64,000 nucleotides of DNA from assembly GCA_043798915.1 (NCBI GenBank), contig JAZDOG010000068.1:498-64497 (forward strand). Reading direction: 5' to 3'. The notes under the pieces are model-generated. The model was not told where the DNA came from, ran no database searches, and saw only the letters and a program-made list of their open reading frames with translations. The position numbers were made by a program, and so were the translations under genes. This DNA comes from Pseudomonadota bacterium (GTDB lineage Bacteria > UBA10199 > 2-02-FULL-44-16 > JAAZCA01). Shown here in pieces: positions 1 to 64,000 of the stretch (position 1 is the stretch's first letter; the number at the start of each line of letters is the position of its first letter).

Positions 1-162
1 CCGCTCGGGGTCCCCAAGAGCCACTCGATCCGAGAGGAGTACCGGCGCTGCGGCGCCCTGGGCTGCAAGACCTGTCAGCGTGGGCCGGGCCACGGCCCCT
101 ACCGCTACGCCGTCTGGCGAGAGGGCGCCAAGGTCAAGCGGAAGTACCTCGGGAAGGCCTGA
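1..162 (+). CDS. 3' end fragment of an upstream gene running off the window. The C-terminal Cys/His-rich, zinc-ribbon-like tail reads ...CGALGCKTCQRGPGHGPYRYAVWREGAKVKRKYLGKA*.
   Basis: Frame 1 is open from base 1 to the TGA at 160-162. The CxxC...C...H motif and basic tail look protein-like. It is not in the ORF track because there is no start codon in the window. Its stop abuts the proposed IS end. Confidence 0.3.
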   Translation, partial: PLGVPKSHSIREEYRRCGALGCKTCQRGPGHGPYRYAVWREGAKVKRKYLGKA

Positions 163-188
163 GGCTGGCCGGCGGAGGAGGCTTGGCT

Positions 189-1061
189 TCACGCCACCCC
201 CCTCTTCCGACGCTGGCTCCGCCGCTCGAACGCGGCCGGGCTCAGGTACCCGAGCGCCGAGTGGCATCGCTTCTGGTTGTAGAAGACCTCGATGTGGTCG
301 AACACCTTCGCCCGCGCATCGGTCTCGCTCTCGAAGTGCTCCCCCAGCTCGGCCTTGAGACCGCTGAAGAAGGACTCCATCGCGGCGTTGTCGAGACAGT
401 TGCCGCTGCGACTAATGCTGCAGACGATGCCCTGCTTCTGGAGGGCCGCTTGGTAGTCCTCGCAGGTGTAGGGGCTGCCGCGATCCGAATGACAGAGCAA
501 GCCGGCCTCCGGGCACCGGCGGCGGACCGCCATGTCCAAGGCGGCGAGAGTGAGCTGGCGGTCGTTCGTCCTCGAGAGCGCCCAGCCGGCCGCGAAGCGC
601 GCGAACAGATCGAGGACGACCGCGAGGAAGAGCTTGCCGTCGGGGAGGACCAGTTCGGTCGTGTCCTTGACCCAGCGCTGGTTCGGCTGCCCGGCCGAGA
701 AGTCGCGGGCGAGCAGGTTGGGGGCAGCGGGCTGCGCCGGGTCGCTCTTGGTCGTGCACTTGAAGCGTCGCTTCAGCCGGGCCCGCAGACCCTGGTCGTG
801 CATCAACCGGATGACCCGATTGCGCCCGACGCGGACGCCCTGGGCCTGGAGCTGGCCATGGACGCGAGGGCTGCCGTAGTACCGCCTGCCCGCCTCGTAG
901 GCGGCGCGGACCTGCACCTCCAGGCGACGGTCGTCTCGCGAGTGCTTGGACTCGGGGCGCAGGCACCAGGCGTAGTAGCCGGCACGGGAGACATCGAGCG
1001 CCTCGCAGAGCATCGACACCGGGTAGTGGGCCTTCTCCGCCTCGATGAACACGAACCTCAC
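189..1061 (-). CDS. IS3 family transposase OrfB (DDE integrase core). It is expressed as an OrfAB fusion by -1 frameshift.
   Basis: Sequence shows ...HSDRGSPYTC...ISRSGNCLDNAAMESFFSGLKAE..., an rve/DDE integrase signature. The frame stays open upstream to the slippery site. Confidence 0.9.
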   Translation of the reverse strand: MRFVFIEAEKAHYPVSMLCEALDVSRAGYYAWCLRPESKHSRDDRRLEVQVRAAYEAGRRYYGSPRVHGQLQAQGVRVGRNRVIRLMHDQGLRARLKRRFKCTTKSDPAQPAAPNLLARDFSAGQPNQRWVKDTTELVLPDGKLFLAVVLDLFARFAAGWALSRTNDRQLTLAALDMAVRRRCPEAGLLCHSDRGSPYTCEDYQAALQKQGIVCSISRSGNCLDNAAMESFFSGLKAELGEHFESETDARAKVFDHIEVFYNQKRCHSALGYLSPAAFERRSQRRKRGVA

Positions 1062-1375
1062 GTGCTCTCCTTCGCGAAGAAGGCCGCCGCTTTTTTTAGG
1101 ATGTCGCGCTCCATCTGCAGCCGGCGGTTCTCCTTGCGCAACCGCACGAGCTCCTCGCGCTCCATGGCCGTGAGGCCCGACTTGCCGCTGTCGCGGTCCG
1201 CCCTCGCCTGCCCGACCCAGGCGCGCAGCGCCGAGTCGGTCAGGTCGAGATCGCGGGCCACCTCGGCCGGAGTCTTCCCCTCGTCCAACACCAGCCGCAC
1301 CGCCCCCGCCTTGAACGCGGCGGTGAACTCCCTGCGCGCCCTATGCTGCCTGCTCTTCTTGCCCATGGTCGACAC
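1058..1375 (-). CDS. IS3 family transposase OrfA (helix-turn-helix).
   Basis: The 105-aa protein reads MSTMGKKSRQ...LRKENRRLQMERDILKKAAAFFAKEST, the typical IS3 OrfA leucine-zipper/HTH. The A AAA AAA G slippery site lies near its 3' end. Confidence 0.9.
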   Translation of the reverse strand: MSTMGKKSRQHRARREFTAAFKAGAVRLVLDEGKTPAEVARDLDLTDSALRAWVGQARADRDSGKSGLTAMEREELVRLRKENRRLQMERDILKKAAAFFAKEST

Positions 1376-1560
1376 CGTAGCCGCCTTTCATTTGGTGTCC
1401 ACCAAACCGGATCACACCCAGGGGCGGGCGGCCCCTCGATACGCGGCTCACGCCGCTACTCGGGGTGGTCGGGGGGGCGGGGCGGGCGGAGGAATTCCCT
1501 TTGGGAGCACGCGCCATCCGCTAAGATGCGCGGCCTCGAAAGCCCGAGCGAGGAGCGGAC

Positions 1561-3612
1561 ATGACCGACCCCCAGACCCCGAAGGCCGAGGGAGACGACT
1601 TCCCCTCTTTCGTCCCGGCCTCGAACACCACGATGTCCGAGTTCACCATCCGCGCACTGCTGCTCGGCCTGCTGATGTGCGTCATCCTCGGGGCGGCCAA
1701 CGCCTACCTCGGCCTGCGCGCCGGCATGACCATCGCCGCGACCTATCCGGCGGCGGTGATCGGCATGGCCGTGCTCCGCCTCTTCAAAGGATCGATCCTC
1801 GAAGAGAACATGGCCCGCACCGTCGGGTCGGTGGGCGAGTCGATCGCAGCCGGCGCAATCTTTACGCTGCCGGCGTTCTTCCTGGCCAAGGTCTGGCCCG
1901 ATTTCTCAGGAACAACCCACTATCTCGAGGCTACAACGATCATGCTCTTGGGCGGCGTCCTCGGCATCTTCTTCGTGACGATGCTCAGGCGCGTGATGGT
2001 CGAAGACGCAGAGCTGCCGTATCCGGAGTCGGTCGCTGCCGGCGAGATCCACAAGGCCGGGCGCTCTGGAGGGGCAGGCGCGAAGTATCTCTTCAACGCG
2101 CTGATCCTCGGCGCCATCATCCAGCTGGGCACCGAGCTCAAGCTCTTCCTGCCGTCGTATGAGAAATTTGTGAGCTTCTCGAAGGGCGCGGTGAATCTCC
2201 TCTCCGGCAAGGGCGATATCCTGACGAAGATATCCACCGGCGGCGGGGCGCTGATCAAGACCCCGGCAGCATCGCCGGCTTTCATCGGCGTGGGCTACAT
2301 CATCGGGCCCCGCCTCGCGGCCTTGAACTTCGCGGGCGGTTTGCTCGCCTGGGGGCTCTTCGTTCCGCTCCTCATGTTCTTCGTGGGGCCATCCACGCTT
2401 GAGTCGCTCGTCTCTCAGTCCGGCGACAGCGTTTCGTGGGCCAGCCTGGCAGTCGCCACATGGAAGGGACTTGTGAGGCCTATCGCGATAGGCGGCATGC
2501 TGGTGTCGGCCGGCTACACCCTCTATAAGATGCGCAAAAATCTGGCCAGGGGCTTTACGCACTCGCTGGGCGACATAAAGAAGGCCGCCGGGGCGGGAGC
2601 GGCCCAGAGCCGTCTGGACAAGGACATCAGCTTCAAGTTCGTGGCCCCGATGATCTTCGTCGCGGCGGTGCTGATGGGATTCCTCTATTATCATTTCTGC
2701 GGCAACGCCGCGGCCTCCATAGTCGCCGCCGTGGTCATGCTGGTCGCAGGATTCTTCTTCGCCGCGGTCTCCGGCTACCTCGTGGGCCTCATCGGCTCTT
2801 CGAACAACCCGGTCTCAGGTCTCACGGTCTCCACGCTGATAGTGGCGGCGCTCCTGATGGTCTTTCTGGGAGTTTCCGGAATCACAGGCGTGGCTGCAGT
2901 GCTGGGCGTGGCGGCGGTCGTCTGCGTCTCCTCGGCCGTGGCCGGCGAGATGCTGCAGGATCTCAAGGTCGGGCATATCCTCGGCGGCACTCCCTGGAAG
3001 ATGCAGATTGGCAATATCATCGGCGTCATCGTGGCATCCTCTGTGATGTTCCTGCCGCTCATGGTCCTTCACCAGGGCGACATCAACCGCGGCGGCACAG
3101 GTTTCGGCGGGGCTTCGCTCTCGGCGCCGCAGGCAGGCCTCATGGCGATGCTCGCTCAGGGCATCGTCGCCCACGAGATGGCATGGCCGCTCGTGATCGT
3201 CGGCATGCTCATGGCTGTTGCGATGATCTGCGTGCAGGTGCGGAGCCCCATGCTCGTCTCGGTCGGCATGTACCTGCCGTTCGAAGTGAGCGCCACGATC
3301 TTCCTGGGAGGCGTCATCCGTTCCATCGCGGACTGCTTCGCGAAGAAGCGGAAGTTGAACGCCGCGCAGAAAATCAGGATGGACAACAATGGAATCCTCC
3401 TTGCTTCAGGCTTCATAGCCGGCGAGGCCCTGATGGGGCTCGTCATAGCTGCGCTCGCGTTCAAGGAGGTCCGTCTGCCCGAGATATTCAAGGAGCCGTC
3501 GTTTATCGGCGCGCTCGTCGTATTCGTGTTGCTGGCTTTCATACTCGTGCGATATCCGCTCAAGAACGCAGGGAGTCCGGATGAACCAGCGCCCCCATCA
3601 GCAATGGTCTGA
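1561..3612 (+). CDS. OPT-family oligopeptide transporter.
   Basis: The 683-aa polytopic membrane protein has an N-terminus typical of the OPT superfamily (TIRALLLGLLMCVILGAANAYLGLRAGMTIAATYPAAVIG...). A GAGGAG RBS precedes the ATG. Confidence 0.85.
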   Translation: MTDPQTPKAEGDDFPSFVPASNTTMSEFTIRALLLGLLMCVILGAANAYLGLRAGMTIAATYPAAVIGMAVLRLFKGSILEENMARTVGSVGESIAAGAIFTLPAFFLAKVWPDFSGTTHYLEATTIMLLGGVLGIFFVTMLRRVMVEDAELPYPESVAAGEIHKAGRSGGAGAKYLFNALILGAIIQLGTELKLFLPSYEKFVSFSKGAVNLLSGKGDILTKISTGGGALIKTPAASPAFIGVGYIIGPRLAALNFAGGLLAWGLFVPLLMFFVGPSTLESLVSQSGDSVSWASLAVATWKGLVRPIAIGGMLVSAGYTLYKMRKNLARGFTHSLGDIKKAAGAGAAQSRLDKDISFKFVAPMIFVAAVLMGFLYYHFCGNAAASIVAAVVMLVAGFFFAAVSGYLVGLIGSSNNPVSGLTVSTLIVAALLMVFLGVSGITGVAAVLGVAAVVCVSSAVAGEMLQDLKVGHILGGTPWKMQIGNIIGVIVASSVMFLPLMVLHQGDINRGGTGFGGASLSAPQAGLMAMLAQGIVAHEMAWPLVIVGMLMAVAMICVQVRSPMLVSVGMYLPFEVSATIFLGGVIRSIADCFAKKRKLNAAQKIRMDNNGILLASGFIAGEALMGLVIAALAFKEVRLPEIFKEPSFIGALVVFVLLAFILVRYPLKNAGSPDEPAPPSAMV

Positions 3613-3937
3613 GGTTGTGGTCAAAAAAGCGATCGGATGGGAGGACGGCCCCGATGGCGGGGCCGTCCTTCTCGTTCCGCGTTTTCGAAAAGGGCCGCTG
3701 GCGCGCTGGCTGCAGCCCAGGCTCCCGCGTCCATTCATCCGCGTGAAGCTGGACGAGATCGGCAGCTTCGTCTGGCGCGCCCTCGATGGAGGGACGCCGT
3801 TTCAGAAGGTGGCCCTCGCAATGAAGGAGAAGTTCGGCGACCGGGTCGAACCCGCCGAAGTCAGGCTCAAGACCTTTCTCACCATATTGTATAAGGACAA
3901 GTTCATCGAACTCCTGGTTCCCTGCAGTTCTCAGTAG
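3581..3937 (+). CDS. PqqD-family (RRE-like) small protein.
   Basis: The 118-aa protein matches the PqqD pattern ...AVLLVPR...IRVKLDEIGSFVWRALDGGTPFQKVALAMKEKFGDRVEPAEVRLKTFLTILYKDKFIELL. A GGGAG RBS lies 7 nt upstream. It overlaps the OPT gene's 3' end by 32 nt. Confidence 0.5.
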   Translation: MNQRPHQQWSEVVVKKAIGWEDGPDGGAVLLVPRFRKGPLARWLQPRLPRPFIRVKLDEIGSFVWRALDGGTPFQKVALAMKEKFGDRVEPAEVRLKTFLTILYKDKFIELLVPCSSQ

Positions 3938-3988
3938 TGTCCCCAGTATTGACGGGGCGGCGATCATCTGGTAGCCGCATCCTGCGAT

Positions 3989-5323
3989 ATGCCGGAATTC
4001 ACTCAAAAACGGGCATATATCCGCACCTTCGGGTGCCAGATGAACGAGCACGACTCCGTCCGGATTATGGGGATGCTCGAGTCGCTGGGCTATGTCTCGA
4101 GCGGCACCATCGATGATGCCGATCTCATCCTCTTCAACACCTGCACGATCCGCGAGAAGGCGCACCACAAGGCGATGAGCGAAATAGGGCGCGCGCGTCT
4201 CTTCAAGGAGCGGCGAGCTGGAACGCTCGTCGGCGTCTGCGGCTGCGTGGCGCAGGAAGAGCGCGAGGCGATCTTCGAGCGCTATCCCCATGTGGACATC
4301 CTTTTCGGCCCGGACCAGATCGCGCGCCTGCCTGAACTCATCGATGATGCCATGGGAAACAGCCGCGCCTCCGCCCTCGAACTCATCGACGATCCCTCGC
4401 AGTATCGGTTTTTGGGAAACGACGTTCGAGTTTCGAGTCCCGAGTCCCGAGTCTCGGCTTTCGTTTCCATAATGAAAGGCTGCAACTGCGCCTGCAGCTA
4501 TTGCATCGTGCCAAAGGTGCGCGGCCGAGAGGTCTGCCGTCCGGTCGGCGAAATCGTCGACGAGGTCCGGCGGCTCGCCGAGGCCGGGACGAAAGAAGTC
4601 ACGCTTCTCGGACAAAACGTGAACGCGTACCAGGGATCGGTCTCATTTTCCGGCCTCATTCGCCGGATCGCTGATGAAACCGATATCGGCCGCATCCGCT
4701 TCACTTCGCCTCACCCGCGCGATGCAGGAGATGATCTCGTCCGCGAGTATGCGGAGAACGAAAAGCTCATGCCGCACATCCATCTGCCGGTGCAGGCCGG
4801 CAGCAACGCGGTTCTTCGGAAGATGCGCCGGGGCTACACGCGCGAGCGCTATATCGAAATATGCGACGCGCTCCGCGGCGCCCGGCCAGGCATGTCGATC
4901 ACCACTGATATTATAGTCGGCTTCTGCGGCGAGAGCGTCGCGGATTTTGAGGAGACGCTCTCGCTCATGAGGAGGGTCGATTTCGATTCCGCCTTCGCGT
5001 TCAAGTATTCCCCTCGGCCGGGCACAGAGGCGGCCCTGAAATTCGAGGACGACGTGCCTCTCGAGGAGAAGAAAGAGCGCCTCGCGCGGCTGCTTTCGCT
5101 CCAGATTGAGACGTCGCGCCGCAAAAATCAGGCATTCGTGGGGATGGAAGGCGATGCCCTCGCGACCGGCTTCGATAGGATGAACCGCGGCCTCATCACG
5201 GCGAGGCTCCCCGACAACCGCATCGTACATTTCGCTGGCCATGCGGACTCAGTTGGTAATATACTGAAAGTCCGGGTGACCGGTGCGTTTGCAAACTCGC
5301 TTGCGGCGGAGGCAATTCAATGA
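3989..5323 (+). CDS. miaB: tRNA-i6A37 methylthiotransferase MiaB (radical SAM MTTase with TRAM domain).
   Basis: Motifs present are FGCQMNEHDS, the CxxxCxxC radical SAM motif (CNCACSYC) and a C-terminal TRAM domain. Confidence 0.85.
   Translation: MPEFTQKRAYIRTFGCQMNEHDSVRIMGMLESLGYVSSGTIDDADLILFNTCTIREKAHHKAMSEIGRARLFKERRAGTLVGVCGCVAQEEREAIFERYPHVDILFGPDQIARLPELIDDAMGNSRASALELIDDPSQYRFLGNDVRVSSPESRVSAFVSIMKGCNCACSYCIVPKVRGREVCRPVGEIVDEVRRLAEAGTKEVTLLGQNVNAYQGSVSFSGLIRRIADETDIGRIRFTSPHPRDAGDDLVREYAENEKLMPHIHLPVQAGSNAVLRKMRRGYTRERYIEICDALRGARPGMSITTDIIVGFCGESVADFEETLSLMRRVDFDSAFAFKYSPRPGTEAALKFEDDVPLEEKKERLARLLSLQIETSRRKNQAFVGMEGDALATGFDRMNRGLITARLPDNRIVHFAGHADSVGNILKVRVTGAFANSLAAEAIQ
4416..4468. 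repeat. Hairpin-forming micro-repeat inside miaB. Four tandem heptamers YYCGAGT (4425-4452) are flanked by an inverted GGAAACG/CGTTTCC pair.
   Basis: Read directly: ggaaacgacg ttcgagt ttcgagt cccgagt cccgagt ctcgg ctttcgtttcc. The frame is maintained and it encodes ...NDVRVSSPESRVSAF. Confidence 0.5.
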
Positions 5324-5850
5324 TGGCCGAAAAGGATGGCAGGGTGGTGGTGGATTTTGTCGAGATGAAGGTGACCGGTCTCACGATCGACCCATTCACG
5401 AGCATGCCGATAATCATCCTCAAGGACACGGAGGAGAAGTGCGCCCTCCCAATCTGGATCGGGCTGATCGAGGCGTCGGCCATCGCTACTGAGCTGGAGC
5501 ACATCGTGCTCGCAAGGCCGATGACCCACGATCTCCTGAAGGGGATGCTCGAAGCGCTGGGCGCCTCCGTCTCGCGCGTCGAGGTGAACGATCTGGCCGA
5601 CAACACCTTCTATGCAAAGGTCTATTTGCACCGAGGCGAAGAGGATTTCGTCATGGACGCGAGGCCCTCGGACGCCATCGCGATCGCCTTGCGCACAAAG
5701 TCGCCGATATTCGTCGCGCGCCATGTAATAGACAAGTCCCGCAAGATCGATCTCGCCAAAGATGGCGGCACGGACGAGATGCGCAAGCGCAAGTGGACTG
5801 AGATTCTGGAGAACCTCTCGCTAGAGGATTTCGGCAAGTACAAGATGTGA
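5320..5850 (+). CDS. Bifunctional nuclease family protein (BFN/DUF151) with a C-terminal UVR-like motif.
   Basis: Sequence shows PIIILKDTEEKCALPIWIGLIEASAIA...RPMTHDLL...DARPSDAIAIALRTKSPIFV, the canonical BFN domain. Confidence 0.75.
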   Translation: MMAEKDGRVVVDFVEMKVTGLTIDPFTSMPIIILKDTEEKCALPIWIGLIEASAIATELEHIVLARPMTHDLLKGMLEALGASVSRVEVNDLADNTFYAKVYLHRGEEDFVMDARPSDAIAIALRTKSPIFVARHVIDKSRKIDLAKDGGTDEMRKRKWTEILENLSLEDFGKYKM

Positions 5851-5854
5851 AAAA

Positions 5855-6361
5855 ATGATATCCGCAATCAAAGGCAAATCACCCAACATAGATCCAAGCG
5901 CCTTTGTGGCCGGCAATGCCACGGTGCTTGGGGATGTCAGGATCGGAGCGGGCGCTGGGATATGGTTCGGGGCCGTCATCCGCGGCGATTCGAACTCGAT
6001 ATGCGTAGGTTCCAGGACAAATGTGCAGGATCTCTGCGTCCTCCACGTGGACGAGTTGAATCCGCTCAGGATAGGCGACGACGTCACGATAGGGCACCGC
6101 GCCATTCTTCACGGCTGCAGCGTTGGCGACAGGGTGCTCATCGGCATGGGCGCGATCATCATGAACGGTGCCACCATAGGTGACGACTCCATTGTCGGCG
6201 CGGGCGCGCTCGTCACCGAGGGCACAAAAGTTCTGCCGCGCTCACTCCTTATCGGCGTCCCGGCGAAGGTGAAGAGGGAGCTCTCGGATGGCGAGATCGC
6301 CGGCATCCTGCAGGCCGCAAAGCATTATGTGCAGAACGCGGCAGTATATAAGAAGTCTTAA
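5855..6361 (+). CDS. Gamma-class carbonic anhydrase family protein (left-handed beta-helix hexapeptide repeat).
   Basis: Hexapeptide repeats and VLHVDE...IGDDVTIGHRAILHGCSVGDRVLIGMGAI are typical of YrdA/PaaY gamma-CA-like proteins. Confidence 0.8.
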   Translation: MISAIKGKSPNIDPSAFVAGNATVLGDVRIGAGAGIWFGAVIRGDSNSICVGSRTNVQDLCVLHVDELNPLRIGDDVTIGHRAILHGCSVGDRVLIGMGAIIMNGATIGDDSIVGAGALVTEGTKVLPRSLLIGVPAKVKRELSDGEIAGILQAAKHYVQNAAVYKKS

Positions 6362-6362
6362 A

Positions 6363-6453
6363 CTCCCCTCCTTTGTAAGGAGGGGGTGGGGGAGGTAGAT
6401 CGTGGTCTATGCTTGATCTACCCTCCCTATCCCTCCCTTACAAAGGGAGGGGG
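6363..6453. repeat. Palindromic repeat element, copy A (intergenic, just upstream of tilS).
   Basis: Read directly: ctcccctcctttgtaaggagggggtgggggaggtagatc-gtggtctatgctt-gatctaccctccctatccctcccttacaaagggaggggg. Two terminal hairpins flank a central palindrome. Confidence 0.8.
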
Positions 6454-6464
6454 TTTGAAAAATC

Positions 6465-7463
6465 ATGCTGTTTCCCAAGTTCAAAAAATTCATGGCGGAT
6501 AACGACCTCATTCGAGAGGGCGATGGCGTCATCGTCGCGGTCTCCGGCGGCATCGACTCTATGGTCCTCCTCGATCTCTTCTGCCGTGTCGCGGGGCCGA
6601 TGAAGCTCTCCCTCAGGGCGGCGCATGTGAACCACATGCTCCGCGACAGGGCATCAGGCGAGGACGAGGCGCTGGTGCGCAAATTCTGCGGCAAGATGGG
6701 CATCCCCTGCGAAGTCCAGAGGCGCAGGCCTCCGGCAGGCAAAAACCTCCAGGATGCGGCCAGGAGAATTCGGTACGATTTTTTTAAAAGCAGCGCAGAA
6801 AAGGGGAGGGCGTTCTCGATAGCCACCGCCCATCATATGGACGATCAGGCGGAGACGATCCTCCTGCACCTGATTCGCGGCGCGGGGCTCGCAGGTCTCG
6901 CCGGCATGAGGCCGAAGGCGCGCATTGGAGCGCTGAAACTGGTGCGACCGCTCCTCTTTGCATCGAGGGCTGAGATCGAGCAATACGCGAAACAGAGACA
7001 CATCGAATACAACGACGATGCCACGAATGCGACAGTGAAATATGCCCGAAATTCGGTGCGCCATCGCCTGATCCCGCTCCTAAAGGAATTCAATCCGCGA
7101 ATAGTCGAAAACATCGCGGCGATAGGCGACAGGGCGGACGCCGACGAAAAGGCCCTGCGGCTGTTTGCTGAGGAATCGCTCGATCAGGCGCTGACCAGAA
7201 ACAGCCGCGATGAGATATGGCTCTCCCGCCAGGCCTGGCTGCCGCTGCCCCAGGCGGTCAGAGGCCGCATGCTTCGCGCCGCCTTCGAGCGCGCGAGCGG
7301 AAGCGCCAAGGATTTGAATGCCGACCAGCTGTTGCGGATGGATTCGATAGCGGCAGGGCCTCGGCCCTCGGGGTCGTATCGCCTCCCCGCGCCCTGGAAA
7401 TTTCATCGCGATGGCGACCTGATCGGAATCACCCGCAGCGCAAAAAAGTGTGACAGAAAGTGA
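6465..7463 (+). CDS. tilS: tRNA(Ile)-lysidine synthetase TilS.
   Basis: The N-terminal PP-loop SGGIDS (VAVSGGIDSMVLLDLF) is present. The 332-aa length fits a short TilS form. Confidence 0.75.
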   Translation: MLFPKFKKFMADNDLIREGDGVIVAVSGGIDSMVLLDLFCRVAGPMKLSLRAAHVNHMLRDRASGEDEALVRKFCGKMGIPCEVQRRRPPAGKNLQDAARRIRYDFFKSSAEKGRAFSIATAHHMDDQAETILLHLIRGAGLAGLAGMRPKARIGALKLVRPLLFASRAEIEQYAKQRHIEYNDDATNATVKYARNSVRHRLIPLLKEFNPRIVENIAAIGDRADADEKALRLFAEESLDQALTRNSRDEIWLSRQAWLPLPQAVRGRMLRAAFERASGSAKDLNADQLLRMDSIAAGPRPSGSYRLPAPWKFHRDGDLIGITRSAKKCDRK

Positions 7464-7508
7464 CAACTCCCTGACAGAAAGCTGGCGGGTTTTTTAGAAA
7501 TTCCCGGC

Positions 7509-7889
7509 TCACAAGTTCGTGGTTTCGAGGGTGGTTATACGAGTCTCATGATCGTCCAAACGGGCTGCGTGGCCATCTATTTTGGCTGAAAGCCGGCCTT
7601 CCATCTCGTGCATTTCGGTGCGGAGATCCTTTATCTCCCCGCTATGCTTTGTCACTGCAAATTCTACTGCCTCAAGTCTTCGAGAAAGCCGTTGTTCGGA
7701 GGAATCGATCTTCTCCGTCAACACAACACGCGTGTGCTCTACCCCTTCGATCACCTGCTTCATCCCTGACTTAAGGTCTTCGATCAGCACCGCGTTGTAA
7801 TGCGCAATTGTATCCTCCTTGCCAAGCCTAGCGACTGGCGTCTTGACCGAGGAGGATCGTTTTTGCGAGGCGCGTTTAGTTCGTTTCAT
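7509..7889 (-). CDS. Hypothetical coiled-coil protein (126 aa) in a low-GC island.
   Basis: The ORF has a basic N-terminus and heptad-like LEAVEFAVTKHSGEIKDLRTEMHEMEGRLSAKIDGHAARL. Local GC is ~50%, against ~65% in the flanks. Confidence 0.4.
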   Translation of the reverse strand: MKRTKRASQKRSSSVKTPVARLGKEDTIAHYNAVLIEDLKSGMKQVIEGVEHTRVVLTEKIDSSEQRLSRRLEAVEFAVTKHSGEIKDLRTEMHEMEGRLSAKIDGHAARLDDHETRITTLETTNL

Positions 7890-8012
7890 CTGAATCCCCC
7901 TAACCCGACGCGGGCAGGCTTGTCAATCGCGTTCTCGGAAACGGCCAGGTGAGTTCTAGACCGGTCGACGCCTCATCACCGCCCTCTTGATGTTTATCGC
8001 CGATCTCTGCTC

Positions 8013-8507
8013 TCATTTGCCCGCTCTTTTTGGAGAAGATTCCATAAGTTTGAAATATGCCTTGAGGAACATGACGCCCAAGTTCCTGTGGGGTGGAATA
8101 TAGCTTCGAAACTCATCCATCCCGCCAAACCTGCCTTCGGCTCGCCTCCAGAATTCCGGCCAGTTTATATCTTCTCCCGTAAGAATAGCCTCGTTCAGCA
8201 TCTTAAAGAGGGGGTCGTTTACATTCATGGTCCCCGTTCCCTTTGTCGAAATTATATGGGCCTCAGGGGCCCTCTCAAGCACGGCCGATACATTATTATA
8301 TCCACCGCACGACCCGAGCGACACTATCTTTGCAATGCGCGGGATCCTCCCTATTGTTTCTCCCGCGTGAAAACTGTGTCCCCTGTGAACCACCATGATG
8401 GATTGGATGTTTCTTTTGGAAAAGACCTTCTGTATCTCGTCCGGGCCTTTTTCAACGCCTTCGGATGTCGGCTTGTTGGCGTATATCTCGATTCTTTTGC
8501 CTTTCAA
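8013..8507 (-). CDS. Hypothetical protein, probably a 5'-truncated gene remnant. No ATG is present. The frame stays open upstream into the repeat complex, to a TGA near 8615.
   Basis: The protein-like sequence ...RHQYNGKSGWKTEDHGRYVLIESPSLKGKRIEIYANKPTSEG...HRGHSFHAGE...SLGSCGGY continues upstream of the annotated TTG start and ends inside repeat DNA. The region is low-GC. Confidence 0.35.
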   Translation of the reverse strand: MKGKRIEIYANKPTSEGVEKGPDEIQKVFSKRNIQSIMVVHRGHSFHAGETIGRIPRIAKIVSLGSCGGYNNVSAVLERAPEAHIISTKGTGTMNVNDPLFKMLNEAILTGEDINWPEFWRRAEGRFGGMDEFRSYIPPHRNLGVMFLKAYFKLMESSPKRAGK

Positions 8508-8584
8508 AGAAGGGGACTCGATCAGGACGTACCTGCCATGATCCTCTGTCTTCCACCCGCTTTTGCCGTTATACTGGTGCCTCT

Positions 8585-8842
8585 TTTCCCTCTCCCCTCG
8601 TGCCTGCCCGCCGACGGTTCAGTGGCGGGGGAGAGGGTCAGGGTGAGGGGGAAGATCGCACGGATTCCAATATCCCCCTCCCTCCGACTCCCTCCCACAA
8701 GGAGGGTGTTTCCGAAGTGTCATTCCCGCATGATGTAAGCGGGAATCCCCATCAGAAGTTCATGGGGTTCCCGATTTAAGCACTCGGGAATGACAAAATA
8801 GAGGCCTACTGTTACTTCGGAAACACCCTCGCAAGGGGAGGG
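8585..8842. repeat. Composite or degenerate repeat complex related to the palindromic element family.
   Basis: Segment 8585-8687 has cctctcccctcg...cgggggagagggtcagggtgagggggaagatc, which resembles copy B. Segment 8690-8842 has the shape ccctcccacaaggaggg-[internal inverted repeat]-ccctcgcaaggggaggg. The internal inverted repeat reads gtgtttccgaagtgtcattcccg ... cgggaatgaca..acttcggaaacac. Confidence 0.6.
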
Positions 8843-8960
8843 AGAATTTCTAAAGGCACCATACTGAAATAGTTGCGAACCTAAAGTGCTATAAAGGGGT
8901 TGCTTAACCCTGTTTTCTCCGCTATTTTCCCCCGACTCGATAATTTCAAGGAGCCTTCAC

Positions 8961-10895
8961 ATGCCAATACAGAAGAAGGGACCCAGCGGTTTGAAAGGGG
9001 CCCACAAGACGGTTGCCCTCTGGCTCATGATCATCATCATGGTGATGCTCGTGATGCACCTCATGAACCAGCCTGTGCAGAAGGATGAGAAGGTCAATTT
9101 CTCCGACTTCCTCTCCGCCGTGTCCGCCAACGGGATCGAGTCGGTCAGCATCCAGGAGGATGAGTATCGCGGCAAGTTCAAGCCCGACTACAAAAACGGC
9201 GCGCGCTTCGAGACGATCGGCCCCGAGGGGAGCGAGAAGGCCCTGGAGAAGCTCGCGGCCACGGATGCCAAAGTCGAGTATCTGAAGAAGAAGGAGACGC
9301 CGTTCTGGCAGTCGATCCTGATTTCGTGGCTCCCCATGCTCCTGCTCTTCGGGTTTTTCTTCTTCTCCATGAGGCAGATCCAGGTTGGCGGCGGCAAGGC
9401 GATGAGCTTCGGGCGCAGCAAGGCCAAACTAATAGCCGACAGCCAGCGCAAGGTCACCTTCGCCGACGTCGCCGGCATCGAGGAGGCCAAGGACGAGCTG
9501 CGCGAGATCATCGCCTTTCTGCGCGAGCCCAAGAAATTCACGATGCTCGGCGGCCGGATCCCGAAGGGCGTGCTCCTCATGGGGCCCCCGGGATCGGGCA
9601 AGACGCTGCTGGCCCGCGCGGTCGCCGGCGAGGCTGGCGTTCCGTTCTTCTCGATCTCCGGCTCCGATTTCGTCGAGATGTTCGTGGGCGTAGGCGCCGC
9701 ACGCGTGCGCGACCTCTTCGAGCAGGGCAAGAAGAACGCCCCCTGCATCGTCTTCATAGACGAGATCGACGCCGTCGGCCGCCACCGCGGCGCCGGGCTG
9801 GGCGGCGGCCACGACGAGCGCGAGCAGACGCTCAATCAGCTGCTCGTCGAGATGGACGGCTTTGAATCCAATGAAGGCGTCATCATCATGGCGGCGACGA
9901 ACCGACCGGATGTCCTCGATCCGGCGCTTTTGCGCCCCGGCCGCTTCGACAGGCGCGTCGTGGTCCCGAAACCAGACGTCGCCGGGCGGGAGGCTATCCT
10001 CAAGGTCCATTCTACCAACAAGCCGCTCGCGGCCGACGTCATCCTGGGGGTGATCGCCCGCGGGACGCCCGGCTTTTCAGGCGCGGATCTCGAGAGCGTG
10101 GTCAACGAGGCTGCCTTGCTTGCGGCGCGCATCGGCAAAAAACTCATCGAGATGAGCGACTTCGAACTCGCCAAGGACAAGGTCCTCATGGGCTCGGAGC
10201 GCAAGAGCATGATCATCTCGGAGGATGAGAAGAAGAATACGGCGTTCCACGAGGCGGGGCACACGCTTGTAGCAAAACTCACGCCCGGAACGGATCCGAT
10301 CCACAAGGTGACGATCATCCCGCGCGGCATGGCATTGGGGCTTACGCAACAGCTCCCGACCGACGACCGCTATACCCAGAATCGCGTGTTTTGCGAGAAC
10401 TCGCTTTCGATACTCCTTGGCGGTCGCGCCGCTGAGGAGCTCATTTTTCAGCAGCCCACCACCGGCGCCGGCAATGACATCGAGCGGGCCAGCGAACTCG
10501 CGAGAAAAATGGTCTGCGAGTGGGGGATGAGCGACAAGCTTGGGCCGCTCTCGTTCGGCAAAAAAGGCCAGGAGATATTCCTGGGCCGTGAGATCTCGCA
10601 GCACGCGGACTACAGCGAGGACACTGCCCGCGAGATAGACTCCGAGATAAAGAGGTTCGTGATGGAGGGCTACGGGCGGGCCAAAAAGATACTGGCCGAC
10701 AACCGCGACACGCTCACGCGCCTCGCCGAGGCGCTTCTCGAGCACGAATCTCTCTCGAACGATCAGATAGAGAAGATCATGCGTGGCGAAGAACTTGGTC
10801 CGCGCGTGATCTCCGCCGACGAAGCGGCTATTTCGGCTGAGCGCGCGGCAAAAGCCCAGCCATCTTCCACGAAGACCGCGCTTGAAACTGCATGA
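8961..10895 (+). CDS. ftsH: ATP-dependent zinc metalloprotease FtsH.
   Basis: Present are N-terminal TMs, AAA Walker [24 protein letters not shown], the SRH and the HEAGH zinc motif (FHEAGHTL). Confidence 0.95.
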
Positions 10896-11719
10896 GGATC
10901 GGAAGCTATACCTTAAACAAGACCCGCCCTGCGTTGATGGGTATTGTCAACGCAACCCCTGATTCGTTCTCCGACGGTGGCTCATTTTCTGACGCCTCTG
11001 CTGCCATCGAACATGCCTTGAGGCTTGCGGGGGAGGGTGCGGACATCATCGACGTCGGCGGCGAGTCCACGCGCCCCGGCGCGTGGCCGGTTGCGGTGGA
11101 TGAGGAGCAGAGGCGCGCGATCCCGGTGATCGAGGGGATCAGGCGGTGGTCGAAGGTCCCGATCTCCATCGACACCACAAAATCTGCCGTGGCCTCGCGC
11201 GCGCTTCAAGCCGGCGCCGACATGATAAACGACATCAGCGCGGGAAGATTCGACCCGGAGATGCTCCCGCTGGCCGCAAAGGCCCGGGTGCCGATTTGTC
11301 TCATGCACATGCGGGGCGAGCCTCGGACGATGCAGATGGCGCCGCATTACGATAACCTGATGGACGAGATTCGCGCTTTTTTATCCGACGCGATCAGGAG
11401 GGCGATTGCGGCGGGTGTTGCGCGGGATAACATCATCGTTGACCCCGGCATAGGTTTCGGAAAGAGAGCCGAGGACAATCTGAATATCCTCAAAGATCTG
11501 CGTCAGCTCGAGGCCGTCGAAGTCCCCATCCTCATAGGCACATCAAGAAAATCCTTTATTGGTAAGATGCTAGGGTTAGAAGTTAATGAACGACTTGAAG
11601 CCACTCTTGCCACGCTCGCAGCCGCCGTGGATCAAGGCGCATCGATCCTCCGCGTCCATGACGTGGCCCCGGCCAGACGATTTCTGGATATGCATTTGCT
11701 GCTTCGTAAGGAGAATTAA
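10892..11719 (+). CDS. folP: Dihydropteroate synthase.
   Basis: Sequence shows [14 protein letters not shown] and the pterin-binding fold. Start overlaps ftsH stop (ATGA). Confidence 0.9.
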
Positions 11720-11720
11720 T

Positions 11721-12674
11721 ATGCCTGAGGTTGGGAACACACCGCTAATTGAAGTCGATGGCATCTATGCGAAGCTTGAATGCGTGAACCCGTGCGGAAG
11801 CATCAAGGACCGCATCGACAAATACATAATAGAAAAGAGCGAGGAGAATGGTGATTTAAAGCCCGACATGACGCTCGTCGAGGCGACGAGCGGAAACACC
11901 GGCGTGGCGCTGAGCTTTTACGGACGCGAGAAGGGGTATGATGTCACGATTATAATGCCGGAAAATATGACGCGCGAACGCAAAGAGCTGATCACGCGCC
12001 TCGGTGCAAAATTGATCCTGTGTTCCGCCAAGGGAGGTTCTGCTGAGGCGTGCGCGATCAGGGATGAGTTTTTAAAAAAGCCAGGTTACTTCTCCACCAA
12101 TCAGTTTGCGAATGTGTTGAACGCGGAGTGTCACTATAAGACTACCGGCCAGGAAATCATCGGACAGATAAAAGGATATTCCGAAACGATCGATGTCTTT
12201 GTTGCGGCGGTTGGAACCGGGGGCACCTTGATCGGTGTGGCCAGGGCGCTGAAAGAAGCCTATCCCGCCGTCAAAATCATCGCCGTCGAACCGGCCGAAT
12301 CTGCGGTATTGAGCGGAGGGAAGCCAGGGCCACATTCAATCCAGGGTATCGGCGTCGGCTTTATTCCGGATCTGGTAAAGGGCGAGGACGGCAAACTCAA
12401 CAAAATCATCGATGAAATAAAGACCGTCACGAGCGAACAGGCCAAAGAAAGCGCCTTTCAAATAGAAAAAATATCCGGATGTTGTGTAGGCGTCTCTTCA
12501 GGCGCCAATTTCTTCATCGCAAAAGAGATGGCCAAGGGTCATAAGGCCGTCGTGACCGTTTTCCCCGACGGCTATGAAAAATACAAATCGGAAGGCTTGA
12601 AACACTGCAAAAAAGGACGCTGCAAATACGAGCACCTGAGGGATGATGTGTTGAAAGATATCAAGAGCGCCTAG
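11721..12674 (+). CDS. cysK: Cysteine synthase (PLP-dependent, CysK/CysM family).
   Basis: Sequence shows GNTPLIEV...NPCGSIKDRI (PLP lysine)...TSGNTGVALS. An AGGAG RBS precedes the ATG at 11721. The track ORF starting at 11586 is an upstream extension. Confidence 0.8.
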   Translation: MPEVGNTPLIEVDGIYAKLECVNPCGSIKDRIDKYIIEKSEENGDLKPDMTLVEATSGNTGVALSFYGREKGYDVTIIMPENMTRERKELITRLGAKLILCSAKGGSAEACAIRDEFLKKPGYFSTNQFANVLNAECHYKTTGQEIIGQIKGYSETIDVFVAAVGTGGTLIGVARALKEAYPAVKIIAVEPAESAVLSGGKPGPHSIQGIGVGFIPDLVKGEDGKLNKIIDEIKTVTSEQAKESAFQIEKISGCCVGVSSGANFFIAKEMAKGHKAVVTVFPDGYEKYKSEGLKHCKKGRCKYEHLRDDVLKDIKSA

Positions 12675-12765
12675 ACCGACCCCTCGCGATTATGTCTTAT
12701 TCCCTTGATATCTCTGCTGATTTTATATACAAATCCGCCCCTGCGGTTGAAGGGGGGGGAGTGCA

Positions 12766-14142
12766 ATGACGGAGACACGCAAAGGGATATTCGGAACCGA
12801 TGGCGTTCGGGGGCGGGCGAATGAGAATCCGATGGATTCCGACACGGCCCTGGCCCTCGGGCGGGCGGTGGCGGCTATCTTCAAGAACGGTTCTCACCGG
12901 CACCGCATCGTCGTCGGCAAGGACACCCGGCTCTCAGGCTACATGATCGAGACGGCGCTGGCCTCCGGGATCTGTTCAATGGGCGCGGATGTGATGCTCG
13001 TTGGTCCGCTCCCCACGCCGGGGATCGCCTTCATCGCCAAGAGCATGCGCGCCGACGCCGGCGTAGTGATTTCGGCGTCGCATAACCACTTCGACGACAA
13101 CGGAATCAAATTCTTCGACAAGGATGGCTTCAAGCTCCACGATTCGCTGGAATCGAGGATGGAGGAACTTGTTTCCTCGGGCCTCAAAGGGGTCCCCCGT
13201 CCGACGGGCGCCGCGATCGGCCGCGCCCAGAGGATCGAAGACGCCGACGGCCGCTACATCCAGTTCCTGAAAGGGACCTTTCCCAACGAACTGACGCTCG
13301 ACGGCTTGAGACTCGTTGTCGACTGCGCCAACGGGGCCGGCTATCGCGTTGCGCCAGCCGTCTTCCAGGAGCTGGGCGCAGAGGTCATCGAGCTCGGGAC
13401 GCATCCCGATGGCATCAACATCAACGATGGCGTTGGCTCGCTTCATCCGGGAAGGATGTGCGAGCTGGTGCGGAAGGTGCACGCCAATGCCGGCATCGCG
13501 CTGGACGGTGACGCCGACCGCGTCATCATGTGCGACGAGAAGGGGAACGTGGTCGATGGCGATGTGATCCTTGCGCTCGCTGCCGACGACATGAACCGCC
13601 GCGGAGCGCTCGCAAAGAGCACCCTTGTGGCCACGGTGATGAGCAACCTGGCCCTGGACAGGGCGATGAGAGAGAGGGGCATCGAGGTCGTGCGCAGCAA
13701 GGTGGGCGACCGCTACGTCATCTCCGCCATGCGCGAGGGAGGTTACAACCTCGGCGGCGAGCAGTCAGGGCACATAATATTTCTCGATCAGAACACGACC
13801 GGCGACGGCATAGTGGGTGCGCTCGAAGTCCTCTCCTGCATGTGCAGAGACGGGCGGCCGCTCTCTGAGCTGGCAAATATTTTTGAGCCGTATCCGCAGG
13901 TTTGCCTCAATGTGCGCGTGACGCGAAGGCGCGAGTTCACCGCCATTCCTGAGATCGCCAGAACCGTCGAAAATTTCCGGTCGGAACTTGGGCCAGACGG
14001 TCGCCTGCTGCTGCGTTTCTCCGGCACCGAGAACATCGCGCGGGTGCTGGTGGAGGGCTCGGACGGAGGGCGCATCCGCATCATGGCCAACGACCTCGCC
14101 GGCCTTATCGTAACTCATCTCGGCGCACCGCCGGTGATGTGA
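12766..14142 (+). CDS. glmM: Phosphoglucosamine mutase.
   Basis: Sequence shows [10 protein letters not shown]...[15 protein letters not shown] (the active-site Ser). The ftsH-folP-glmM order matches E. coli. Confidence 0.9.
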
Positions 14143-14167
14143 ATCAGCACCTGCGTGCCTTTTTGAA

Positions 14168-14890
14168 ATGATCCTCCTCGGAGTAAATGTAGATCACGTC
14201 GCCACAATCCGCCAGGCCCGGGGGACGACCTACCCGGATGCCATCGAGGCGGCCCGCGCCGCCGTGCGCGGCGGGGCAGACCAGATCACGATCCACCTGC
14301 GCGAGGACAGGCGGCACATCCAGGACCGCGACTTGGAGCGCATGCTGGCGGAGATCGAAAAACCGCTCAATCTCGAGATGGCCGCGGCGGAGGAGATAGT
14401 CGACATCGCCTGCAGGATGAGGCCGGCGACTGCCACCCTGGTGCCCGAGCGTCGCCATGAGCTGACGACGGAGGACGGGCTCGACGTCCTCTCCGGAATA
14501 AATGCGCTTCGCCCGGTGGTCGCGAGGCTCCTCGATGCCGGGATCGCCGTCAGCATGTTCATCGACCCTGAGAGGGAACAGATCGAGGCCAGCATGGAGC
14601 TCGGCGCGCGGGCGGTGGAACTGCACACCGGCGCATTCTGCGATGCTTCGGGAGACGAGCGCGCTGCCAGAGAGCTCGAGCGCTTGAAAATCGCCTCCCG
14701 CTTCGGCGCGAAGAGCGGGATAAAGCTCTGCGCCGGCCATGGGATCAACTATTCGAACGCAGCGCGCATTGCGGGTGCGCTGCCGGACGTCGTGGAGTAC
14801 AACATAGGCCACTCGATCATCGCGCGCTCGATCTTCGTCGGGATGGAGAAGGCGGTCGCGGAGATGAAAGAGCTCCTGGAGGCAAAATGA
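14168..14890 (+). CDS. pdxJ: Pyridoxine 5'-phosphate synthase.
   Basis: Sequence shows MILLGVNVDHVATIRQARGT...HLREDRRHI, the PdxJ signature. Confidence 0.9.
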   Translation: MILLGVNVDHVATIRQARGTTYPDAIEAARAAVRGGADQITIHLREDRRHIQDRDLERMLAEIEKPLNLEMAAAEEIVDIACRMRPATATLVPERRHELTTEDGLDVLSGINALRPVVARLLDAGIAVSMFIDPEREQIEASMELGARAVELHTGAFCDASGDERAARELERLKIASRFGAKSGIKLCAGHGINYSNAARIAGALPDVVEYNIGHSIIARSIFVGMEKAVAEMKELLEAK

Positions 14891-15261
14891 TCATTGGAAT
14901 TGGCGTAGATCTCGTGGATGTGAAGAGGTTCGAGACCATAATCTTTCGCTGGCAGCACAGGTTCTTGAAGCGCGTATTCACCGATACGGAGATACGCTAC
15001 TGCAACACGAAGAAACACCCGGCGCAGCGCTTCGCCACGAGGTTTGCCGCCAAGGAGGCGTTCATCAAGGCGCTCGTCCCCAGGGAGCAGGAGGGGGTGC
15101 GCTATTCCGACATCGAGATCGGCGAGCGCGATCAGAGGCCCGTCATCAACCTCTCGGGCAAAATCGATGAGCTGGCCAGGAAACAAAAGATAAAGCACAT
15201 CCATCTCATGCTCTCGCATGATGGAGACTATGGAATAGCGAACGTTGTGCTCGAGGGTTAA
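14887..15261 (+). CDS. acpS: Holo-ACP synthase.
   Basis: Sequence shows MIIGIGVDLVDVKRFE. The 124-aa gene overlaps the pdxJ stop. Confidence 0.85.
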   Translation: MIIGIGVDLVDVKRFETIIFRWQHRFLKRVFTDTEIRYCNTKKHPAQRFATRFAAKEAFIKALVPREQEGVRYSDIEIGERDQRPVINLSGKIDELARKQKIKHIHLMLSHDGDYGIANVVLEG

Positions 15262-15283
15262 AACCTATCCAGCCAGATTTAAT

Positions 15284-16834
15284 ATGAAACTTGTGACTTC
15301 AAAACAAATGCGCGGGCTCGATCGCGCCGCCATTGAAAAGCATGGGATCGCCTCGCTCGATCTCATGGAGCGCGCGGGCCGGGGCGTGGCGAAAGCTGTA
15401 GCCAGCCTCACGCCGCCGGAGAAAGGGACGGTCGCTATCATCGCCGGCCGCGGCAACAACGGCGGCGACGGGCTCGTTGCAGCGCGACATCTGATCTCGA
15501 TGGGATACGAAGTCGCCGTTTGGCTTCTGGCGGGGCCCTCCGACCTCTCGCCGGACGCCCGCGCGAACTGGGAGTTGCTCGCCCCGCTCACGACGCATCT
15601 GTTCACAATCGCGGATATCGCCGAATTCAATTCCAGATTGCCCCTCATCGAGCGATCGTGCCTGATCGTCGATGCGATCCTCGGCACCGGTCTCGACCGC
15701 GACGTCGCAGGGCTTCCTGCGGCCGCTATCGCAGCGATCAACGCCGCCGGCATTCCGGTCGTGTCGGTCGATATTCCGTCCGGGCTTTCGGCGGATACCG
15801 GAAAACCGCTTGGCGCCGCAGTCCGCGCCGCTGCGACGGTGACCTTCGGCCTGCCGAAGATGGGCCTTGTGGTCGGCGATGGGCCTGTTTTTTCGGGCTC
15901 AATCAAAGTCGTGGATATCGGGATACCGGGTGAGGAGACTGATCGCGTCGAATCTCTGATCGAGCTGATCGAGCCTTCGATGTTCGCGTCCCATTTCGGA
16001 AAGCGCGATCCCTCCGCGCACAAGGGGGCGTTCGGACACGTCGTGGTCTACTCAGGATCGCTGGGGCATCTTGGCGCGGGATATCTCGGGTGCCTGGCGG
16101 CGCTGCGCGCTGGATGCGGGCTCGTCACGTATTGCCTGCCGGAGAAGGCGTTCGTCCGGTTCGATGCGCGCTATCCGGAGGTTATGTGCGATCCGATTGC
16201 GGATGATGCCTCGGCGCATTTTCACCCCAAGGGTCTCGATGCCGCGCTTCGCGTTGCCGATGGAAAGTCGGTTGCGGCGATCGGCCCGGCGATCGGCACA
16301 GAAAAGTCGACGCGCGAATTTGTGAATTCATTCATCGGCAGGATTAAAATTCCGCTCGTCATAGATGCGGATGGACTCAACGTGCTCGATCTCTCTTCCC
16401 TCAGGGGACGCCGCGCGGCCACGATCCTCACCCCGCACCCCGGCGAGATGGGGAGGCTGTCAAAGGCCGCAACTGAGGATGTTCAGGCCGACAGAGTGGG
16501 GCACGCCACCCGTTTCGCAAAGGAACACGGCGTGACGCTCGTCCTCAAGGGGCGCGGGACTGTCGTCGCGAGCCCCGACGGGAGCGCCGCAATAAATCAT
16601 ACGGGCAATGCCGGGATGGCGACGGCTGGGATGGGGGACGCCCTCACTGGCATCGTTGCATCGTTTATCGCGCAGGGGATGGATGTGAAGACGGCCTGTG
16701 TCGCCGCCGTCTACATCCACGGCCTGGCCGGCGACATGGCCGCCGCCGAACACGGCGAGCGCGCGCTGATCACCTCGGATGTGATAGGCAAGCTGGGAAA
16801 GGCGATGAAAAAGATTTCCCCCTCCCCTTTGTAA
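15284..16834 (+). CDS. nnr: Bifunctional NAD(P)H-hydrate repair enzyme Nnr (YjeF_N epimerase plus C-terminal dehydratase).
   Basis: Present are the N-domain IAGRGNNGGDG and the C-domain carbohydrate-kinase fold. The last 6 codons and the TAA stop are supplied by repeat copy B. Confidence 0.85.
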   Translation: MKLVTSKQMRGLDRAAIEKHGIASLDLMERAGRGVAKAVASLTPPEKGTVAIIAGRGNNGGDGLVAARHLISMGYEVAVWLLAGPSDLSPDARANWELLAPLTTHLFTIADIAEFNSRLPLIERSCLIVDAILGTGLDRDVAGLPAAAIAAINAAGIPVVSVDIPSGLSADTGKPLGAAVRAAATVTFGLPKMGLVVGDGPVFSGSIKVVDIGIPGEETDRVESLIELIEPSMFASHFGKRDPSAHKGAFGHVVVYSGSLGHLGAGYLGCLAALRAGCGLVTYCLPEKAFVRFDARYPEVMCDPIADDASAHFHPKGLDAALRVADGKSVAAIGPAIGTEKSTREFVNSFIGRIKIPLVIDADGLNVLDLSSLRGRRAATILTPHPGEMGRLSKAATEDVQADRVGHATRFAKEHGVTLVLKGRGTVVASPDGSAAINHTGNAGMATAGMGDALTGIVASFIAQGMDVKTACVAAVYIHGLAGDMAAAEHGERALITSDVIGKLGKAMKKISPSPL

Positions 16835-16910
16835 GGGGAGGGTCAGGGTGGGGTAGATAGCTGATTCAGTGCTGATCTACCTCCCCCAGCCCCTCCTTAC
16901 AAAGGAGGGG
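16817..16910. repeat. Palindromic repeat element, copy B. It overlaps the 3' end of nnr and the RBS/start region of tsaE.
   Basis: Read directly: cccctcccctttgtaaggggagggtcagggtggggtagatagctgattcagtgctgatctacctcccccagcccctccttacaaaggaggggag. Confidence 0.8.
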
Positions 16911-16933
16911 AGTTGTGCAATCATCGATATAAC

Positions 16934-17353
16934 ATGGAATACACGACAAAATCTCCTGAAGAAACTTTTGAGCTGGCGCGAAAATTTGCAAAGCGCTTGA
17001 AGGCGGACGCCATCCTCGCCCTCACCGGAGAACTCGGCGCCGGAAAGACGAAGTTCGTGCAGGGGCTAGCGGCCGGCCTCGGCGTCCCCAAAAGCATATA
17101 TGTCCGCTCGCCGTCGTTCACGCTCATGAACGAATACGACGGGGGACGCCTGCCGCTCTATCATTTCGATTTTTATCGCCTGAACGAGCCCTCCGAGCTT
17201 GAGGATCTGGGGCTCGAGGAGTACTTCGAAGGCGGGGGCTTGAGCGTGGTCGAATGGGCAGACCGCTTTCCCGGCGCGCTGCCCCGTGACACGGTGCATA
17301 TTGAGTTCAGGATTGTGGATGATGATACAAGGGAGATTGAATTTGCAGGTTAG
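16934..17353 (+). CDS. tsaE: tRNA t6A biosynthesis protein TsaE (YjeE P-loop ATPase).
   Basis: Sequence shows ALTGELGAGKTKFVQGLA. The nnr-tsaE adjacency is conserved. An alternative GTG start lies at 16913. Confidence 0.8.
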   Translation: MEYTTKSPEETFELARKFAKRLKADAILALTGELGAGKTKFVQGLAAGLGVPKSIYVRSPSFTLMNEYDGGRLPLYHFDFYRLNEPSELEDLGLEEYFEGGGLSVVEWADRFPGALPRDTVHIEFRIVDDDTREIEFAG

Positions 17354-17364
17354 GAGGAATTTAA

Positions 17365-18771
17365 ATGGCATATGACCTCGCAATCATCGGCGCAGGGCCA
17401 GGAGGCTACGTCGCAGCCATAAGGGCGGCGCAGCTCGGCAAAAAAGTTGCGCTCATCGAGCGCGACCGCGTGGGCGGCGTCTGCTTGAATCGCGGCTGCA
17501 TACCGACGAAGGCGATGATTTCCTCTGCGCATGCGCTGCACGCCGTCAGGTCGGCCGCGGATTTTGGAATCGATCTGCCGGCGGGTGAAGCGACGGTCGA
17601 TATGGCGAAGATCGCCGCCCGCCGCGACAGGATAGTCGCGCAGTTGAGAGGCGGTGTAGCGGCGCTCCTCAAGGGAAACGGGGTCGAGCTGATTTCCGGC
17701 ACGGCCTCTTTCGTTTCAAAAGGAATCCTCGATGTGAATGGAAATGAAATCGAGGCCGGCAAAATACTCATCGCCACCGGTTCCTCTTGGATGGAACTTC
17801 CCGACCTCAAGATCGACGGCCGCCGCATAGTCACGACCGACGAGGCGCTTGGCTGGACGAGCGTTCCGCCGCGCCTCCTGATCGTAGGCGGCGGTGTCAT
17901 CGGATGTGAATTCGCGTGCATGATGCAGACCTTCGGTTCGAAGGTGACGATCGTCGAGGCGACCCCGTCGATCCTCCCGTTCGTTGAGAAGGCGATCTCG
18001 CGCCTGCTCGACCGCTCGATGAAGGGGCGAGGAATCGAGATCCTCACATCCACGATGGTCAAAGGCGCGGTGGTCCAGGGCAACGAAGTGAAGATTTCTC
18101 TCTCCTCCGGTGAAGAGAGGCTGGCGGATTGCGTGCTCGTCGGGGTCGGCAGAAGGCCCTTCACGGAGGGCTTGGAGTTAGAACGCGCGGGGGTCCTGCT
18201 CACGGAGCGCGGATTCATAAAGGTCGATGAAAATTTCCAGACGAGCGCCGAAGGGGTGTTTGCAATCGGCGACGTGATAGGGGCTCCGATGCTCGCGCAC
18301 GCCGCGAGCGCTGAAGGCATTGCTGCGGTGGAAAGGATGTTTTCGGGACTCGGTACTCGGGACTCGGTACTCGGATACAATCCTTTGTACTGTCCATCGC
18401 CAATATTCACCATGCCCGAAATTGCCTGTGTCGGGCAAACGTCGGAGGGACTGGAACAGAAGGGCATCAAATTCAAGACGGGCAGGTTCGCATATGCGGC
18501 AAACGGCAAGGCCCTCTGCGACGGCGACACGGAGGGGCAGGCCATAGTCCATTCAGATGCAGATGGAAAAATACTCGGCGTTCATGTAACAGGTCACGAT
18601 GCGACGCTCCTCATGGCGGAGGCCGTCCTTGCGATGAGAAAAGGCCTCGCCGCAAAGGATTTCGCCTCGTCGATCCACTCGCATCCGACGCTCTCGGAGG
18701 TTGTCGCGGAGGCAGCGGAGGATGTGGATGGCAGGGCGATACACAAGGCGCCGGCGCGCAGAAAGGAATAG
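17365..18771 (+). CDS. lpdA: Dihydrolipoyl dehydrogenase.
   Basis: Sequence shows [17 protein letters not shown] and the redox disulfide [13 protein letters not shown]. Length is 468 aa. Confidence 0.9.
18345..18375. repeat. Tandem heptamer micro-repeat (ACTCGGN x4, the reverse complement of the miaB CCGAGT repeat) in frame inside lpdA.
   Basis: Read directly: gggactcggtactc gggactcggtactc gg. It encodes an extra [10 protein letters not shown]-like segment relative to typical LpdA. Confidence 0.5.
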
Positions 18772-18778
18772 GCTTGCG

Positions 18779-20023
18779 ATGGCGATAATCGTCCAAAAAT
18801 ACGGCGGAACCTCTGTGGCCGATGTCGGCCGCATCAAATCTGTCGCCGGCCGCGTGGCCGGCACGATGCGCGGCGGAAAGAAGGTGGCCGTCGTCGTCTC
18901 CGCGATGGCGGGCGAGACCGACAGCCTGATCGCGCTGGCGCGCGAGCTTTCGACCGAGCCGGATCCGCGCGCCGTGGACCTCATGCTTGCCACCGGCGAG
19001 CAGAAGAGCGTGGCGATGCTCTCGCTGGCGCTTCGCGAGCTGGGCATCGAATCGGAGGCGTTTCTGGGGCATGAAGCGGGCTTTGTGACGGATGCAAACC
19101 ACGGCCGCGCGCGGATCTTGAGGGTCGAGCCCTCGCGCGTCATGGCGGCGCTCGACGCGGGCCGCGTCGCGATCGTCGCCGGCTTTCAGGGGGCCACGGA
19201 GGAGGGGGAGATCACGACGATCGGGCGGGGCGGCTCGGACACCTCCGCCGTCGCGCTCGCCGCGGCGCTTGGCGCCGAGCTCTGCGAAATCTACACCGAC
19301 GTCGAGGGGGTCCTGACCGCCGATCCGCGCATCTGCGAGAATGCGCGCATCATACCGCGCATTTCATATGAGGAAATGATGGAGCTCGCAGACGCGGGCG
19401 CCAAGGTGGTGCACAGCCGCGCGGTCGAGGTCGCGGCCAAGTACCGCGTCCCCCTCATGGTCAAATCCTCTTTTCCCTCTCCCCTTGAGGGAGAGGGGGG
19501 CGGAACGAGGATCGTCCCCGATGAGGAAGTGTCAGAGGGCGCCGTCGTCTCGGGCATCACCTGTGTGACGGGCGAGGCCAAGGTCGCGATCCGCCGCGTT
19601 CCCGACAAGCTGGGCGTCACGGCGAAGATATTCGCGCCGATCGCGCGCGCCGGAATCAACGTGGACCTCATCATCCAGAACGTGTCGGCGGACGGCTTCA
19701 CCGACCTTACGTTCACCTGCCCCAAGGAAGACCTGCGGCGCGCGATGACGATCGCGGAGGCCGCGGCCAGGGAAGTCAAGGCGGGCAGGGTGGAGGCGGC
19801 CGGCGACATAGCGAAGATCTCCGCGGTGGGGCTCGGGATGCGCAGCCACGCCGGCGTGGCCCACCGCATGTTCGCGGCGCTCTCCCGCGAGGGAATCGGC
19901 ATCCAGATGATCGGCACATCCGAAATCAAGGTCTCGATAGTCACCGACATCAGGCATGCCGAGCTCGCGGTGCGCGTCCTTCACGATGAATTCGGCCTTG
20001 GCGGCGCCAGCCAGTCAGCATGA
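18779..20023 (+). CDS. lysC: Aspartate kinase (with ACT domains).
   Basis: Sequence shows [10 protein letters not shown], the AK fold, and C-terminal ACT repeats. The track ORF starting at 18701 is an upstream extension into lpdA. Confidence 0.9.
19475..19498. repeat. Miniature perfect hairpin (10-bp stem CCCTCTCCCC/GGGGAGAGGG, TTGA loop) in frame inside lysC.
   Basis: Read directly. It encodes PSPLEGEG between the conserved KSSF and GTRIV of aspartate kinase. Its stem motif matches the arms of the large repeat family. Confidence 0.5.
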
Positions 20024-20146
20024 GATTGGCGGGAAATTTGGCGCTTTTTTTCGGTCATTATCAAAATGGTAATTCGTCTTCAACTGCAGCATGTTAAATA
20101 TATAACAAATTCAAGTCGTTAGACGTGTAGTATTTTTTGTTCCCAT

Positions 20147-20162
20147 TGGCACGGGGCTTGCA
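20147..20162 (+). promoter_or_regulatory. sigma54 (-24/-12) promoter upstream of the giant adhesin gene.
   Basis: The sequence TGGCACggggcTTGCA is an exact fit to the TGGCACG-N4-TTGCA consensus spacing. An AT-rich upstream region (20030-20140) could bend DNA for an enhancer-binding protein. The predicted TSS near 20174 is 30 nt before the ATG. Confidence 0.55.
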
Positions 20163-20203
20163 GATTTCCTTATATCGTAGGGGGACTTCATGTGGAGGAT
20201 CTT

Positions 20204-23200
20204 ATGAAGAAACTGTCAGCAGTGATCTCAGCCATCGTGTTGGGATTCGTGGCCTTCGGGGCAGCGGGCAGCGCGCAGGCCGGCTCGCAGTTTTCGCCTC
20301 CGATACCGATGAGATCCGATGTGGGCTCGCATGGTCAGCTGGCCCAGTCGCCCGACACAAAGGTGGACGCGACGAACTTGAAGTTTTTCGAGCATCCAAA
20401 GTATCCGCATCCTGCGCTGGGCGGCAATTACAGCGTCCCAAGCGTGCTTATAAACGGTACCGTCTATCCGATAAGTGACCTCGTTGCCACGCCAGGCCTT
20501 TTGCCCCCGGACAGCAGAAAGTTTGACATAAAGAGTGAGATGCTGGACGCATACGGTCCCCGTCCGGGAGGGTCCCTGGACCCGCTGCATGGTTTTTGCA
20601 CGGGCCCCGTCGGAAATAATGCTTACGAGGATTGTGAGGTGAAAGGTATTGTTAACCCCGTCGGGGTCTTCAGCAGCGTCGATGTCAGCAGGCAACTTCA
20701 GGTGGCTGATATACGCGACGCCCTGCAAAACGAGATGGGCCTCCTCAAAGAACAGGACCCGCTCATCGAGGCGCTCATCGGCAGCTCACATGAAAGCAAG
20801 CTGCCTTATGATGTTCAGACCTATCCGGCGACGGTGATAACAAAGTCTGGATATCTGGATGGGGTCATCGCATATGGGATCGCCGACTTCGATGCGGGCG
20901 TGGTCACAGCCACCTATGATCCGCTGATGCTGTCGATCTCGATGCAGGATGTAGGCAATATAGTATCGCCTGTAAAAGATATCCTCAACCAGCTATACAT
21001 TTCGCCTCTCGCTTTCTTCCGCAAGGACGCAGTCGCGGGAAGGATGAGGCTGGCGGGGTACTCCGGGATGCTCCTGTTCGATCCAAAACAGCTTCCGGCG
21101 AATCCGCTTGAAGTGATGGAACGCCTCCTGTTGTTGCCATCGTCCAATCCGGTCTCTGTGGCCAGCATGCCTGTAGCTGTGAGTTTTTCCGGTGCTGCAG
21201 GATCGGGCGCCTTCAAAACCATACCGGGTTTTGCCGTCGTCAATCAGGCGACGGTCGTCGATTTGGATATGCCGGTCAAGGTGGCGGGACACTCGTACGC
21301 CGATCCCTCAGACTTTCAGACACACAACTGGGGGGATTATCTCGTCCATCAAAATGGCAGCCCGATCACTTCGGCAGAGATGCCTCACCGATTGTTCTCT
21401 TATGCCTCGTTCTGGGGTCAGGGCAGGAAATGGGGTGGTGGCGATCCGACACAACCGGCGGACATGGACAATTTCAATCCCAATGCGGTTTTCACACCCA
21501 AGGTCTTTGCCATGATAGGCCGCGGCGCGTTCGATGCTGCAATGGCGGTGGACACCAAGAGCGGCACAAAATACTCGCTCGTCGTTCCATCGGGCGAGGT
21601 GGCGGAAAACAACACATTCTACCTTTATAAAGTATTTCCATATCCGACGAGCGCCAATCAGGTCTATATCAGGACAACTGTGGCCGATGCCAATCCAACG
21701 CCAATGGGGATGATCATACCGACTCCATATGAGATCGAAGTGCCCCCTGGATTCGCGCCATACGGCATCGCATCGGCCGATATCGACGGCGACGGCTGCG
21801 CCGACTTCGCCGTCACATTCCGCGGTGCCACGACGGTCGCTTTGAAAACACCGTTCAATAACCAAAAAGGCGAGAACGTCGTCTTTCAAAATCCGGCGGA
21901 CCAGACGACAATGTTCAGCAATTATGTCTACATATATAAAGGAGACCCGAATAAAAACTGCGCCATAAGCCCAGCACCGTCGATAAAACAACTGGTCGGG
22001 CCGAAGGGCGTTCAGATTGCTGCCGTTGCCCTCGCGGATATAGACGGAGATAACAAAGTTGACTTGCTCGTCGGCGACCTGATTCCGCGTCAGATCCCGG
22101 ATGGAAAGGACAAAGATAAATACACCGCATATGCCTATCTGTTCTCTTATATCGACGACCCGAACTCGTTACATGATCCGTTTAGTTATCAATCGATCCG
22201 CGTCGGTTTTAACAATTTTGACAACGCGGTGGGGCCGATTTCTGCCGCCGATCTCCTGGATATCGCGAGAGGTGCGGCCACAGGCAAAACTATAGGCGTG
22301 GCGGCCCTTGCGGTGGACAGGCAACAGGATGGATCGAATATAGGCGCGATCAACGGACTGCCGCTGGCCCTGCCGCCGTTTGGCTGTCCCTCCTTGCCCA
22401 GCAATATTGAAGTGAAGAGCGGCCTGGAAGAACTCATCGGCACCGAGCATTGCGGGACAGTTGTGTTGCCGCGCGTTGCGCGCGGGCAGATCATGCCCGG
22501 GCCCCGGGAGATGACCGTGGTGGTGAAGATGGGTGCCAGTGCCCCACCGGGCCCCATATGGACCATCCAGCAGCCAATCTATCGGAAGGTCTGCCCGGCT
22601 GGCTCTGACTGCACTAGTGATGCAGAGTGTTCGGCAAACAAGCCAGTTGGCGGGCCGTGGGTGTGCGCAAATTGCACGTGTCAGTGCAGTCTCACTCAAG
22701 CGTCCTGTCCGCCAGGTCCAGATGAGGTGCTTGATAAAGACAAATGCATATGCACCATACGACCTCCCTTAAGTGGAGGCGGCAAGTGCAATTACAACGG
22801 CAGCGTCGATCTGCCCGGTGAAAAATGCGACACGGCGGGGCTTCCAAAGGACAAATCGGATGCCCAGCTGGCGCAGAAGTGCACAAACCCGCCGCCCGGC
22901 GGAGTGCCAGATGCGTGCGATATGAAGGATTGCACCTGTTCATACAAGCAGCTGGCTTGTGCCAATCAGCTGCTGCCGCTGGCGCCGGGCAAGTGCCAAG
23001 CCGACGGCGACTGCAATAAGGCTGCCGGCGAGAGATGTCTCGTCGATTGCAGCTGTGGAGTCATCACTCCAGCCGTTCCTCCAAGCGCAGGCGCTCCTGG
23101 CGGCGAGACGGGCACCGCATGGATTCCATCCGAGAGCGATTGCACCGCCCAGGTCTTGAGCTGGACGAGCAACGATGCACACGACAAGATGGAAGCGCTC

Positions 23201-24205
23201 AACGATGCCATAGCCAAGGTAACCCTCAAACCCAATTATCAGCTGCTCGTCGAGAACGAGCAGCGAATCCGAATCATCTGCAAGGTCGGCAACGCCTCCA
23301 TGCCGGGAGCGACGAAACAGAGCCTTTCGCTCTCCGTCATCGGCGATCCTCTCCCTGATTCAGCAGACATGATACGTCCATACGCCTTGGTGCAGACCGG
23401 CGGTTCGGTATTCTTGAATTTCTATGATAAGACCAAAATGGAGTACAATATGGTCAAGCCAGTCGAGACGGCGATCAGGATCATGCCGCTGCCTTCGACC
23501 ACGGCCCAGAAGGGGATCACCGCAGGCAAGGCGGACGTCATCCTGCCGTTGCTGACGGGGGATCTTGCGGCCACGGTCCCGATGACGGATATTGTCTCAG
23601 ACATGCCCGTTGCCGTGTCCAGCGATGCCGAAATGATAAATGATATGATCCGGCATCAGATGGTGGCGCTTGGCACCGGCCAGTCCCTCTCACTCAGCGC
23701 GGATGGCATAACCTTCCAGAAGGCGCAGGCTGTCCCCGTCCAGAGCGACAGTCCGCAGTTCGTCCTCCATATAACCACGGTGTCAGCGCCGGCCGACTGC
23801 GCCTCGTTTGCCGGCGTTGAGGGCTACACAGGCTGTCCCCACATAGAGGAACAGAACCTCAATCTCGAAGCGCTCAAGGCTGCGCTGGCCAGCCGCGTCA
23901 CGTCAGGTCAGGAACCGAATGCGAGCATCTTCTCCGGCCTGCCTTGGGAACCCTACCGCAACAACCAGTTCACGCTCGTCCAGGACGTCTATGCCAAGGC
24001 GAACAGCATCGGGGCACTTGCTCCAATACAGCAGAAGTTCGCCTTCCTCACAGTCAACCCGAACTATGCGGGGCAGGGCGGATGCAAGGGCTGCTTTGTG
24101 AGCGGAGCAGTGGCTGATCTCGATTCCGTCCTGCCGACGCTCATCGCCGTCCTCTTCACCGTCGGAGGGATCGCGGCAGGCAGGGTGAGGCGCGGCAGGA
24201 AGTGA
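20204..24205 (+). CDS. Giant secreted, adhesin-like protein with a signal peptide, FG-GAP repeats, a Cys-rich EGF-like module and a C-terminal sorting tail.
   Basis: The signal peptide reads MKKLSAVISAIVLGFVAFGAAGSAQA. FG-GAP-like DxDGDG motifs occur at ASADIDGDGCADFAV and ALADIDGDNKVDLLVGD. About 40 Cys fall within ~180 aa (CTCQC, CICT, CTCSY). The C-terminus reads GGCKGCFVSGAV...LPTLIAVLFTVGGIAAGRVRRGRK*, resembling MYXO-CTERM or exosortase-type tags. Confidence 0.8.
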   Translation: MKKLSAVISAIVLGFVAFGAAGSAQAGSQFSPPIPMRSDVGSHGQLAQSPDTKVDATNLKFFEHPKYPHPALGGNYSVPSVLINGTVYPISDLVATPGLLPPDSRKFDIKSEMLDAYGPRPGGSLDPLHGFCTGPVGNNAYEDCEVKGIVNPVGVFSSVDVSRQLQVADIRDALQNEMGLLKEQDPLIEALIGSSHESKLPYDVQTYPATVITKSGYLDGVIAYGIADFDAGVVTATYDPLMLSISMQDVGNIVSPVKDILNQLYISPLAFFRKDAVAGRMRLAGYSGMLLFDPKQLPANPLEVMERLLLLPSSNPVSVASMPVAVSFSGAAGSGAFKTIPGFAVVNQATVVDLDMPVKVAGHSYADPSDFQTHNWGDYLVHQNGSPITSAEMPHRLFSYASFWGQGRKWGGGDPTQPADMDNFNPNAVFTPKVFAMIGRGAFDAAMAVDTKSGTKYSLVVPSGEVAENNTFYLYKVFPYPTSANQVYIRTTVADANPTPMGMIIPTPYEIEVPPGFAPYGIASADIDGDGCADFAVTFRGATTVALKTPFNNQKGENVVFQNPADQTTMFSNYVYIYKGDPNKNCAISPAPSIKQLVGPKGVQIAAVALADIDGDNKVDLLVGDLIPRQIPDGKDKDKYTAYAYLFSYIDDPNSLHDPFSYQSIRVGFNNFDNAVGPISAADLLDIARGAATGKTIGVAALAVDRQQDGSNIGAINGLPLALPPFGCPSLPSNIEVKSGLEELIGTEHCGTVVLPRVARGQIMPGPREMTVVVKMGASAPPGPIWTIQQPIYRKVCPAGSDCTSDAECSANKPVGGPWVCANCTCQCSLTQASCPPGPDEVLDKDKCICTIRPPLSGGGKCNYNGSVDLPGEKCDTAGLPKDKSDAQLAQKCTNPPPGGVPDACDMKDCTCSYKQLACANQLLPLAPGKCQADGDCNKAAGERCLVDCSCGVITPAVPPSAGAPGGETGTAWIPSESDCTAQVLSWTSNDAHDKMEALNDAIAKVTLKPNYQLLVENEQRIRIICKVGNASMPGATKQSLSLSVIGDPLPDSADMIRPYALVQTGGSVFLNFYDKTKMEYNMVKPVETAIRIMPLPSTTAQKGITAGKADVILPLLTGDLAATVPMTDIVSDMPVAVSSDAEMINDMIRHQMVALGTGQSLSLSADGITFQKAQAVPVQSDSPQFVLHITTVSAPADCASFAGVEGYTGCPHIEEQNLNLEALKAALASRVTSGQEPNASIFSGLPWEPYRNNQFTLVQDVYAKANSIGALAPIQQKFAFLTVNPNYAGQGGCKGCFVSGAVADLDSVLPTLIAVLFTVGGIAAGRVRRGRK

Positions 24206-24231
24206 CAGGATGCACATCGATGAAGCACCGG

Positions 24232-24263
24232 CGGCCCGGGGCAATTCCCCGGGCCGTTTTTTT
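24232..24263 (+). terminator. Rho-independent terminator after the adhesin gene.
   Basis: Read directly: cggcccgggg-caatt-ccccgggccg followed by TTTTTTT. Confidence 0.7.
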
Positions 24264-24339
24264 CTAATTAGGTGTCTTTAGCCTGAATCTCCATAAAATC
24301 CACCGATATCCAGATGTTCATCACGCGAGGGGGGAGAGG

Positions 24340-25659
24340 ATGAAAATCATCCGGGCTGGGCTGGTGGCGGCAGGTCTTGTCATTGCGGTTCTTTCAGCTG
24401 GCACAGCATATGCGCTGACCCGCAACGCCAGCGTCGTCACCGTAAACCCCACGACCGACGGGGGCAAGTACATCACGATCCATCAGTCGCAGACGCTCCC
24501 GCAGTGGAGCTTCCATACGGGCGGCACCTTCGACTACGCCTATGAACCTCTCGAATATGCCAATTCGTCCGGCAATCGTCGTCGCGGAATTGTGGACGAC
24601 CTGCTGATGATGAACGTCCAGGGAGCCATCGGCTGGACGGACTGGTGGTCGACCGGCATCAACGTCCCGTTCGCCATTTGGGAGACGTTCTATAATCCCA
24701 ACCAGACCGCCGCAGCCGTGCGCAAGCAGACCCACATGGGCAAGATGGGCGACATGAGGCTGGAGATGAAATTCCGCTGTCTCGACATCGAGCGCTATCA
24801 CGTGGGCCTCGCGGTGGTTCCGTACTTTTACTTCCCGACCGGAAAGTCTTCGACCTTCCTCGGCAACGGAATGTGGTCGCCCGGCGGCGATATCGTCTTC
24901 GACGCCGACATCAAGAACCGCGTCTTCCTCTCCTTCAACACGGGCTTCCGATACTTCAAGAGCACGCGCTATGACACCAACAACACGAACGCCGTCCTCG
25001 CGAGCACCATGAAGCTGGGACTCGGCATCAACGTGAGGATCACTGATTCGTGGGCGGGACTTGGCGAGGTGTGGTCGGAGTCGGTCCTCAAGGGCTTCTT
25101 CAAAAACCAGCTCCAGAACCCGGCTGAGTTCCTCGTCGGCGGCCGCTTCACGCCGCAGAGCATGGCGAAGGGCCTGGGCGTAACGCTTGCAGCCGGGCGG
25201 GGTTTGACAAAAGGACCGGGCGACCCTAAATTCCGCGTCCTGGCCGGCGTGAGCTACAGCCGTCTGCACGTGCCGCCGCCGCCGCCGCCGGTCAACGTGG
25301 AGGCCATGGTCGAAGAGAAGATCGTCATCACGCAGAAGATCCACTTCGAGTTCAACAGGTCGATCATCAGGCCGATTTCCTATCCGATCCTCGACGACGT
25401 GGCCGACCTCCTGCTGCGCAATCCGCAGATCAAGAGGATCAGGGTGGAAGGGCACACCGACTGGATCGGCGGCGACGCCTACAACCAGAAGCTCTCTGAA
25501 GGGCGCGCCAGGGCCGTGCGCGACTATCTGATCAAGAAGGGCATAGAGCCCGACAGGCTCGAGGCCGTTGGCTACGGCAAGAGCCGGCCGATCGCGGACA
25601 ACAACACCGTCCAGGGCCGCGCGAGCAACCGCCGCACGGAGTTCACGGTGGTGCAGTGA
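24340..25659 (+). CDS. OmpA-family outer membrane protein (N-terminal barrel-like domain, poly-Pro linker, C-terminal OmpA peptidoglycan-binding domain).
   Basis: Present are a signal peptide, a PPPPPPV linker and the C-terminal OmpA_C motif (...RVEGHTDWIGGDAYNQKLSEGRARAV...NRRTEF). Confidence 0.8.
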   Translation: MKIIRAGLVAAGLVIAVLSAGTAYALTRNASVVTVNPTTDGGKYITIHQSQTLPQWSFHTGGTFDYAYEPLEYANSSGNRRRGIVDDLLMMNVQGAIGWTDWWSTGINVPFAIWETFYNPNQTAAAVRKQTHMGKMGDMRLEMKFRCLDIERYHVGLAVVPYFYFPTGKSSTFLGNGMWSPGGDIVFDADIKNRVFLSFNTGFRYFKSTRYDTNNTNAVLASTMKLGLGINVRITDSWAGLGEVWSESVLKGFFKNQLQNPAEFLVGGRFTPQSMAKGLGVTLAAGRGLTKGPGDPKFRVLAGVSYSRLHVPPPPPPVNVEAMVEEKIVITQKIHFEFNRSIIRPISYPILDDVADLLLRNPQIKRIRVEGHTDWIGGDAYNQKLSEGRARAVRDYLIKKGIEPDRLEAVGYGKSRPIADNNTVQGRASNRRTEFTVVQ

Positions 25660-25690
25660 CGGTTGCATGAGGCCGCAAATGTGCTAGAAG

Positions 25691-25720
25691 AGGGGGAGCG
25701 CACTCGCTCCCCCTTTTTTA
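25691..25720 (+). terminator. Rho-independent terminator after the OmpA-like gene.
   Basis: Read directly: agggggagcg-cact-cgctccccct followed by TTTTTT. Confidence 0.7.
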
Positions 25721-27867
25721 TGAATATGTCACCCGAGCATCAAAATCGTCATCCCCTCGCCACGCCCGTGCAGTATGTCAAGGGCGTGGGGCCCGCTGTC
25801 GCGGCGAAGCTCGCCAGGATGGGGATCATGACCGTCGGCGACCTGCTCGTCGTGACGCCCATCCGCTATATCGACCGCCGCCAGATCCTTCCCATCTCGG
25901 AGCTCACGCCGGGGAAGGACCGGACCGTCGTCGGCGCAGTGGCCAAGTGCGGCATCAGTTTCATGGGGAAGCGAAAGAAGCGCATCTATGAGATCGTCAT
26001 CGACGACGGCACGGGGCATGTCTCAGCGAAATTCTTCAACTTCAGCCAGCGCTACTTCGAGCAGAAGTACCCGGTGGGCGCCCGGCTCATCGCCTCCGGC
26101 GACTTGAGCGAGTTTGGGGTGAGGCTCCAGTTCATCCATCCGGAGATGGAGGTCTTCACCGGTGCGGAGGACGAGGCCGCATCCACCGGCAGGATCGTGC
26201 CGGTCTATCCGCTTACTGAAGGCCTCTATCAGAAGTCGATGCGCAAGATCGTGCGGAACGCCTGGGACGTCTTCAACGCGCACATACACCCGATCTTCCC
26301 GGAGGCCTTTGCAGAGAAACACCATCTCTCCGATCCGTGGCAGTGCCTGCAGGAGATGCATTTTCCGTCTCCTGACCTCGACCCGGAGCTCCTGACGATC
26401 GGCCGCTCCGCCGCGCACCGGACGCTCATCTTCGACGAGTTCTTCTTCCTGGAACTCGGGTTGGCCCTCAGGCGCCGTAACGTCGCGACGAAGCAGGGCA
26501 TCGCGTTTCCGCGCGCGGAGGCGGGACACAATAAATTCGTCGGCTCGCTGCCCTTCATTCTCACCGGCGCGCAGTCGCGCGTGATCGGCGAAATTTTCTC
26601 CGACATGGACCGGCCGCTGCCGATGAACCGGCTGCTCCAGGGGGACGTGGGCTCTGGCAAGACGGTGGTGGCACTGGCTGCGGCGCTCAGGGCGATCGAT
26701 GCGGGCTATCAGGCGGCGCTCATGGCGCCCACGGAGATACTGGCCGAGCAGCACTTCGCCACGATCACGGCGCTCGCCAAGCCGCTCGGCGTCGAGCATC
26801 GCCTCCTCACCTCGTCGGTGAAGGGCACCGAAAGGAAGGATGGCCTCGAGGGAATTGCCAGCGGCGCGGTGAGGCTCGCCGTCGGGACGCACGCGCTGAT
26901 CCAGGAGGGTGTTAACTTCGAAAAGCTCGGGCTCATCGTCGTGGACGAACAGCACCGCTTCGGAGTGATGCAGCGCGCGGCGATCCGCGAGAAGGGCTCG
27001 AGGTCCGGCGATCTCCTCTTCCCCGACGTCCTCATCATGACCGCCACCCCGATCCCGCGCACGCTCGCGATGACGCTCTACGGCGATCTGGACGTGTCGG
27101 TGATAGACGAGCTGCCGAAGGGGAGGCTCCCGATCATCACGAAGCTCTATGAGGAGAACCGCCGCGAAAAGCTCTATGAGGGGATGCTCCACGAGCTGAA
27201 GGCTGGCCGGCAGGTCTACGTGGTCTATCCGCTGATCGAGGAGAGCGAGAAGCTCGACTTGAAAAACGCCACCGACATGTCGAAGGAGCTAGCGCGCGTC
27301 TTCGAGCCGGAGTTCAGCGTCGCGCTCCTCCACGGCAAGATGCGCGGCCACGAAAAAGAGAGAATTATGGGCGAGTTCAAGTCGGGCGCGGTCCACATCC
27401 TCGCCGCGACGTCGGTTGTCGAGGTGGGCGTCGATGTGCCGAACGCATCCGTGATGGTGGTCGAGCACGCCGAGCGTTTCGGGCTTGCGCAGCTGCATCA
27501 GCTCCGGGGCAGGGTGGGGCGGTCGAATCATCAATCATGGTGCATCCTGATGGCGGACTACAGGCGTTCGGAGGATGCGCGGCAGAGATTGAAGGTGATG
27601 ACCGAGACCACCGACGGCTTCAAGATCGCCGAGGAGGACCTGGCGATTCGCGGCCCCGGCGAGTTCCTGGGCACCCGCCAGTCCGGCCTGCCGCCGTTCA
27701 GGATCGCAAACCTTGCAAGGGACGTTGGCATCCTCTCTCAAGCGCGCGAGGCGGCGTTTCGAATGATCGAAGAAGACCCGGTGCTCGAGAACCCGGAACA
27801 CCGCCGTATCAAAGAAGTCCTCCTCACCCGCTGGGCCGGCAAACTCAATTTTGCGGATATAAGTTGA
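25720..27867 (+). CDS. recG: ATP-dependent DNA helicase RecG.
   Basis: Present are the wedge domain, helicase motif I GDVGSGKT and a DEQH box. The track start at 25663 would read through the upstream terminator hairpin, so a start at 25720 or 25726 is more likely. Confidence 0.9.
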   Translation: MNMSPEHQNRHPLATPVQYVKGVGPAVAAKLARMGIMTVGDLLVVTPIRYIDRRQILPISELTPGKDRTVVGAVAKCGISFMGKRKKRIYEIVIDDGTGHVSAKFFNFSQRYFEQKYPVGARLIASGDLSEFGVRLQFIHPEMEVFTGAEDEAASTGRIVPVYPLTEGLYQKSMRKIVRNAWDVFNAHIHPIFPEAFAEKHHLSDPWQCLQEMHFPSPDLDPELLTIGRSAAHRTLIFDEFFFLELGLALRRRNVATKQGIAFPRAEAGHNKFVGSLPFILTGAQSRVIGEIFSDMDRPLPMNRLLQGDVGSGKTVVALAAALRAIDAGYQAALMAPTEILAEQHFATITALAKPLGVEHRLLTSSVKGTERKDGLEGIASGAVRLAVGTHALIQEGVNFEKLGLIVVDEQHRFGVMQRAAIREKGSRSGDLLFPDVLIMTATPIPRTLAMTLYGDLDVSVIDELPKGRLPIITKLYEENRREKLYEGMLHELKAGRQVYVVYPLIEESEKLDLKNATDMSKELARVFEPEFSVALLHGKMRGHEKERIMGEFKSGAVHILAATSVVEVGVDVPNASVMVVEHAERFGLAQLHQLRGRVGRSNHQSWCILMADYRRSEDARQRLKVMTETTDGFKIAEEDLAIRGPGEFLGTRQSGLPPFRIANLARDVGILSQAREAAFRMIEEDPVLENPEHRRIKEVLLTRWAGKLNFADIS

Positions 27868-27885
27868 AGTATCTCTTGAAGCGTC

Positions 27886-28491
27886 CTACTTCTTCATCGC
27901 CTTATCCACACATTCGGCGCGGAATAACCTGTCGTCCACGCGCGTTAGCAGCTTCTTCTGTTTGGGGGTCAGGAGCTGCGTGTGGGGGATGTCGACAAGG
28001 TGCTCGGCGATGAACCGGATCGACTTCTCCGTCGTCATCCAGCTCCGACTGTCGAAGCGCTTCAAATTGACGGGGCGCGAGAAGGTGCGGAGCGTGCGTT
28101 CCAGGCGCATGTTGAAATAGATGTCGAAGTAGCTCATGACGAGCTCTCGCAGCGTGCGGTAGACAGGCTCGCGCCATCGGCAGCCGGCATAGTTGGACTT
28201 GGCGACTGCGCCCCAGTGGCCGGCGACCCGGTACACGGCGATGACGTGGTCGGTGTCCTGATGGGCCTCCATATCGAGGATCAGCGGTGGAAATCCCAGC
28301 GCGCGCATGGCTGCAGCCGCAAAGACCGCCCCTTCGAGGCACTGCGCCGTGCTTTCCTTTAGCACCCTGCGCGGCGACCACGCAGTAAATTTCAAGTGAT
28401 ATGGCATGGCGTCCAGTGCGCGCTGAACCCCGTATGGCGTCTTGAAGCTGCGCAGCTTTTTGAGCTCGGCCGGCGTGAATGATGTTATCAT
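27886..28491 (-). CDS. Hypothetical protein (201 aa) with conserved Cys/His/Asp residues.
   Basis: A clean ORF between convergent recG and divergent lipA. Sequence shows ...AQCLEGAVFAAAAMRALGFPPLILDMEAHQDTDHVIAVY..., a possible papain-like or transglutaminase-like triad. No family was recognised. Confidence 0.5.
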   Translation of the reverse strand: MITSFTPAELKKLRSFKTPYGVQRALDAMPYHLKFTAWSPRRVLKESTAQCLEGAVFAAAAMRALGFPPLILDMEAHQDTDHVIAVYRVAGHWGAVAKSNYAGCRWREPVYRTLRELVMSYFDIYFNMRLERTLRTFSRPVNLKRFDSRSWMTTEKSIRFIAEHLVDIPHTQLLTPKQKKLLTRVDDRLFRAECVDKAMKK

Positions 28492-28597
28492 ATCGATGCC
28501 GGATTATACGGTTCCGCCCGCGAACTGGCAATTCTAAATCCTCATGGAGCCATCTTTAGGCCGTTGACCCTGTGCCTTCCTGTGCTATGCCTATGGC

Positions 28598-29539
28598 GTG
28601 AACGGACGATCGACAGATAGCTCCAGGAGGAGGCTTCCTGAATGGCTCAAGAAACGGGCTGTTCCGGGTGAAGCTATCCACGCGATCAAGCGCGGCCTGC
28701 GCGACAGTGCGCTCCACACCGTCTGCGAAGAGGCCCGCTGTCCCAACCTCGGCGAATGTTTCTCACGCGGCACCGCGACGATGATGATCATGGGCGATAC
28801 CTGCACTCGCCGCTGCGGCTTCTGTGCGGTGAAGGGCGGCGTTCCTGGGCCGCTCGATGCCGGAGAGCCCTCGCGCGTGGCCCTGCAGGTCAAGGTGATG
28901 AAACTCAAGCATGCCGTGGTAACCTCCGTCACGCGCGACGACCTCCCGGATGGCGGCGGCGCGCATTTTGCGCAGACGATAGCCGAGATAAGAAGGCTCT
29001 GCCCCGAAATCACGATCGAGGTCCTGACGCCCGACTTCTGCGGCAGCGAAGAGGCGATAGGGACGGTCTGCAGCGCAGCTCCGGATATATTCAACCACAA
29101 CATCGAGACGGTCGAGCGGCTGACGCCCGTCGTGCGCGATCGCAGGGCAAGTTATCGACGGTCGCTTGATGTATTGAGGATAGCAGCCAAAACCCTCCCC
29201 TTTGTAAGGGGAGGGAAGGGTGGGGTAGATCATGATCTACCTCCCCTAACCCCTCCTTACAAAGGAGGGGGACTAATCAAGTCAGGGCTGATGGTGGGCC
29301 TGGGCGAGACCTGCAATGAAGTGGCCGGCGCCCTCCTGGACCTCAAAGAAGCGGGCTGCGACATCGTGACGATCGGCCAATACCTGCGCCCATCGAAGGA
29401 TGCGCTGCCGGTGGTCAGCTATGTTGAACCTTCGACCTTCGAAAAGTATAGAGAAAATGCTTTAAATATCGGATTTAAGACTGTGTTTTCAGGCCCTTTT
29501 ATTCGTAGTTCATATCTGGCCGATAAGGCGCTACTTTAA
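28598..29539 (+). CDS. lipA: Lipoyl synthase.
   Basis: Sequence shows LHTVCEEARCPNLGEC, then CTRRCGFCAV (radical SAM), then ...SGLMVGLGET. It carries a 27-codon in-frame insertion from repeat copy C. GTG start. Confidence 0.9.
   Translation: MNGRSTDSSRRRLPEWLKKRAVPGEAIHAIKRGLRDSALHTVCEEARCPNLGECFSRGTATMMIMGDTCTRRCGFCAVKGGVPGPLDAGEPSRVALQVKVMKLKHAVVTSVTRDDLPDGGGAHFAQTIAEIRRLCPEITIEVLTPDFCGSEEAIGTVCSAAPDIFNHNIETVERLTPVVRDRRASYRRSLDVLRIAAKTLPFVRGGKGGVDHDLPPLTPPYKGGGLIKSGLMVGLGETCNEVAGALLDLKEAGCDIVTIGQYLRPSKDALPVVSYVEPSTFEKYRENALNIGFKTVFSGPFIRSSYLADKALL
29193..29271. repeat. Palindromic repeat element, copy C, inserted in frame inside lipA.
   Basis: Read directly: ccctcccctttgtaaggggagggaagggtggggtagatcatgatctacctcccctaacccctccttacaaaggaggggg. 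It is translated as TLPFVRGGKGGVDHDLPPLTPPYKGGG. Confidence 0.85.
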
Positions 29540-29558
29540 GGAAGGGAGCCGCTGATCT

Positions 29559-30014
29559 ATGCCAACCGCTGCCCAATCTATAGAGATAAAGGCGCCGGTC
29601 GAGCGCGTCTTCGACGTCGTCACCGATTTTGCGAGCTACCCCAAATTTCTCCCGGACATGGAAGAGGTGGAGGTGCTCGAGTCGGGCGAGAGGAGCGCGA
29701 AGGTTTCTTTCACCACGAGGCTCATCAAAAGGGTGAACTACATCCTCGCGTTTGACCTGAAGAGGCCACGGGGCGCGACGTGGAAGCTCGCCGGCGGTGA
29801 CGGTGTGGTCAAGAAGAACACGGGGGCATGGAGGTTTAAGAAGCTCGGGGCGAATCTCACGGAGCTCGAGTTTTCAGCCGACATGGAACTCGGGATATGG
29901 ATGCCTTCCTCCGTCGTCGGTGCGCTCATAAGCTCGCATCTGCCCTCGATGCTCGAGTGCTTCAAGAAGCGCGCGGAGAGGAAGACAGTCAAAAGGACGA
30001 CGAAGAAGAGCTGA
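29559..30014 (+). CDS. SRPBCC-superfamily protein (polyketide cyclase/dehydrase-like, RatA/COQ10-like).
   Basis: The 151-aa protein starts IEIKAPVERVFDVVTDFASYPKFLPDMEEVEVL, a typical START/Bet v1-like N-terminus. Confidence 0.65.
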   Translation: MPTAAQSIEIKAPVERVFDVVTDFASYPKFLPDMEEVEVLESGERSAKVSFTTRLIKRVNYILAFDLKRPRGATWKLAGGDGVVKKNTGAWRFKKLGANLTELEFSADMELGIWMPSSVVGALISSHLPSMLECFKKRAERKTVKRTTKKS

Positions 30015-30018
30015 ATCG

Positions 30019-30795
30019 CTATTCTGCAAAACCCTTCAACCTCATCTCCTGCAGTATGTCGCGCGCTGCGGGGTCGCTGCCCGAGGCCACGAGCGCGGCC
30101 TTGAATTTCGCCGCGCCCTTCCAGCCCTGATCGAAGAGGACCACGCGCGCGGTGGGTACGGGTTTTGACTCCGTTATGACCTTGAGCGCCTTGGCCCATG
30201 GCGCGGAGAGCTTGGCGAGCGTTGCGGCCTCTGTGGGGGTCAGTATCGCGGTCGCATTCAATTTCCCTTCGCCGATATCCTTGAGCTTGGCGATCAGCTG
30301 GGCCGTGGCCTGGATGTTTGCGCTGGCAGGGAGATCAGGGAAGAGTTCGCCCCTGACAAAGGCAACCCCCAGAGGTTCACTGGAGAGGATCTGCCAGCCG
30401 GCGGCCGGTTTCCCGTCGCGCCCTACGAGGGCGTAGCGCTCGGTGGAAGCACCCCCAGGAAGAGGAATGGTAGAAAGAATGACGTCTGCGCCGCTTATCT
30501 TGTCGCGGTTTTGCACCCAGGCAGCGTAGCTTACAATTCCCACGGCCGGTTGCTCCCTTTTGATGTATGTTACGCCATCCGGGACCACGTTGAAATACTT
30601 TCCCGTCACGGCGTCCGGCGTCATCTTTCCGCCGACGTACTTGAAGAAGGCGTCGAGGACAGGAGCAGCCTCTGCGGTGGAGCCCGCCTCGCCCGGATAC
30701 CAGAAGATCATCTTGACGTTCCCCGCATGCGCGGCTGAAGCGGAGATGGAGATGAGAAACAGCAGGGTGATCGCGACCGCGCTCTTGAGTTTCAT
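30019..30795 (-). CDS. Periplasmic protein with a signal peptide (possible solute-binding or YfiR-like fold). Function unknown.
   Basis: The signal peptide reads MKLKSAVAITLLFLISISASAAHA, with an AAGGA RBS. The track ORF extends further to 30918, without support. Confidence 0.5.
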   Translation of the reverse strand: MKLKSAVAITLLFLISISASAAHAGNVKMIFWYPGEAGSTAEAAPVLDAFFKYVGGKMTPDAVTGKYFNVVPDGVTYIKREQPAVGIVSYAAWVQNRDKISGADVILSTIPLPGGASTERYALVGRDGKPAAGWQILSSEPLGVAFVRGELFPDLPASANIQATAQLIAKLKDIGEGKLNATAILTPTEAATLAKLSAPWAKALKVITESKPVPTARVVLFDQGWKGAAKFKAALVASGSDPAARDILQEMRLKGFAE

Positions 30796-30912
30796 TGTAA
30801 TCATCCTTTCGAAATTGGTTTCCGCGATTGATAGACAATGTCCTCTTTTTGTCAAGCGCAGCCGTGTATTGGTTTTGACACACCTGAAGACCCATGGTAA
30901 TTTCTGAAGAAT

Positions 30913-31902
30913 ATGCACGCCATAACCGATACCTCCGGCCGGCCATACGATGTCTCCGTCATAGTCCCGTTTCTGAACGAGAGGGAGAATCTTCCGCAGC
31001 TGCAGGCGGAGCTGATCGCGGCGCTTTCCGGGACCGGGAGGAGCTTTGAGATCATATTTGTCGACGACGGATCGACGGACGGCGGTGCGGATCTGGTCGG
31101 GGAGCTCTCCGGCAAGGACTCGCGCGTCAAGCTCATCCAGTTCACGCGAAACTTCGGCCAGACGGCGGCCCTCGCCGCCGGTTTTGCGAAGGCAAGCGGG
31201 CGGATATATGTCGCGATAGACGCCGACAACCAGAACGATCCGGCCGACATCCCCAGGCTCCTGGCCAAACTCGATGAGGGCTACGACGCAGTCTCAGGAT
31301 GGAGAAAAAAGCGACAGGACAAACTCATCACGCGCAGGGCGCCTTCGGCGGCCGCCAACCGCCTGCTCTCGGCGGTGACCGGCGTCAAACTCAAGGACTA
31401 CGGCTGCTCGCTCAAGGCATATCGCGCCGAGTACATCGACTCGATCGACCTCTACGGCGAGATGCACCGCTTCATCCCCGCGCTCGCGCACATGGCCGGC
31501 GCGCGTGTGGCAGAGATTCCGGTCGGCCACCGCCTGCGCACGAGCGGCAAGTCGAAATACGGGCTCATCCGCATCTTCAAAGTCCTGATCGACCTGGCCA
31601 CGGTCAAGTTCCTCTCCACCTATGCGACCAAGCCAGGCTATCTCTTCGGTGGAATCGGGTCGGTGCTGTGCCTTGCGGGGCTCGCTTCGAGCGCCGAGGT
31701 CATAATAGAGAAATTTGTGAATGGGACGTATGCGCACAGGAATCCATTTCTCATGCTGGCGGTCTTCCTCTTCTCTCTCGGCGTGCAGCTGATCCTCATG
31801 GGGCTCATCGCCGAACTCATGGTGAGGACATATCATGAGTCGCAGGGGAAACCGATTTATCTGGTGAAGAAGACCGTCAACCTTGTGCGATCGGACGAGT
31901 GA
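30913..31902 (+). CDS. GT2-family polyprenyl-phosphate glycosyltransferase (DPM1/ArnC-like) with C-terminal TM helices.
   Basis: Sequence shows VSVIVPFLNERENL...FVDDGSTDG...VAIDADNQNDPADIP plus two C-terminal TM segments. Confidence 0.8.
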   Translation: MHAITDTSGRPYDVSVIVPFLNERENLPQLQAELIAALSGTGRSFEIIFVDDGSTDGGADLVGELSGKDSRVKLIQFTRNFGQTAALAAGFAKASGRIYVAIDADNQNDPADIPRLLAKLDEGYDAVSGWRKKRQDKLITRRAPSAAANRLLSAVTGVKLKDYGCSLKAYRAEYIDSIDLYGEMHRFIPALAHMAGARVAEIPVGHRLRTSGKSKYGLIRIFKVLIDLATVKFLSTYATKPGYLFGGIGSVLCLAGLASSAEVIIEKFVNGTYAHRNPFLMLAVFLFSLGVQLILMGLIAELMVRTYHESQGKPIYLVKKTVNLVRSDE

Positions 31903-33785
31903 TGTGCGGCATCTGCGGAATAATCCACGATGAACCGGCGCGCCCCGTCGAGAGGAATCTCCTCGAGGCGATGAACCGGACCATGATCCACCGCGGGCCA
32001 GACGATGAGGGATACTTCGTCGGCCGCGGCTCGGGGCTTGGCGTGCGCAGGCTATCGATCATGGACGTCCAGGGCGGCCACCAGCCCATGTCCTCTGAGG
32101 ACGGCAAGGTCTACGCCGTCTGCAACGGAGAGATATATAACTTCAGGGAACTTCGCAGCGAGCTCGAGGGCAGGGGGCACGTCTTCCGTTCGTGCTCCGA
32201 CTCGGAGGTCCTTCCGCACCTGTATGAGGAGAGCGGCGCGGATCTGCCGCAGAGATTGAACGGTATGTTCGGACTCGCCGTGTGGGATGAACCGGAGCGC
32301 ACCCTCATCCTCGCCCGCGATCGGATGGGCGAAAAGCCGCTCTACTGGACGCACCAGCACGGAATCTTTGCATTCGGCTCCGAGCTCAAGGCGATCATCG
32401 TGCATCCGGAAATCAATCCGTCGGTCGACCGCAGTTCGCTCTCGAAATACCTGGCCTTCGAGTACATCCCCGCGCCGCACACGATCTTCGAGGGCATCAA
32501 CAAGCTCGAACCGGGCCACCTCCTGATCCTTAGGAAAAACCAGGTCACGGTGCGCTCATACTGGGACGTCCCGACGGGCAGGGAAATAGGCGGCGTCTCG
32601 GAGAAGGACGCGGCCAGGGAAATATTGCGGCTCCTCGAACAATCCGTGCAGAGGCGGCTCATGAGCGATGTGCCGCTGGGCGTCTTCCTCTCCGGCGGGG
32701 TCGATTCATCCTCGATCGTGGCGATGATGTCGAAGCTTCGGGATCCCAGGGATATCAAGACCTTTTCGATCGCCTTCGAGGAGGTGTCGTTTGACGAGTC
32801 GTCGCATGCGAAGAGGGTGGCCGCGCATTTCGGGACGGACCATCGGGAGAAACTCTTCACCTCCGCCGAATTGATCAAGCTCCTGCCCGAGGTCACGGCC
32901 TTCTTGGACGAGCCGCTCGGCGACGCTTCCATATTGCCCACATACGCCCTTTCGAAATTCACGCGGCAGAGCGTGACGGTGGCCCTCTCCGGCGACGGCG
33001 GCGACGAGCTCTTCGCCGGCTACCCCACGTTCCAGGCCGAGAAGTGCATGCGCGCCTACAGGGCGCTGCCCGCGTTTTTGAGGGAGCGGGTCATTGAGCC
33101 CGTGATGCGGGCGCTGCCGGTCTCCGATGCGAACATGAGCTTCGATTTCAAGCTCAAGCAGTTCATCAAGGGCGCCAACGTCGACAATCCGGAGCGCCTG
33201 TTCATATGGATATGCTCTTTCTCGCCGGAGGAACAGCAGCGGCTTCTGGCGCACGATCTGCCGGAGGGGATGCTCTCCGATATCCAGCGCCATGCGGCCG
33301 CCGCGCGCGATGCCTCCGGCGGCAACAGGATCCTCTACCTATACAAGAAGCTCTATCTTGCCGAGGACCTGCTGACGAAGATCGACAGGGCCTCGATGGG
33401 CGCCTCCCTCGAGGCGCGCGCGCCGTTCCTCGACCACGATCTCGTCGAATTCGTCGCGCGCCTGCCCTATGAGATGAAGCTCCACGGCTTCACGACCAAA
33501 TACATACTCAAGAAGGCGATGAGGCCGCTCTTGCCGAAGGGGATCGCCTCTCGGCCCAAAAAGGGATTCGGCATACCGGTCGCTCAGTGGGTCAAGGGGC
33601 CGCTGAAGGAGATGTTCCAGGACCTCTTCGAGGCGGGTCGCATCAGGAGTGAAGGTTTCTTCCGCCCGGGTGAAATATCCCGGCTCCTCCGCGATCACAT
33701 GGACGGCCGGGCGGACAACCGCAAGAAACTCTGGACCCTCTTCATGTTCGAGCAGTGGCTCCAGCGGTTTGGGATCAAGTCTTAA
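31902..33785 (+). CDS. asnB: Asparagine synthase (glutamine-hydrolysing).
   Basis: Present are the N-terminal nucleophile MCGI, the GATase-2 domain and the SGGVDSS PP-loop. Confidence 0.9.
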
Positions 33786-33843
33786 GAACGCTTTAAATAT
33801 TAAGAGATTGACAGCTTGCCAACCCGATTGTAATTCCAGCGAC

Positions 33844-36342
33844 ATGCCTGAACGACACTACAACCCTGCCGAAATCGAATCCAAGTGGCAGAAGCACTGG
33901 GAGAAGAAGGGGCTCTTCAAGGTGAAGGAGGTCCCAGGGCAGAAGAAGTATTACCTCCTCGAGATGCTCCCGTACCCCTCCGGGCGGCTTCACATGGGGC
34001 ACGTGCGCAACTACACGATAGGCGACGTCGCGACGCGCTGCCGCATGATGCAGGGCTTCAAGGTGCTGCACCCAATGGGCTGGGATGCCTTCGGCATGCC
34101 CGCCGAGAACGCCGCGATCAAGGAGGGCGTCCACCCCGCCAAGTGGACGAAGTCGAACATCGATTACATGCGCGGGCAGTTCAAGCGCCTCGGATGCTCC
34201 TATGACTGGGAGCGCGAATTCGCCACGTGCGACCCCGATTACTACCGATGGGACCAGCTGATATTCGTGCGGATGTTCGAGAAGGGATGGGCCTACAAGA
34301 AGAGCTCCCAGATCAACTGGTGCCCGACATGCCAGACGGTGCTGGCCAACGAGCAGGCCGAGGGAGGCGTCTGCTGGCGCTGCGACTCGGGGGTGGTGGG
34401 CAAACCGATGTCGCAATGGTTCTTCAGGATCACCGATTACGCCGAGGAGCTCCTCCGCGACATCGACGAAAAGCTCACGGGCTGGCCGGAGCGCGTCCGC
34501 ATCATGCAGCGCGAGTGGATCGGAAAGAGCGTGGGCGCCTTGATCAGATTTCCCCTCCTTTGTAAGGAGGGGAAAGGGGAGGTAGACCATGATCTACCCC
34601 ACCCTAACCCTCCCCTTACAAAGGGGAGGGAATTTATCGAGGTCTTCACGACGCGCCCGGACACGATCTTCGGCGTCACCTTCATGAGCATCGCGTGCGA
34701 GCACCCGCTCGTTAAGGAATTCGTGAAAGGGACCGGCCAGGAGAGGGCGGTCGCGGCGTTTGCCGAGAAGAGCTCCCACATCGACCACGAGGCCAGGCTC
34801 GCAAACACATATGAGAAGGACGGCGTCTTCACCGGCGCATATTGCATAAACCCGATGACGGGCGCGCGCGTGCCGATCTACGCCGCCAACTTCGTCCTCA
34901 TGGACTACGGCACGGGTGCTGTGATGGCGGTGCCGGCGCACGACCAGCGCGATTTTGAATTCGCGAAAAAATACAAGCTCCCTGTCAAGGTCGTGATCCA
35001 GCCGGAAGGGGAGAAGCTCGATGCAAGAGCGATGGCTGAAGCCTGGGAGGGACCGGGGACGCTCGTCGATTCGGGCGAGTTCACCGGAATGAACAGCGAG
35101 GCCGCGATCCGCGCCATCTCGGAGCACTTTGCGAAGAAAAAGATCGGCGGGCCGGCGGTCACGTATCGTCTGAAGGACTGGTGCATCTCGCGTCAGCGCT
35201 ACTGGGGCGCACCCATCCCCATCATCTATTGCGACTCATGCGGGACAGTGCCTGTCCCGGATAAGGACCTGCCCGTTGTCCTTCCTCATGACGTGGAGTT
35301 CACCGGCGAGGGCGGCTCGCCGATAGCCAAACTCGAGTCATTCGTGGACACCAAATGCCCCAGGTGCAAGGGAAAGGCGCGGCGCGAGACCGACACGATG
35401 GACACGTTCGTCGAGTCGTCGTGGTACATGCTGCGCTATGCATGCCCCAAATACGACAAGGGGCCTGTCGATCCGAAGATGATCGAGTACTGGCTTCCGG
35501 TCGATCAGTACATCGGCGGGATCGAACATGCCGTCGGGCATCTCATCTACTGCCGCTATTTCACCAAGGTGATGCGCGACTTGGGGATGCTCAAGCTCGA
35601 CGAGCCGGTGAAGAACCTGATGACGCAGGGGATGGTCTACAAGGACGGCGCCAAGATGAGCAAGTCGAAGGGGAACGTCGTCGACCCTGACGACATGATC
35701 GCCAAGTTCGGCGCCGACACCGTGAGGCTCTTTTCGCTCTTCGCCGCGCCGCCTGAGAAAGACCTCGAGTGGAGCGAGCGAGGGGTGGAAGGGGCGCACC
35801 GCTTCCTCATCCGCGTATGGCGCATCGTCTCGGCGTGGAAAGAGGGAGGAGGCGGAAAGGGTGCAAAGGCGACAGAAGATATCGGGCAGTGGCGAAACCG
35901 CACGATCCAGCGCGTCACCGAGGATGTAGACCGTTACCATTTCAACACCGCGATCGCTGCGGTGATGGAGTACGTCAACTTCCTCTACGGCCTCAAGGTG
36001 CAGGATATCCCTGCGGAGGCGATCGAGACGCTCATACTCCTCGTCTCCCCGTTTGCGCCGCACGCGGCGGAGGAACTCTGGGAGCTCTTGGGGCATTCGA
36101 AGTCGACCCTCCACGAGCCGTGGCCGGCGTTCGATCCTGCGAAGGCGCAGGGCTACACGGTGACCTACATCGTGCAGGTTGGCGGCAAGATGCGAGACAA
36201 GCTCGATCTCCCCATCGATATGCCCGAGGAGGACGTGAAGGCCGCGGCCCTAGCCTCGGCGAAAGTTGCTGCGCATCTCGAAGGCAAGGCGCCCCAAAAG
36301 GTGATCTTCGTCCCGAAGAGGCTCGTGAATATTGTGGTGTGA
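33844..36342 (+). CDS. leuS: Leucyl-tRNA synthetase.
   Basis: Present are [12 protein letters not shown] (start of the CP1 editing domain) and KMSKS. It carries a ~27-codon in-frame insertion from repeat copy D just before VFTTRPDT. Confidence 0.95.
34551..34629. repeat. Palindromic repeat element, copy D, inserted in frame inside leuS.
   Basis: Read directly: cccctcctttgtaaggaggggaaaggggaggtagaccatgatctaccccaccctaaccctccccttacaaaggggaggg. It is translated as [26 protein letters not shown]. Confidence 0.85.
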
Positions 36343-36360
36343 ACCCTCCTGTTATATCGT

Positions 36361-36389
36361 TTGACAATTTAGCTTATTGGTTCTACAAT
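36361..36389 (+). promoter_or_regulatory. Near-consensus sigma70 promoter for vapBC.
   Basis: TTGACA, then a 17-nt spacer, then TACAAT. An AGGAGG RBS lies 5 nt before the ATG at 36418. Confidence 0.55.
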
Positions 36390-36417
36390 TAACTCAAAAG
36401 TATTACAGGAGGCCTAA

Positions 36418-36627
36418 ATGACATACGGTCGCGTTTCACCGAAATATCAGATCGTCATCCCGAAAGAAGTGCGCAAGGTCGTGGACATAAAGCCTGGCCA
36501 GAGGCTCATGATCTACGCCAAGGACAATGTCATCTATCTCATCCCGGAAGTGGGTGTCTCCCAGCTGAGAGGCATCTGCAAGGGAGTGAAGACTTCTGGC
36601 GTCCGTGAAAGGGAAGACAGAATATGA
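36418..36627 (+). CDS. vapB: AbrB/SpoVT-type antitoxin (VapB-like).
   Basis: Sequence shows VSPKYQIVIPKEVRKVVDIKPGQRLMIY, a swapped-hairpin AbrB fold. It overlaps the downstream PIN gene by 4 nt. Confidence 0.8.
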   Translation: MTYGRVSPKYQIVIPKEVRKVVDIKPGQRLMIYAKDNVIYLIPEVGVSQLRGICKGVKTSGVREREDRI

Positions 36628-37004
36628 AGCTTCTCATCGATTCCTCGGCCTGGCTTGAATATCTCTCTGATAGTCCAAAGGCAAAAGGGTTGGAAAGATA
36701 CTTCAAGCCTCCGCACAAGGTCGTGCTTCCTTCTATCGTCGCATACGAGGTCTACAAGAGAATCAAGGCGGAAAGAGGGGAACGTTCGGCGGTCATTGTC
36801 CTTGCCCAGATGGAGAGGATTTCAACATCCCTGCTCTCAATCGACCAAGGGCTTGCCGTGAAGGCAGCCGATGTGAGCATTGAACATAAGCTCCCGATGG
36901 CCGACGCCTTCATTTATGCAACGGCGTTATCCACCGGTTCGACCGTCCTCACTTTAGATGCCCATTTTAAGGGTCTTAAACAGGTACAGTTCATAGCAAG
37001 TTGA
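36624..37004 (+). CDS. vapC: PIN-domain toxin VapC.
   Basis: Sequence shows MKLLIDSSAWLEYL, with acidic residues ...YEVY...DAFIYATA...LTLDAHF, typical of PIN. Confidence 0.85.
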   Translation: MKLLIDSSAWLEYLSDSPKAKGLERYFKPPHKVVLPSIVAYEVYKRIKAERGERSAVIVLAQMERISTSLLSIDQGLAVKAADVSIEHKLPMADAFIYATALSTGSTVLTLDAHFKGLKQVQFIAS

Positions 37005-37056
37005 ACATGCTGCTTGCTTTTTCGCTGATGACGGAGCAGCTCTCTGAACTTCTTTT

Positions 37057-38058
37057 ATGCCTCGAATAGATATAACAGAATTAGACAAGGAACTGAGGCA
37101 GGGAAAGATCCGGCCGCTTTATATCATAGCAGGCGCCGAATATCACCTGGCCTCCCAATCGCTCCGGAGCATCAAGGAGGCCGTCGGGAAGGGTGGCGCT
37201 GGCGAATCCCCGGCGAAGAGCCTTTCGGGAAGGGAGGTCCGCGCCGATGCGGTGATCGACGATCTGCGGATGGTCCCGATGCTCGGCGGCAGGGTGCTCG
37301 TCGTGATACGCGAGGCGGAGGGGATCCCCAAGGCATCGCTCGAGAGGCTTGCCGACTATGCCGCCGCGCCCGTCGAGGCATCCACGCTCGTGCTCGTCGC
37401 GGAGAAGATGGACGGCCGCACGCGCTTCATGCAGACGGCTGCCAAAAGCGGGGCGATCATCGATTGCAAGCCGCTCTACCTGGACAAGGTGCCGTTCTGG
37501 ATCAACATGGAGGTGAAGAGGCAGGGGCGGCAGATGTCGATGGAGGCCGCCAAATTCCTGGCCGAGATGATCGGCAGCGATTTGGGGCAGCTTTCGCAGG
37601 CGATCGAACGCATCCTCCTCTACGTAGGGGTGCGCCGGATGGTCGAACTCAAGGACGTCGAGCAGGCGGTCTCGGAGACGCACCAGCACACGATATTCGA
37701 GCTCACCGACGCCGTGGGAACGCAGCGCCTGCCGAAGGCGCTCTCGCTCCTGCACGGCATCCTTGAGAACGGCGAATCGCCGATCCTGGTCCTCAACATG
37801 ATAGCCAGGCACTTCCGCATACTCATGAAGGCGAAGGACATCGCCGGAAGGGTCGAGAAAGAGAGCGAAGTCGCGAAATATCTCGGGGTGCATGCGTTTT
37901 TTGCGAAGAACTATATCGCGCAGGCGCGAAATTTTTCGAACGGGGAGCTGAAGGCCTGTTTCAGGACGCTCCACCGCTGCGACAGGGAGCTCAAGTCCAG
38001 CAGGCTGGGGAGGGAACGGATATTCGAGCGCGCGTTTTTTGCGATGATAGGGCGATAG
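37057..38058 (+). CDS. holA: DNA polymerase III delta subunit.
   Basis: A 333-aa clamp-loader delta fold (PLYIIAGAEYHLAS...). The holA-rpsT neighbourhood matches B. subtilis. Confidence 0.75.
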   Translation: MPRIDITELDKELRQGKIRPLYIIAGAEYHLASQSLRSIKEAVGKGGAGESPAKSLSGREVRADAVIDDLRMVPMLGGRVLVVIREAEGIPKASLERLADYAAAPVEASTLVLVAEKMDGRTRFMQTAAKSGAIIDCKPLYLDKVPFWINMEVKRQGRQMSMEAAKFLAEMIGSDLGQLSQAIERILLYVGVRRMVELKDVEQAVSETHQHTIFELTDAVGTQRLPKALSLLHGILENGESPILVLNMIARHFRILMKAKDIAGRVEKESEVAKYLGVHAFFAKNYIAQARNFSNGELKACFRTLHRCDRELKSSRLGRERIFERAFFAMIGR

Positions 38059-38059
38059 A

Positions 38060-38335
38060 CTAAGCGCGTGCTGCGGCGACTGCTTTCGTGAGCCTCGATA
38101 TCAGGCGGGATGCCTTCTTGTAGTGGATGATGCCCTTGCTGGCCGTCCGGGCGATGATCGGCACGACCTCCTTCAATGCTTCCGGTGTGCGGTCGGCCCT
38201 CGCCTTTTTGATCGCCGTCTTCATCTTCGAAAGGACCTGCTTATTCTTGGCCCGGAGCTTTATGTTCTGCCGGTCGCGCTTTATGGACGAAGCGTGGCGC
38301 CCCTTGCCTATCTTTTTCTTGATTATCGCAGCCAT
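38060..38335 (-). CDS. rpsT: 30S ribosomal protein S20.
   Basis: Sequence reads MAAIIKKKIGKGRHASSIKRDRQNIKLRAKNKQVLSKMKTAIKKA.... A GGAGA RBS lies upstream. The track ORF from 38377 is an N-terminal extension. Confidence 0.9.
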   Translation of the reverse strand: MAAIIKKKIGKGRHASSIKRDRQNIKLRAKNKQVLSKMKTAIKKARADRTPEALKEVVPIIARTASKGIIHYKKASRLISRLTKAVAAARA

Positions 38336-38406
38336 GGCAAATCTCCTCGTTGCAAAATGGAGGGGAGCTGCTAACATGCAGCCCCCTGATTGTCAAGGAA
38401 TCGCTC

Positions 38407-40005
38407 ATGAAGCACGAACATGCCCAAATCAGCAGGCGCGTCGGAACGGTGAGCTTCTACACGTTCCTGTCCCGCATCCTGGGGCTGGCGCGCGACTCCG
38501 TGATGGCCTGGGCCTTCGGGGCCACGCGCATCGCGGACGCTTTCTATGTCGCATTCCGCATCCCCAACCTCCTCAGGCGCCTGGTCGCGGAGGGTGCGCT
38601 CACGATCGCCTTCGTTCCGATCTACACCGAGCACCTGCGAAAGTCCCGAAGCGATGCGCGCGAGGCGGCCTCGGCTGTCTTCACGTATCTGTCGCTTTTC
38701 CTCGTGCTCCTCGTCGTCATGGGGATCGCATTCGCCCCGTGGCTCGTGAAGCTGATCGCATGGGGGTTCTGTAGCACCCCCGAAAAGTTCGATCTCACCG
38801 TCTATCTCACGCGCCTCATGTTCCCGTACATCTTCCTGATCAGCCTCGTGGCACTGGCGATGGGGATGCTCAATTCCCTCAAGCACTTCAGGGCGCCGGC
38901 AGCCTCGCCGATCCTGCTGAACGTGGGCATCATCTTCGGCGCCGTAGTCCTCTCGCGCTTCTTCGCGGTACCGGCGACCGGTCTCGCCCTGGGCGTCCTG
39001 CTCGGCGGCGTCATGCAGCTCGCCCTCCAGATACCGCCTCTCATGCGGGAAGGGATGCTGCCGCGCCTCAATTTCAACTGGCGGCATCCAGCCCTCAAAG
39101 GGCTTTTGCTCCTGATGGGCCCCTCGGCATTCGGGGCGGCGGTGTACCAGCTTAACGTGATCATAATCACGTTTATCGCCTCATTCCTCCCCGAGGGGAG
39201 CGTCTCGTATCTCTGGTACGCCGACCGCGTGTCCGAGTTTTCTCTGGGAATTTTTTCGATAGCCGTCGCCACCGCCGCGCTTCCGACCCTCTCCGAACAC
39301 GCCGCCGATGGAAATACTGGTGCGCTCAAGGAGACGATGAACTATTCGCTCAGGCTCGCGTTCCTGATAGATATCCCGGCCGCGGTCGGTCTGTTCATCC
39401 TTGCCAGGCCGGTCGTCTCCACGCTCTTCGAGCGAGGCGCGTTTACCCATGAGGCCACGGTCGCCACGGCGGGCGCTCTTGCGTTTTTCGCGCTGAAGAT
39501 ACCGTTCGTGTCGGGCGTCAGGAACCTCGTCCCGGGTTTTTTCTCCCTCAAGGATGCCAAGACCCCGGTCTTCACAGCCATCATCGCCGTCGTAGTCAAC
39601 ACCGTAGCGGCGGTTGTCCTGATGGGCAGGATGCTCCATCTGGGGTTGGCGCTTGCGCTCGTCGTGTCCTCGGCTGCTAACTTCTTCATCCTCCTCTATC
39701 TCTTCAGGCGAAAGGTCGGGATCATAGGCGGCATGAAGATCATAAAGTCGCTCGTCAAGACCTGTATCGCCAGTGGCGCGATGGCCGCTGTGCTCATCGC
39801 GATCATGCGCTTCACAGAGCAGTTTTTGGTTGGTTCGTTCCTGGCAAGGGCGGCCTATCTGCTCTCGCTCGTCCTCGTCGGCTCTATCGTATTCATAGCG
39901 ACGACGAGGCTGATAAACCCCGAGGAGTACAAGGCGCTCGCAGGCCTGATGGCGCGGCGAAAGAAAGTGGCAATCATCCCGCCACAGAACGGAATGCCTT
40001 CATAA
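38407..40005 (+). CDS. murJ: Lipid II flippase MurJ (MviN).
   Basis: The N-terminus [50 protein letters not shown] is the MurJ signature. There are 14 TM segments. Confidence 0.9.
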
Positions 40006-40189
40006 AACTTTTGATCGATCGGTCGTATGTCCGCTCCGCCTCCGGCGGAAAGAGGCAGCCCGGCAACTCGTCGTTCTTCCTGTGATAAGCGATACACTCG
40101 CAGCAGCGCCCCTTGCGCGCGCACGGCTCATAGGTGCATGTGCAATCGATCTTAGTTTTCTGGCTTTTGCATTCCATTCGCTGCCTCAA
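39974..40189 (-). CDS. Small Cys-rich protein (71 aa, 8 Cys), possibly a zinc-binding or redox protein.
   Basis: Sequence shows [47 protein letters not shown].... Its non-GC-driven composition suggests a real gene. It overlaps the 3' ends of murJ (32 nt) and of the permease gene (38 nt). Confidence 0.4.
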
Positions 40190-41672
40190 TATATTTCCGC
40201 ATCACGCTCTTTCGCCGGCCATAGCTGAAGTAGATCACGAGCCCGATCAGGAGCCACACGAAGAGGCGCAGCCAGTTCTCCGACGGCAGCGAGAACATCA
40301 GCATCAGGCAAGAGGCTATGCCCAGGATCGGCACGACCGGGACGAACGGAACGCGGAAGGGCCGCGGCGTCTGCGGATTGGTCTTCCTCATGATGAGGAC
40401 CGCCAGACAGACCATGACGAACGCAAGGAGGGTGCCGATGTTGACGAGTTCCGCGAGGATCCTCAGGGGCACGACGGCCGCTGTGACGGCCACGAACGCG
40501 CCTGTGAGGATCGTCGATTTCCACGGCGTGCGGAAGCGCTCGTGCACGGATGCGAAGAAGCTTCGGGGCAGGAGCCCGTCTCGGGCCATGGCGAGCAGGA
40601 CGCGCGATTGCCCGAGCATCATGGCCATCAGCACGGAGGTGATGCCCGCGAGCGCGCCGAGGGCGATGATCAACTGCGCCCAGGGAAGCCCCACCTGTTT
40701 GAACGCCTCCGCAATCGGCGCGTCGATGTTGATCTGGTTATAGGGGACCATGCCGGTGATGATTGCGGAGACCGCTATGTAGAGCACCGTGCATATGAGC
40801 AGCGAGGCTATGATGCCGATCGGGATGTCGCGCTTCGGATTTACTGCCTCCTCCGCCTGCGTCGAGACCATGTCGAAGCCGATGTAAGCGAAGAAGATCA
40901 CCGCGGCGCCGGCCAGCATCCCGAGCGGTTGGCCGTTCGCGCTGGTTTGCCCCAGCACCGTCTTTCCAAAGATGCTCAGGCCCCCCAGTCCGAACGGGGC
41001 GAACGGATACCAGTTTTCAGGTTTCACGTAGAAGGCGCCGACCGCTATCACGAAGAAGACGACCGCGATCTTGATGGCCACCATGACAGCGTTGAGTCGG
41101 GCGCTCTCCTTGATACCTATGACGAGGATAGCGGTCAGGATCACTGTGATGATGATCGCCGGCAAATTGATGATCGTGCCTGTCGCTACTATCTGCCCGA
41201 TGGCTGTGTCGAAGTCGAACGGCGTCCTCGACAGGGCATAGGGGACATTGATGCCGAATATTCCTATGAGGTTTTGAAAATAATGCGACCAGCCGTGGGC
41301 GACCGCCGAGGAGGCCATCGCATATTCGATCACCAGGTCCCAGCCGATGATCCATGCGAAGAGCTCGCCCATCGTCGCGTATGCATATGTGTAAGCGGAG
41401 CCGGCGACCGGCGTCATCGCCGCGAATTCGGCGTAGCAGAGCGCGGCCATGATGCAGGCGAACCCCGAGACGACAAACGAGAGCATGAGCGCCGGGCCGG
41501 CCTTGTCGTGCGCGGCCACACCAGTGAGGACGAATATGCCCGTGCCGATGATACAGCCTATTCCCAGGGCCGTCAGCGCAACTGGCCCGAGCACCCTCTT
41601 GAGACGACCCGCTCCCTCCATCTCTTTGAGGATTAGCTCCACCGGTTTTCTTGCAAAGAGCTGGCCTTTCAT
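40152..41672 (-). CDS. APC-family amino acid permease.
   Basis: A 506-aa polytopic protein. The N-terminus [24 protein letters not shown] is typical of the AAT/CAT subfamily. Confidence 0.9.
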
Positions 41673-41998
41673 TTTTCCCCCTTCCTCTTCAACATCAGAT
41701 CAATGATTCCGTAGGCCCACAAAAAAACGAGCGCGAGGATGCAGCGGAGGATAAGCCTCTTGTCTTCGACCCAAGCGCGCGAAATCGCCTCGAGCGCCGG
41801 CATGACAGAGTTGCTGGATGCGGAGAGCGTCTGCAGCGCATGAGAGACGGATATCGCAAAATACAGGATAGGGAGAAAGATGAAGATGATAGTGAGGACG
41901 CCGATCAGATATCCCTTTGTTTTGAGGCCCACCAGGACGTGCCCGCTCCCTGGCATTACGAACGCGTTCATGATGATTGCGAGTCTCCAGTTCTTCAT
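41669..41998 (-). CDS. Small integral membrane protein (109 aa, 3 TM).
   Basis: ATGA start/stop overlaps on both sides (mazG, permease) suggest a translationally coupled operon member. Confidence 0.5.
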   Translation of the reverse strand: MKNWRLAIIMNAFVMPGSGHVLVGLKTKGYLIGVLTIIFIFLPILYFAISVSHALQTLSASSNSVMPALEAISRAWVEDKRLILRCILALVFLWAYGIIDLMLKRKGEK

Positions 41999-42768
41999 GT
42001 CTTTTTCTTGGCCTCTTCCCAGTGATCATCCCATTCTTTTGCCGAAAGCGACTGAAGCGCGCGCCCGGTGCGCTTCGTCTCATCCTCAATGTGATTGAAG
42101 CGCCCCGTGAAGCGCTCGGTGGCGCGGCGGAGCGCTCCCTCCGGATCGATCCCCAGAAAGCGGCCGAGGTTGGCCATCGTGAAGAGGAGATCGCCGTACT
42201 CGTGATCGACAGCTGATTCGTCCTCGCTCTCCCTCGCCTCGTGCAACTCGCGCGCCTCCTCCTCGACCTTCGCGAGGATTCCCTCCGCGTCGGGCCAGTC
42301 GAAGCCAACGCGCGAGCTCTTCTCTCCGATCCGGTAGGCCTTGAGCAGAGCGGGCAGGGACCTCGGGACGCCGCCGAGAACGGATTCCTTGCCCTCCGAT
42401 TTTTTGAGCTCCTCCCAGCGCTTCAAGACCTCTCCCGATCCCGAGACCTTCGCGTCGCCGAATACGTGAGGATGCCGGTGGATGAGCTTCTTCGCGATCC
42501 CGTCGATGACATCGCATATATCGAAGCGCTTCTCTTCATCAGCAATCTGGGAATAGAAGAGGATCTGAAGGAGAAGGTCGCCCAGCTCTTCTCGGAGGCC
42601 GTCGAGGTCGTTCCGGTCTATCGCGTCGAGGACCTCGTGCGTCTCTTCGAGCGTATGCGCGGCGATGTCCTTATAGGACTGCTCGCGGTCCCACGGGCAG
42701 CCATCGGGCGCGCGCAATTTCGCCATTATCCCGACCAGCTCCTCGAATTTTTTGCCGATGTCAGTCAT
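41995..42768 (-). CDS. mazG: Nucleoside triphosphate pyrophosphohydrolase MazG.
   Basis: Sequence shows RAPDGCPWDREQSYKDIAAHTLEETHEV...LLFTMANLGRFLGIDPE, a tandem MazG domain. Confidence 0.85.
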   Translation of the reverse strand: MTDIGKKFEELVGIMAKLRAPDGCPWDREQSYKDIAAHTLEETHEVLDAIDRNDLDGLREELGDLLLQILFYSQIADEEKRFDICDVIDGIAKKLIHRHPHVFGDAKVSGSGEVLKRWEELKKSEGKESVLGGVPRSLPALLKAYRIGEKSSRVGFDWPDAEGILAKVEEEARELHEARESEDESAVDHEYGDLLFTMANLGRFLGIDPEGALRRATERFTGRFNHIEDETKRTGRALQSLSAKEWDDHWEEAKKKT

Positions 42769-43241
42769 CTGGTCAATTTCATGATCTCGTTGCGCGCGGA
42801 TGGAAATTTCTTCAGGAGAGTCTCTCTGTTTCCAAGCTCGAATTTTGAAAATTCAAAGCCGGGTGAAACCGTGCAGCCGACCAGCGCCCAGCTGCCCCCC
42901 TCATTCAGATAAGAGCCGAACCAGTCCCCCGCCGGCATGACATACTGTGGTACCTGCCCATTGGCAAAATTTGAGCCTATGACGGTCTTGATCACGCTGC
43001 CCTCGTCCAAAATTTGGACTATAGTGATGGGGTCGCCGGCGTAGAAGTGCCACAGCTCATCGGAATCGATCCGGTGCAGGGCGGAGAAAGACTCAGGGAC
43101 GAGCATAAAATATATCGCGGTCGAGCAACTTCTACCTCCGAATTTGCCGCCCGACCTGTACGTCTCGCGATAATACCCGCCCTCCGGATGTGGTTTCAGA
43201 TCCAGGGACTTGGCTATCTCTTTCGCTGTTTGCTTGCTCAT
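42765..43241 (-). CDS. Cupin-domain protein (DUF985, cupin_5-like).
   Basis: Sequence shows LDLKPHPEGGYYRETYRS...TAIYFML, a cupin beta-barrel. A GGGAGGA RBS before the second ATG (43241) favours that start. Confidence 0.7.
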   Translation of the reverse strand: MSKQTAKEIAKSLDLKPHPEGGYYRETYRSGGKFGGRSCSTAIYFMLVPESFSALHRIDSDELWHFYAGDPITIVQILDEGSVIKTVIGSNFANGQVPQYVMPAGDWFGSYLNEGGSWALVGCTVSPGFEFSKFELGNRETLLKKFPSARNEIMKLTR

Positions 43242-43365
43242 GCATCCTCCCATGCAACCCTGTTCCGTCTGTACATAACTTCAGGCCATTTGCCAAACAA
43301 AAACCCGGTGACAACGCTATTTTATCCATTGCATTTCGCGCTGTTGCACAGCATTATCTCGCGCC

Positions 43366-43821
43366 GTGATACTTCTCAAGAGTTACTTCATAGATACAAC
43401 CGAAGAGGTCGACGTAATCTCTATAATACACGAGATAAACCGAACCATTCGGGAGGCAGGGGTTCAGGATGGCCTCATGACTGTGGCTATTCCTGCGCCA
43501 GGCGGCGCGGTGACAGTCCTCGAACCGCTCCCCGATATCGTGCAGCAGTTCAAAGAGGCGATCCGCGTCTTCCCCGGAGAGGGGATGGAGGTCAGGAACA
43601 AACGCAAGGAGGATATCTCCGTGAGTCCACGGGTCACGGCTGCGATGATCGGCAAGACGCTTCAGGTCCCGATCGGCGGCGGAAAGCTGATGCTCGGGCC
43701 GCGCGAGGAGGTCGTCCTGATCGACATCGAACGGAACGGCCGGAGGAGGGAGTTCTGCGTGCAGATCATGGGCGAAGCCGCCGAGGCGAAGGAGCAGAAA
43801 GGCCAGACGAGGAGAAAGTAA
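43366..43821 (+). CDS. YjbQ/UPF0047-family protein.
   Basis: The C-terminus ...LQVPIGGGKLMLGPREEVVLIDIERNGRRREFCVQIMGE matches the YjbQ family. GTG start, no clear RBS. Confidence 0.55.
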   Translation: MILLKSYFIDTTEEVDVISIIHEINRTIREAGVQDGLMTVAIPAPGGAVTVLEPLPDIVQQFKEAIRVFPGEGMEVRNKRKEDISVSPRVTAAMIGKTLQVPIGGGKLMLGPREEVVLIDIERNGRRREFCVQIMGEAAEAKEQKGQTRRK

Positions 43822-43852
43822 CAGCGTCTGCCAACGAAGGACGAGGGGAATA

Positions 43853-46276
43853 ATGGCTAACTCGCCGATCAAAAAATTCGCCGATCTTCTAAAAAGGTTC
43901 GGCGGCGGTTGTTTTGAAAATATGCAGGCGCTGCTCAGCGGGAAAGCTGTGTCATGGCTGGGTTTCATCGCGCTTGCGATCGCAGCGACAAGTCTTGCGA
44001 CCGTCTCCATTCAGCGAATTCCGACGAACCTCACGGAGGGGATGATCGCCGCGCGCAACATCAAGGCGGATCGCAACTACGAGATCATTGACGATGAGGC
44101 CACGCAGAAGTTCAAGGACGACGCGACATCGGGCATCCTGCCGATCTATGACTTCGATGAGCGCGTGGGAAAAAGCATAGAGGAGCGCATCCGCGATGCC
44201 TTTGTAAACGCGAGGCACAGCCTTGAAACGCCCACCAACTCAGAGCAGGAGATCAACGCCGCTTTCGCCGAGAAGCTCGGCGTCGCGCCCACGTCGGTCC
44301 AGATGCAGGCCCTGATGACCGAGCAATTCAGCCTGCATGCCGAGACGGTGCTCGCCGGCCTCTTGCGCAGGGTCATGTCGCAGCCGATTGTGCCCGAAAG
44401 GGCATCGCTGGATGCCCTGAAGGAAAAAGGGATCATTTTGAGGCGGATAGCGCTTGTCGCTGCGGGCGAACGTGGCGAACCGGGCGAGCGTTTCGTCGAG
44501 AAGACAATCACGGATGTGAGCCGGATTCGTTCCACCGACGAGGCCAGACAGGGGATAGAAAAAAATCCCATTGTGACGGCTGGCTTCAAGAGCCCTGACA
44601 CGGCCTCCGCAATCGTCGCCCTGGCCGGCCTCCTGATCGATCCGAACTGCCTGATGAACAGGGAAGAGACCGACAGAAGGAGGGAGGAAGCGGCGGCGGG
44701 CGTCAAGAGCGTGATCCTCAAGGTCAATGCCGGCGAGATGATCGTCCGCGAGGGCTCGCGCTATGAGCCATGGCAGATCAAGGTGCTGCACGGCATACAG
44801 AAGGAACGCCGCCGGGGCATGTACTCGATTGAGTTCCTCGGCACGTCGATCCTGGTGTTTCTCTTCATGCTCGTCCCTTTTTATCTGGCCGAAAAGTTTT
44901 TCAAAAGGGTGCACGCCACCCGCTCGGACCATCTCCTCATGGCGGTCGTGGGGCTCTCGATACTCGCCATCATGCGGCTTTCCCTCATACTGGCGCCGGC
45001 AGTCCACGATGCGATCTTCTTCAGCGTCCCCACGTCTGCTCTGGTCTATGCCATACCGATCGCCGGGGGCGCGATGCTGATCAGGATGTTTCTCGGTCCG
45101 GAGATCACGCTCGTGTTCGCCCTGGCCTTGAGCGGGATCGCAGGTTTGTTTGCCGAGACCGACGCGCGGTTTGTGGCCTTCTGTTTCATCGGCAGCTGCG
45201 CGGCCATCATGGGCATAGCGGAGGCCGACCGCCGCAGCAGGATCCTCATGGCAGGGGCGATCACAGGCGCCGTGGGGGCCGTCGCTGTCGCGGGCATATC
45301 GCTCGTTGCGATGGCCTCAGGCACCGGAACGCTTTCGGCGGCCGATCTCGCATGGGGTGTCGTGTTTGCGCTCGTCGGAGGTGTCGGCTGCTCCATCTTC
45401 ACGATGATCGTGGCGCCGGTCGTGGAATCGGTGTCCGGCTACACCTCGGACATCAAGCTCCTGGAACTTGCAAACCTCAATCATCCTCTGCTCCGCGAAC
45501 TCATCGTGCGCGCGCCAGGCACCTACCACCACTCTCATATGGTGGGCATCCTGTGCGAGGCTGCCGCAGAGGCGATAGGCGCCAAGGCACTCCTCGTGCG
45601 TGTCGGCGCATATTACCACGACATAGGCAAGATGAAGAAACCCTTCTATTTTGTGGAGAACGCAAAACCGGGCGAGAACAAACATGAGCGCCTGACGCCG
45701 CACATGTCCGCCCTCATCGTCGCAGCCCACGTGAAGGACGGCGAGGAAATGGCCGCCTCCGGCAGAATTCCCAAGGTGATCACCGACATGATTCCGGAGC
45801 ACCACGGCACCCGCCTCATTAGTTTCTTCTACGAGAAGGCGAAGGAGAAAGAGAAGGAGGAAGGGGCGGAGCAGAAGTCCGATCCCAAGGATTTTGCTTA
45901 TATGGGTCCCAAACCGCAGAGTCGCGAGGCCGCGATACTCATGCTCGCCGATGCGACTGAGGCGGCGGTGAGGGCGCTCAAGGAGAAGAGTTCCACGCGC
46001 ATACAGCAGACTGTGCAGCGCGTGATCACTGAGATATTTGCCGAGAAACAGCTGGACGAATGCGAGATCACGCTCAAGGACTTGAACGAAATCTCTCGCG
46101 CGTTCGTGCGCATACTGCTGGGCATCTATCATGCCCGCATCGAATACCCGAAGGACACCGAGCATGAGAAGCCGGAGAAGAGCATCGTCGACGAGACCTC
46201 GACGGGCGCGGATACTGCTGACAAACAGCCACCCGCGCCTCAGGGCCGGCACGGCAGCGGTCAAGCGGGCGCTTGA
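43853..46276 (+). CDS. 7TM receptor with intracellular HD hydrolase (PgpH/YqfF-like, a putative cyclic-dinucleotide phosphodiesterase).
   Basis: Present are an extracellular 7TMR-HDED region, a 7TM block and an HD domain (HHSHMVGILCE...YYHDIGKM...PEHHGT). Confidence 0.8.
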   Translation: MANSPIKKFADLLKRFGGGCFENMQALLSGKAVSWLGFIALAIAATSLATVSIQRIPTNLTEGMIAARNIKADRNYEIIDDEATQKFKDDATSGILPIYDFDERVGKSIEERIRDAFVNARHSLETPTNSEQEINAAFAEKLGVAPTSVQMQALMTEQFSLHAETVLAGLLRRVMSQPIVPERASLDALKEKGIILRRIALVAAGERGEPGERFVEKTITDVSRIRSTDEARQGIEKNPIVTAGFKSPDTASAIVALAGLLIDPNCLMNREETDRRREEAAAGVKSVILKVNAGEMIVREGSRYEPWQIKVLHGIQKERRRGMYSIEFLGTSILVFLFMLVPFYLAEKFFKRVHATRSDHLLMAVVGLSILAIMRLSLILAPAVHDAIFFSVPTSALVYAIPIAGGAMLIRMFLGPEITLVFALALSGIAGLFAETDARFVAFCFIGSCAAIMGIAEADRRSRILMAGAITGAVGAVAVAGISLVAMASGTGTLSAADLAWGVVFALVGGVGCSIFTMIVAPVVESVSGYTSDIKLLELANLNHPLLRELIVRAPGTYHHSHMVGILCEAAAEAIGAKALLVRVGAYYHDIGKMKKPFYFVENAKPGENKHERLTPHMSALIVAAHVKDGEEMAASGRIPKVITDMIPEHHGTRLISFFYEKAKEKEKEEGAEQKSDPKDFAYMGPKPQSREAAILMLADATEAAVRALKEKSSTRIQQTVQRVITEIFAEKQLDECEITLKDLNEISRAFVRILLGIYHARIEYPKDTEHEKPEKSIVDETSTGADTADKQPPAPQGRHGSGQAGA

Positions 46277-46619
46277 TCGCTTGACCTGCAGGTCCGGAGG
46301 ATGGGTCAGCATCGTCTTCATCGACGACCGCAGCATAGCCGCGCTCGCCGGCAGATTTCGGGAGGAAGGGCGCGCTACGGACGTGCTTGCGTTTGATTAT
46401 ACGCCCGACGCACAGAAGGGAAGCCTGTCTGGAGAAATCTTCATCTCGCTCGACACGGCGCTCCGCCAGGCCCGCGAGCGGGCGATGCCGGTGGAGAAGG
46501 AGCTCATCCTCCTTTCCGTGCACGGCCTCCTTCACCTTTCTGGATTGGGCGATGAAACGCGCAGCGAGTGGCGCGCGATGCGGAGGGCGGAGTTTGAAAC
46601 GATGATGCAAATTGTATAA
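46164..46619 (+). CDS. ybeY: Endoribonuclease YbeY (rRNA maturation). Start uncertain.
   Basis: The zinc-binding motif HGLLHLSGLGDE and VSIVFIDD are present. The frame is open from 46131. Any ATG start overlaps the upstream gene by more than 100 nt. The ybeY-lnt adjacency is conserved. Confidence 0.7.
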   Translation: MRSRRRASSTRPRRARILLTNSHPRLRAGTAAVKRALDRLTCRSGGWVSIVFIDDRSIAALAGRFREEGRATDVLAFDYTPDAQKGSLSGEIFISLDTALRQARERAMPVEKELILLSVHGLLHLSGLGDETRSEWRAMRRAEFETMMQIV

Positions 46620-46637
46620 AAGTTATCGGAGAATACA

Positions 46638-48206
46638 TTGGCTATGAAAAAGACACATCAGATACTGCTCGCGGTGCTCAGCGGCATACTGGTCTGCATC
46701 TCGTTCCCGACGCTCATCGCAGGCGTCCATCTCCCGGAGATGGGGTGGGTGGCATGGATTGCGCTCGTGCCGCTCATCATAGCCTTGCGCCGGGCTTCCC
46801 CAAGGAGGGCATTTTCGCTCGCGTTCCTCTCCGCCATCATATGGTACGGCGGGTCGCTCTTCTGGGTCTACAGGGCCATGCACACATTCGGCCATCTGCC
46901 GGCGTTCACGAGCCTGCTCGTCCTCCTGCTGCTGGTGCTGGTCGTCGCCGCCTACACAGCCCTGGCTCCGATGCTCGCCAGGTTCATCGAATCGCGCTTC
47001 CGCGGCGAACTCATCGTCTGGCTCCCGGCGGCATGGACGGCCGTCGAGATCCTGCGCAATTACGGGCCGTGCAACGGCTTTCCGTGGTCGAACCTCGCAA
47101 TGTCGCAATGGCGCCTGCTCCCCCTCATCCAGATAGCGGATCTCGTGGGCATCTACGGGATCATCTTCCTCATCGTCTGGTTCAATGTCATGGTGGCGGA
47201 GATCATCCTGAAAATTCGCGGCGAGGAGGTCCGATTCTTTATCCCGAAGATCGCGATGACCGCTCTGCTCACCGTGTCCGTTCTCTGCTACGGTCTGATC
47301 AGGCTCCATACATTGCCGCGCTCGATCGCCTCATTTCCTTCGCTCTCTGTGGGAATCGTGCAGGGCAACATCGCCCAGGAGGAGAAGTGGGACAAGGAGA
47401 AGGCAAGCGCCAATCTGGCTATCCTTCGCGCGGGTTCGAAGAGGCTTGCCGACTCCGGCGTCGAGATGATCGTCTGGCCGGAATCTTCCTTTCCATGGCC
47501 CGTGGAAACAAACAACACCCAGATCGATCCGATAGCGCTCGGCCTCGTCAGTGGATTGGGCAATACCCCGTACACGCTCTTCGGCGCGATATCAGAGACG
47601 CCTGACGGCAACTATTACAACAGCGCGCTCCTCTTCGACGGCGAGGGCGCCGTCATCGGCCGTTATCACAAGGCGCACCTCGTGCCATTCGGCGAATACG
47701 TGCCTTACGGCAAGCTGCTCTTCTTTGCGAAGAAGCTGACGCAGCCGGTGGGGAATTTCATCGAAGGCGAGACATCTGAGCCGCTGGTTGCCGGGTTCAA
47801 CAAGGCGGGAATACTCATCTGCTACGAGGATATATTCCCCGAGATAGCCCGGAATGAGACGCTGTCGGGCGCCGGATTCTTCGCAAACCTCACGAACGAC
47901 GCATGGTATGGCGTATCATCGGCACCGTACCAGCACCTGGCGCTCTCGGTCTTTCGCGCGGTCGAGAACAGGAGATTCCTGATCCGCGCCACAAACAGCG
48001 GCGTCTCTGCGGTGGTGATGCCCACGGGGCAGACCACGGTCGAGTCGGGGATCTTCGAGCGCGCGCTGATAGTTTCGCCGATCGCGGCCATCGACACGCT
48101 CTCGCCATACACGCTCTATGGCGATTGGTTCGCGTGGGCCTGTGTGGCATATACGATCTTTGGTGCCATGATGGCATTTGTTGTTAAATTGAAGAAGCGA
48201 TATTAA
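46638..48206 (+). CDS. lnt: Apolipoprotein N-acyltransferase.
   Basis: Present are an N-terminal multi-TM domain and a CN-hydrolase domain (ILICYEDIFPE with the catalytic Cys). A possible ATG start lies at 46644. Confidence 0.9.
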   Translation: MAMKKTHQILLAVLSGILVCISFPTLIAGVHLPEMGWVAWIALVPLIIALRRASPRRAFSLAFLSAIIWYGGSLFWVYRAMHTFGHLPAFTSLLVLLLLVLVVAAYTALAPMLARFIESRFRGELIVWLPAAWTAVEILRNYGPCNGFPWSNLAMSQWRLLPLIQIADLVGIYGIIFLIVWFNVMVAEIILKIRGEEVRFFIPKIAMTALLTVSVLCYGLIRLHTLPRSIASFPSLSVGIVQGNIAQEEKWDKEKASANLAILRAGSKRLADSGVEMIVWPESSFPWPVETNNTQIDPIALGLVSGLGNTPYTLFGAISETPDGNYYNSALLFDGEGAVIGRYHKAHLVPFGEYVPYGKLLFFAKKLTQPVGNFIEGETSEPLVAGFNKAGILICYEDIFPEIARNETLSGAGFFANLTNDAWYGVSSAPYQHLALSVFRAVENRRFLIRATNSGVSAVVMPTGQTTVESGIFERALIVSPIAAIDTLSPYTLYGDWFAWACVAYTIFGAMMAFVVKLKKRY

Positions 48207-48218
48207 ACAGGGGGTTGT

Positions 48219-49329
48219 ATGAGCAAGGAACTCAAGGAAAAGTTTGAAATGCTGCAGCAGAAACTCACCGCCATCCGGGGGCATCTTTGACGTAGAGGGA
48301 AAGCGCAGGCGCATGGCAGAGATAGACTCTCTCGCCCATGACCCATCGTTCTGGAACGACACGCGCGCAGCTGGAAAACTCACGAAGGAGCGGGAGGGAC
48401 TCGCCTCCGTGCTGGCTTCATACGAGAGGCAGGTGAAGGCGCTCGCCGACGCCGATGCGATCCTGGAGCTCTCAGAGTCCGGTGAGACCGGGGATCTGGT
48501 GGGCGAAGCCCTGGCCGAGCTGGACGGGGTGGAGAAGGCGATCGCGGAGATGGAGTTCGCTCGTATGCTCTCGGGCGAGCTGGACCGCAACAGCGCGATC
48601 CTCTTCATCAATGCCGGCGCCGGCGGCACCGAGGCCTGCGACTGGGCGGAGATGCTGCTGCGTATGTACAGGCGCTGGGCAGAGGCCAAGGGATATTCAA
48701 ATAATGTCGTCGACTTCACGCCGGGCGACGGCGCCGGCTTCAGGAGCGTCACCTTGACGGTCGAGGGCGAGTACGCCTACGGCTATCTCAGGGCGGAGAA
48801 CGGCGTCCACAGGCTCGTCCGCATCTCGCCCTTCGACGCCAACAAGCGCCGCCACACATCCTTCGCGTCCGTGTTCGTCTTCCCCGAGATCGAGGACGAC
48901 ATCGAAGTCGAGATACGCGACGAGGACCTGCGCATCGACACATACCGGGCCGGCGGCGCCGGCGGCCAGCACGTCAACAAGACCGACTCCGCCGTCCGCA
49001 TCACGCATCTGCCCACCAACATCGTGGTCGCCTGTCAGAACGAGCGCAGCCAGCACCAGAACAAGGCGGTGGCGATGCGCGTCCTGCGCTCGAAGCTCTA
49101 CGAGCTTGAGGTGGAGAAGCGCAAGGCGGATCAGGCGGAACTTGAGAAGGGGAAGAAGAAGATCGAATGGGGCTCGCAGATCCGCTCCTATGTCCTGCAG
49201 CCCTATCGACTCATCAAGGACCATCGCACAGGGGTCGAGGTCGGCAACGTCGACGCGGTCCTCGACGGCGATATAGACGGCTTCATAAGGGAGTTTCTCC
49301 TCCACAGCAATGGCTACAAAAAATTTTAA
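48219..49329 (+). CDS. prfB: Peptide chain release factor 2, with programmed +1 ribosomal frameshift at CTT TGA C (48285-48291).
   Basis: Frame 0 reads [23 protein letters not shown]. The +1 frame continues DVEGK... through SPF and GGQ ([14 protein letters not shown]). An internal SD-like GGGGG lies 3 nt upstream of CUU UGA, the classic prfB autoregulatory site. Confidence 0.9.
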
Positions 49330-49350
49330 TAAAGACAGGTATGTCTTTCC
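49330..49350. terminator. Weak AT-rich hairpin between convergent prfB and the histidine kinase gene (possible bidirectional terminator).
   Basis: Read directly: aaagaca-ggta-tgtcttt in a T/A-rich context. The stem is only 7 bp. Confidence 0.3.
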
Positions 49351-50613
49351 TTATGTTCTCAGGTCCTTGGGCAACGTTATAGTGAATTTCGTCCCCTTGT
49401 CGCTTTCCGATTCAACCGAGATATCCCCTTTGTGCATGTCCACAATATCCTTTGCTATCGACAGGCCCAGCCCTGTGCCGGAGACGCCGTTTTTTTCAGT
49501 TTCATTGACCCGGTAGTATCTGTCGAATATTCTGCCGATATCGTCCTTGGATATTCCCATGCCGGTATCACGGACTGTCATGGTAATATTCTTCTCGCCT
49601 TCCTCCAGAGAAAAGTCGATGCGGCCCTTGGGCCTGTTGTACTTGATCGCGTTTTCCATCAGATTGCTTATAACCTCGTTGAGTTTATCGGAATCGCCCC
49701 ATATCTCTATCCTCTTATCCGGGATGGCGCCTTCCAGTATGATGCCTTTCTTTTTAGCGATCATCCCCAGCGAATCAAGTATGCCTTTTGCGGTCTCAGT
49801 AACGTCAAAGAGATTCCTTTTTATCCCGTCCCTGTCCCGGATCATGCTGTCCGACAGCAATATGTCGTCTATCATACGCGCCATGCGCTGCACGTTCGCC
49901 ACTGAAATGTCGAGGTACTTTTTCTGCTTTTCATTTATCTGGCCGCTTACGCCATCAAGCATCAGCCAAAGCGCCTCATTTATCGTCGCAAGCGGCGTCT
50001 TCAGGTCATGGGTGACGTTTGAAAGGAGCTCGCTGTTCTTTTTGTCATTTTTTGCGATCTGTTCCTCCAACCGCATGGCATCTATCGTTACGGCGGCAAA
50101 ATCCGCTATCGCCTTTAACAGGACAAGATCGTATTTTCTGAATATATCCCTGGATGTCTTATTGTTGACGTTCATCACCCCTATCGTCCTGTTGCGCATC
50201 TTAAACGGCACGCTCAACAATGAATTATTGTAGTACCTTCCGTCCGACCTCGGCGTGAAACGCGCGTCCTTCGTTATATCTTTTATCAGGAGCGGTTCTC
50301 CTGTTTTGCCGACCCAGCCTGAGATACCCTCGCCTATCTGCGCGCTGGCATTGCGCGTTGCCTTTTCATCGATGCCCTTCGCTGTCTTCACGACAAGCTG
50401 CTTCCTGGTACTGTCGATGAGCATTATCGAGACCATCTCCACGGACATATAAGATGCTACCCTGTTGACGAGTATCTTCAGACAATCTTCAATATCCATG
50501 GCGGACAAGAGCTCTGTCGCTATGGAATGCGATATCCTTAACGCGTAAGAACGTCCTGCAGGTGAATTGACAAGTCCGCCGCGCACATCCTTCGCATTTC
50601 TCTTCATCCTCAA
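49351..50613 (-). CDS. Cytoplasmic sensor histidine kinase (GAF, HisKA, HATPase_c). No adjacent response regulator.
   Basis: The H-box reads NVTHDLKTPLATI. N, G1 and G2 boxes are present, and an N-terminal GAF domain. No TM segments. Confidence 0.8.
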   Translation of the reverse strand: MRMKRNAKDVRGGLVNSPAGRSYALRISHSIATELLSAMDIEDCLKILVNRVASYMSVEMVSIMLIDSTRKQLVVKTAKGIDEKATRNASAQIGEGISGWVGKTGEPLLIKDITKDARFTPRSDGRYYNNSLLSVPFKMRNRTIGVMNVNNKTSRDIFRKYDLVLLKAIADFAAVTIDAMRLEEQIAKNDKKNSELLSNVTHDLKTPLATINEALWLMLDGVSGQINEKQKKYLDISVANVQRMARMIDDILLSDSMIRDRDGIKRNLFDVTETAKGILDSLGMIAKKKGIILEGAIPDKRIEIWGDSDKLNEVISNLMENAIKYNRPKGRIDFSLEEGEKNITMTVRDTGMGISKDDIGRIFDRYYRVNETEKNGVSGTGLGLSIAKDIVDMHKGDISVESESDKGTKFTITLPKDLRT

Positions 50614-50742
50614 TCCTCCTCAGTCACTCGCGGGACTTCTTCCGCTGTATATCGTGATCCAGGGAAGCCGGCAAGGGCTTTTGTGCCTTGATTGCTGAGC
50701 TTCACACGACATGTGATGAGCGGAGGGAGCCAAGGCATCAAC

Positions 50743-53139
50743 TCAATCCTTCACATCGACTCCCATGTAGGGGACGATCGTTTTCTTTTCGGGTGACTTG
50801 ATGAGGACGATCGTCCTGGAATCGGGCCAGAGCCGGATTTTCCCGCCCTCGATATCCACCTGCTCCTGAATTCCTGTGTCGTAGGTGACGCGGAAGCGTT
50901 TTGGGTTTTTGGGATTCTGGATCATAGGACTTTCATCGCAGGATTGGCATAGCCGCGATCTCCTCGGGATGTCGGACATTCCCATATAGATGTTGTGAAC
51001 GACCTCTGTGGCATTATTGCGCCAGGTCTGCCCCGCCAGTTGCTGGTTCCCGTCTTTTCTTATCTCGACCTTCCAGTGGAGGATGGGATCTTCGTAGAGG
51101 CCTTCCACGGGGCGAATGTGGCCGTCTTCCGCAATATCGTAATTGATGTGGGTGAAGGGGTCCTGATACCGGCCGGCCGGAAAATTGACCCTGATGTCTT
51201 TGATTTTTTTGTCGGGATCAAACAGCGCATCCTCTGCCGCTCGCTGAACATGAAGAAAGAGGAATTCCTCCCCGATCCTGGGGTCATCGGCAAAATAGGC
51301 TCGCTTGAAACAGACGGTGTTCTTGTCGCCAAAAATGCCGGGATCCGCCTCCTTGAGACCCGTTTCGAAACTTCCGAACATGAGCAGCTGCGCGTGCTGT
51401 CGGGCGAGGTTTTTGTCGAGGGCGAATTGGCGCTGGTACTGATTCTCGAGGAGCTTCTCGTCGGAAATATCCGTCGAAGGCCGCTCTGGGATGTAGCTCT
51501 TTCTCCCATCCGGGGCGGAGGGCTCCGGTTTCGGGACTCCTGGAAAGATCATCCGCCGGTTGAAGGGATCCCCTCCCGGGCCAAAGGGAAAGGTGTTGTG
51601 ACTCTCAAGATGACCTTCATAGTCATAGAGGGCAAAGGCGTCCTGTCCGTATTTGTAGCGCGGGCCCTGAAATCCGAGCTGAAATTTGTCGGCCGTCAAA
51701 AACGTGAGCGACGTCGGCCATGTATCCTTGTTGAAAAGCATCGGCTTGTCGTGGTTGTCGATAAAGGGGGCAAACTGGATGCGCTGATGGGCCGAAAGCG
51801 ATGCATAATGTTTGAGATACTGATGCATGCGGCCGAGGGGTTTTCCATTTCCCCAGACGTCATGGACGGCCTGCTGAAATCCAAAATCAAAAAAATGCAT
51901 ATAGGGAGTGTTATAGACACGAAACACCGTGCCGTTGGGATCGCTCGGTTCCCCATCGTCTTTGTACTCGCCGGCATTGAACCATTCGCCGGTGATCAAA
52001 AGATATCGCTTTTTTGAAGCCACCGCTTTTTCCACGAGGGGGAGTATAAATTTTGGATCCATGTGTTTGATGACGTCGAACCGAAATCCGTCGACCAGTC
52101 TTAAAAAGTAGAGCGCGCTCTTTTGGAGCACGTCGGCAACGAGGAGATTTTTGGTGTTGAACTGGGCCAGATCGGCGAGGGAATAGGTCCTCAGCATTTC
52201 AATAATTTTTTGTCCTGCGGGCGTATCGGGGTCGGGGTTGGGCTGAGTCCAGTTGTTGATCTCCGGGGTGTGCAGCCAGAAGCGCTTTGGATCATCGGCG
52301 ACGGCATCATATTCATTGGATTTGAGCCCCAGCGCTTCATGCTCTTTCCAGTAGTCCCAATACTTTCCGTCGCCGATGTAAAGTTTTCCCATGTCAGGGG
52401 AGTATCCATTCGTCCTTCTGGGCCCCGCGTGATGAAGGTTGCTGTCCAGTTGAACGCCGACGCCATGACCATTGAGGGAGGTGACCAGATTTTTAAAATC
52501 CTGTTCCGTCCCGTACCGGGGTTGAATTCTCGTGAGATGGCTCATCCAGTAATTGTGGTATGCGGAGGCCCCTCCCTCGGCGGTCCCCCGAAGGTTGTCC
52601 TGAATTGGCCCTAAGTAAATCGCTTCGCTCATGCGGGAGAGCCATTCGGCTTCTTGCCCGATGCCCTTGAAGTCCCCGCCCTGAAAGAGGCGCGGGTTCG
52701 ACGGATCAGTCGTCTTTCGAATGATCTCGTCACACAGATAGGAAGGAATCTGGTCCTCACAGGCGTTTGCGGGGATGTCATTGGCGGCATCCCCATTTTT
52801 GAAACGGTCCGTCGAAAAAATGTGGAACACCGTCATGGGCTGGGCCGCAGTGATGACACTGGCCCCTTGATGGAACCAGGCGATGTCGGTGTCGCTTTTG
52901 TGAGGAGATGCTTTTGTGTATCTGACTTCGGATTGGTCAATGTAGCCGTCTTTGTTGGCGTCCTTCACCCATCGCCACGGAATTTTTTCGCGCATCTTCC
53001 TTTCATACTGATCGGCGTAGATGTTGAATGTCTCCGGGCGCATCCCTGAAAAAATGCGGGTGGCGGATTCGCGCGTCATACGGTTCCCCCTCGAACATGC
53101 CCCGATGCACCTTCCCCCGAAGGCCCCAGCAATCAACAT
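50743..53139 (-). CDS. GH13 (alpha-amylase family) glycoside hydrolase with a ~300-aa N-terminal extension. Start uncertain.
   Basis: GH13 regions II DGFRFDVIKHM, III GEWFNAG and IV FIDNHD are present. GC is lower than surrounding genes. Confidence 0.8.
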   Translation of the reverse strand: MLIAGAFGGRCIGACSRGNRMTRESATRIFSGMRPETFNIYADQYERKMREKIPWRWVKDANKDGYIDQSEVRYTKASPHKSDTDIAWFHQGASVITAAQPMTVFHIFSTDRFKNGDAANDIPANACEDQIPSYLCDEIIRKTTDPSNPRLFQGGDFKGIGQEAEWLSRMSEAIYLGPIQDNLRGTAEGGASAYHNYWMSHLTRIQPRYGTEQDFKNLVTSLNGHGVGVQLDSNLHHAGPRRTNGYSPDMGKLYIGDGKYWDYWKEHEALGLKSNEYDAVADDPKRFWLHTPEINNWTQPNPDPDTPAGQKIIEMLRTYSLADLAQFNTKNLLVADVLQKSALYFLRLVDGFRFDVIKHMDPKFILPLVEKAVASKKRYLLITGEWFNAGEYKDDGEPSDPNGTVFRVYNTPYMHFFDFGFQQAVHDVWGNGKPLGRMHQYLKHYASLSAHQRIQFAPFIDNHDKPMLFNKDTWPTSLTFLTADKFQLGFQGPRYKYGQDAFALYDYEGHLESHNTFPFGPGGDPFNRRMIFPGVPKPEPSAPDGRKSYIPERPSTDISDEKLLENQYQRQFALDKNLARQHAQLLMFGSFETGLKEADPGIFGDKNTVCFKRAYFADDPRIGEEFLFLHVQRAAEDALFDPDKKIKDIRVNFPAGRYQDPFTHINYDIAEDGHIRPVEGLYEDPILHWKVEIRKDGNQQLAGQTWRNNATEVVHNIYMGMSDIPRRSRLCQSCDESPMIQNPKNPKRFRVTYDTGIQEQVDIEGGKIRLWPDSRTIVLIKSPEKKTIVPYMGVDVKD

Positions 53140-53254
53140 CTCGCGACAATCGATGCAGACTTGCAGGAACTACCCCAAAACGATGGGGGTGTATAGCGTG
53201 CTTTGGGGAAGCGGGCAAGGGGTTTTGATATGCACCCCTGACGGTTTTTCCGGC

Positions 53255-53290
53255 AAAAAAAAGGCTGCCCGAAAGGGGCAACCCTTTTTC
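53255..53290 (-). terminator. Rho-independent terminator, bidirectional in form, downstream of the membrane protein gene.
   Basis: The plus strand reads AAAAAAAA-ggctgccc-gaaa-ggggcaacc-CTTTTTC. On the minus strand the hairpin is followed by U8. Confidence 0.7.
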
Positions 53291-53309
53291 AGTTTCTTTG
53301 AAGAATCCC

Positions 53310-53726
53310 TTATGCCGTGGCGGTCTTGGGCGTAAACGTCGTCTGCCCGAAGACGAGCATGAGGAAGAAGACGATGTTGGCGATCGGCACCAGCCCGATC
53401 ATTATGCCCCACCAGCCGGGCTTGCCCAGCCTCTCTGCGATAGCCATCCATACCATTATCAGGATGACGAAGTTGACTATCGGGATGAGCATGAGGAGCA
53501 ACCACCACATCGGCTTATCCGCGAGCTTGAAGAGCAGGAACAAGTTCGCAATCGGAATGATCGCCCAGACGAAGGTCGATCCGAAGGGCATCCCCATCTT
53601 TTTGCCCAGCCGCGCGATGCAGTAGGCGAAGAAGACGTAGAACAGTATCCACACAATGACCATCCCCACGCCGATCCCGCTGCCCATCTGGCTCATCTGC
53701 ATCTCCATCATCTTCTGTTGATCCAT
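53310..53726 (-). CDS. Small integral membrane protein with an internal duplication (PLDc_N-like IPIVN motif).
   Basis: Two repeats occur: ...WAIIPIANLFLLFKLADKP and MWWLLLMLIPIVNFVILIMVWMAIAERLGKP, then GWWGIMIGLVPIANIVFFL. An AAGGGGGG RBS precedes the ATG at 53726. The track ORF extends to 53777. Confidence 0.5.
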   Translation of the reverse strand: MDQQKMMEMQMSQMGSGIGVGMVIVWILFYVFFAYCIARLGKKMGMPFGSTFVWAIIPIANLFLLFKLADKPMWWLLLMLIPIVNFVILIMVWMAIAERLGKPGWWGIMIGLVPIANIVFFLMLVFGQTTFTPKTATA

Positions 53727-53811
53727 GGTCCCCCCCTTGTGAGATTTTGAGTGCCACAAAGGTAGCAGAATTTTCAAACAGTGTCATCTTCAAATTACGG
53801 CACATTACCCC

Positions 53812-53839
53812 TTGACTTCCGCCGGCTTATAAATATAAC
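53812..53839 (+). promoter_or_regulatory. Candidate sigma70 promoter for lysS.
   Basis: TTGACT, then a 16-nt spacer, then TATAAC, about 60 nt upstream of the ATG. Confidence 0.35.
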
Positions 53840-53897
53840 TCTGCGAAATTTCAGACTTTTCGGCACGACGCATGCACGCCGCAAGGGGGAAATCCAA

Positions 53898-55388
<1,491 letters not shown>

Positions 55389-55393
55389 TCAGA

Positions 55394-56638
55394 ATGAACT
55401 TCACCACATGGGTAGCTCTCAGATATCTCATGTCGCGCAGGGCGGGCCGCTATGCGCCCCTGCTCACGGCAACCGCCGTGGCGAGCGTGGCGCTCGGCAT
55501 GCTGGCCCTGATCCTCGTGATGTCGGTGATGCGCGGCTTCAGGCAGGAACTCGCCAGCCGCCTCCTCGGTTTCAACGCCCACATAACGCTCTCCCGCTCG
55601 GCAGACGCAGGGCCGCTCGCGCGAGATGATGTCGAAGCGCTCGTCCCCAAGAGCAAGCTCCGCGACGCGGCGCCATTTGTCCAGGGCGAGATTATCGCCC
55701 AGTCGGCCGCGTCGGGCGAGCTCCTGGCGCAGGGCGCGCGCGTGCGCGGGATTGAGCCGGACTGGCTGGGCGCCATGGGCAAGGTTCGCTTCTATTTTCC
55801 CGAGGACAGCGCGGGATTTGACTCGCTCAAGGCCCTGCCAGGCGGGCTGCCAGGGGCGATCATAGGCAACGAGGTCGTCGCGCAGCTCTCCGTGCACCCG
55901 GACTTCGGCGATCGCGTCGACCTGGTCGCACCGCTGGCGGAGGTGGGGCCGACAGGCGAGCTCACCCCCAACGAGCGGCGTTTCGCTGTGACCGGGGTCT
56001 TCCTCTCCGGCGTGTTCGACTACGACAGCAAATATATACTCGTGGCCTTGTCTGAGGCGAAGAGACTCCTGGGCGAGCAGGCCGAGGAGGGCTGGCAGAT
56101 AAGGCTCACCGATGCAGCGAATGTCGCCGGGATCCTCTCTTCGATGAAGGCGAAGCTCCCCGCGGGCTGGAAGGCGGAGGGGTGGAACGAACAGAACCGC
56201 AAGCTCTTCGCGGCGCTCAAGCTCGAGCGCACCGCGATGGCCGGCGTCCTCATCATGGTCATGCTCATCGCATCGTTCGCAATCGTGGGCGTGGTGCTGC
56301 TCCTGACGGCGGCCAAGCGGAAGGACATAGCGATCCTCGAGGCTATTGGCTTGACGGAGCGCGGCGTGGGCCGGATATTCATCGCGCATGCCGCCCTGAT
56401 CGGCGCCGCGGGTTCTCTGATCGGCCTCGTCGCAGGCCTTGGAATCTGTTTCGCGCTCGAACGCTATCCGATCCGGCTCCCGGCGTCATACTATCTCGAC
56501 TGGCTGCCCGTGGATACGAACCCGGTCGCGGCGGTCGCCTTCGCGCTCGTGGGCGTGGCGATAGCTGTCGTGTCGTCGATATATCCGGTGAGGCAGGCGA
56601 TGAAGCTCAGCCCGGTCGAGGTGTTGAGGTATGAATAA
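55394..56638 (+). CDS. lolC: Lipoprotein-releasing system permease (FtsX/MacB-like). The LolC versus LolE assignment is tentative.
   Basis: A 4-TM FtsX-fold permease with a large periplasmic loop. It sits in a lolC-lolE-lolD cluster after lysS. Confidence 0.75.
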   Translation: MNFTTWVALRYLMSRRAGRYAPLLTATAVASVALGMLALILVMSVMRGFRQELASRLLGFNAHITLSRSADAGPLARDDVEALVPKSKLRDAAPFVQGEIIAQSAASGELLAQGARVRGIEPDWLGAMGKVRFYFPEDSAGFDSLKALPGGLPGAIIGNEVVAQLSVHPDFGDRVDLVAPLAEVGPTGELTPNERRFAVTGVFLSGVFDYDSKYILVALSEAKRLLGEQAEEGWQIRLTDAANVAGILSSMKAKLPAGWKAEGWNEQNRKLFAALKLERTAMAGVLIMVMLIASFAIVGVVLLLTAAKRKDIAILEAIGLTERGVGRIFIAHAALIGAAGSLIGLVAGLGICFALERYPIRLPASYYLDWLPVDTNPVAAVAFALVGVAIAVVSSIYPVRQAMKLSPVEVLRYE

Positions 56639-56642
56639 CTGA

Positions 56643-58040
56643 ATGTCACTCACGCATTTCATAAGCAGCCGTTTCAACGCGCGCGCCTCGCTCCCGCGCT
56701 CCATCCGCGCGATGCGCGCTGTCGCGATGACCGGCATCGCCATCGCGGTGGCAGCGCTGGTCGTCGCCACGTCGATCGGCCGCGGCTTTGAGAACCGCTA
56801 CCGCCGCGCGCTCATGGACTTCAACGCGCACATCGTCGTCATGGGCGGCGGCGAGATCGAGGATTCGCGCGATGTGACGGACCGCCTCGGCGTCGTCAGA
56901 TATTCATCCGGCGAGGATGCCAGCTTCGCAAGGCGATGGGCATGGGCGCTGCCGTGCCTGCGATGGCTCGATCATCTCTCCGGCAATCCGGCGATCGGAA
57001 GATTCATCCCCGCGAGCCTGGGGGAATTTGAAAAGCGGGTTGATGATGCGGCGGGCAGGGGAGTCCTGTCCTCCACGCCATTTCTCTATCGCGAGGCGCT
57101 GTCGGTCGGCGGCGGAAAGATACGCGGTGTCGTGGTCAAGGGGATAGACCCAGCCACGGTGAGGGATGTCAACGGCATGTCGATAACCCTTTTCGACGAA
57201 GGCAGGCCGCTTGAAGCTGCGATGGGCGCGGCCGGCGGAGAAGGGATCCCGGTCGTGGCAGGCCGGGCCCTGGCCCGCGAGTTCGGCGTCGACGGCAAAC
57301 CTTTCGACTTGAAGCTCATGATCCCCAAACTTGGGAAGGGGCAGAAGGGCGGCAGGCAGTTCGAGACGGTGCGCATAGTCGGCACCTTCGAGTCCGGGAT
57401 GCAGGACTACGACGCGCAGTTCATCCTCATGGCGCTTCCCCAGGCGCGCCGGCTTTTTCACGTCGCGCCAGGCGTGATCAGCGGTGTCGAGCTCAAGCTT
57501 GACGATCCGCAGCGCGCCGATGAAGTCGCAGCGAGGATCGACGAGAAGATGGGGCCGCATTACCGCGGAATCACGTGGAGCGAATTGAACCGCGAGCTCC
57601 TCTCCGCCGTCCGCCTCGAGCGGCTGGTCTCCGCCGTGATCATGGGGATCATGGTGGTCGTCGCCGCGCTCAACATCGTGGCGGTGCTCGTGCTCATGAC
57701 GATCTACAGGTTTCACGAGATATCCATCCTCAAGGCGCTGGGGCTTCCCGAGCGAAGAGTGCTCGCGCTGCTCACCAGGGGAGGATCGCTCATCGGCCTC
57801 TGGGGTGTCCTGGCCGGGCTCGCGATCGGAATCGGGATCGCAGAGGCAGCCGGCAGGCTCAACCTCATCCCGCTCGAGCCCGATATCTATCTGATCGCCT
57901 CGCTTCCAATTGACATTTCGCCGTTAATATGCGGAATGATAACGCTCTTTTGCATCGCAGTGGGTTTTTTGACATCGCTCTCCGCATCACGAAGTTTGAG
58001 TCGCATCCCGGTGGCCGAGGGGCTGCAGATGGGAAGGTAA
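56643..58040 (+). CDS. lolE: Second lipoprotein-releasing system permease (FtsX/MacB-like).
   Basis: A paralogous FtsX-fold permease immediately upstream of lolD. Confidence 0.75.
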   Translation: MSLTHFISSRFNARASLPRSIRAMRAVAMTGIAIAVAALVVATSIGRGFENRYRRALMDFNAHIVVMGGGEIEDSRDVTDRLGVVRYSSGEDASFARRWAWALPCLRWLDHLSGNPAIGRFIPASLGEFEKRVDDAAGRGVLSSTPFLYREALSVGGGKIRGVVVKGIDPATVRDVNGMSITLFDEGRPLEAAMGAAGGEGIPVVAGRALAREFGVDGKPFDLKLMIPKLGKGQKGGRQFETVRIVGTFESGMQDYDAQFILMALPQARRLFHVAPGVISGVELKLDDPQRADEVAARIDEKMGPHYRGITWSELNRELLSAVRLERLVSAVIMGIMVVVAALNIVAVLVLMTIYRFHEISILKALGLPERRVLALLTRGGSLIGLWGVLAGLAIGIGIAEAAGRLNLIPLEPDIYLIASLPIDISPLICGMITLFCIAVGFLTSLSASRSLSRIPVAEGLQMGR

Positions 58041-58049
58041 ATTCGTTTC

Positions 58050-58739
58050 ATGGATTCCATGGCTCTTCTCAAGGCGGTCGGTGTTTCCAAGGCCTACACC
58101 GATATGTCGGAACCGGTGTGGGTTCTGCGCGACCTGGATTTTGAAATCGGAAGGGGGGAACTGGTCGGGATATTCGGCGCCTCCGGCGCAGGCAAATCCA
58201 CGTTCCTGCACGTCCTCGGAGGAATAGATCATCCCAGCTCCGGCGCAGTCTATGCCGGCGGCAATGCGCTCCGTGGGATGAAGGCCGATGATCTGGCCCG
58301 CTTCAGAAACAGGGGCGTGGGGTTCGTCTTCCAGTTCTATCATCTGCTCGCGGAGTTCACGGCGCTTGAAAACGTCATGCTGCCGGCTCTCATAGCCGGC
58401 ATATCAAAGCGCGAGGCCGCGGGGCAGGCGGGGGAAGCGCTGGAAGCGATGGGGCTCTCCGCGCGCGCGAACCACAGGCCGGCGATGCTCTCGGGCGGCG
58501 AACAGCAGAGGGTTGCGCTGGCGCGGGCGGCGGTGCTTCAGCCGCCCGTGATACTGGCCGACGAACCGACCGGCAACCTCGACCACGAGACGGGGGATCA
58601 GGTTTTTGAGTATCTCCTGGGTCTCAACAGAAAGAGCGGGATGGCGCTTGTGATCGTCACCCACAACCGCGATCTCCTGAAACAGCTGCCAAAAGCATAT
58701 GAGCTGAAGGATGGAAAATTACATGAAATATGGAGGTAA
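58050..58739 (+). CDS. lolD: Lipoprotein-releasing system ATP-binding protein LolD.
   Basis: Present are Walker A GASGAGKST, the signature LSGGEQQRVALARA and Walker B ILADEPTGNLD. Confidence 0.9.
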   Translation: MDSMALLKAVGVSKAYTDMSEPVWVLRDLDFEIGRGELVGIFGASGAGKSTFLHVLGGIDHPSSGAVYAGGNALRGMKADDLARFRNRGVGFVFQFYHLLAEFTALENVMLPALIAGISKREAAGQAGEALEAMGLSARANHRPAMLSGGEQQRVALARAAVLQPPVILADEPTGNLDHETGDQVFEYLLGLNRKSGMALVIVTHNRDLLKQLPKAYELKDGKLHEIWR

Positions 58740-61017
58740 AATAGCGGCAGCAGTCATTGCCTTCTCAGTCCTTGGCGCGCTTGCGCTGCCTGCCGTCTCT
58801 TTTGCGGGCGGGGGGGCGATCCAGTCCATAGAGTTTGTCGGCAACAGGAGGACTCCCTCCGAAACGATCAAGACCACCGTCAAAACATCGGCCGGCCAGT
58901 CGCTGGATGTGCAATCGATCGACCGGGACATCAAGGCCCTCTACGGGCTCGGCCAGTTCAGCGACATACGCGTCGAGAGCGATCCCGCACCCGGTGGCAT
59001 CAAGCTCAAATACATCTTCGAGGAGAAGCCGGTGGTCGCCGAAATCGACTTCTCCGGAAACCGCAAGATAAAATCCGACGATCTTCGCAAGGATACCACT
59101 CAGCGCACATTCTCGGTGCTCGACCAGCGCGCCATCGCCGAGACGATCGAAAAGATCCGCGCAGCCTATGCGAAGAAGGGCTATTATCTGGCAGACGTCG
59201 ACTACCACATCGAATCCACCGAGGAAGGCGAGTCGAAGCTCGTCTTCGACATCCACGAGCACCAGGGGGTGTCGGTGCGGAGGGTGCTCTTCATCGGCAA
59301 CAAGGTCTACAAGGACAAGGAGCTGCGCGGCGTCATCAAGACCCAGCAGAAGAATCTCATAGGGTTTCTCACCGGCGCCGGCAAATATGAAGAGGAGATG
59401 CTGCGCAACGACGCCCTGATGCTCACCTATTTCTATCTCAACCACGGCTATCTCAAGGTGAAGGCCTCACCGCCGAAGGTGACGATATCCAAGGACAAGC
59501 GCTACATCTTCGTGACGTTCCAGGTTCATGAGGGCAGCCAGTACAAGATAGGCAAGATCGGCATCTCCGGCGACGTCCTGACGACGCAGGAAGAACTCAC
59601 GGCTCTCCTCAAGACGAAGAAGGGCGAAACCTACTCGCAGAAGACGCTCGAAGAGGACGTGATGGCCTTGACCGAGCGCTACGGCGACGAGGGCTACGCA
59701 TACGCGAGCATCAACCCGGACACGGCCCCGGACGACGAGAAGCTGACGGCCGACATCGACATCCGCATCGGCAAGGGCAAGCGCATCAAGGTGGAGCGCA
59801 TCAACATCTCCGGCAACGCGACGACGCGCGACAAGGTGATACGCCGCGAGATGGAACTCATGGAGAACGACCGCTTCAGCGAACGGCTCCTCCGAAAGAG
59901 CCGTGAGAAGCTCATGAAGCTGGGCTATTTTGAAGAGGTGAACTTCGCCACGCCGCGCGGCAGCCGCGACGACACGATGGTGCTCAACGTAACGGTCAAG
60001 GAAAAGCCCACGGGCAGCTTCAACATAAGCGCCGGTTTCTCCACATACGAGAACTTCATATTCAACGCGTCGGTGCAGAAGGAAAACTTCTTCGGCTACG
60101 GCGTCTCCGGCCAGCTCTCGGCTGAGCTGTCGAGCAAGCGGCAGCTCTTCATGCTCTCCGCCAACGATCCGTATTTCCTCGGCTCACAGTGGAGCGCCGG
60201 ATTTTCGGGCTACAGGAACGGATTCGCCTTTACCGACTTCACCCGCATAGCGACCGGCGGCGATGTCTCGGTGGGCCACCGTTTCCTGGACAACTTCTCT
60301 GCGCAGCTGACCTATCAGCTCGAAAAGGTTCAGGTCTCCGACTTCAACTATATCGTCCCGCAGGTATTCCGCCAGAACGCATCGGGCGTCACCTCGGAGC
60401 TCAATCTTGCGTTCGCGAGGGACAGCCGCGACAACAGGATCACGCCCCACAAGGGCCTCTACACCACTTTGACGCAGGAGGTCTCGGGGACGAAGCTTGG
60501 CGGCACCAACGATTTCTACAGGATCAACTGCCGGAACATGTTCTATTATCCGATCTGGAAAAGCCTGATCTTCCAGCAGTTCGCCCGCATCGGTTACATC
60601 AAGAGCCTCAACAATCAGCTGGTGCCGCTCTACGAGCGCTTCTTCACCGGCGGCTCCAACTCGCTCAGGGGCTATTTTCCCAACTCGGTCGGCCCCAAGG
60701 TGAGAATTCCAGCGTCGACCGGGGGCGGAGTCACCGACTTCGTCTACGGCGGCAACAAGCTGATGCTCTTCCTCACGGAGCTCGAAATCCCGATATATGA
60801 CAAGGGAGGCATCCGCGGAGTCGTGTTCTTCGACGCGGGCAACACATATGCGGAAAACGAGAATTACTCGTTCGCGAATCTACGCACCGACTACGGCTTC
60901 GGCATCCGCTGGAATTCCCCCATGGGTCCGCTGCGCTTCGAGTGGGGCTTCCCGATAGCCCGCCGCCCGGGTGAGGATCCGGTCCAGTTCAACTTCACAA
61001 TCGGTAATTACTTCTAG
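58723..61017 (+). CDS. bamA: Outer membrane protein assembly factor BamA.
   Basis: Present are a signal peptide, POTRA repeats and a C-terminal 16-strand barrel ending ...FNFTIGNYF. Confidence 0.9.
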   Translation: MKYGGKIAAAVIAFSVLGALALPAVSFAGGGAIQSIEFVGNRRTPSETIKTTVKTSAGQSLDVQSIDRDIKALYGLGQFSDIRVESDPAPGGIKLKYIFEEKPVVAEIDFSGNRKIKSDDLRKDTTQRTFSVLDQRAIAETIEKIRAAYAKKGYYLADVDYHIESTEEGESKLVFDIHEHQGVSVRRVLFIGNKVYKDKELRGVIKTQQKNLIGFLTGAGKYEEEMLRNDALMLTYFYLNHGYLKVKASPPKVTISKDKRYIFVTFQVHEGSQYKIGKIGISGDVLTTQEELTALLKTKKGETYSQKTLEEDVMALTERYGDEGYAYASINPDTAPDDEKLTADIDIRIGKGKRIKVERINISGNATTRDKVIRREMELMENDRFSERLLRKSREKLMKLGYFEEVNFATPRGSRDDTMVLNVTVKEKPTGSFNISAGFSTYENFIFNASVQKENFFGYGVSGQLSAELSSKRQLFMLSANDPYFLGSQWSAGFSGYRNGFAFTDFTRIATGGDVSVGHRFLDNFSAQLTYQLEKVQVSDFNYIVPQVFRQNASGVTSELNLAFARDSRDNRITPHKGLYTTLTQEVSGTKLGGTNDFYRINCRNMFYYPIWKSLIFQQFARIGYIKSLNNQLVPLYERFFTGGSNSLRGYFPNSVGPKVRIPASTGGGVTDFVYGGNKLMLFLTELEIPIYDKGGIRGVVFFDAGNTYAENENYSFANLRTDYGFGIRWNSPMGPLRFEWGFPIARRPGEDPVQFNFTIGNYF

Positions 61018-61148
61018 TATCCTGGACAATACCTTGTTTTCAGGCTCATTATTTGCTCTTGTTTTTCCTTAAAAGTTATAATAGAAGTCCGCAACTTTAC
61101 AAATAAACTATAAACTTTGCAGACAAACCATATAAGGAGGTAAGCGTC

Positions 61149-61703
61149 ATGAAGAAGTTCGCATTGGCAGTGGCAGTGGCGATGATAGTGGCAGGTGCAG
61201 CTCAGGTGGCAAAAGCCAGCAACGACAAGGCCGGCGGCGAGGCCGCAGCGAGCACCGGCAACAAATTTGGCTATGTCGATTTGAACCGCGCCCTCAATGA
61301 GGTGGCTGAGGGCAAGGCGGCCAAGGCAAAGCTCGAGGCGGACGGGAAGGCCAAGAAACAGAAGCTCGAGATCATGCAGAACGACCTGAAAAAGATGAAG
61401 GAAGATCTCGACAAGCAGCGCCTGATCCTCTCGGCCGACGCCATGAAGGAGAAGGAAGGCCAGTTCCAGCAGAAATTCATGGAGCTGCAGAAGACGAGCA
61501 ATGAGTTTGCACAGACCTTTGCCGATGCGGAAGCGTCTGCCATCAAGCCCATCAGCGAGAAGATGCAGAAGGTGATTCAGCAGATCGGGGCAAGCGAGGG
61601 CTACACCATGATCGTCCCCCGCGAGATGGCGCTCTATTCGCCAGCTGGCGCGGACCTCACCGAGCGGGTGATAACTGCCTACAACAGCGGCAAAGGCAAG
61701 TAG
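61149..61703 (+). CDS. skp: Periplasmic chaperone Skp/OmpH.
   Basis: A signal peptide and GYVDLNRALNEV with coiled-coil tentacles. It lies downstream of bamA, as in many Proteobacteria. Confidence 0.8.
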   Translation: MKKFALAVAVAMIVAGAAQVAKASNDKAGGEAAASTGNKFGYVDLNRALNEVAEGKAAKAKLEADGKAKKQKLEIMQNDLKKMKEDLDKQRLILSADAMKEKEGQFQQKFMELQKTSNEFAQTFADAEASAIKPISEKMQKVIQQIGASEGYTMIVPREMALYSPAGADLTERVITAYNSGKGK

Positions 61704-61713
61704 TTCAATCGAA

Positions 61714-61793
61714 CTGTCATTGCGAGCAAAGCGAAGCAATCTCTACTTAAGACAGAGAGATTGCTTCGTCGCTTTCGCTCCTCGCAATGACAG
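61714..61793. repeat. Long imperfect inverted repeat (stem-loop) between the two skp paralogs.
   Basis: The arms read ctgtcattgcgagcaaagcgaagcaatctct and agagattgcttcgtcgctttcgctcctcgcaatgacag, with an acttaagac loop. It is a possible terminator, attenuator or REP-like element. Confidence 0.6.
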
Positions 61794-61808
61794 CATGAAG
61801 GCGCATCG

Positions 61809-62372
61809 ATGCGAATCTTATTCGCTGGATTGATTGCAATTGCTGCGGCTCTGCTTCTCGCCGCCGGATCCTTGTCGGCAGGCGTGCGGGATGAGGGCCT
61901 GTCGGGCGGGGCTCAGAAGATCGGCTACGTCGATTTCAATCGCGCCCTGAATGAAGTCTCCGACGGAAAACGCGCAAAGCAGAGGCTCAAGGACGAGTTC
62001 CAGGAGAAACAACAGCAGCTCGATCGCCTGCAGGCTGAACTGGGGAAGTCCAAGGACTCGATCGATCGCGACCGTCTCCTGCTCTCCCCGGAGGCGGTAG
62101 ACGAGAAAGAGCAGAATTACCGGCGAAAATTCTCCGAACTTCAGCAGAGGCTCGAATCGTTCAAGAAAGAGATGAGCACAAAAGAATCAGAGCTCACCAA
62201 GGACATCCTCGGCCGGCTTCGCTCGATCGTTCGCGACATCGGAAAGGACGAAGGCTACACGTTGATCCTCGAGAAATCGCAGGATGTCGTGCTGTTCGCC
62301 CCCGAGGGCGGCGATCTGACAAGCCGCGTGATAAACGCTTACGACCGCGGCCGCGGCGGAAAGAAAAAGTAG
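61809..62372 (+). CDS. skp: Second periplasmic chaperone Skp/OmpH paralog.
   Basis: A signal peptide and GYVDFNRALNEV. Same architecture as the upstream copy. Confidence 0.8.
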   Translation: MRILFAGLIAIAAALLLAAGSLSAGVRDEGLSGGAQKIGYVDFNRALNEVSDGKRAKQRLKDEFQEKQQQLDRLQAELGKSKDSIDRDRLLLSPEAVDEKEQNYRRKFSELQQRLESFKKEMSTKESELTKDILGRLRSIVRDIGKDEGYTLILEKSQDVVLFAPEGGDLTSRVINAYDRGRGGKKK

Positions 62373-62377
62373 CTAAT

Positions 62378-63031
62378 ATGGGACTCGATCAGAATCTTCT
62401 TGATATCCTCGTTTGCCCTCAGTGCAAAGGGGCCCTTGCCTCAGTGGAGGGAAACCGGGGTCTGGTCTGCAACCGCTGCAAGATCAAGTTTCCAGTCCGA
62501 GACGGAATCCCCATCATGCTCATCGAGGAAGCGGTGGACTTGAGGGCCGGCCCTCGAGCCCCGGACGGGAGCGCTGTCCGGCTTCCCCGCGTCGCGTTTC
62601 GCGTCATCGACGGGCCGGACAACAACATGACCTTCCAGCTGGAGCAGGGGACCTGCCGCGCAATAGGGCGCACCAGCGCCGATCCCAACAAGACGACCGT
62701 CTTCAACGTCGATCTGGCGCTTACCCTGGACGAGGGAACGAGGAGCCTGGTCCTCGAATATGTAGCCAGGCAGTTTCGAAAGGCCGGAGGAGGGGCTGCG
62801 GCGCCCGGCGAACGCCTGGGGCAATTCCGCCGAGCCCCTGACATCGTCCTCACCGATTCAAGCCTCTCGAGGCTCCATGCAATGATCTTTTCCGATGAGT
62901 CCGGAGTAGGGATACTCGACCTCGTGAGCAAGAACGGCACCTACGTGAACGGCCAGGAGGTGGAGTCAAAAATCCTGAAGCATGGAGACACGATCGAGCT
63001 GGGCGAAACGACGATTTCTTTTGAGGGATAA
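62378..63031 (+). CDS. Trm112/YcaR-like zinc-ribbon (DUF343) fused to a C-terminal FHA domain.
   Basis: The N-terminus is LLDILVCPQCKGAL...LVCNRCKIKFPVRDGIPIML. The C-terminus is ...LHAMIFSDESGVGILDLVSKNGTYVNGQEV...LKHGDTIELG. Confidence 0.6.
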   Translation: MGLDQNLLDILVCPQCKGALASVEGNRGLVCNRCKIKFPVRDGIPIMLIEEAVDLRAGPRAPDGSAVRLPRVAFRVIDGPDNNMTFQLEQGTCRAIGRTSADPNKTTVFNVDLALTLDEGTRSLVLEYVARQFRKAGGGAAAPGERLGQFRRAPDIVLTDSSLSRLHAMIFSDESGVGILDLVSKNGTYVNGQEVESKILKHGDTIELGETTISFEG

Positions 63032-63036
63032 TTTTT

Positions 63037-63915
63037 ATGAGATCAATGACCGGCTATGGCACTGCTGAGGGGCGCGTGGAAAAAGGGCTCCTCTTCGTCG
63101 AGATAAAGAGCATCAACCACCGTTTCAGCGAGTTCAACGTCAAAATCCCCGGGCGAATGAGCATCCTCGAACCCCTCATCCGAAGCTATCTGCAGCCGCT
63201 CTTCCAGCGCGGGAAGGTCGACATCTTCTTCAAGGAGAAGGAACCCCTCTTCGGCGGCGTCACTATCTCCATAGACACGGAGCTCGCCCGCAAATACCAC
63301 CGGACCATCGAGAAGCTCAGGCGGGAACTCAAGATCAAAGTGGAAGGCGATTTTCTCCAGACCGTCGGGCTCGACCGTCTCATCAAAGTCGAAGAGCACG
63401 AGGGTTCCTACGATCGGCTGTGGGGGCAGATCGGCGCATTGCTCAAAAAGGCGGTCGCCCATGTGATCAAGATGCAGATGAAGGAGGGAGAGCATCTCGG
63501 GCGGGACCAGGCGCAGAGGCTCACAAACGTGAACCTCCTGGTGAAAAATATCCGGAGCCAGTCGGCCAGGGTGATGGGCCAGAACTTCGACCGCGTTCGC
63601 CGCAAAGCCATGAAGGGCAATCAGGAGGGGGAGGTCGACGAGCAGAGGCTGCAGATGGAGGTGGCTTTCCTGGGCGGCAGGCAGGACATCGCCGAGGAGA
63701 CCACGCGCCTGGAAAGCCACGTCAAACAATACGCAGGGCTCTTGCGCCTGAAAAAGGAGCCCATCGGCCGCAAACTCGATTTTATCCTGCAGGAGATGAA
63801 CCGCGAGATCAACACGATCGGCTCAAAGGCTGCCGATGCGCATATCTCCCGGATGGTCGTCGACTGCAAGGCCGAGCTGGAGAGGCTCAAGGAGCAGGTC
63901 CAGAATGTTGAATGA
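63037..63915 (+). CDS. yicC: YicC-family stress-induced protein (UPF0701).
   Basis: Present are the MRSMTGYG N-terminal signature and a C-terminal DUF1732 region. Confidence 0.9.
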   Translation: MRSMTGYGTAEGRVEKGLLFVEIKSINHRFSEFNVKIPGRMSILEPLIRSYLQPLFQRGKVDIFFKEKEPLFGGVTISIDTELARKYHRTIEKLRRELKIKVEGDFLQTVGLDRLIKVEEHEGSYDRLWGQIGALLKKAVAHVIKMQMKEGEHLGRDQAQRLTNVNLLVKNIRSQSARVMGQNFDRVRRKAMKGNQEGEVDEQRLQMEVAFLGGRQDIAEETTRLESHVKQYAGLLRLKKEPIGRKLDFILQEMNREINTIGSKAADAHISRMVVDCKAELERLKEQVQNVE

Positions 63916-64000
63916 AATATCGCACCTGAATTTCCCGCCTGAAATTGATTCCTTGTAAAACATTGCAAAATTAGCTACTTGATTGCATAACTTTACAAGA

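Follow-up and report, generated by a model that had tools for sequence, protein, structure and literature searches.

The gene for leucyl-tRNA synthetase (LeuRS) in the DNA considered here encodes 26 residues that its nearest orthologues lack, placed a few residues before the TTRPDT motif. The locus thus raises the question of what this segment is, how the enzyme accommodates it and by which route it was acquired. The gene lies in a window of 64,000 nt (the whole stretch of DNA that was analysed), which comes from a MAG. We put at roughly 80% the probability that the segment is a short non-autonomous repeat of the MITE/REPIN type, sitting in frame in leuS and tolerated as a disordered loop. Such a repeat would have a short, variable centre framed by two ends that each bear a hairpin but differ from one another, and would have landed in frame in a gene whose product could carry it.

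Anatomy of the leuS repeat and its copies in the window

The host gene and the parts of the repeat within it, designated copy D, are as follows.

33844-36342, plus strand: leuS, leucyl-tRNA synthetase of 832 aa, with the HMGH, KMSKS and TTRPDT motifs intact
34552-34630, plus strand: copy D, palindromic repeat of 79 nt, in frame in leuS, end a followed by end b
34552-34572, plus strand: terminal hairpin a, CCCCTCCTT-TGT-AAGGAGGGG, from RNA and DNA folds
34576-34603, plus strand: central imperfect stem, GGGGAGGTAGA-CCATGA-TCTACCCCACC, from the fold and the family alignment
34608-34630, plus strand: terminal hairpin b, CCCTCCCCTT-ACA-AAGGGGAGGG, from RNA and DNA folds

The translated ORF is 100% identical to the LeuRS of an NCBI MAG (P0001) and matches the solved LeuRS structures 7NUA and 1H3N with E = 1e-251. 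All features that define a bacterial LeuRS (class Ia, with a CP1 editing domain) were found, including the HMGH (residues 50-53), TTRPDT (269-274) and KMSKS (605-609) motifs, and the record of the protein lists the Pfam domains PF00133, PF13603 and PF08264. An AlphaFold2 model has a mean pLDDT of 87 and its top Foldseek matches are the enzymes of N. gonorrhoeae, T. thermophilus and E. coli (TM 0.8-0.88), the model outside the insert being that of a normal LeuRS.

Copy D is a triple-hairpin palindromic repeat that encodes LeuRS residues 237-262 (26 aa), after which the protein continues with EFIE and then VFTTRPDT. A preliminary description had correctly recognized a repeat in leuS but had set it at 34551-34629, whereas the core spans 34552-34630. 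The inserted length is a multiple of three and the leuS ORF stays intact. Folding is strong both as RNA (-52.2 kcal/mol, z = -5.4) and as DNA (z = -5.8). Hairpin a has one arm that looks like the 16S anti-Shine-Dalgarno sequence and a second that is itself a Shine-Dalgarno sequence; its exact 21-mer was found in GTDB genomes, in over 115 stretches. In the central stem, A.C and G.A mismatches are conserved, and the two halves of the element are therefore different. A search for intrinsic terminator or promoter signals at the leuS insert found none, and copy D would be transcribed and translated with its host gene, as suggested by the intact ORF and the conserved motifs. An intein or intron is a poor fit for a segment of 78 nt that carries neither splicing motifs nor a nuclease.

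A repeat search of the window returned four full copies, copy D and the following three.

6365-6453, plus strand: copy A, oriented as D, intergenic, with a longer centre
16820-16910, minus strand: copy B, inverted relative to D, overlapping the 3' end of the ORF at 15245-16834
29193-29271, minus strand: copy C, inverted relative to D, in frame in lipA (28598-29539, plus strand), encoding LPFVRGGKGGVDHDLPPLTPPYKGGG

Copy A fills the space between the stop codon of the ORF at 5855-6361 and the start of tilS at 6465, and copy B adjoins a tsaE-like start at 16913. When the 25-nt centre of D was searched with up to three mismatches, one further occurrence was found (29222-29246, minus strand), against an expectation of zero from 100 shuffles.

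The preliminary description held the insertions in leuS and lipA to be the same element, and this is borne out by the DNA: copies C and D are 84% complementary over 74 nt, that is, inverted relative to each other, and copy C accounts for 26 aa where the M. tuberculosis LipA has 2. Its further claims, that the two peptides are near-identical and read in one internal frame, do not stand. Only 12 of 26 residues match, all of them around the palindromic centre G.VDHDLP. Since C and D are oriented oppositely and lipA and leuS are both plus-strand genes, the element is read from opposite strands in the two genes. The frames of the terminal hairpins differ (CK/LTK in D, VR/YK in C) and coincide only at the perfectly palindromic centre, where both copies carry CATGATC. 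Short copies have one open frame per strand, and D uses one strand of the element while C uses the other.

The insertion site and the wider repeat family

In the numbering of 1H3N, the insert falls in the turn E237-G238-K239, which caps the first beta-hairpin of the CP1 editing domain and lies about 8-10 residues before T247, T248, R249, D251 and T252. It had previously been assigned to the hinge between the catalytic core and CP1; the alignment places it in this editing-domain turn and not in the hinge strands. The proposed AlphaFold check did place the segment in the model, at pLDDT <50 for residues 242-260 between the confident strands 228-239 and 264-269. An effect of the insert on editing-domain dynamics, as suggested earlier, would be conjectural. 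On this model the insert is probably a Pro/Gly/Lys-rich disordered surface loop. The length of this hairpin loop varies naturally: T. thermophilus LeuRS has no insert in the alignment, the loop is longer in N. gonorrhoeae, and N. gonorrhoeae and dozens of MAG LeuRS carry other inserts there. Another LeuRS (P0062) carries palindromic inserts of other families at four in-frame positions, this CP1 loop being one. The extra residues of the window LeuRS are distinguished from natural variation of the loop (T. thermophilus residues 237-239) in that they derive from a genomic repeat whose palindromic signature is still intact in the DNA. The essential enzyme would tolerate the insert because the loop is solvent-exposed and naturally length-variable, and copy D would persist because of these same properties together with one open frame per strand and a length that is a multiple of three.

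The repeat family is present in many MAGs, mainly of Nitrospirales, and near-identical ends occur in Nitrospirales, Elusimicrobia, Parcubacteria, Bdellovibrio, Deltaproteobacteria and unclassified MAGs. Its two ends are distinct and differ consistently, with hairpin a bearing GGGGAGG on one side and hairpin b bearing GGGTGGGG on the other, and the polarity from end a to end b is constant. The two inverted halves enclose a centre of 6-70 nt. Both ends are conserved, and 37 of 42 complete copies have a total length of 69-197 nt. A T or TT directly 5' of CCCCTCC and an A/T-rich 3' flank are found in most copies. No consistent direct repeat of the kind left by target-site duplication was found beside 13 aligned copies, which are flanked only by a T before and an A/T-rich base after, extending the palindrome. 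Further long ORFs carry the family in frame. A phmmer search of the insert peptide against 1.84 billion representatives returned only five short proteins (E 3e-5 to 5e-4), which are probably ORFs called on intergenic copies; a concatenated 52-aa query and a 51-aa query across the junction yielded almost no candidates with shared words. No Rfam family was matched in a gathering scan of the whole window, and literature searches for this repeat family found nothing specific to it.

Several candidate associations of the family were examined. Among 119 loci, no pair of ends was found to enclose a transposase-sized segment that would represent an autonomous relative; five larger end spacings (442-28,265 nt) occur, some of which join separate copies. 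In a search for a linked Y1/RAYT transposase, a Y1_Tnp protein from one locus (L126), used as a tblastn query, had no match in the window and matched one of the 119 repeat-bearing loci (L054), at a distance of 4 kb from the element. Solo half-elements do not behave as cassettes of a hairpin and a Shine-Dalgarno sequence, as an ORF start lies at the right distance in 4 of 61 cases compared with 10% at random positions. The TA(A/G) spacer before hairpin b is not specific to leuS, being found also in unrelated copies (L048 and L019).

Filled and empty leuS alleles and the routes between them

The preliminary description regarded the residues just upstream of TTRPDT as a lineage-specific in-frame insertion, and the alignment of LeuRS orthologues upholds this, the insert being missing from 117 of the 120 best matches. 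The nearest orthologues (72-77% identity, 807-818 aa) are empty, and at the site they read IDF-xI(D/E)Gxx(E)K-IRIF, with a conserved 8-residue loop; the insertion is therefore derived and not ancestral. The alleles that do carry the residues keep the palindrome in their DNA. Three lineages, that of the window and those of loci L001 and L003, carry the element at one and the same codon, with identical orientation. The element in the window is 95.8% identical to that of L001 and 91% identical to that of L003, while the rest of leuS is 64-71% identical among the filled alleles and third codon positions are 37-50% identical. Relative to the divergence of leuS, the insertion is thus young or sequence-constrained.

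Every filled lineage has an empty sister lineage in the LeuRS tree, and likewise in comparisons of HolA and MurJ, while monophyly of the filled LeuRS was recovered in 0 of 60 bootstraps of neighbour-joining trees, the only trees built. Since this holds for all three filled lineages, origin or spread of the filled allele at this codon took place no fewer than three times. The data do not support a recombination breakpoint by which L001 and L003 would become sisters over the 5' half of leuS. Filled loci contain 2-4 copies of the element, and the empty sister loci contain none in 18-22 kb. All three filled lineages share the flank substitutions D to R/K, K to F/Y and R to E and all three are without the ancestral 8-residue loop, such that comparison of empty and filled alleles reveals replacement and not duplication. 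With the old loop missing and three flanking residues changed identically, simple transposition does not account for the change. A metagenome scan for the junction returned two known lineages and no others. In a LeuRS of a more distant clade (P0050), a solo decayed hairpin of the same family occupies the same leuS codon.

It is scarcely credible that the insert was created by assembly or binning: the window does come from a MAG and repeats can mislead assemblers, but the ORF is intact around an insert divisible by three and the same filled architecture is present in six independent contigs from NCBI, ENA and JGI assemblies. An ancestral insertion that was lost in most relatives would explain the common junction of the three lineages, but must be considered very improbable. 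Empty orthologues in both clades and beyond share the xI(D/E)Gxx(E)K loop and the IDF..IRIF strands, which deletion of a palindrome would not recreate, and the nucleotide identity of the element far exceeds that of the saturated synonymous sites. An improbable, if less remote, alternative is that the insert is functional and under selection, as an RNA or DNA structure of three stable hairpins whose Shine-Dalgarno-like arms pause ribosomes at the boundary of catalytic core and CP1, or as a host-factor site or a loop that modulates editing. Consistent with such a role are the 91-96% identity of the element between lineages with saturated synonymous sites, the very stable predicted structure (-52 kcal/mol), a position at the start of the editing domain and hairpin arms that look like Shine-Dalgarno and anti-Shine-Dalgarno sequences. 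Intergenic copies and those of unrelated phyla are equally conserved, however, which indicates that the conservation belongs to the repeat family and not to leuS; moreover, the insert is missing in the closest relatives, disorder is predicted for its peptide, P0050 retains no more than a decayed solo hairpin, and the site has no terminator or promoter signal. For the family as a whole, high conservation across phyla could reflect a selected function instead of selfish spread. For the leuS copy we retain the reading of a tolerated and presumably neutral non-autonomous repeat, which could have been acquired by site-preferring insertion or by transfer of a leuS patch of about 100 nt comprising the element and a few flanking codons.

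Transfer of a patch, in which a foreign leuS segment of about 100-110 nt (the element with about 2-5 codons on each side) would have recombined between WIGKS and FTTRPDT, is a possibility that we put at less than even odds. It would fit a junction codon and orientation that are identical across three lineages, each of them with an empty sister, as well as the common flank changes and loss of the 8-residue loop in all three filled alleles. Flanks of the form I[KR]F..[FY]IEVF are native to a more distant LeuRS clade (P0044-P0069), in which the codon in question is occupied by the solo hairpin of P0050, a member of the present repeat family, and by another repeat in P0062. LeuRS proteins with other long loop inserts retain IDF..IRIF, and a long loop alone thus does not force the switch of flanks. 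Against a transferred patch, similarity among the filled alleles is not raised beyond about 5 codons on either side, which would require crossovers within about 10-20 nt in DNA that is 70-80% identical, and the metagenome junction scan found no donor allele that combines the full element with a native IEVF-type context. The presence of other repeat copies in filled genomes and their absence from the empty sisters is predicted equally by transposition within the genome. Each leuS copy also resembles other copies of its own genome in its centre, both full copies of L001 being without the central loop and C and D of the window sharing their central motif.

These genome-specific centres would be expected if the element had instead inserted independently in each genome through preference for a short T-rich motif (GATTT, at the F codon of I-D-F), with convergent trimming thereafter, in which selection deleted the old loop and re-optimised the cross-strand pair of the hairpin from D..R to R/K..E. 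The T-rich and A/T-rich flanks described above for most copies point in the same direction, as does the correlation between filling of leuS and colonisation of the genome by the family, and there is another recurrent site, directly upstream of the leuS start codon, at which L001 and L003 each have a further copy. Such a history is nevertheless rather unlikely, as it needs three parallel deletions of 7-8 codons and three parallel substitutions, changes that LeuRS with other long inserts do not have, and neither a target-site duplication nor a clear target motif could be defined. Short-patch transfer would make a conserved gene a landing pad through which repeats enter new genomes. Somewhat more generally, it is a speculative idea that conserved genes act as landing pads, the filled allele moving either by short-patch recombination between WIGKS and FTTRPDT or by strongly site-specific integration; this would explain the identical junction, the identical flank substitutions and the 91-96% identity of the element against a saturated background, and it recalls inteins and homing introns, which likewise reside at conserved positions in conserved genes.

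Relation to known palindromic repeats and implications

Translated insertion of a palindromic repeat is a known kind of event, exemplified by the Rickettsia palindromic elements (RPEs) and by intragenic REP dimers in the genes for IleRS and GlyRS-beta; what is unexpected here is the use of the same codon in three lineages. RPEs are in-frame palindromic repeats in protein genes (Ogata et al., 2000, summarised in PMC10969869). They are short and scattered, and many copies lie in frame in housekeeping genes unrelated to one another, where they are translated at positions that the protein fold can accommodate; the present family resembles them in having two in-frame copies, in leuS and lipA, the former predicted to form a disordered surface loop. 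It differs in that the host, by the source names, belongs not to Rickettsia but to an uncultured environmental MAG lineage labelled 'Pseudomonadota/Deltaproteobacteria' and the family also occurs in Nitrospirales and other phyla, and in that the element is a triple hairpin with two different ends. RPEs measure about 100-150 nt, compared with about 79 nt here, and their sites are vertically inherited, whereas here the same site is filled in non-sister lineages.

Intragenic REP dimers of the GTAG/CGTC type encode 20-30 aa and their hosts include IleRS and GlyRS-beta (Di Nocera et al., 2013, PMC3733652), in which they resemble the leuS insert; REPs are also reported at about the same recB site in two Xanthomonas species (PMC3733652). 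GTAG-tagged REPs are defined by a GTAG directly at the 5' end of a stem-loop of 20-40 nt (PMC3733652). In the present element, GTAG (within GGGGAG-GTAG-A) forms part of the central stem, at a distance of about 10 nt on the 3' side of each terminal hairpin, and is not a 5' tag adjoining the stem; in addition, no RAYT association was found and the family extends across phyla instead of being species-specific. REPINs (Bertels and Rainey, 2011, PMC3116915) share with it a non-autonomous organization of two inverted hairpin-bearing halves around a short spacer and an abundance of tens to hundreds of copies per genome, which for the present family is estimated from local density. REPINs lie almost exclusively outside genes, pass on by vertical inheritance and are bound to a RAYT present in single copy, whereas in this family the halves are consistently different, copies lie in ORFs, near-identical copies cross phyla and no linked RAYT was found in the loci searched. 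Lineage-specific vertical inheritance does not describe a family whose ends occur in multiple phyla and whose presence differs between sister lineages. With MITEs the element shares terminal inverted repeats and a small size (50-500 nt), and it departs from them in showing no target-site duplication.

Even an essential and highly conserved translation enzyme can therefore take up a selfish palindromic repeat and carry it as additional protein sequence. The RPE phenomenon is thereby extended to environmental bacteria that are free-living, and to a family of repeats found across phyla. Protein alignments are inflated and distorted by such inserts, which also give rise to spurious 'hypothetical' peptides and may be taken for lineage-specific domains. 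With a single codon occupied repeatedly in lineages that are not sisters, it becomes tractable to test whether small palindromic repeats are target-specific or spread between genomes by hitch-hiking on conserved genes.

The leuS repeat and its copies in the window

An in-frame copy of a repeat had been described in leuS ahead of the TTRPDT motif, and its sequence, its folds and the four full copies that a repeat search recovered in the window bear this observation out. The leuS copy (copy D) reads CCCCTCCTTTGTAAGGAGGGG AAA GGGGAGGTAGA CCATGA TCTACCCCACC CTAA CCCTCCCCTTACAAAGGGGAGGG and consists of an imperfect central stem between terminal hairpins a and b. Its RNA fold (-52.2 kcal/mol, z = -5.4) and its DNA fold (z = -5.8) were equalled by no shuffle, and its 25-nt centre occurs once more in the window versus 0 expected.

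Full copies of the element in the window (repeat search)
6365-6453: copy A, intergenic, stop codon on one side and tilS start on the other
16820-16910: copy B, overlaps end of ORF 15245-16834, abuts tsaE-like start
29193-29271: copy C, within lipA (+ strand)
34552-34630: copy D, within leuS (+ strand)

Copies C and D are 84% complementary across 74 nt and are therefore inverted relative to each other. Every complete copy examined shows the same polarity, such that with hairpin a at left, GGGGAGGTAGA goes with hairpin a on one side and TCTACCCC(A/T)CC with hairpin b on the other. Short forms of the element have one open frame per strand; D reads one strand and C the other. The preliminary description correctly recognized the same element in lipA and leuS, but was wrong on orientation and frame, having the element read in the same internal frame at both sites. 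The two peptides, which it called near-identical, share 12 of 26 residues, with agreement confined to the perfectly palindromic centre (G.VDHDLP). In LipA the insert amounts to 26 extra residues versus 2 in Mycobacterium tuberculosis LipA.

Copy A begins 4 nt past a TAA stop, with the end of its GGGAGGGGG arm ~9-11 nt ahead of the tilS ATG at 6465. Copy B encodes the last codons and stop of the ORF it overlaps, and the tsaE-like start at 16913 lies directly against its AAGGAGGGG arm. Because the element's hairpin arms resemble Shine-Dalgarno and anti-Shine-Dalgarno sequences, those of copies A and B could supply or mask ribosome-binding sites. Elsewhere in the window are a composite palindrome of a different family (8688-8844; outer arms 8688-8718/8814-8844, inner arms 8718-8749/8764-8795) and two mutually inverted short runs of a CGAGTCC-like heptamer (4427-4456 and 18344-18373). 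A PIN-domain-like ORF of 126 aa (36624-37004), which looks like an inserted toxin-antitoxin-type gene, has leuS on one side and holA on the other; holA directly follows leuS in loci L001, L004, L123, and L124.

Position of the insert in LeuRS

The leuS ORF (33844 to 36342) encodes a LeuRS of 832 aa that is 100% identical to an NCBI MAG protein, matches solved LeuRS structures at E = 1e-251 and retains intact HMGH, KMSKS, and TTRPDT motifs. Residues 237-262 are element-encoded and are followed by EFIE and then VFTTRPDT. Aligned to Thermus thermophilus LeuRS (numbering of 1H3N), the insert takes the place of the turn E237-G238-K239 in the hairpin AEILFPV/EVRIPVF, 8-10 residues upstream of T247/T248/R249/D251/T252; it therefore lies within the N-terminal part of the editing domain, at the tip of that domain's first beta-hairpin, and not in the linker strands. 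The earlier interpretation, right in outline, therefore erred in locating the insert in a "hinge" as well as in orientation and frame. The loop at this site naturally varies in length, being longer in Neisseria gonorrhoeae LeuRS and dozens of MAG LeuRS. An AlphaFold2 model built with 54 homologues (mean pLDDT 87) has pLDDT <50 at residues 242-260 between confident flanking strands (228-239 and 264-269), and the remainder superposes on LeuRS structures with TM 0.8-0.88. Most probably the insert forms a disordered loop that is translated and tolerated.

Filled and empty leuS alleles

Among the best 120 LeuRS matches, the closest (72-77% identity, 807-818 aa) read IDF-xI(D/E)Gxx(E)K-IRIF at the site, and a homologous insert occurs only in P0007 (828 aa) and P0017 (854 aa); in the DNA of both (loci L001 and L003) the element occupies the identical codon in identical orientation. 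The possibility, raised at the outset, of a clade-wide insert devoid of any palindrome is contradicted by both observations, and the insert is not ancestral. Hairpin b of the P0017 allele encloses an extra 30-nt palindrome (CCGCCTACGCCAAGGCTACGGCGGGCAGG, in the leuS copy at L003 1403-1520 and also in L122), which is in frame and adds PAYAKATAGR. A scan of metagenomes for the right-hand junction found no lineages beyond those of P0007 and P0017. Filled alleles, those with the element at this codon, come from independent NCBI, ENA, and JGI assemblies, and an assembly artefact is therefore ruled out. The P0007 and P0017 lineages each have a second copy directly before the leuS start codon (L001 9962-10000, a truncated half with GGAGG 9 nt upstream of ATG; L003 603-680); the window has no copy directly upstream of its leuS start.

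In a neighbour-joining LeuRS tree with insert columns left out, each filled sequence adjoins an insert-free one (the window's P0001 with P0002, P0007 with P0018, P0017 with P0032); the three are monophyletic in 0/60 bootstraps, and each half of leuS taken alone returns the same pattern. HolA identities (window-L004 62% versus window-L001 51-53%; L001-L123 79% versus L001-L122 68%; L122-L124 74%) and those of the MurJ N-terminus (L122-L124 93% versus L122-L001 85%) agree with this pattern. The leuS site is empty in the DNA of all three sister lineages, and their loci contain zero element modules across 18-22 kb; filled loci have 2-4 copies each, and the filled state correlates with the repeat family having colonised the genome. 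Three filled/empty sister pairs imply that the filled state arose or arrived at least three times.

More than a simple insertion has taken place at the site. The three filled alleles have all lost the ancestral 8-residue loop, with I-D-F upstream turned into I-(R/K)-F and K-I-R-I-F downstream into (F/Y)-I-E-(V/I)-F. A more distant LeuRS clade (P0044-P0069) has these flanks natively; within it, P0050 bears at the same codon a solo hairpin of this repeat family that has decayed, and P0062 a different hairpin repeat at the same loop. LeuRS with other long inserts there (P0065, P0071, P0075, and P0045) keep IDF..IRIF, so a long loop does not force the flank switch. Shared flank changes and loop loss thus favour the transfer of a short leuS patch between lineages. 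By codon alignment, the window's element is 95.8% identical to that of L001 and 91% identical to that of L003, and leuS outside the element is 64-71% identical, with third codon positions at 37-50% and saturated. Against such a transfer, however, similarity among filled alleles ends ~5 codons either side, no donor allele was found, and each leuS copy is similar at its centre to other copies in its own genome. Either such a transfer or site-preferring insertion followed by convergent trimming may account for the pattern.

The P0062 gene (L126 125-2677) has four in-frame palindromic inserts belonging to two other repeat families, and its contig also has a Y1_Tnp gene, starting at 8010.

In-frame palindromic inserts in the L126 leuS
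829-865: CCCCCCTTTGAAAAAGGGGGG..GGGGGGGATTTATA copy, at the same loop
1228-1264: CCCCCCTTTGAAAAAGGGGGG..GGGGGGGATTTATA copy
2309-2345: CCCCCCTTTGAAAAAGGGGGG..GGGGGGGATTTATA copy
2063-2176: GTAG-tagged REP dimer, 55-nt arms

The repeat family and known palindromic repeats

The 21-nt hairpin a occurs in more than 115 stretches of GTDB species representatives. Matches listed are mostly from Nitrospirales, with others labelled Deltaproteobacteria, Bdellovibrio, Elusimicrobia, Parcubacteria, or unclassified MAGs, and in most of them hairpin a is followed by GGGGAGGTAGA. Complete elements span 69-197 nt with a variable centre. Acidobacteriota matches are a bare hairpin plus T-run, and these look like terminators; in L030, L087, L051, and other Acidobacteriota loci they lie mostly at gene ends, and the hairpin is also in frame as SPPYKGGVAAASADGVVL in purH-like and acyl-CoA-synthetase-like ORFs. 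Several other long ORFs, one of them a 1247-aa ORF in an Elusimicrobia MAG, contain the hairpin or the complete element in frame. Solo halves were considered as general ribosome-binding-site cassettes and rejected (4/61 versus a 10% control).

An Rfam scan of the window gave the family no match, and no autonomous parent element was found in the repeat-bearing loci (n = 119), a Y1 transposase query matching one locus, 4 kb away from the element. Unlike GTAG-REPs the element has no 5' GTAG tag, and unlike REPIN/RAYT systems it has neither a linked RAYT that we could find nor vertical, lineage-specific inheritance. A DDE-type MITE would be expected to leave a target-site duplication, but none is evident around aligned copies. 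In-frame palindromic repeats are already established, as reviewed for Rickettsia RPEs (PMC10969869). Di Nocera et al. (2013; PMC3733652) report intragenic GTAG/CGTC REP dimers that encode 20-30 aa and have IleRS and GlyRS-beta among their host genes, as well as REPs at roughly one position of recB in two Xanthomonas species. The window element works like these RPEs and intragenic dimers and is best classed as a further member of the known palindromic repeats translated inside genes; its one unusual feature is that a single codon has been filled repeatedly in lineages that are not sisters, each time with the same changes in the flanks.
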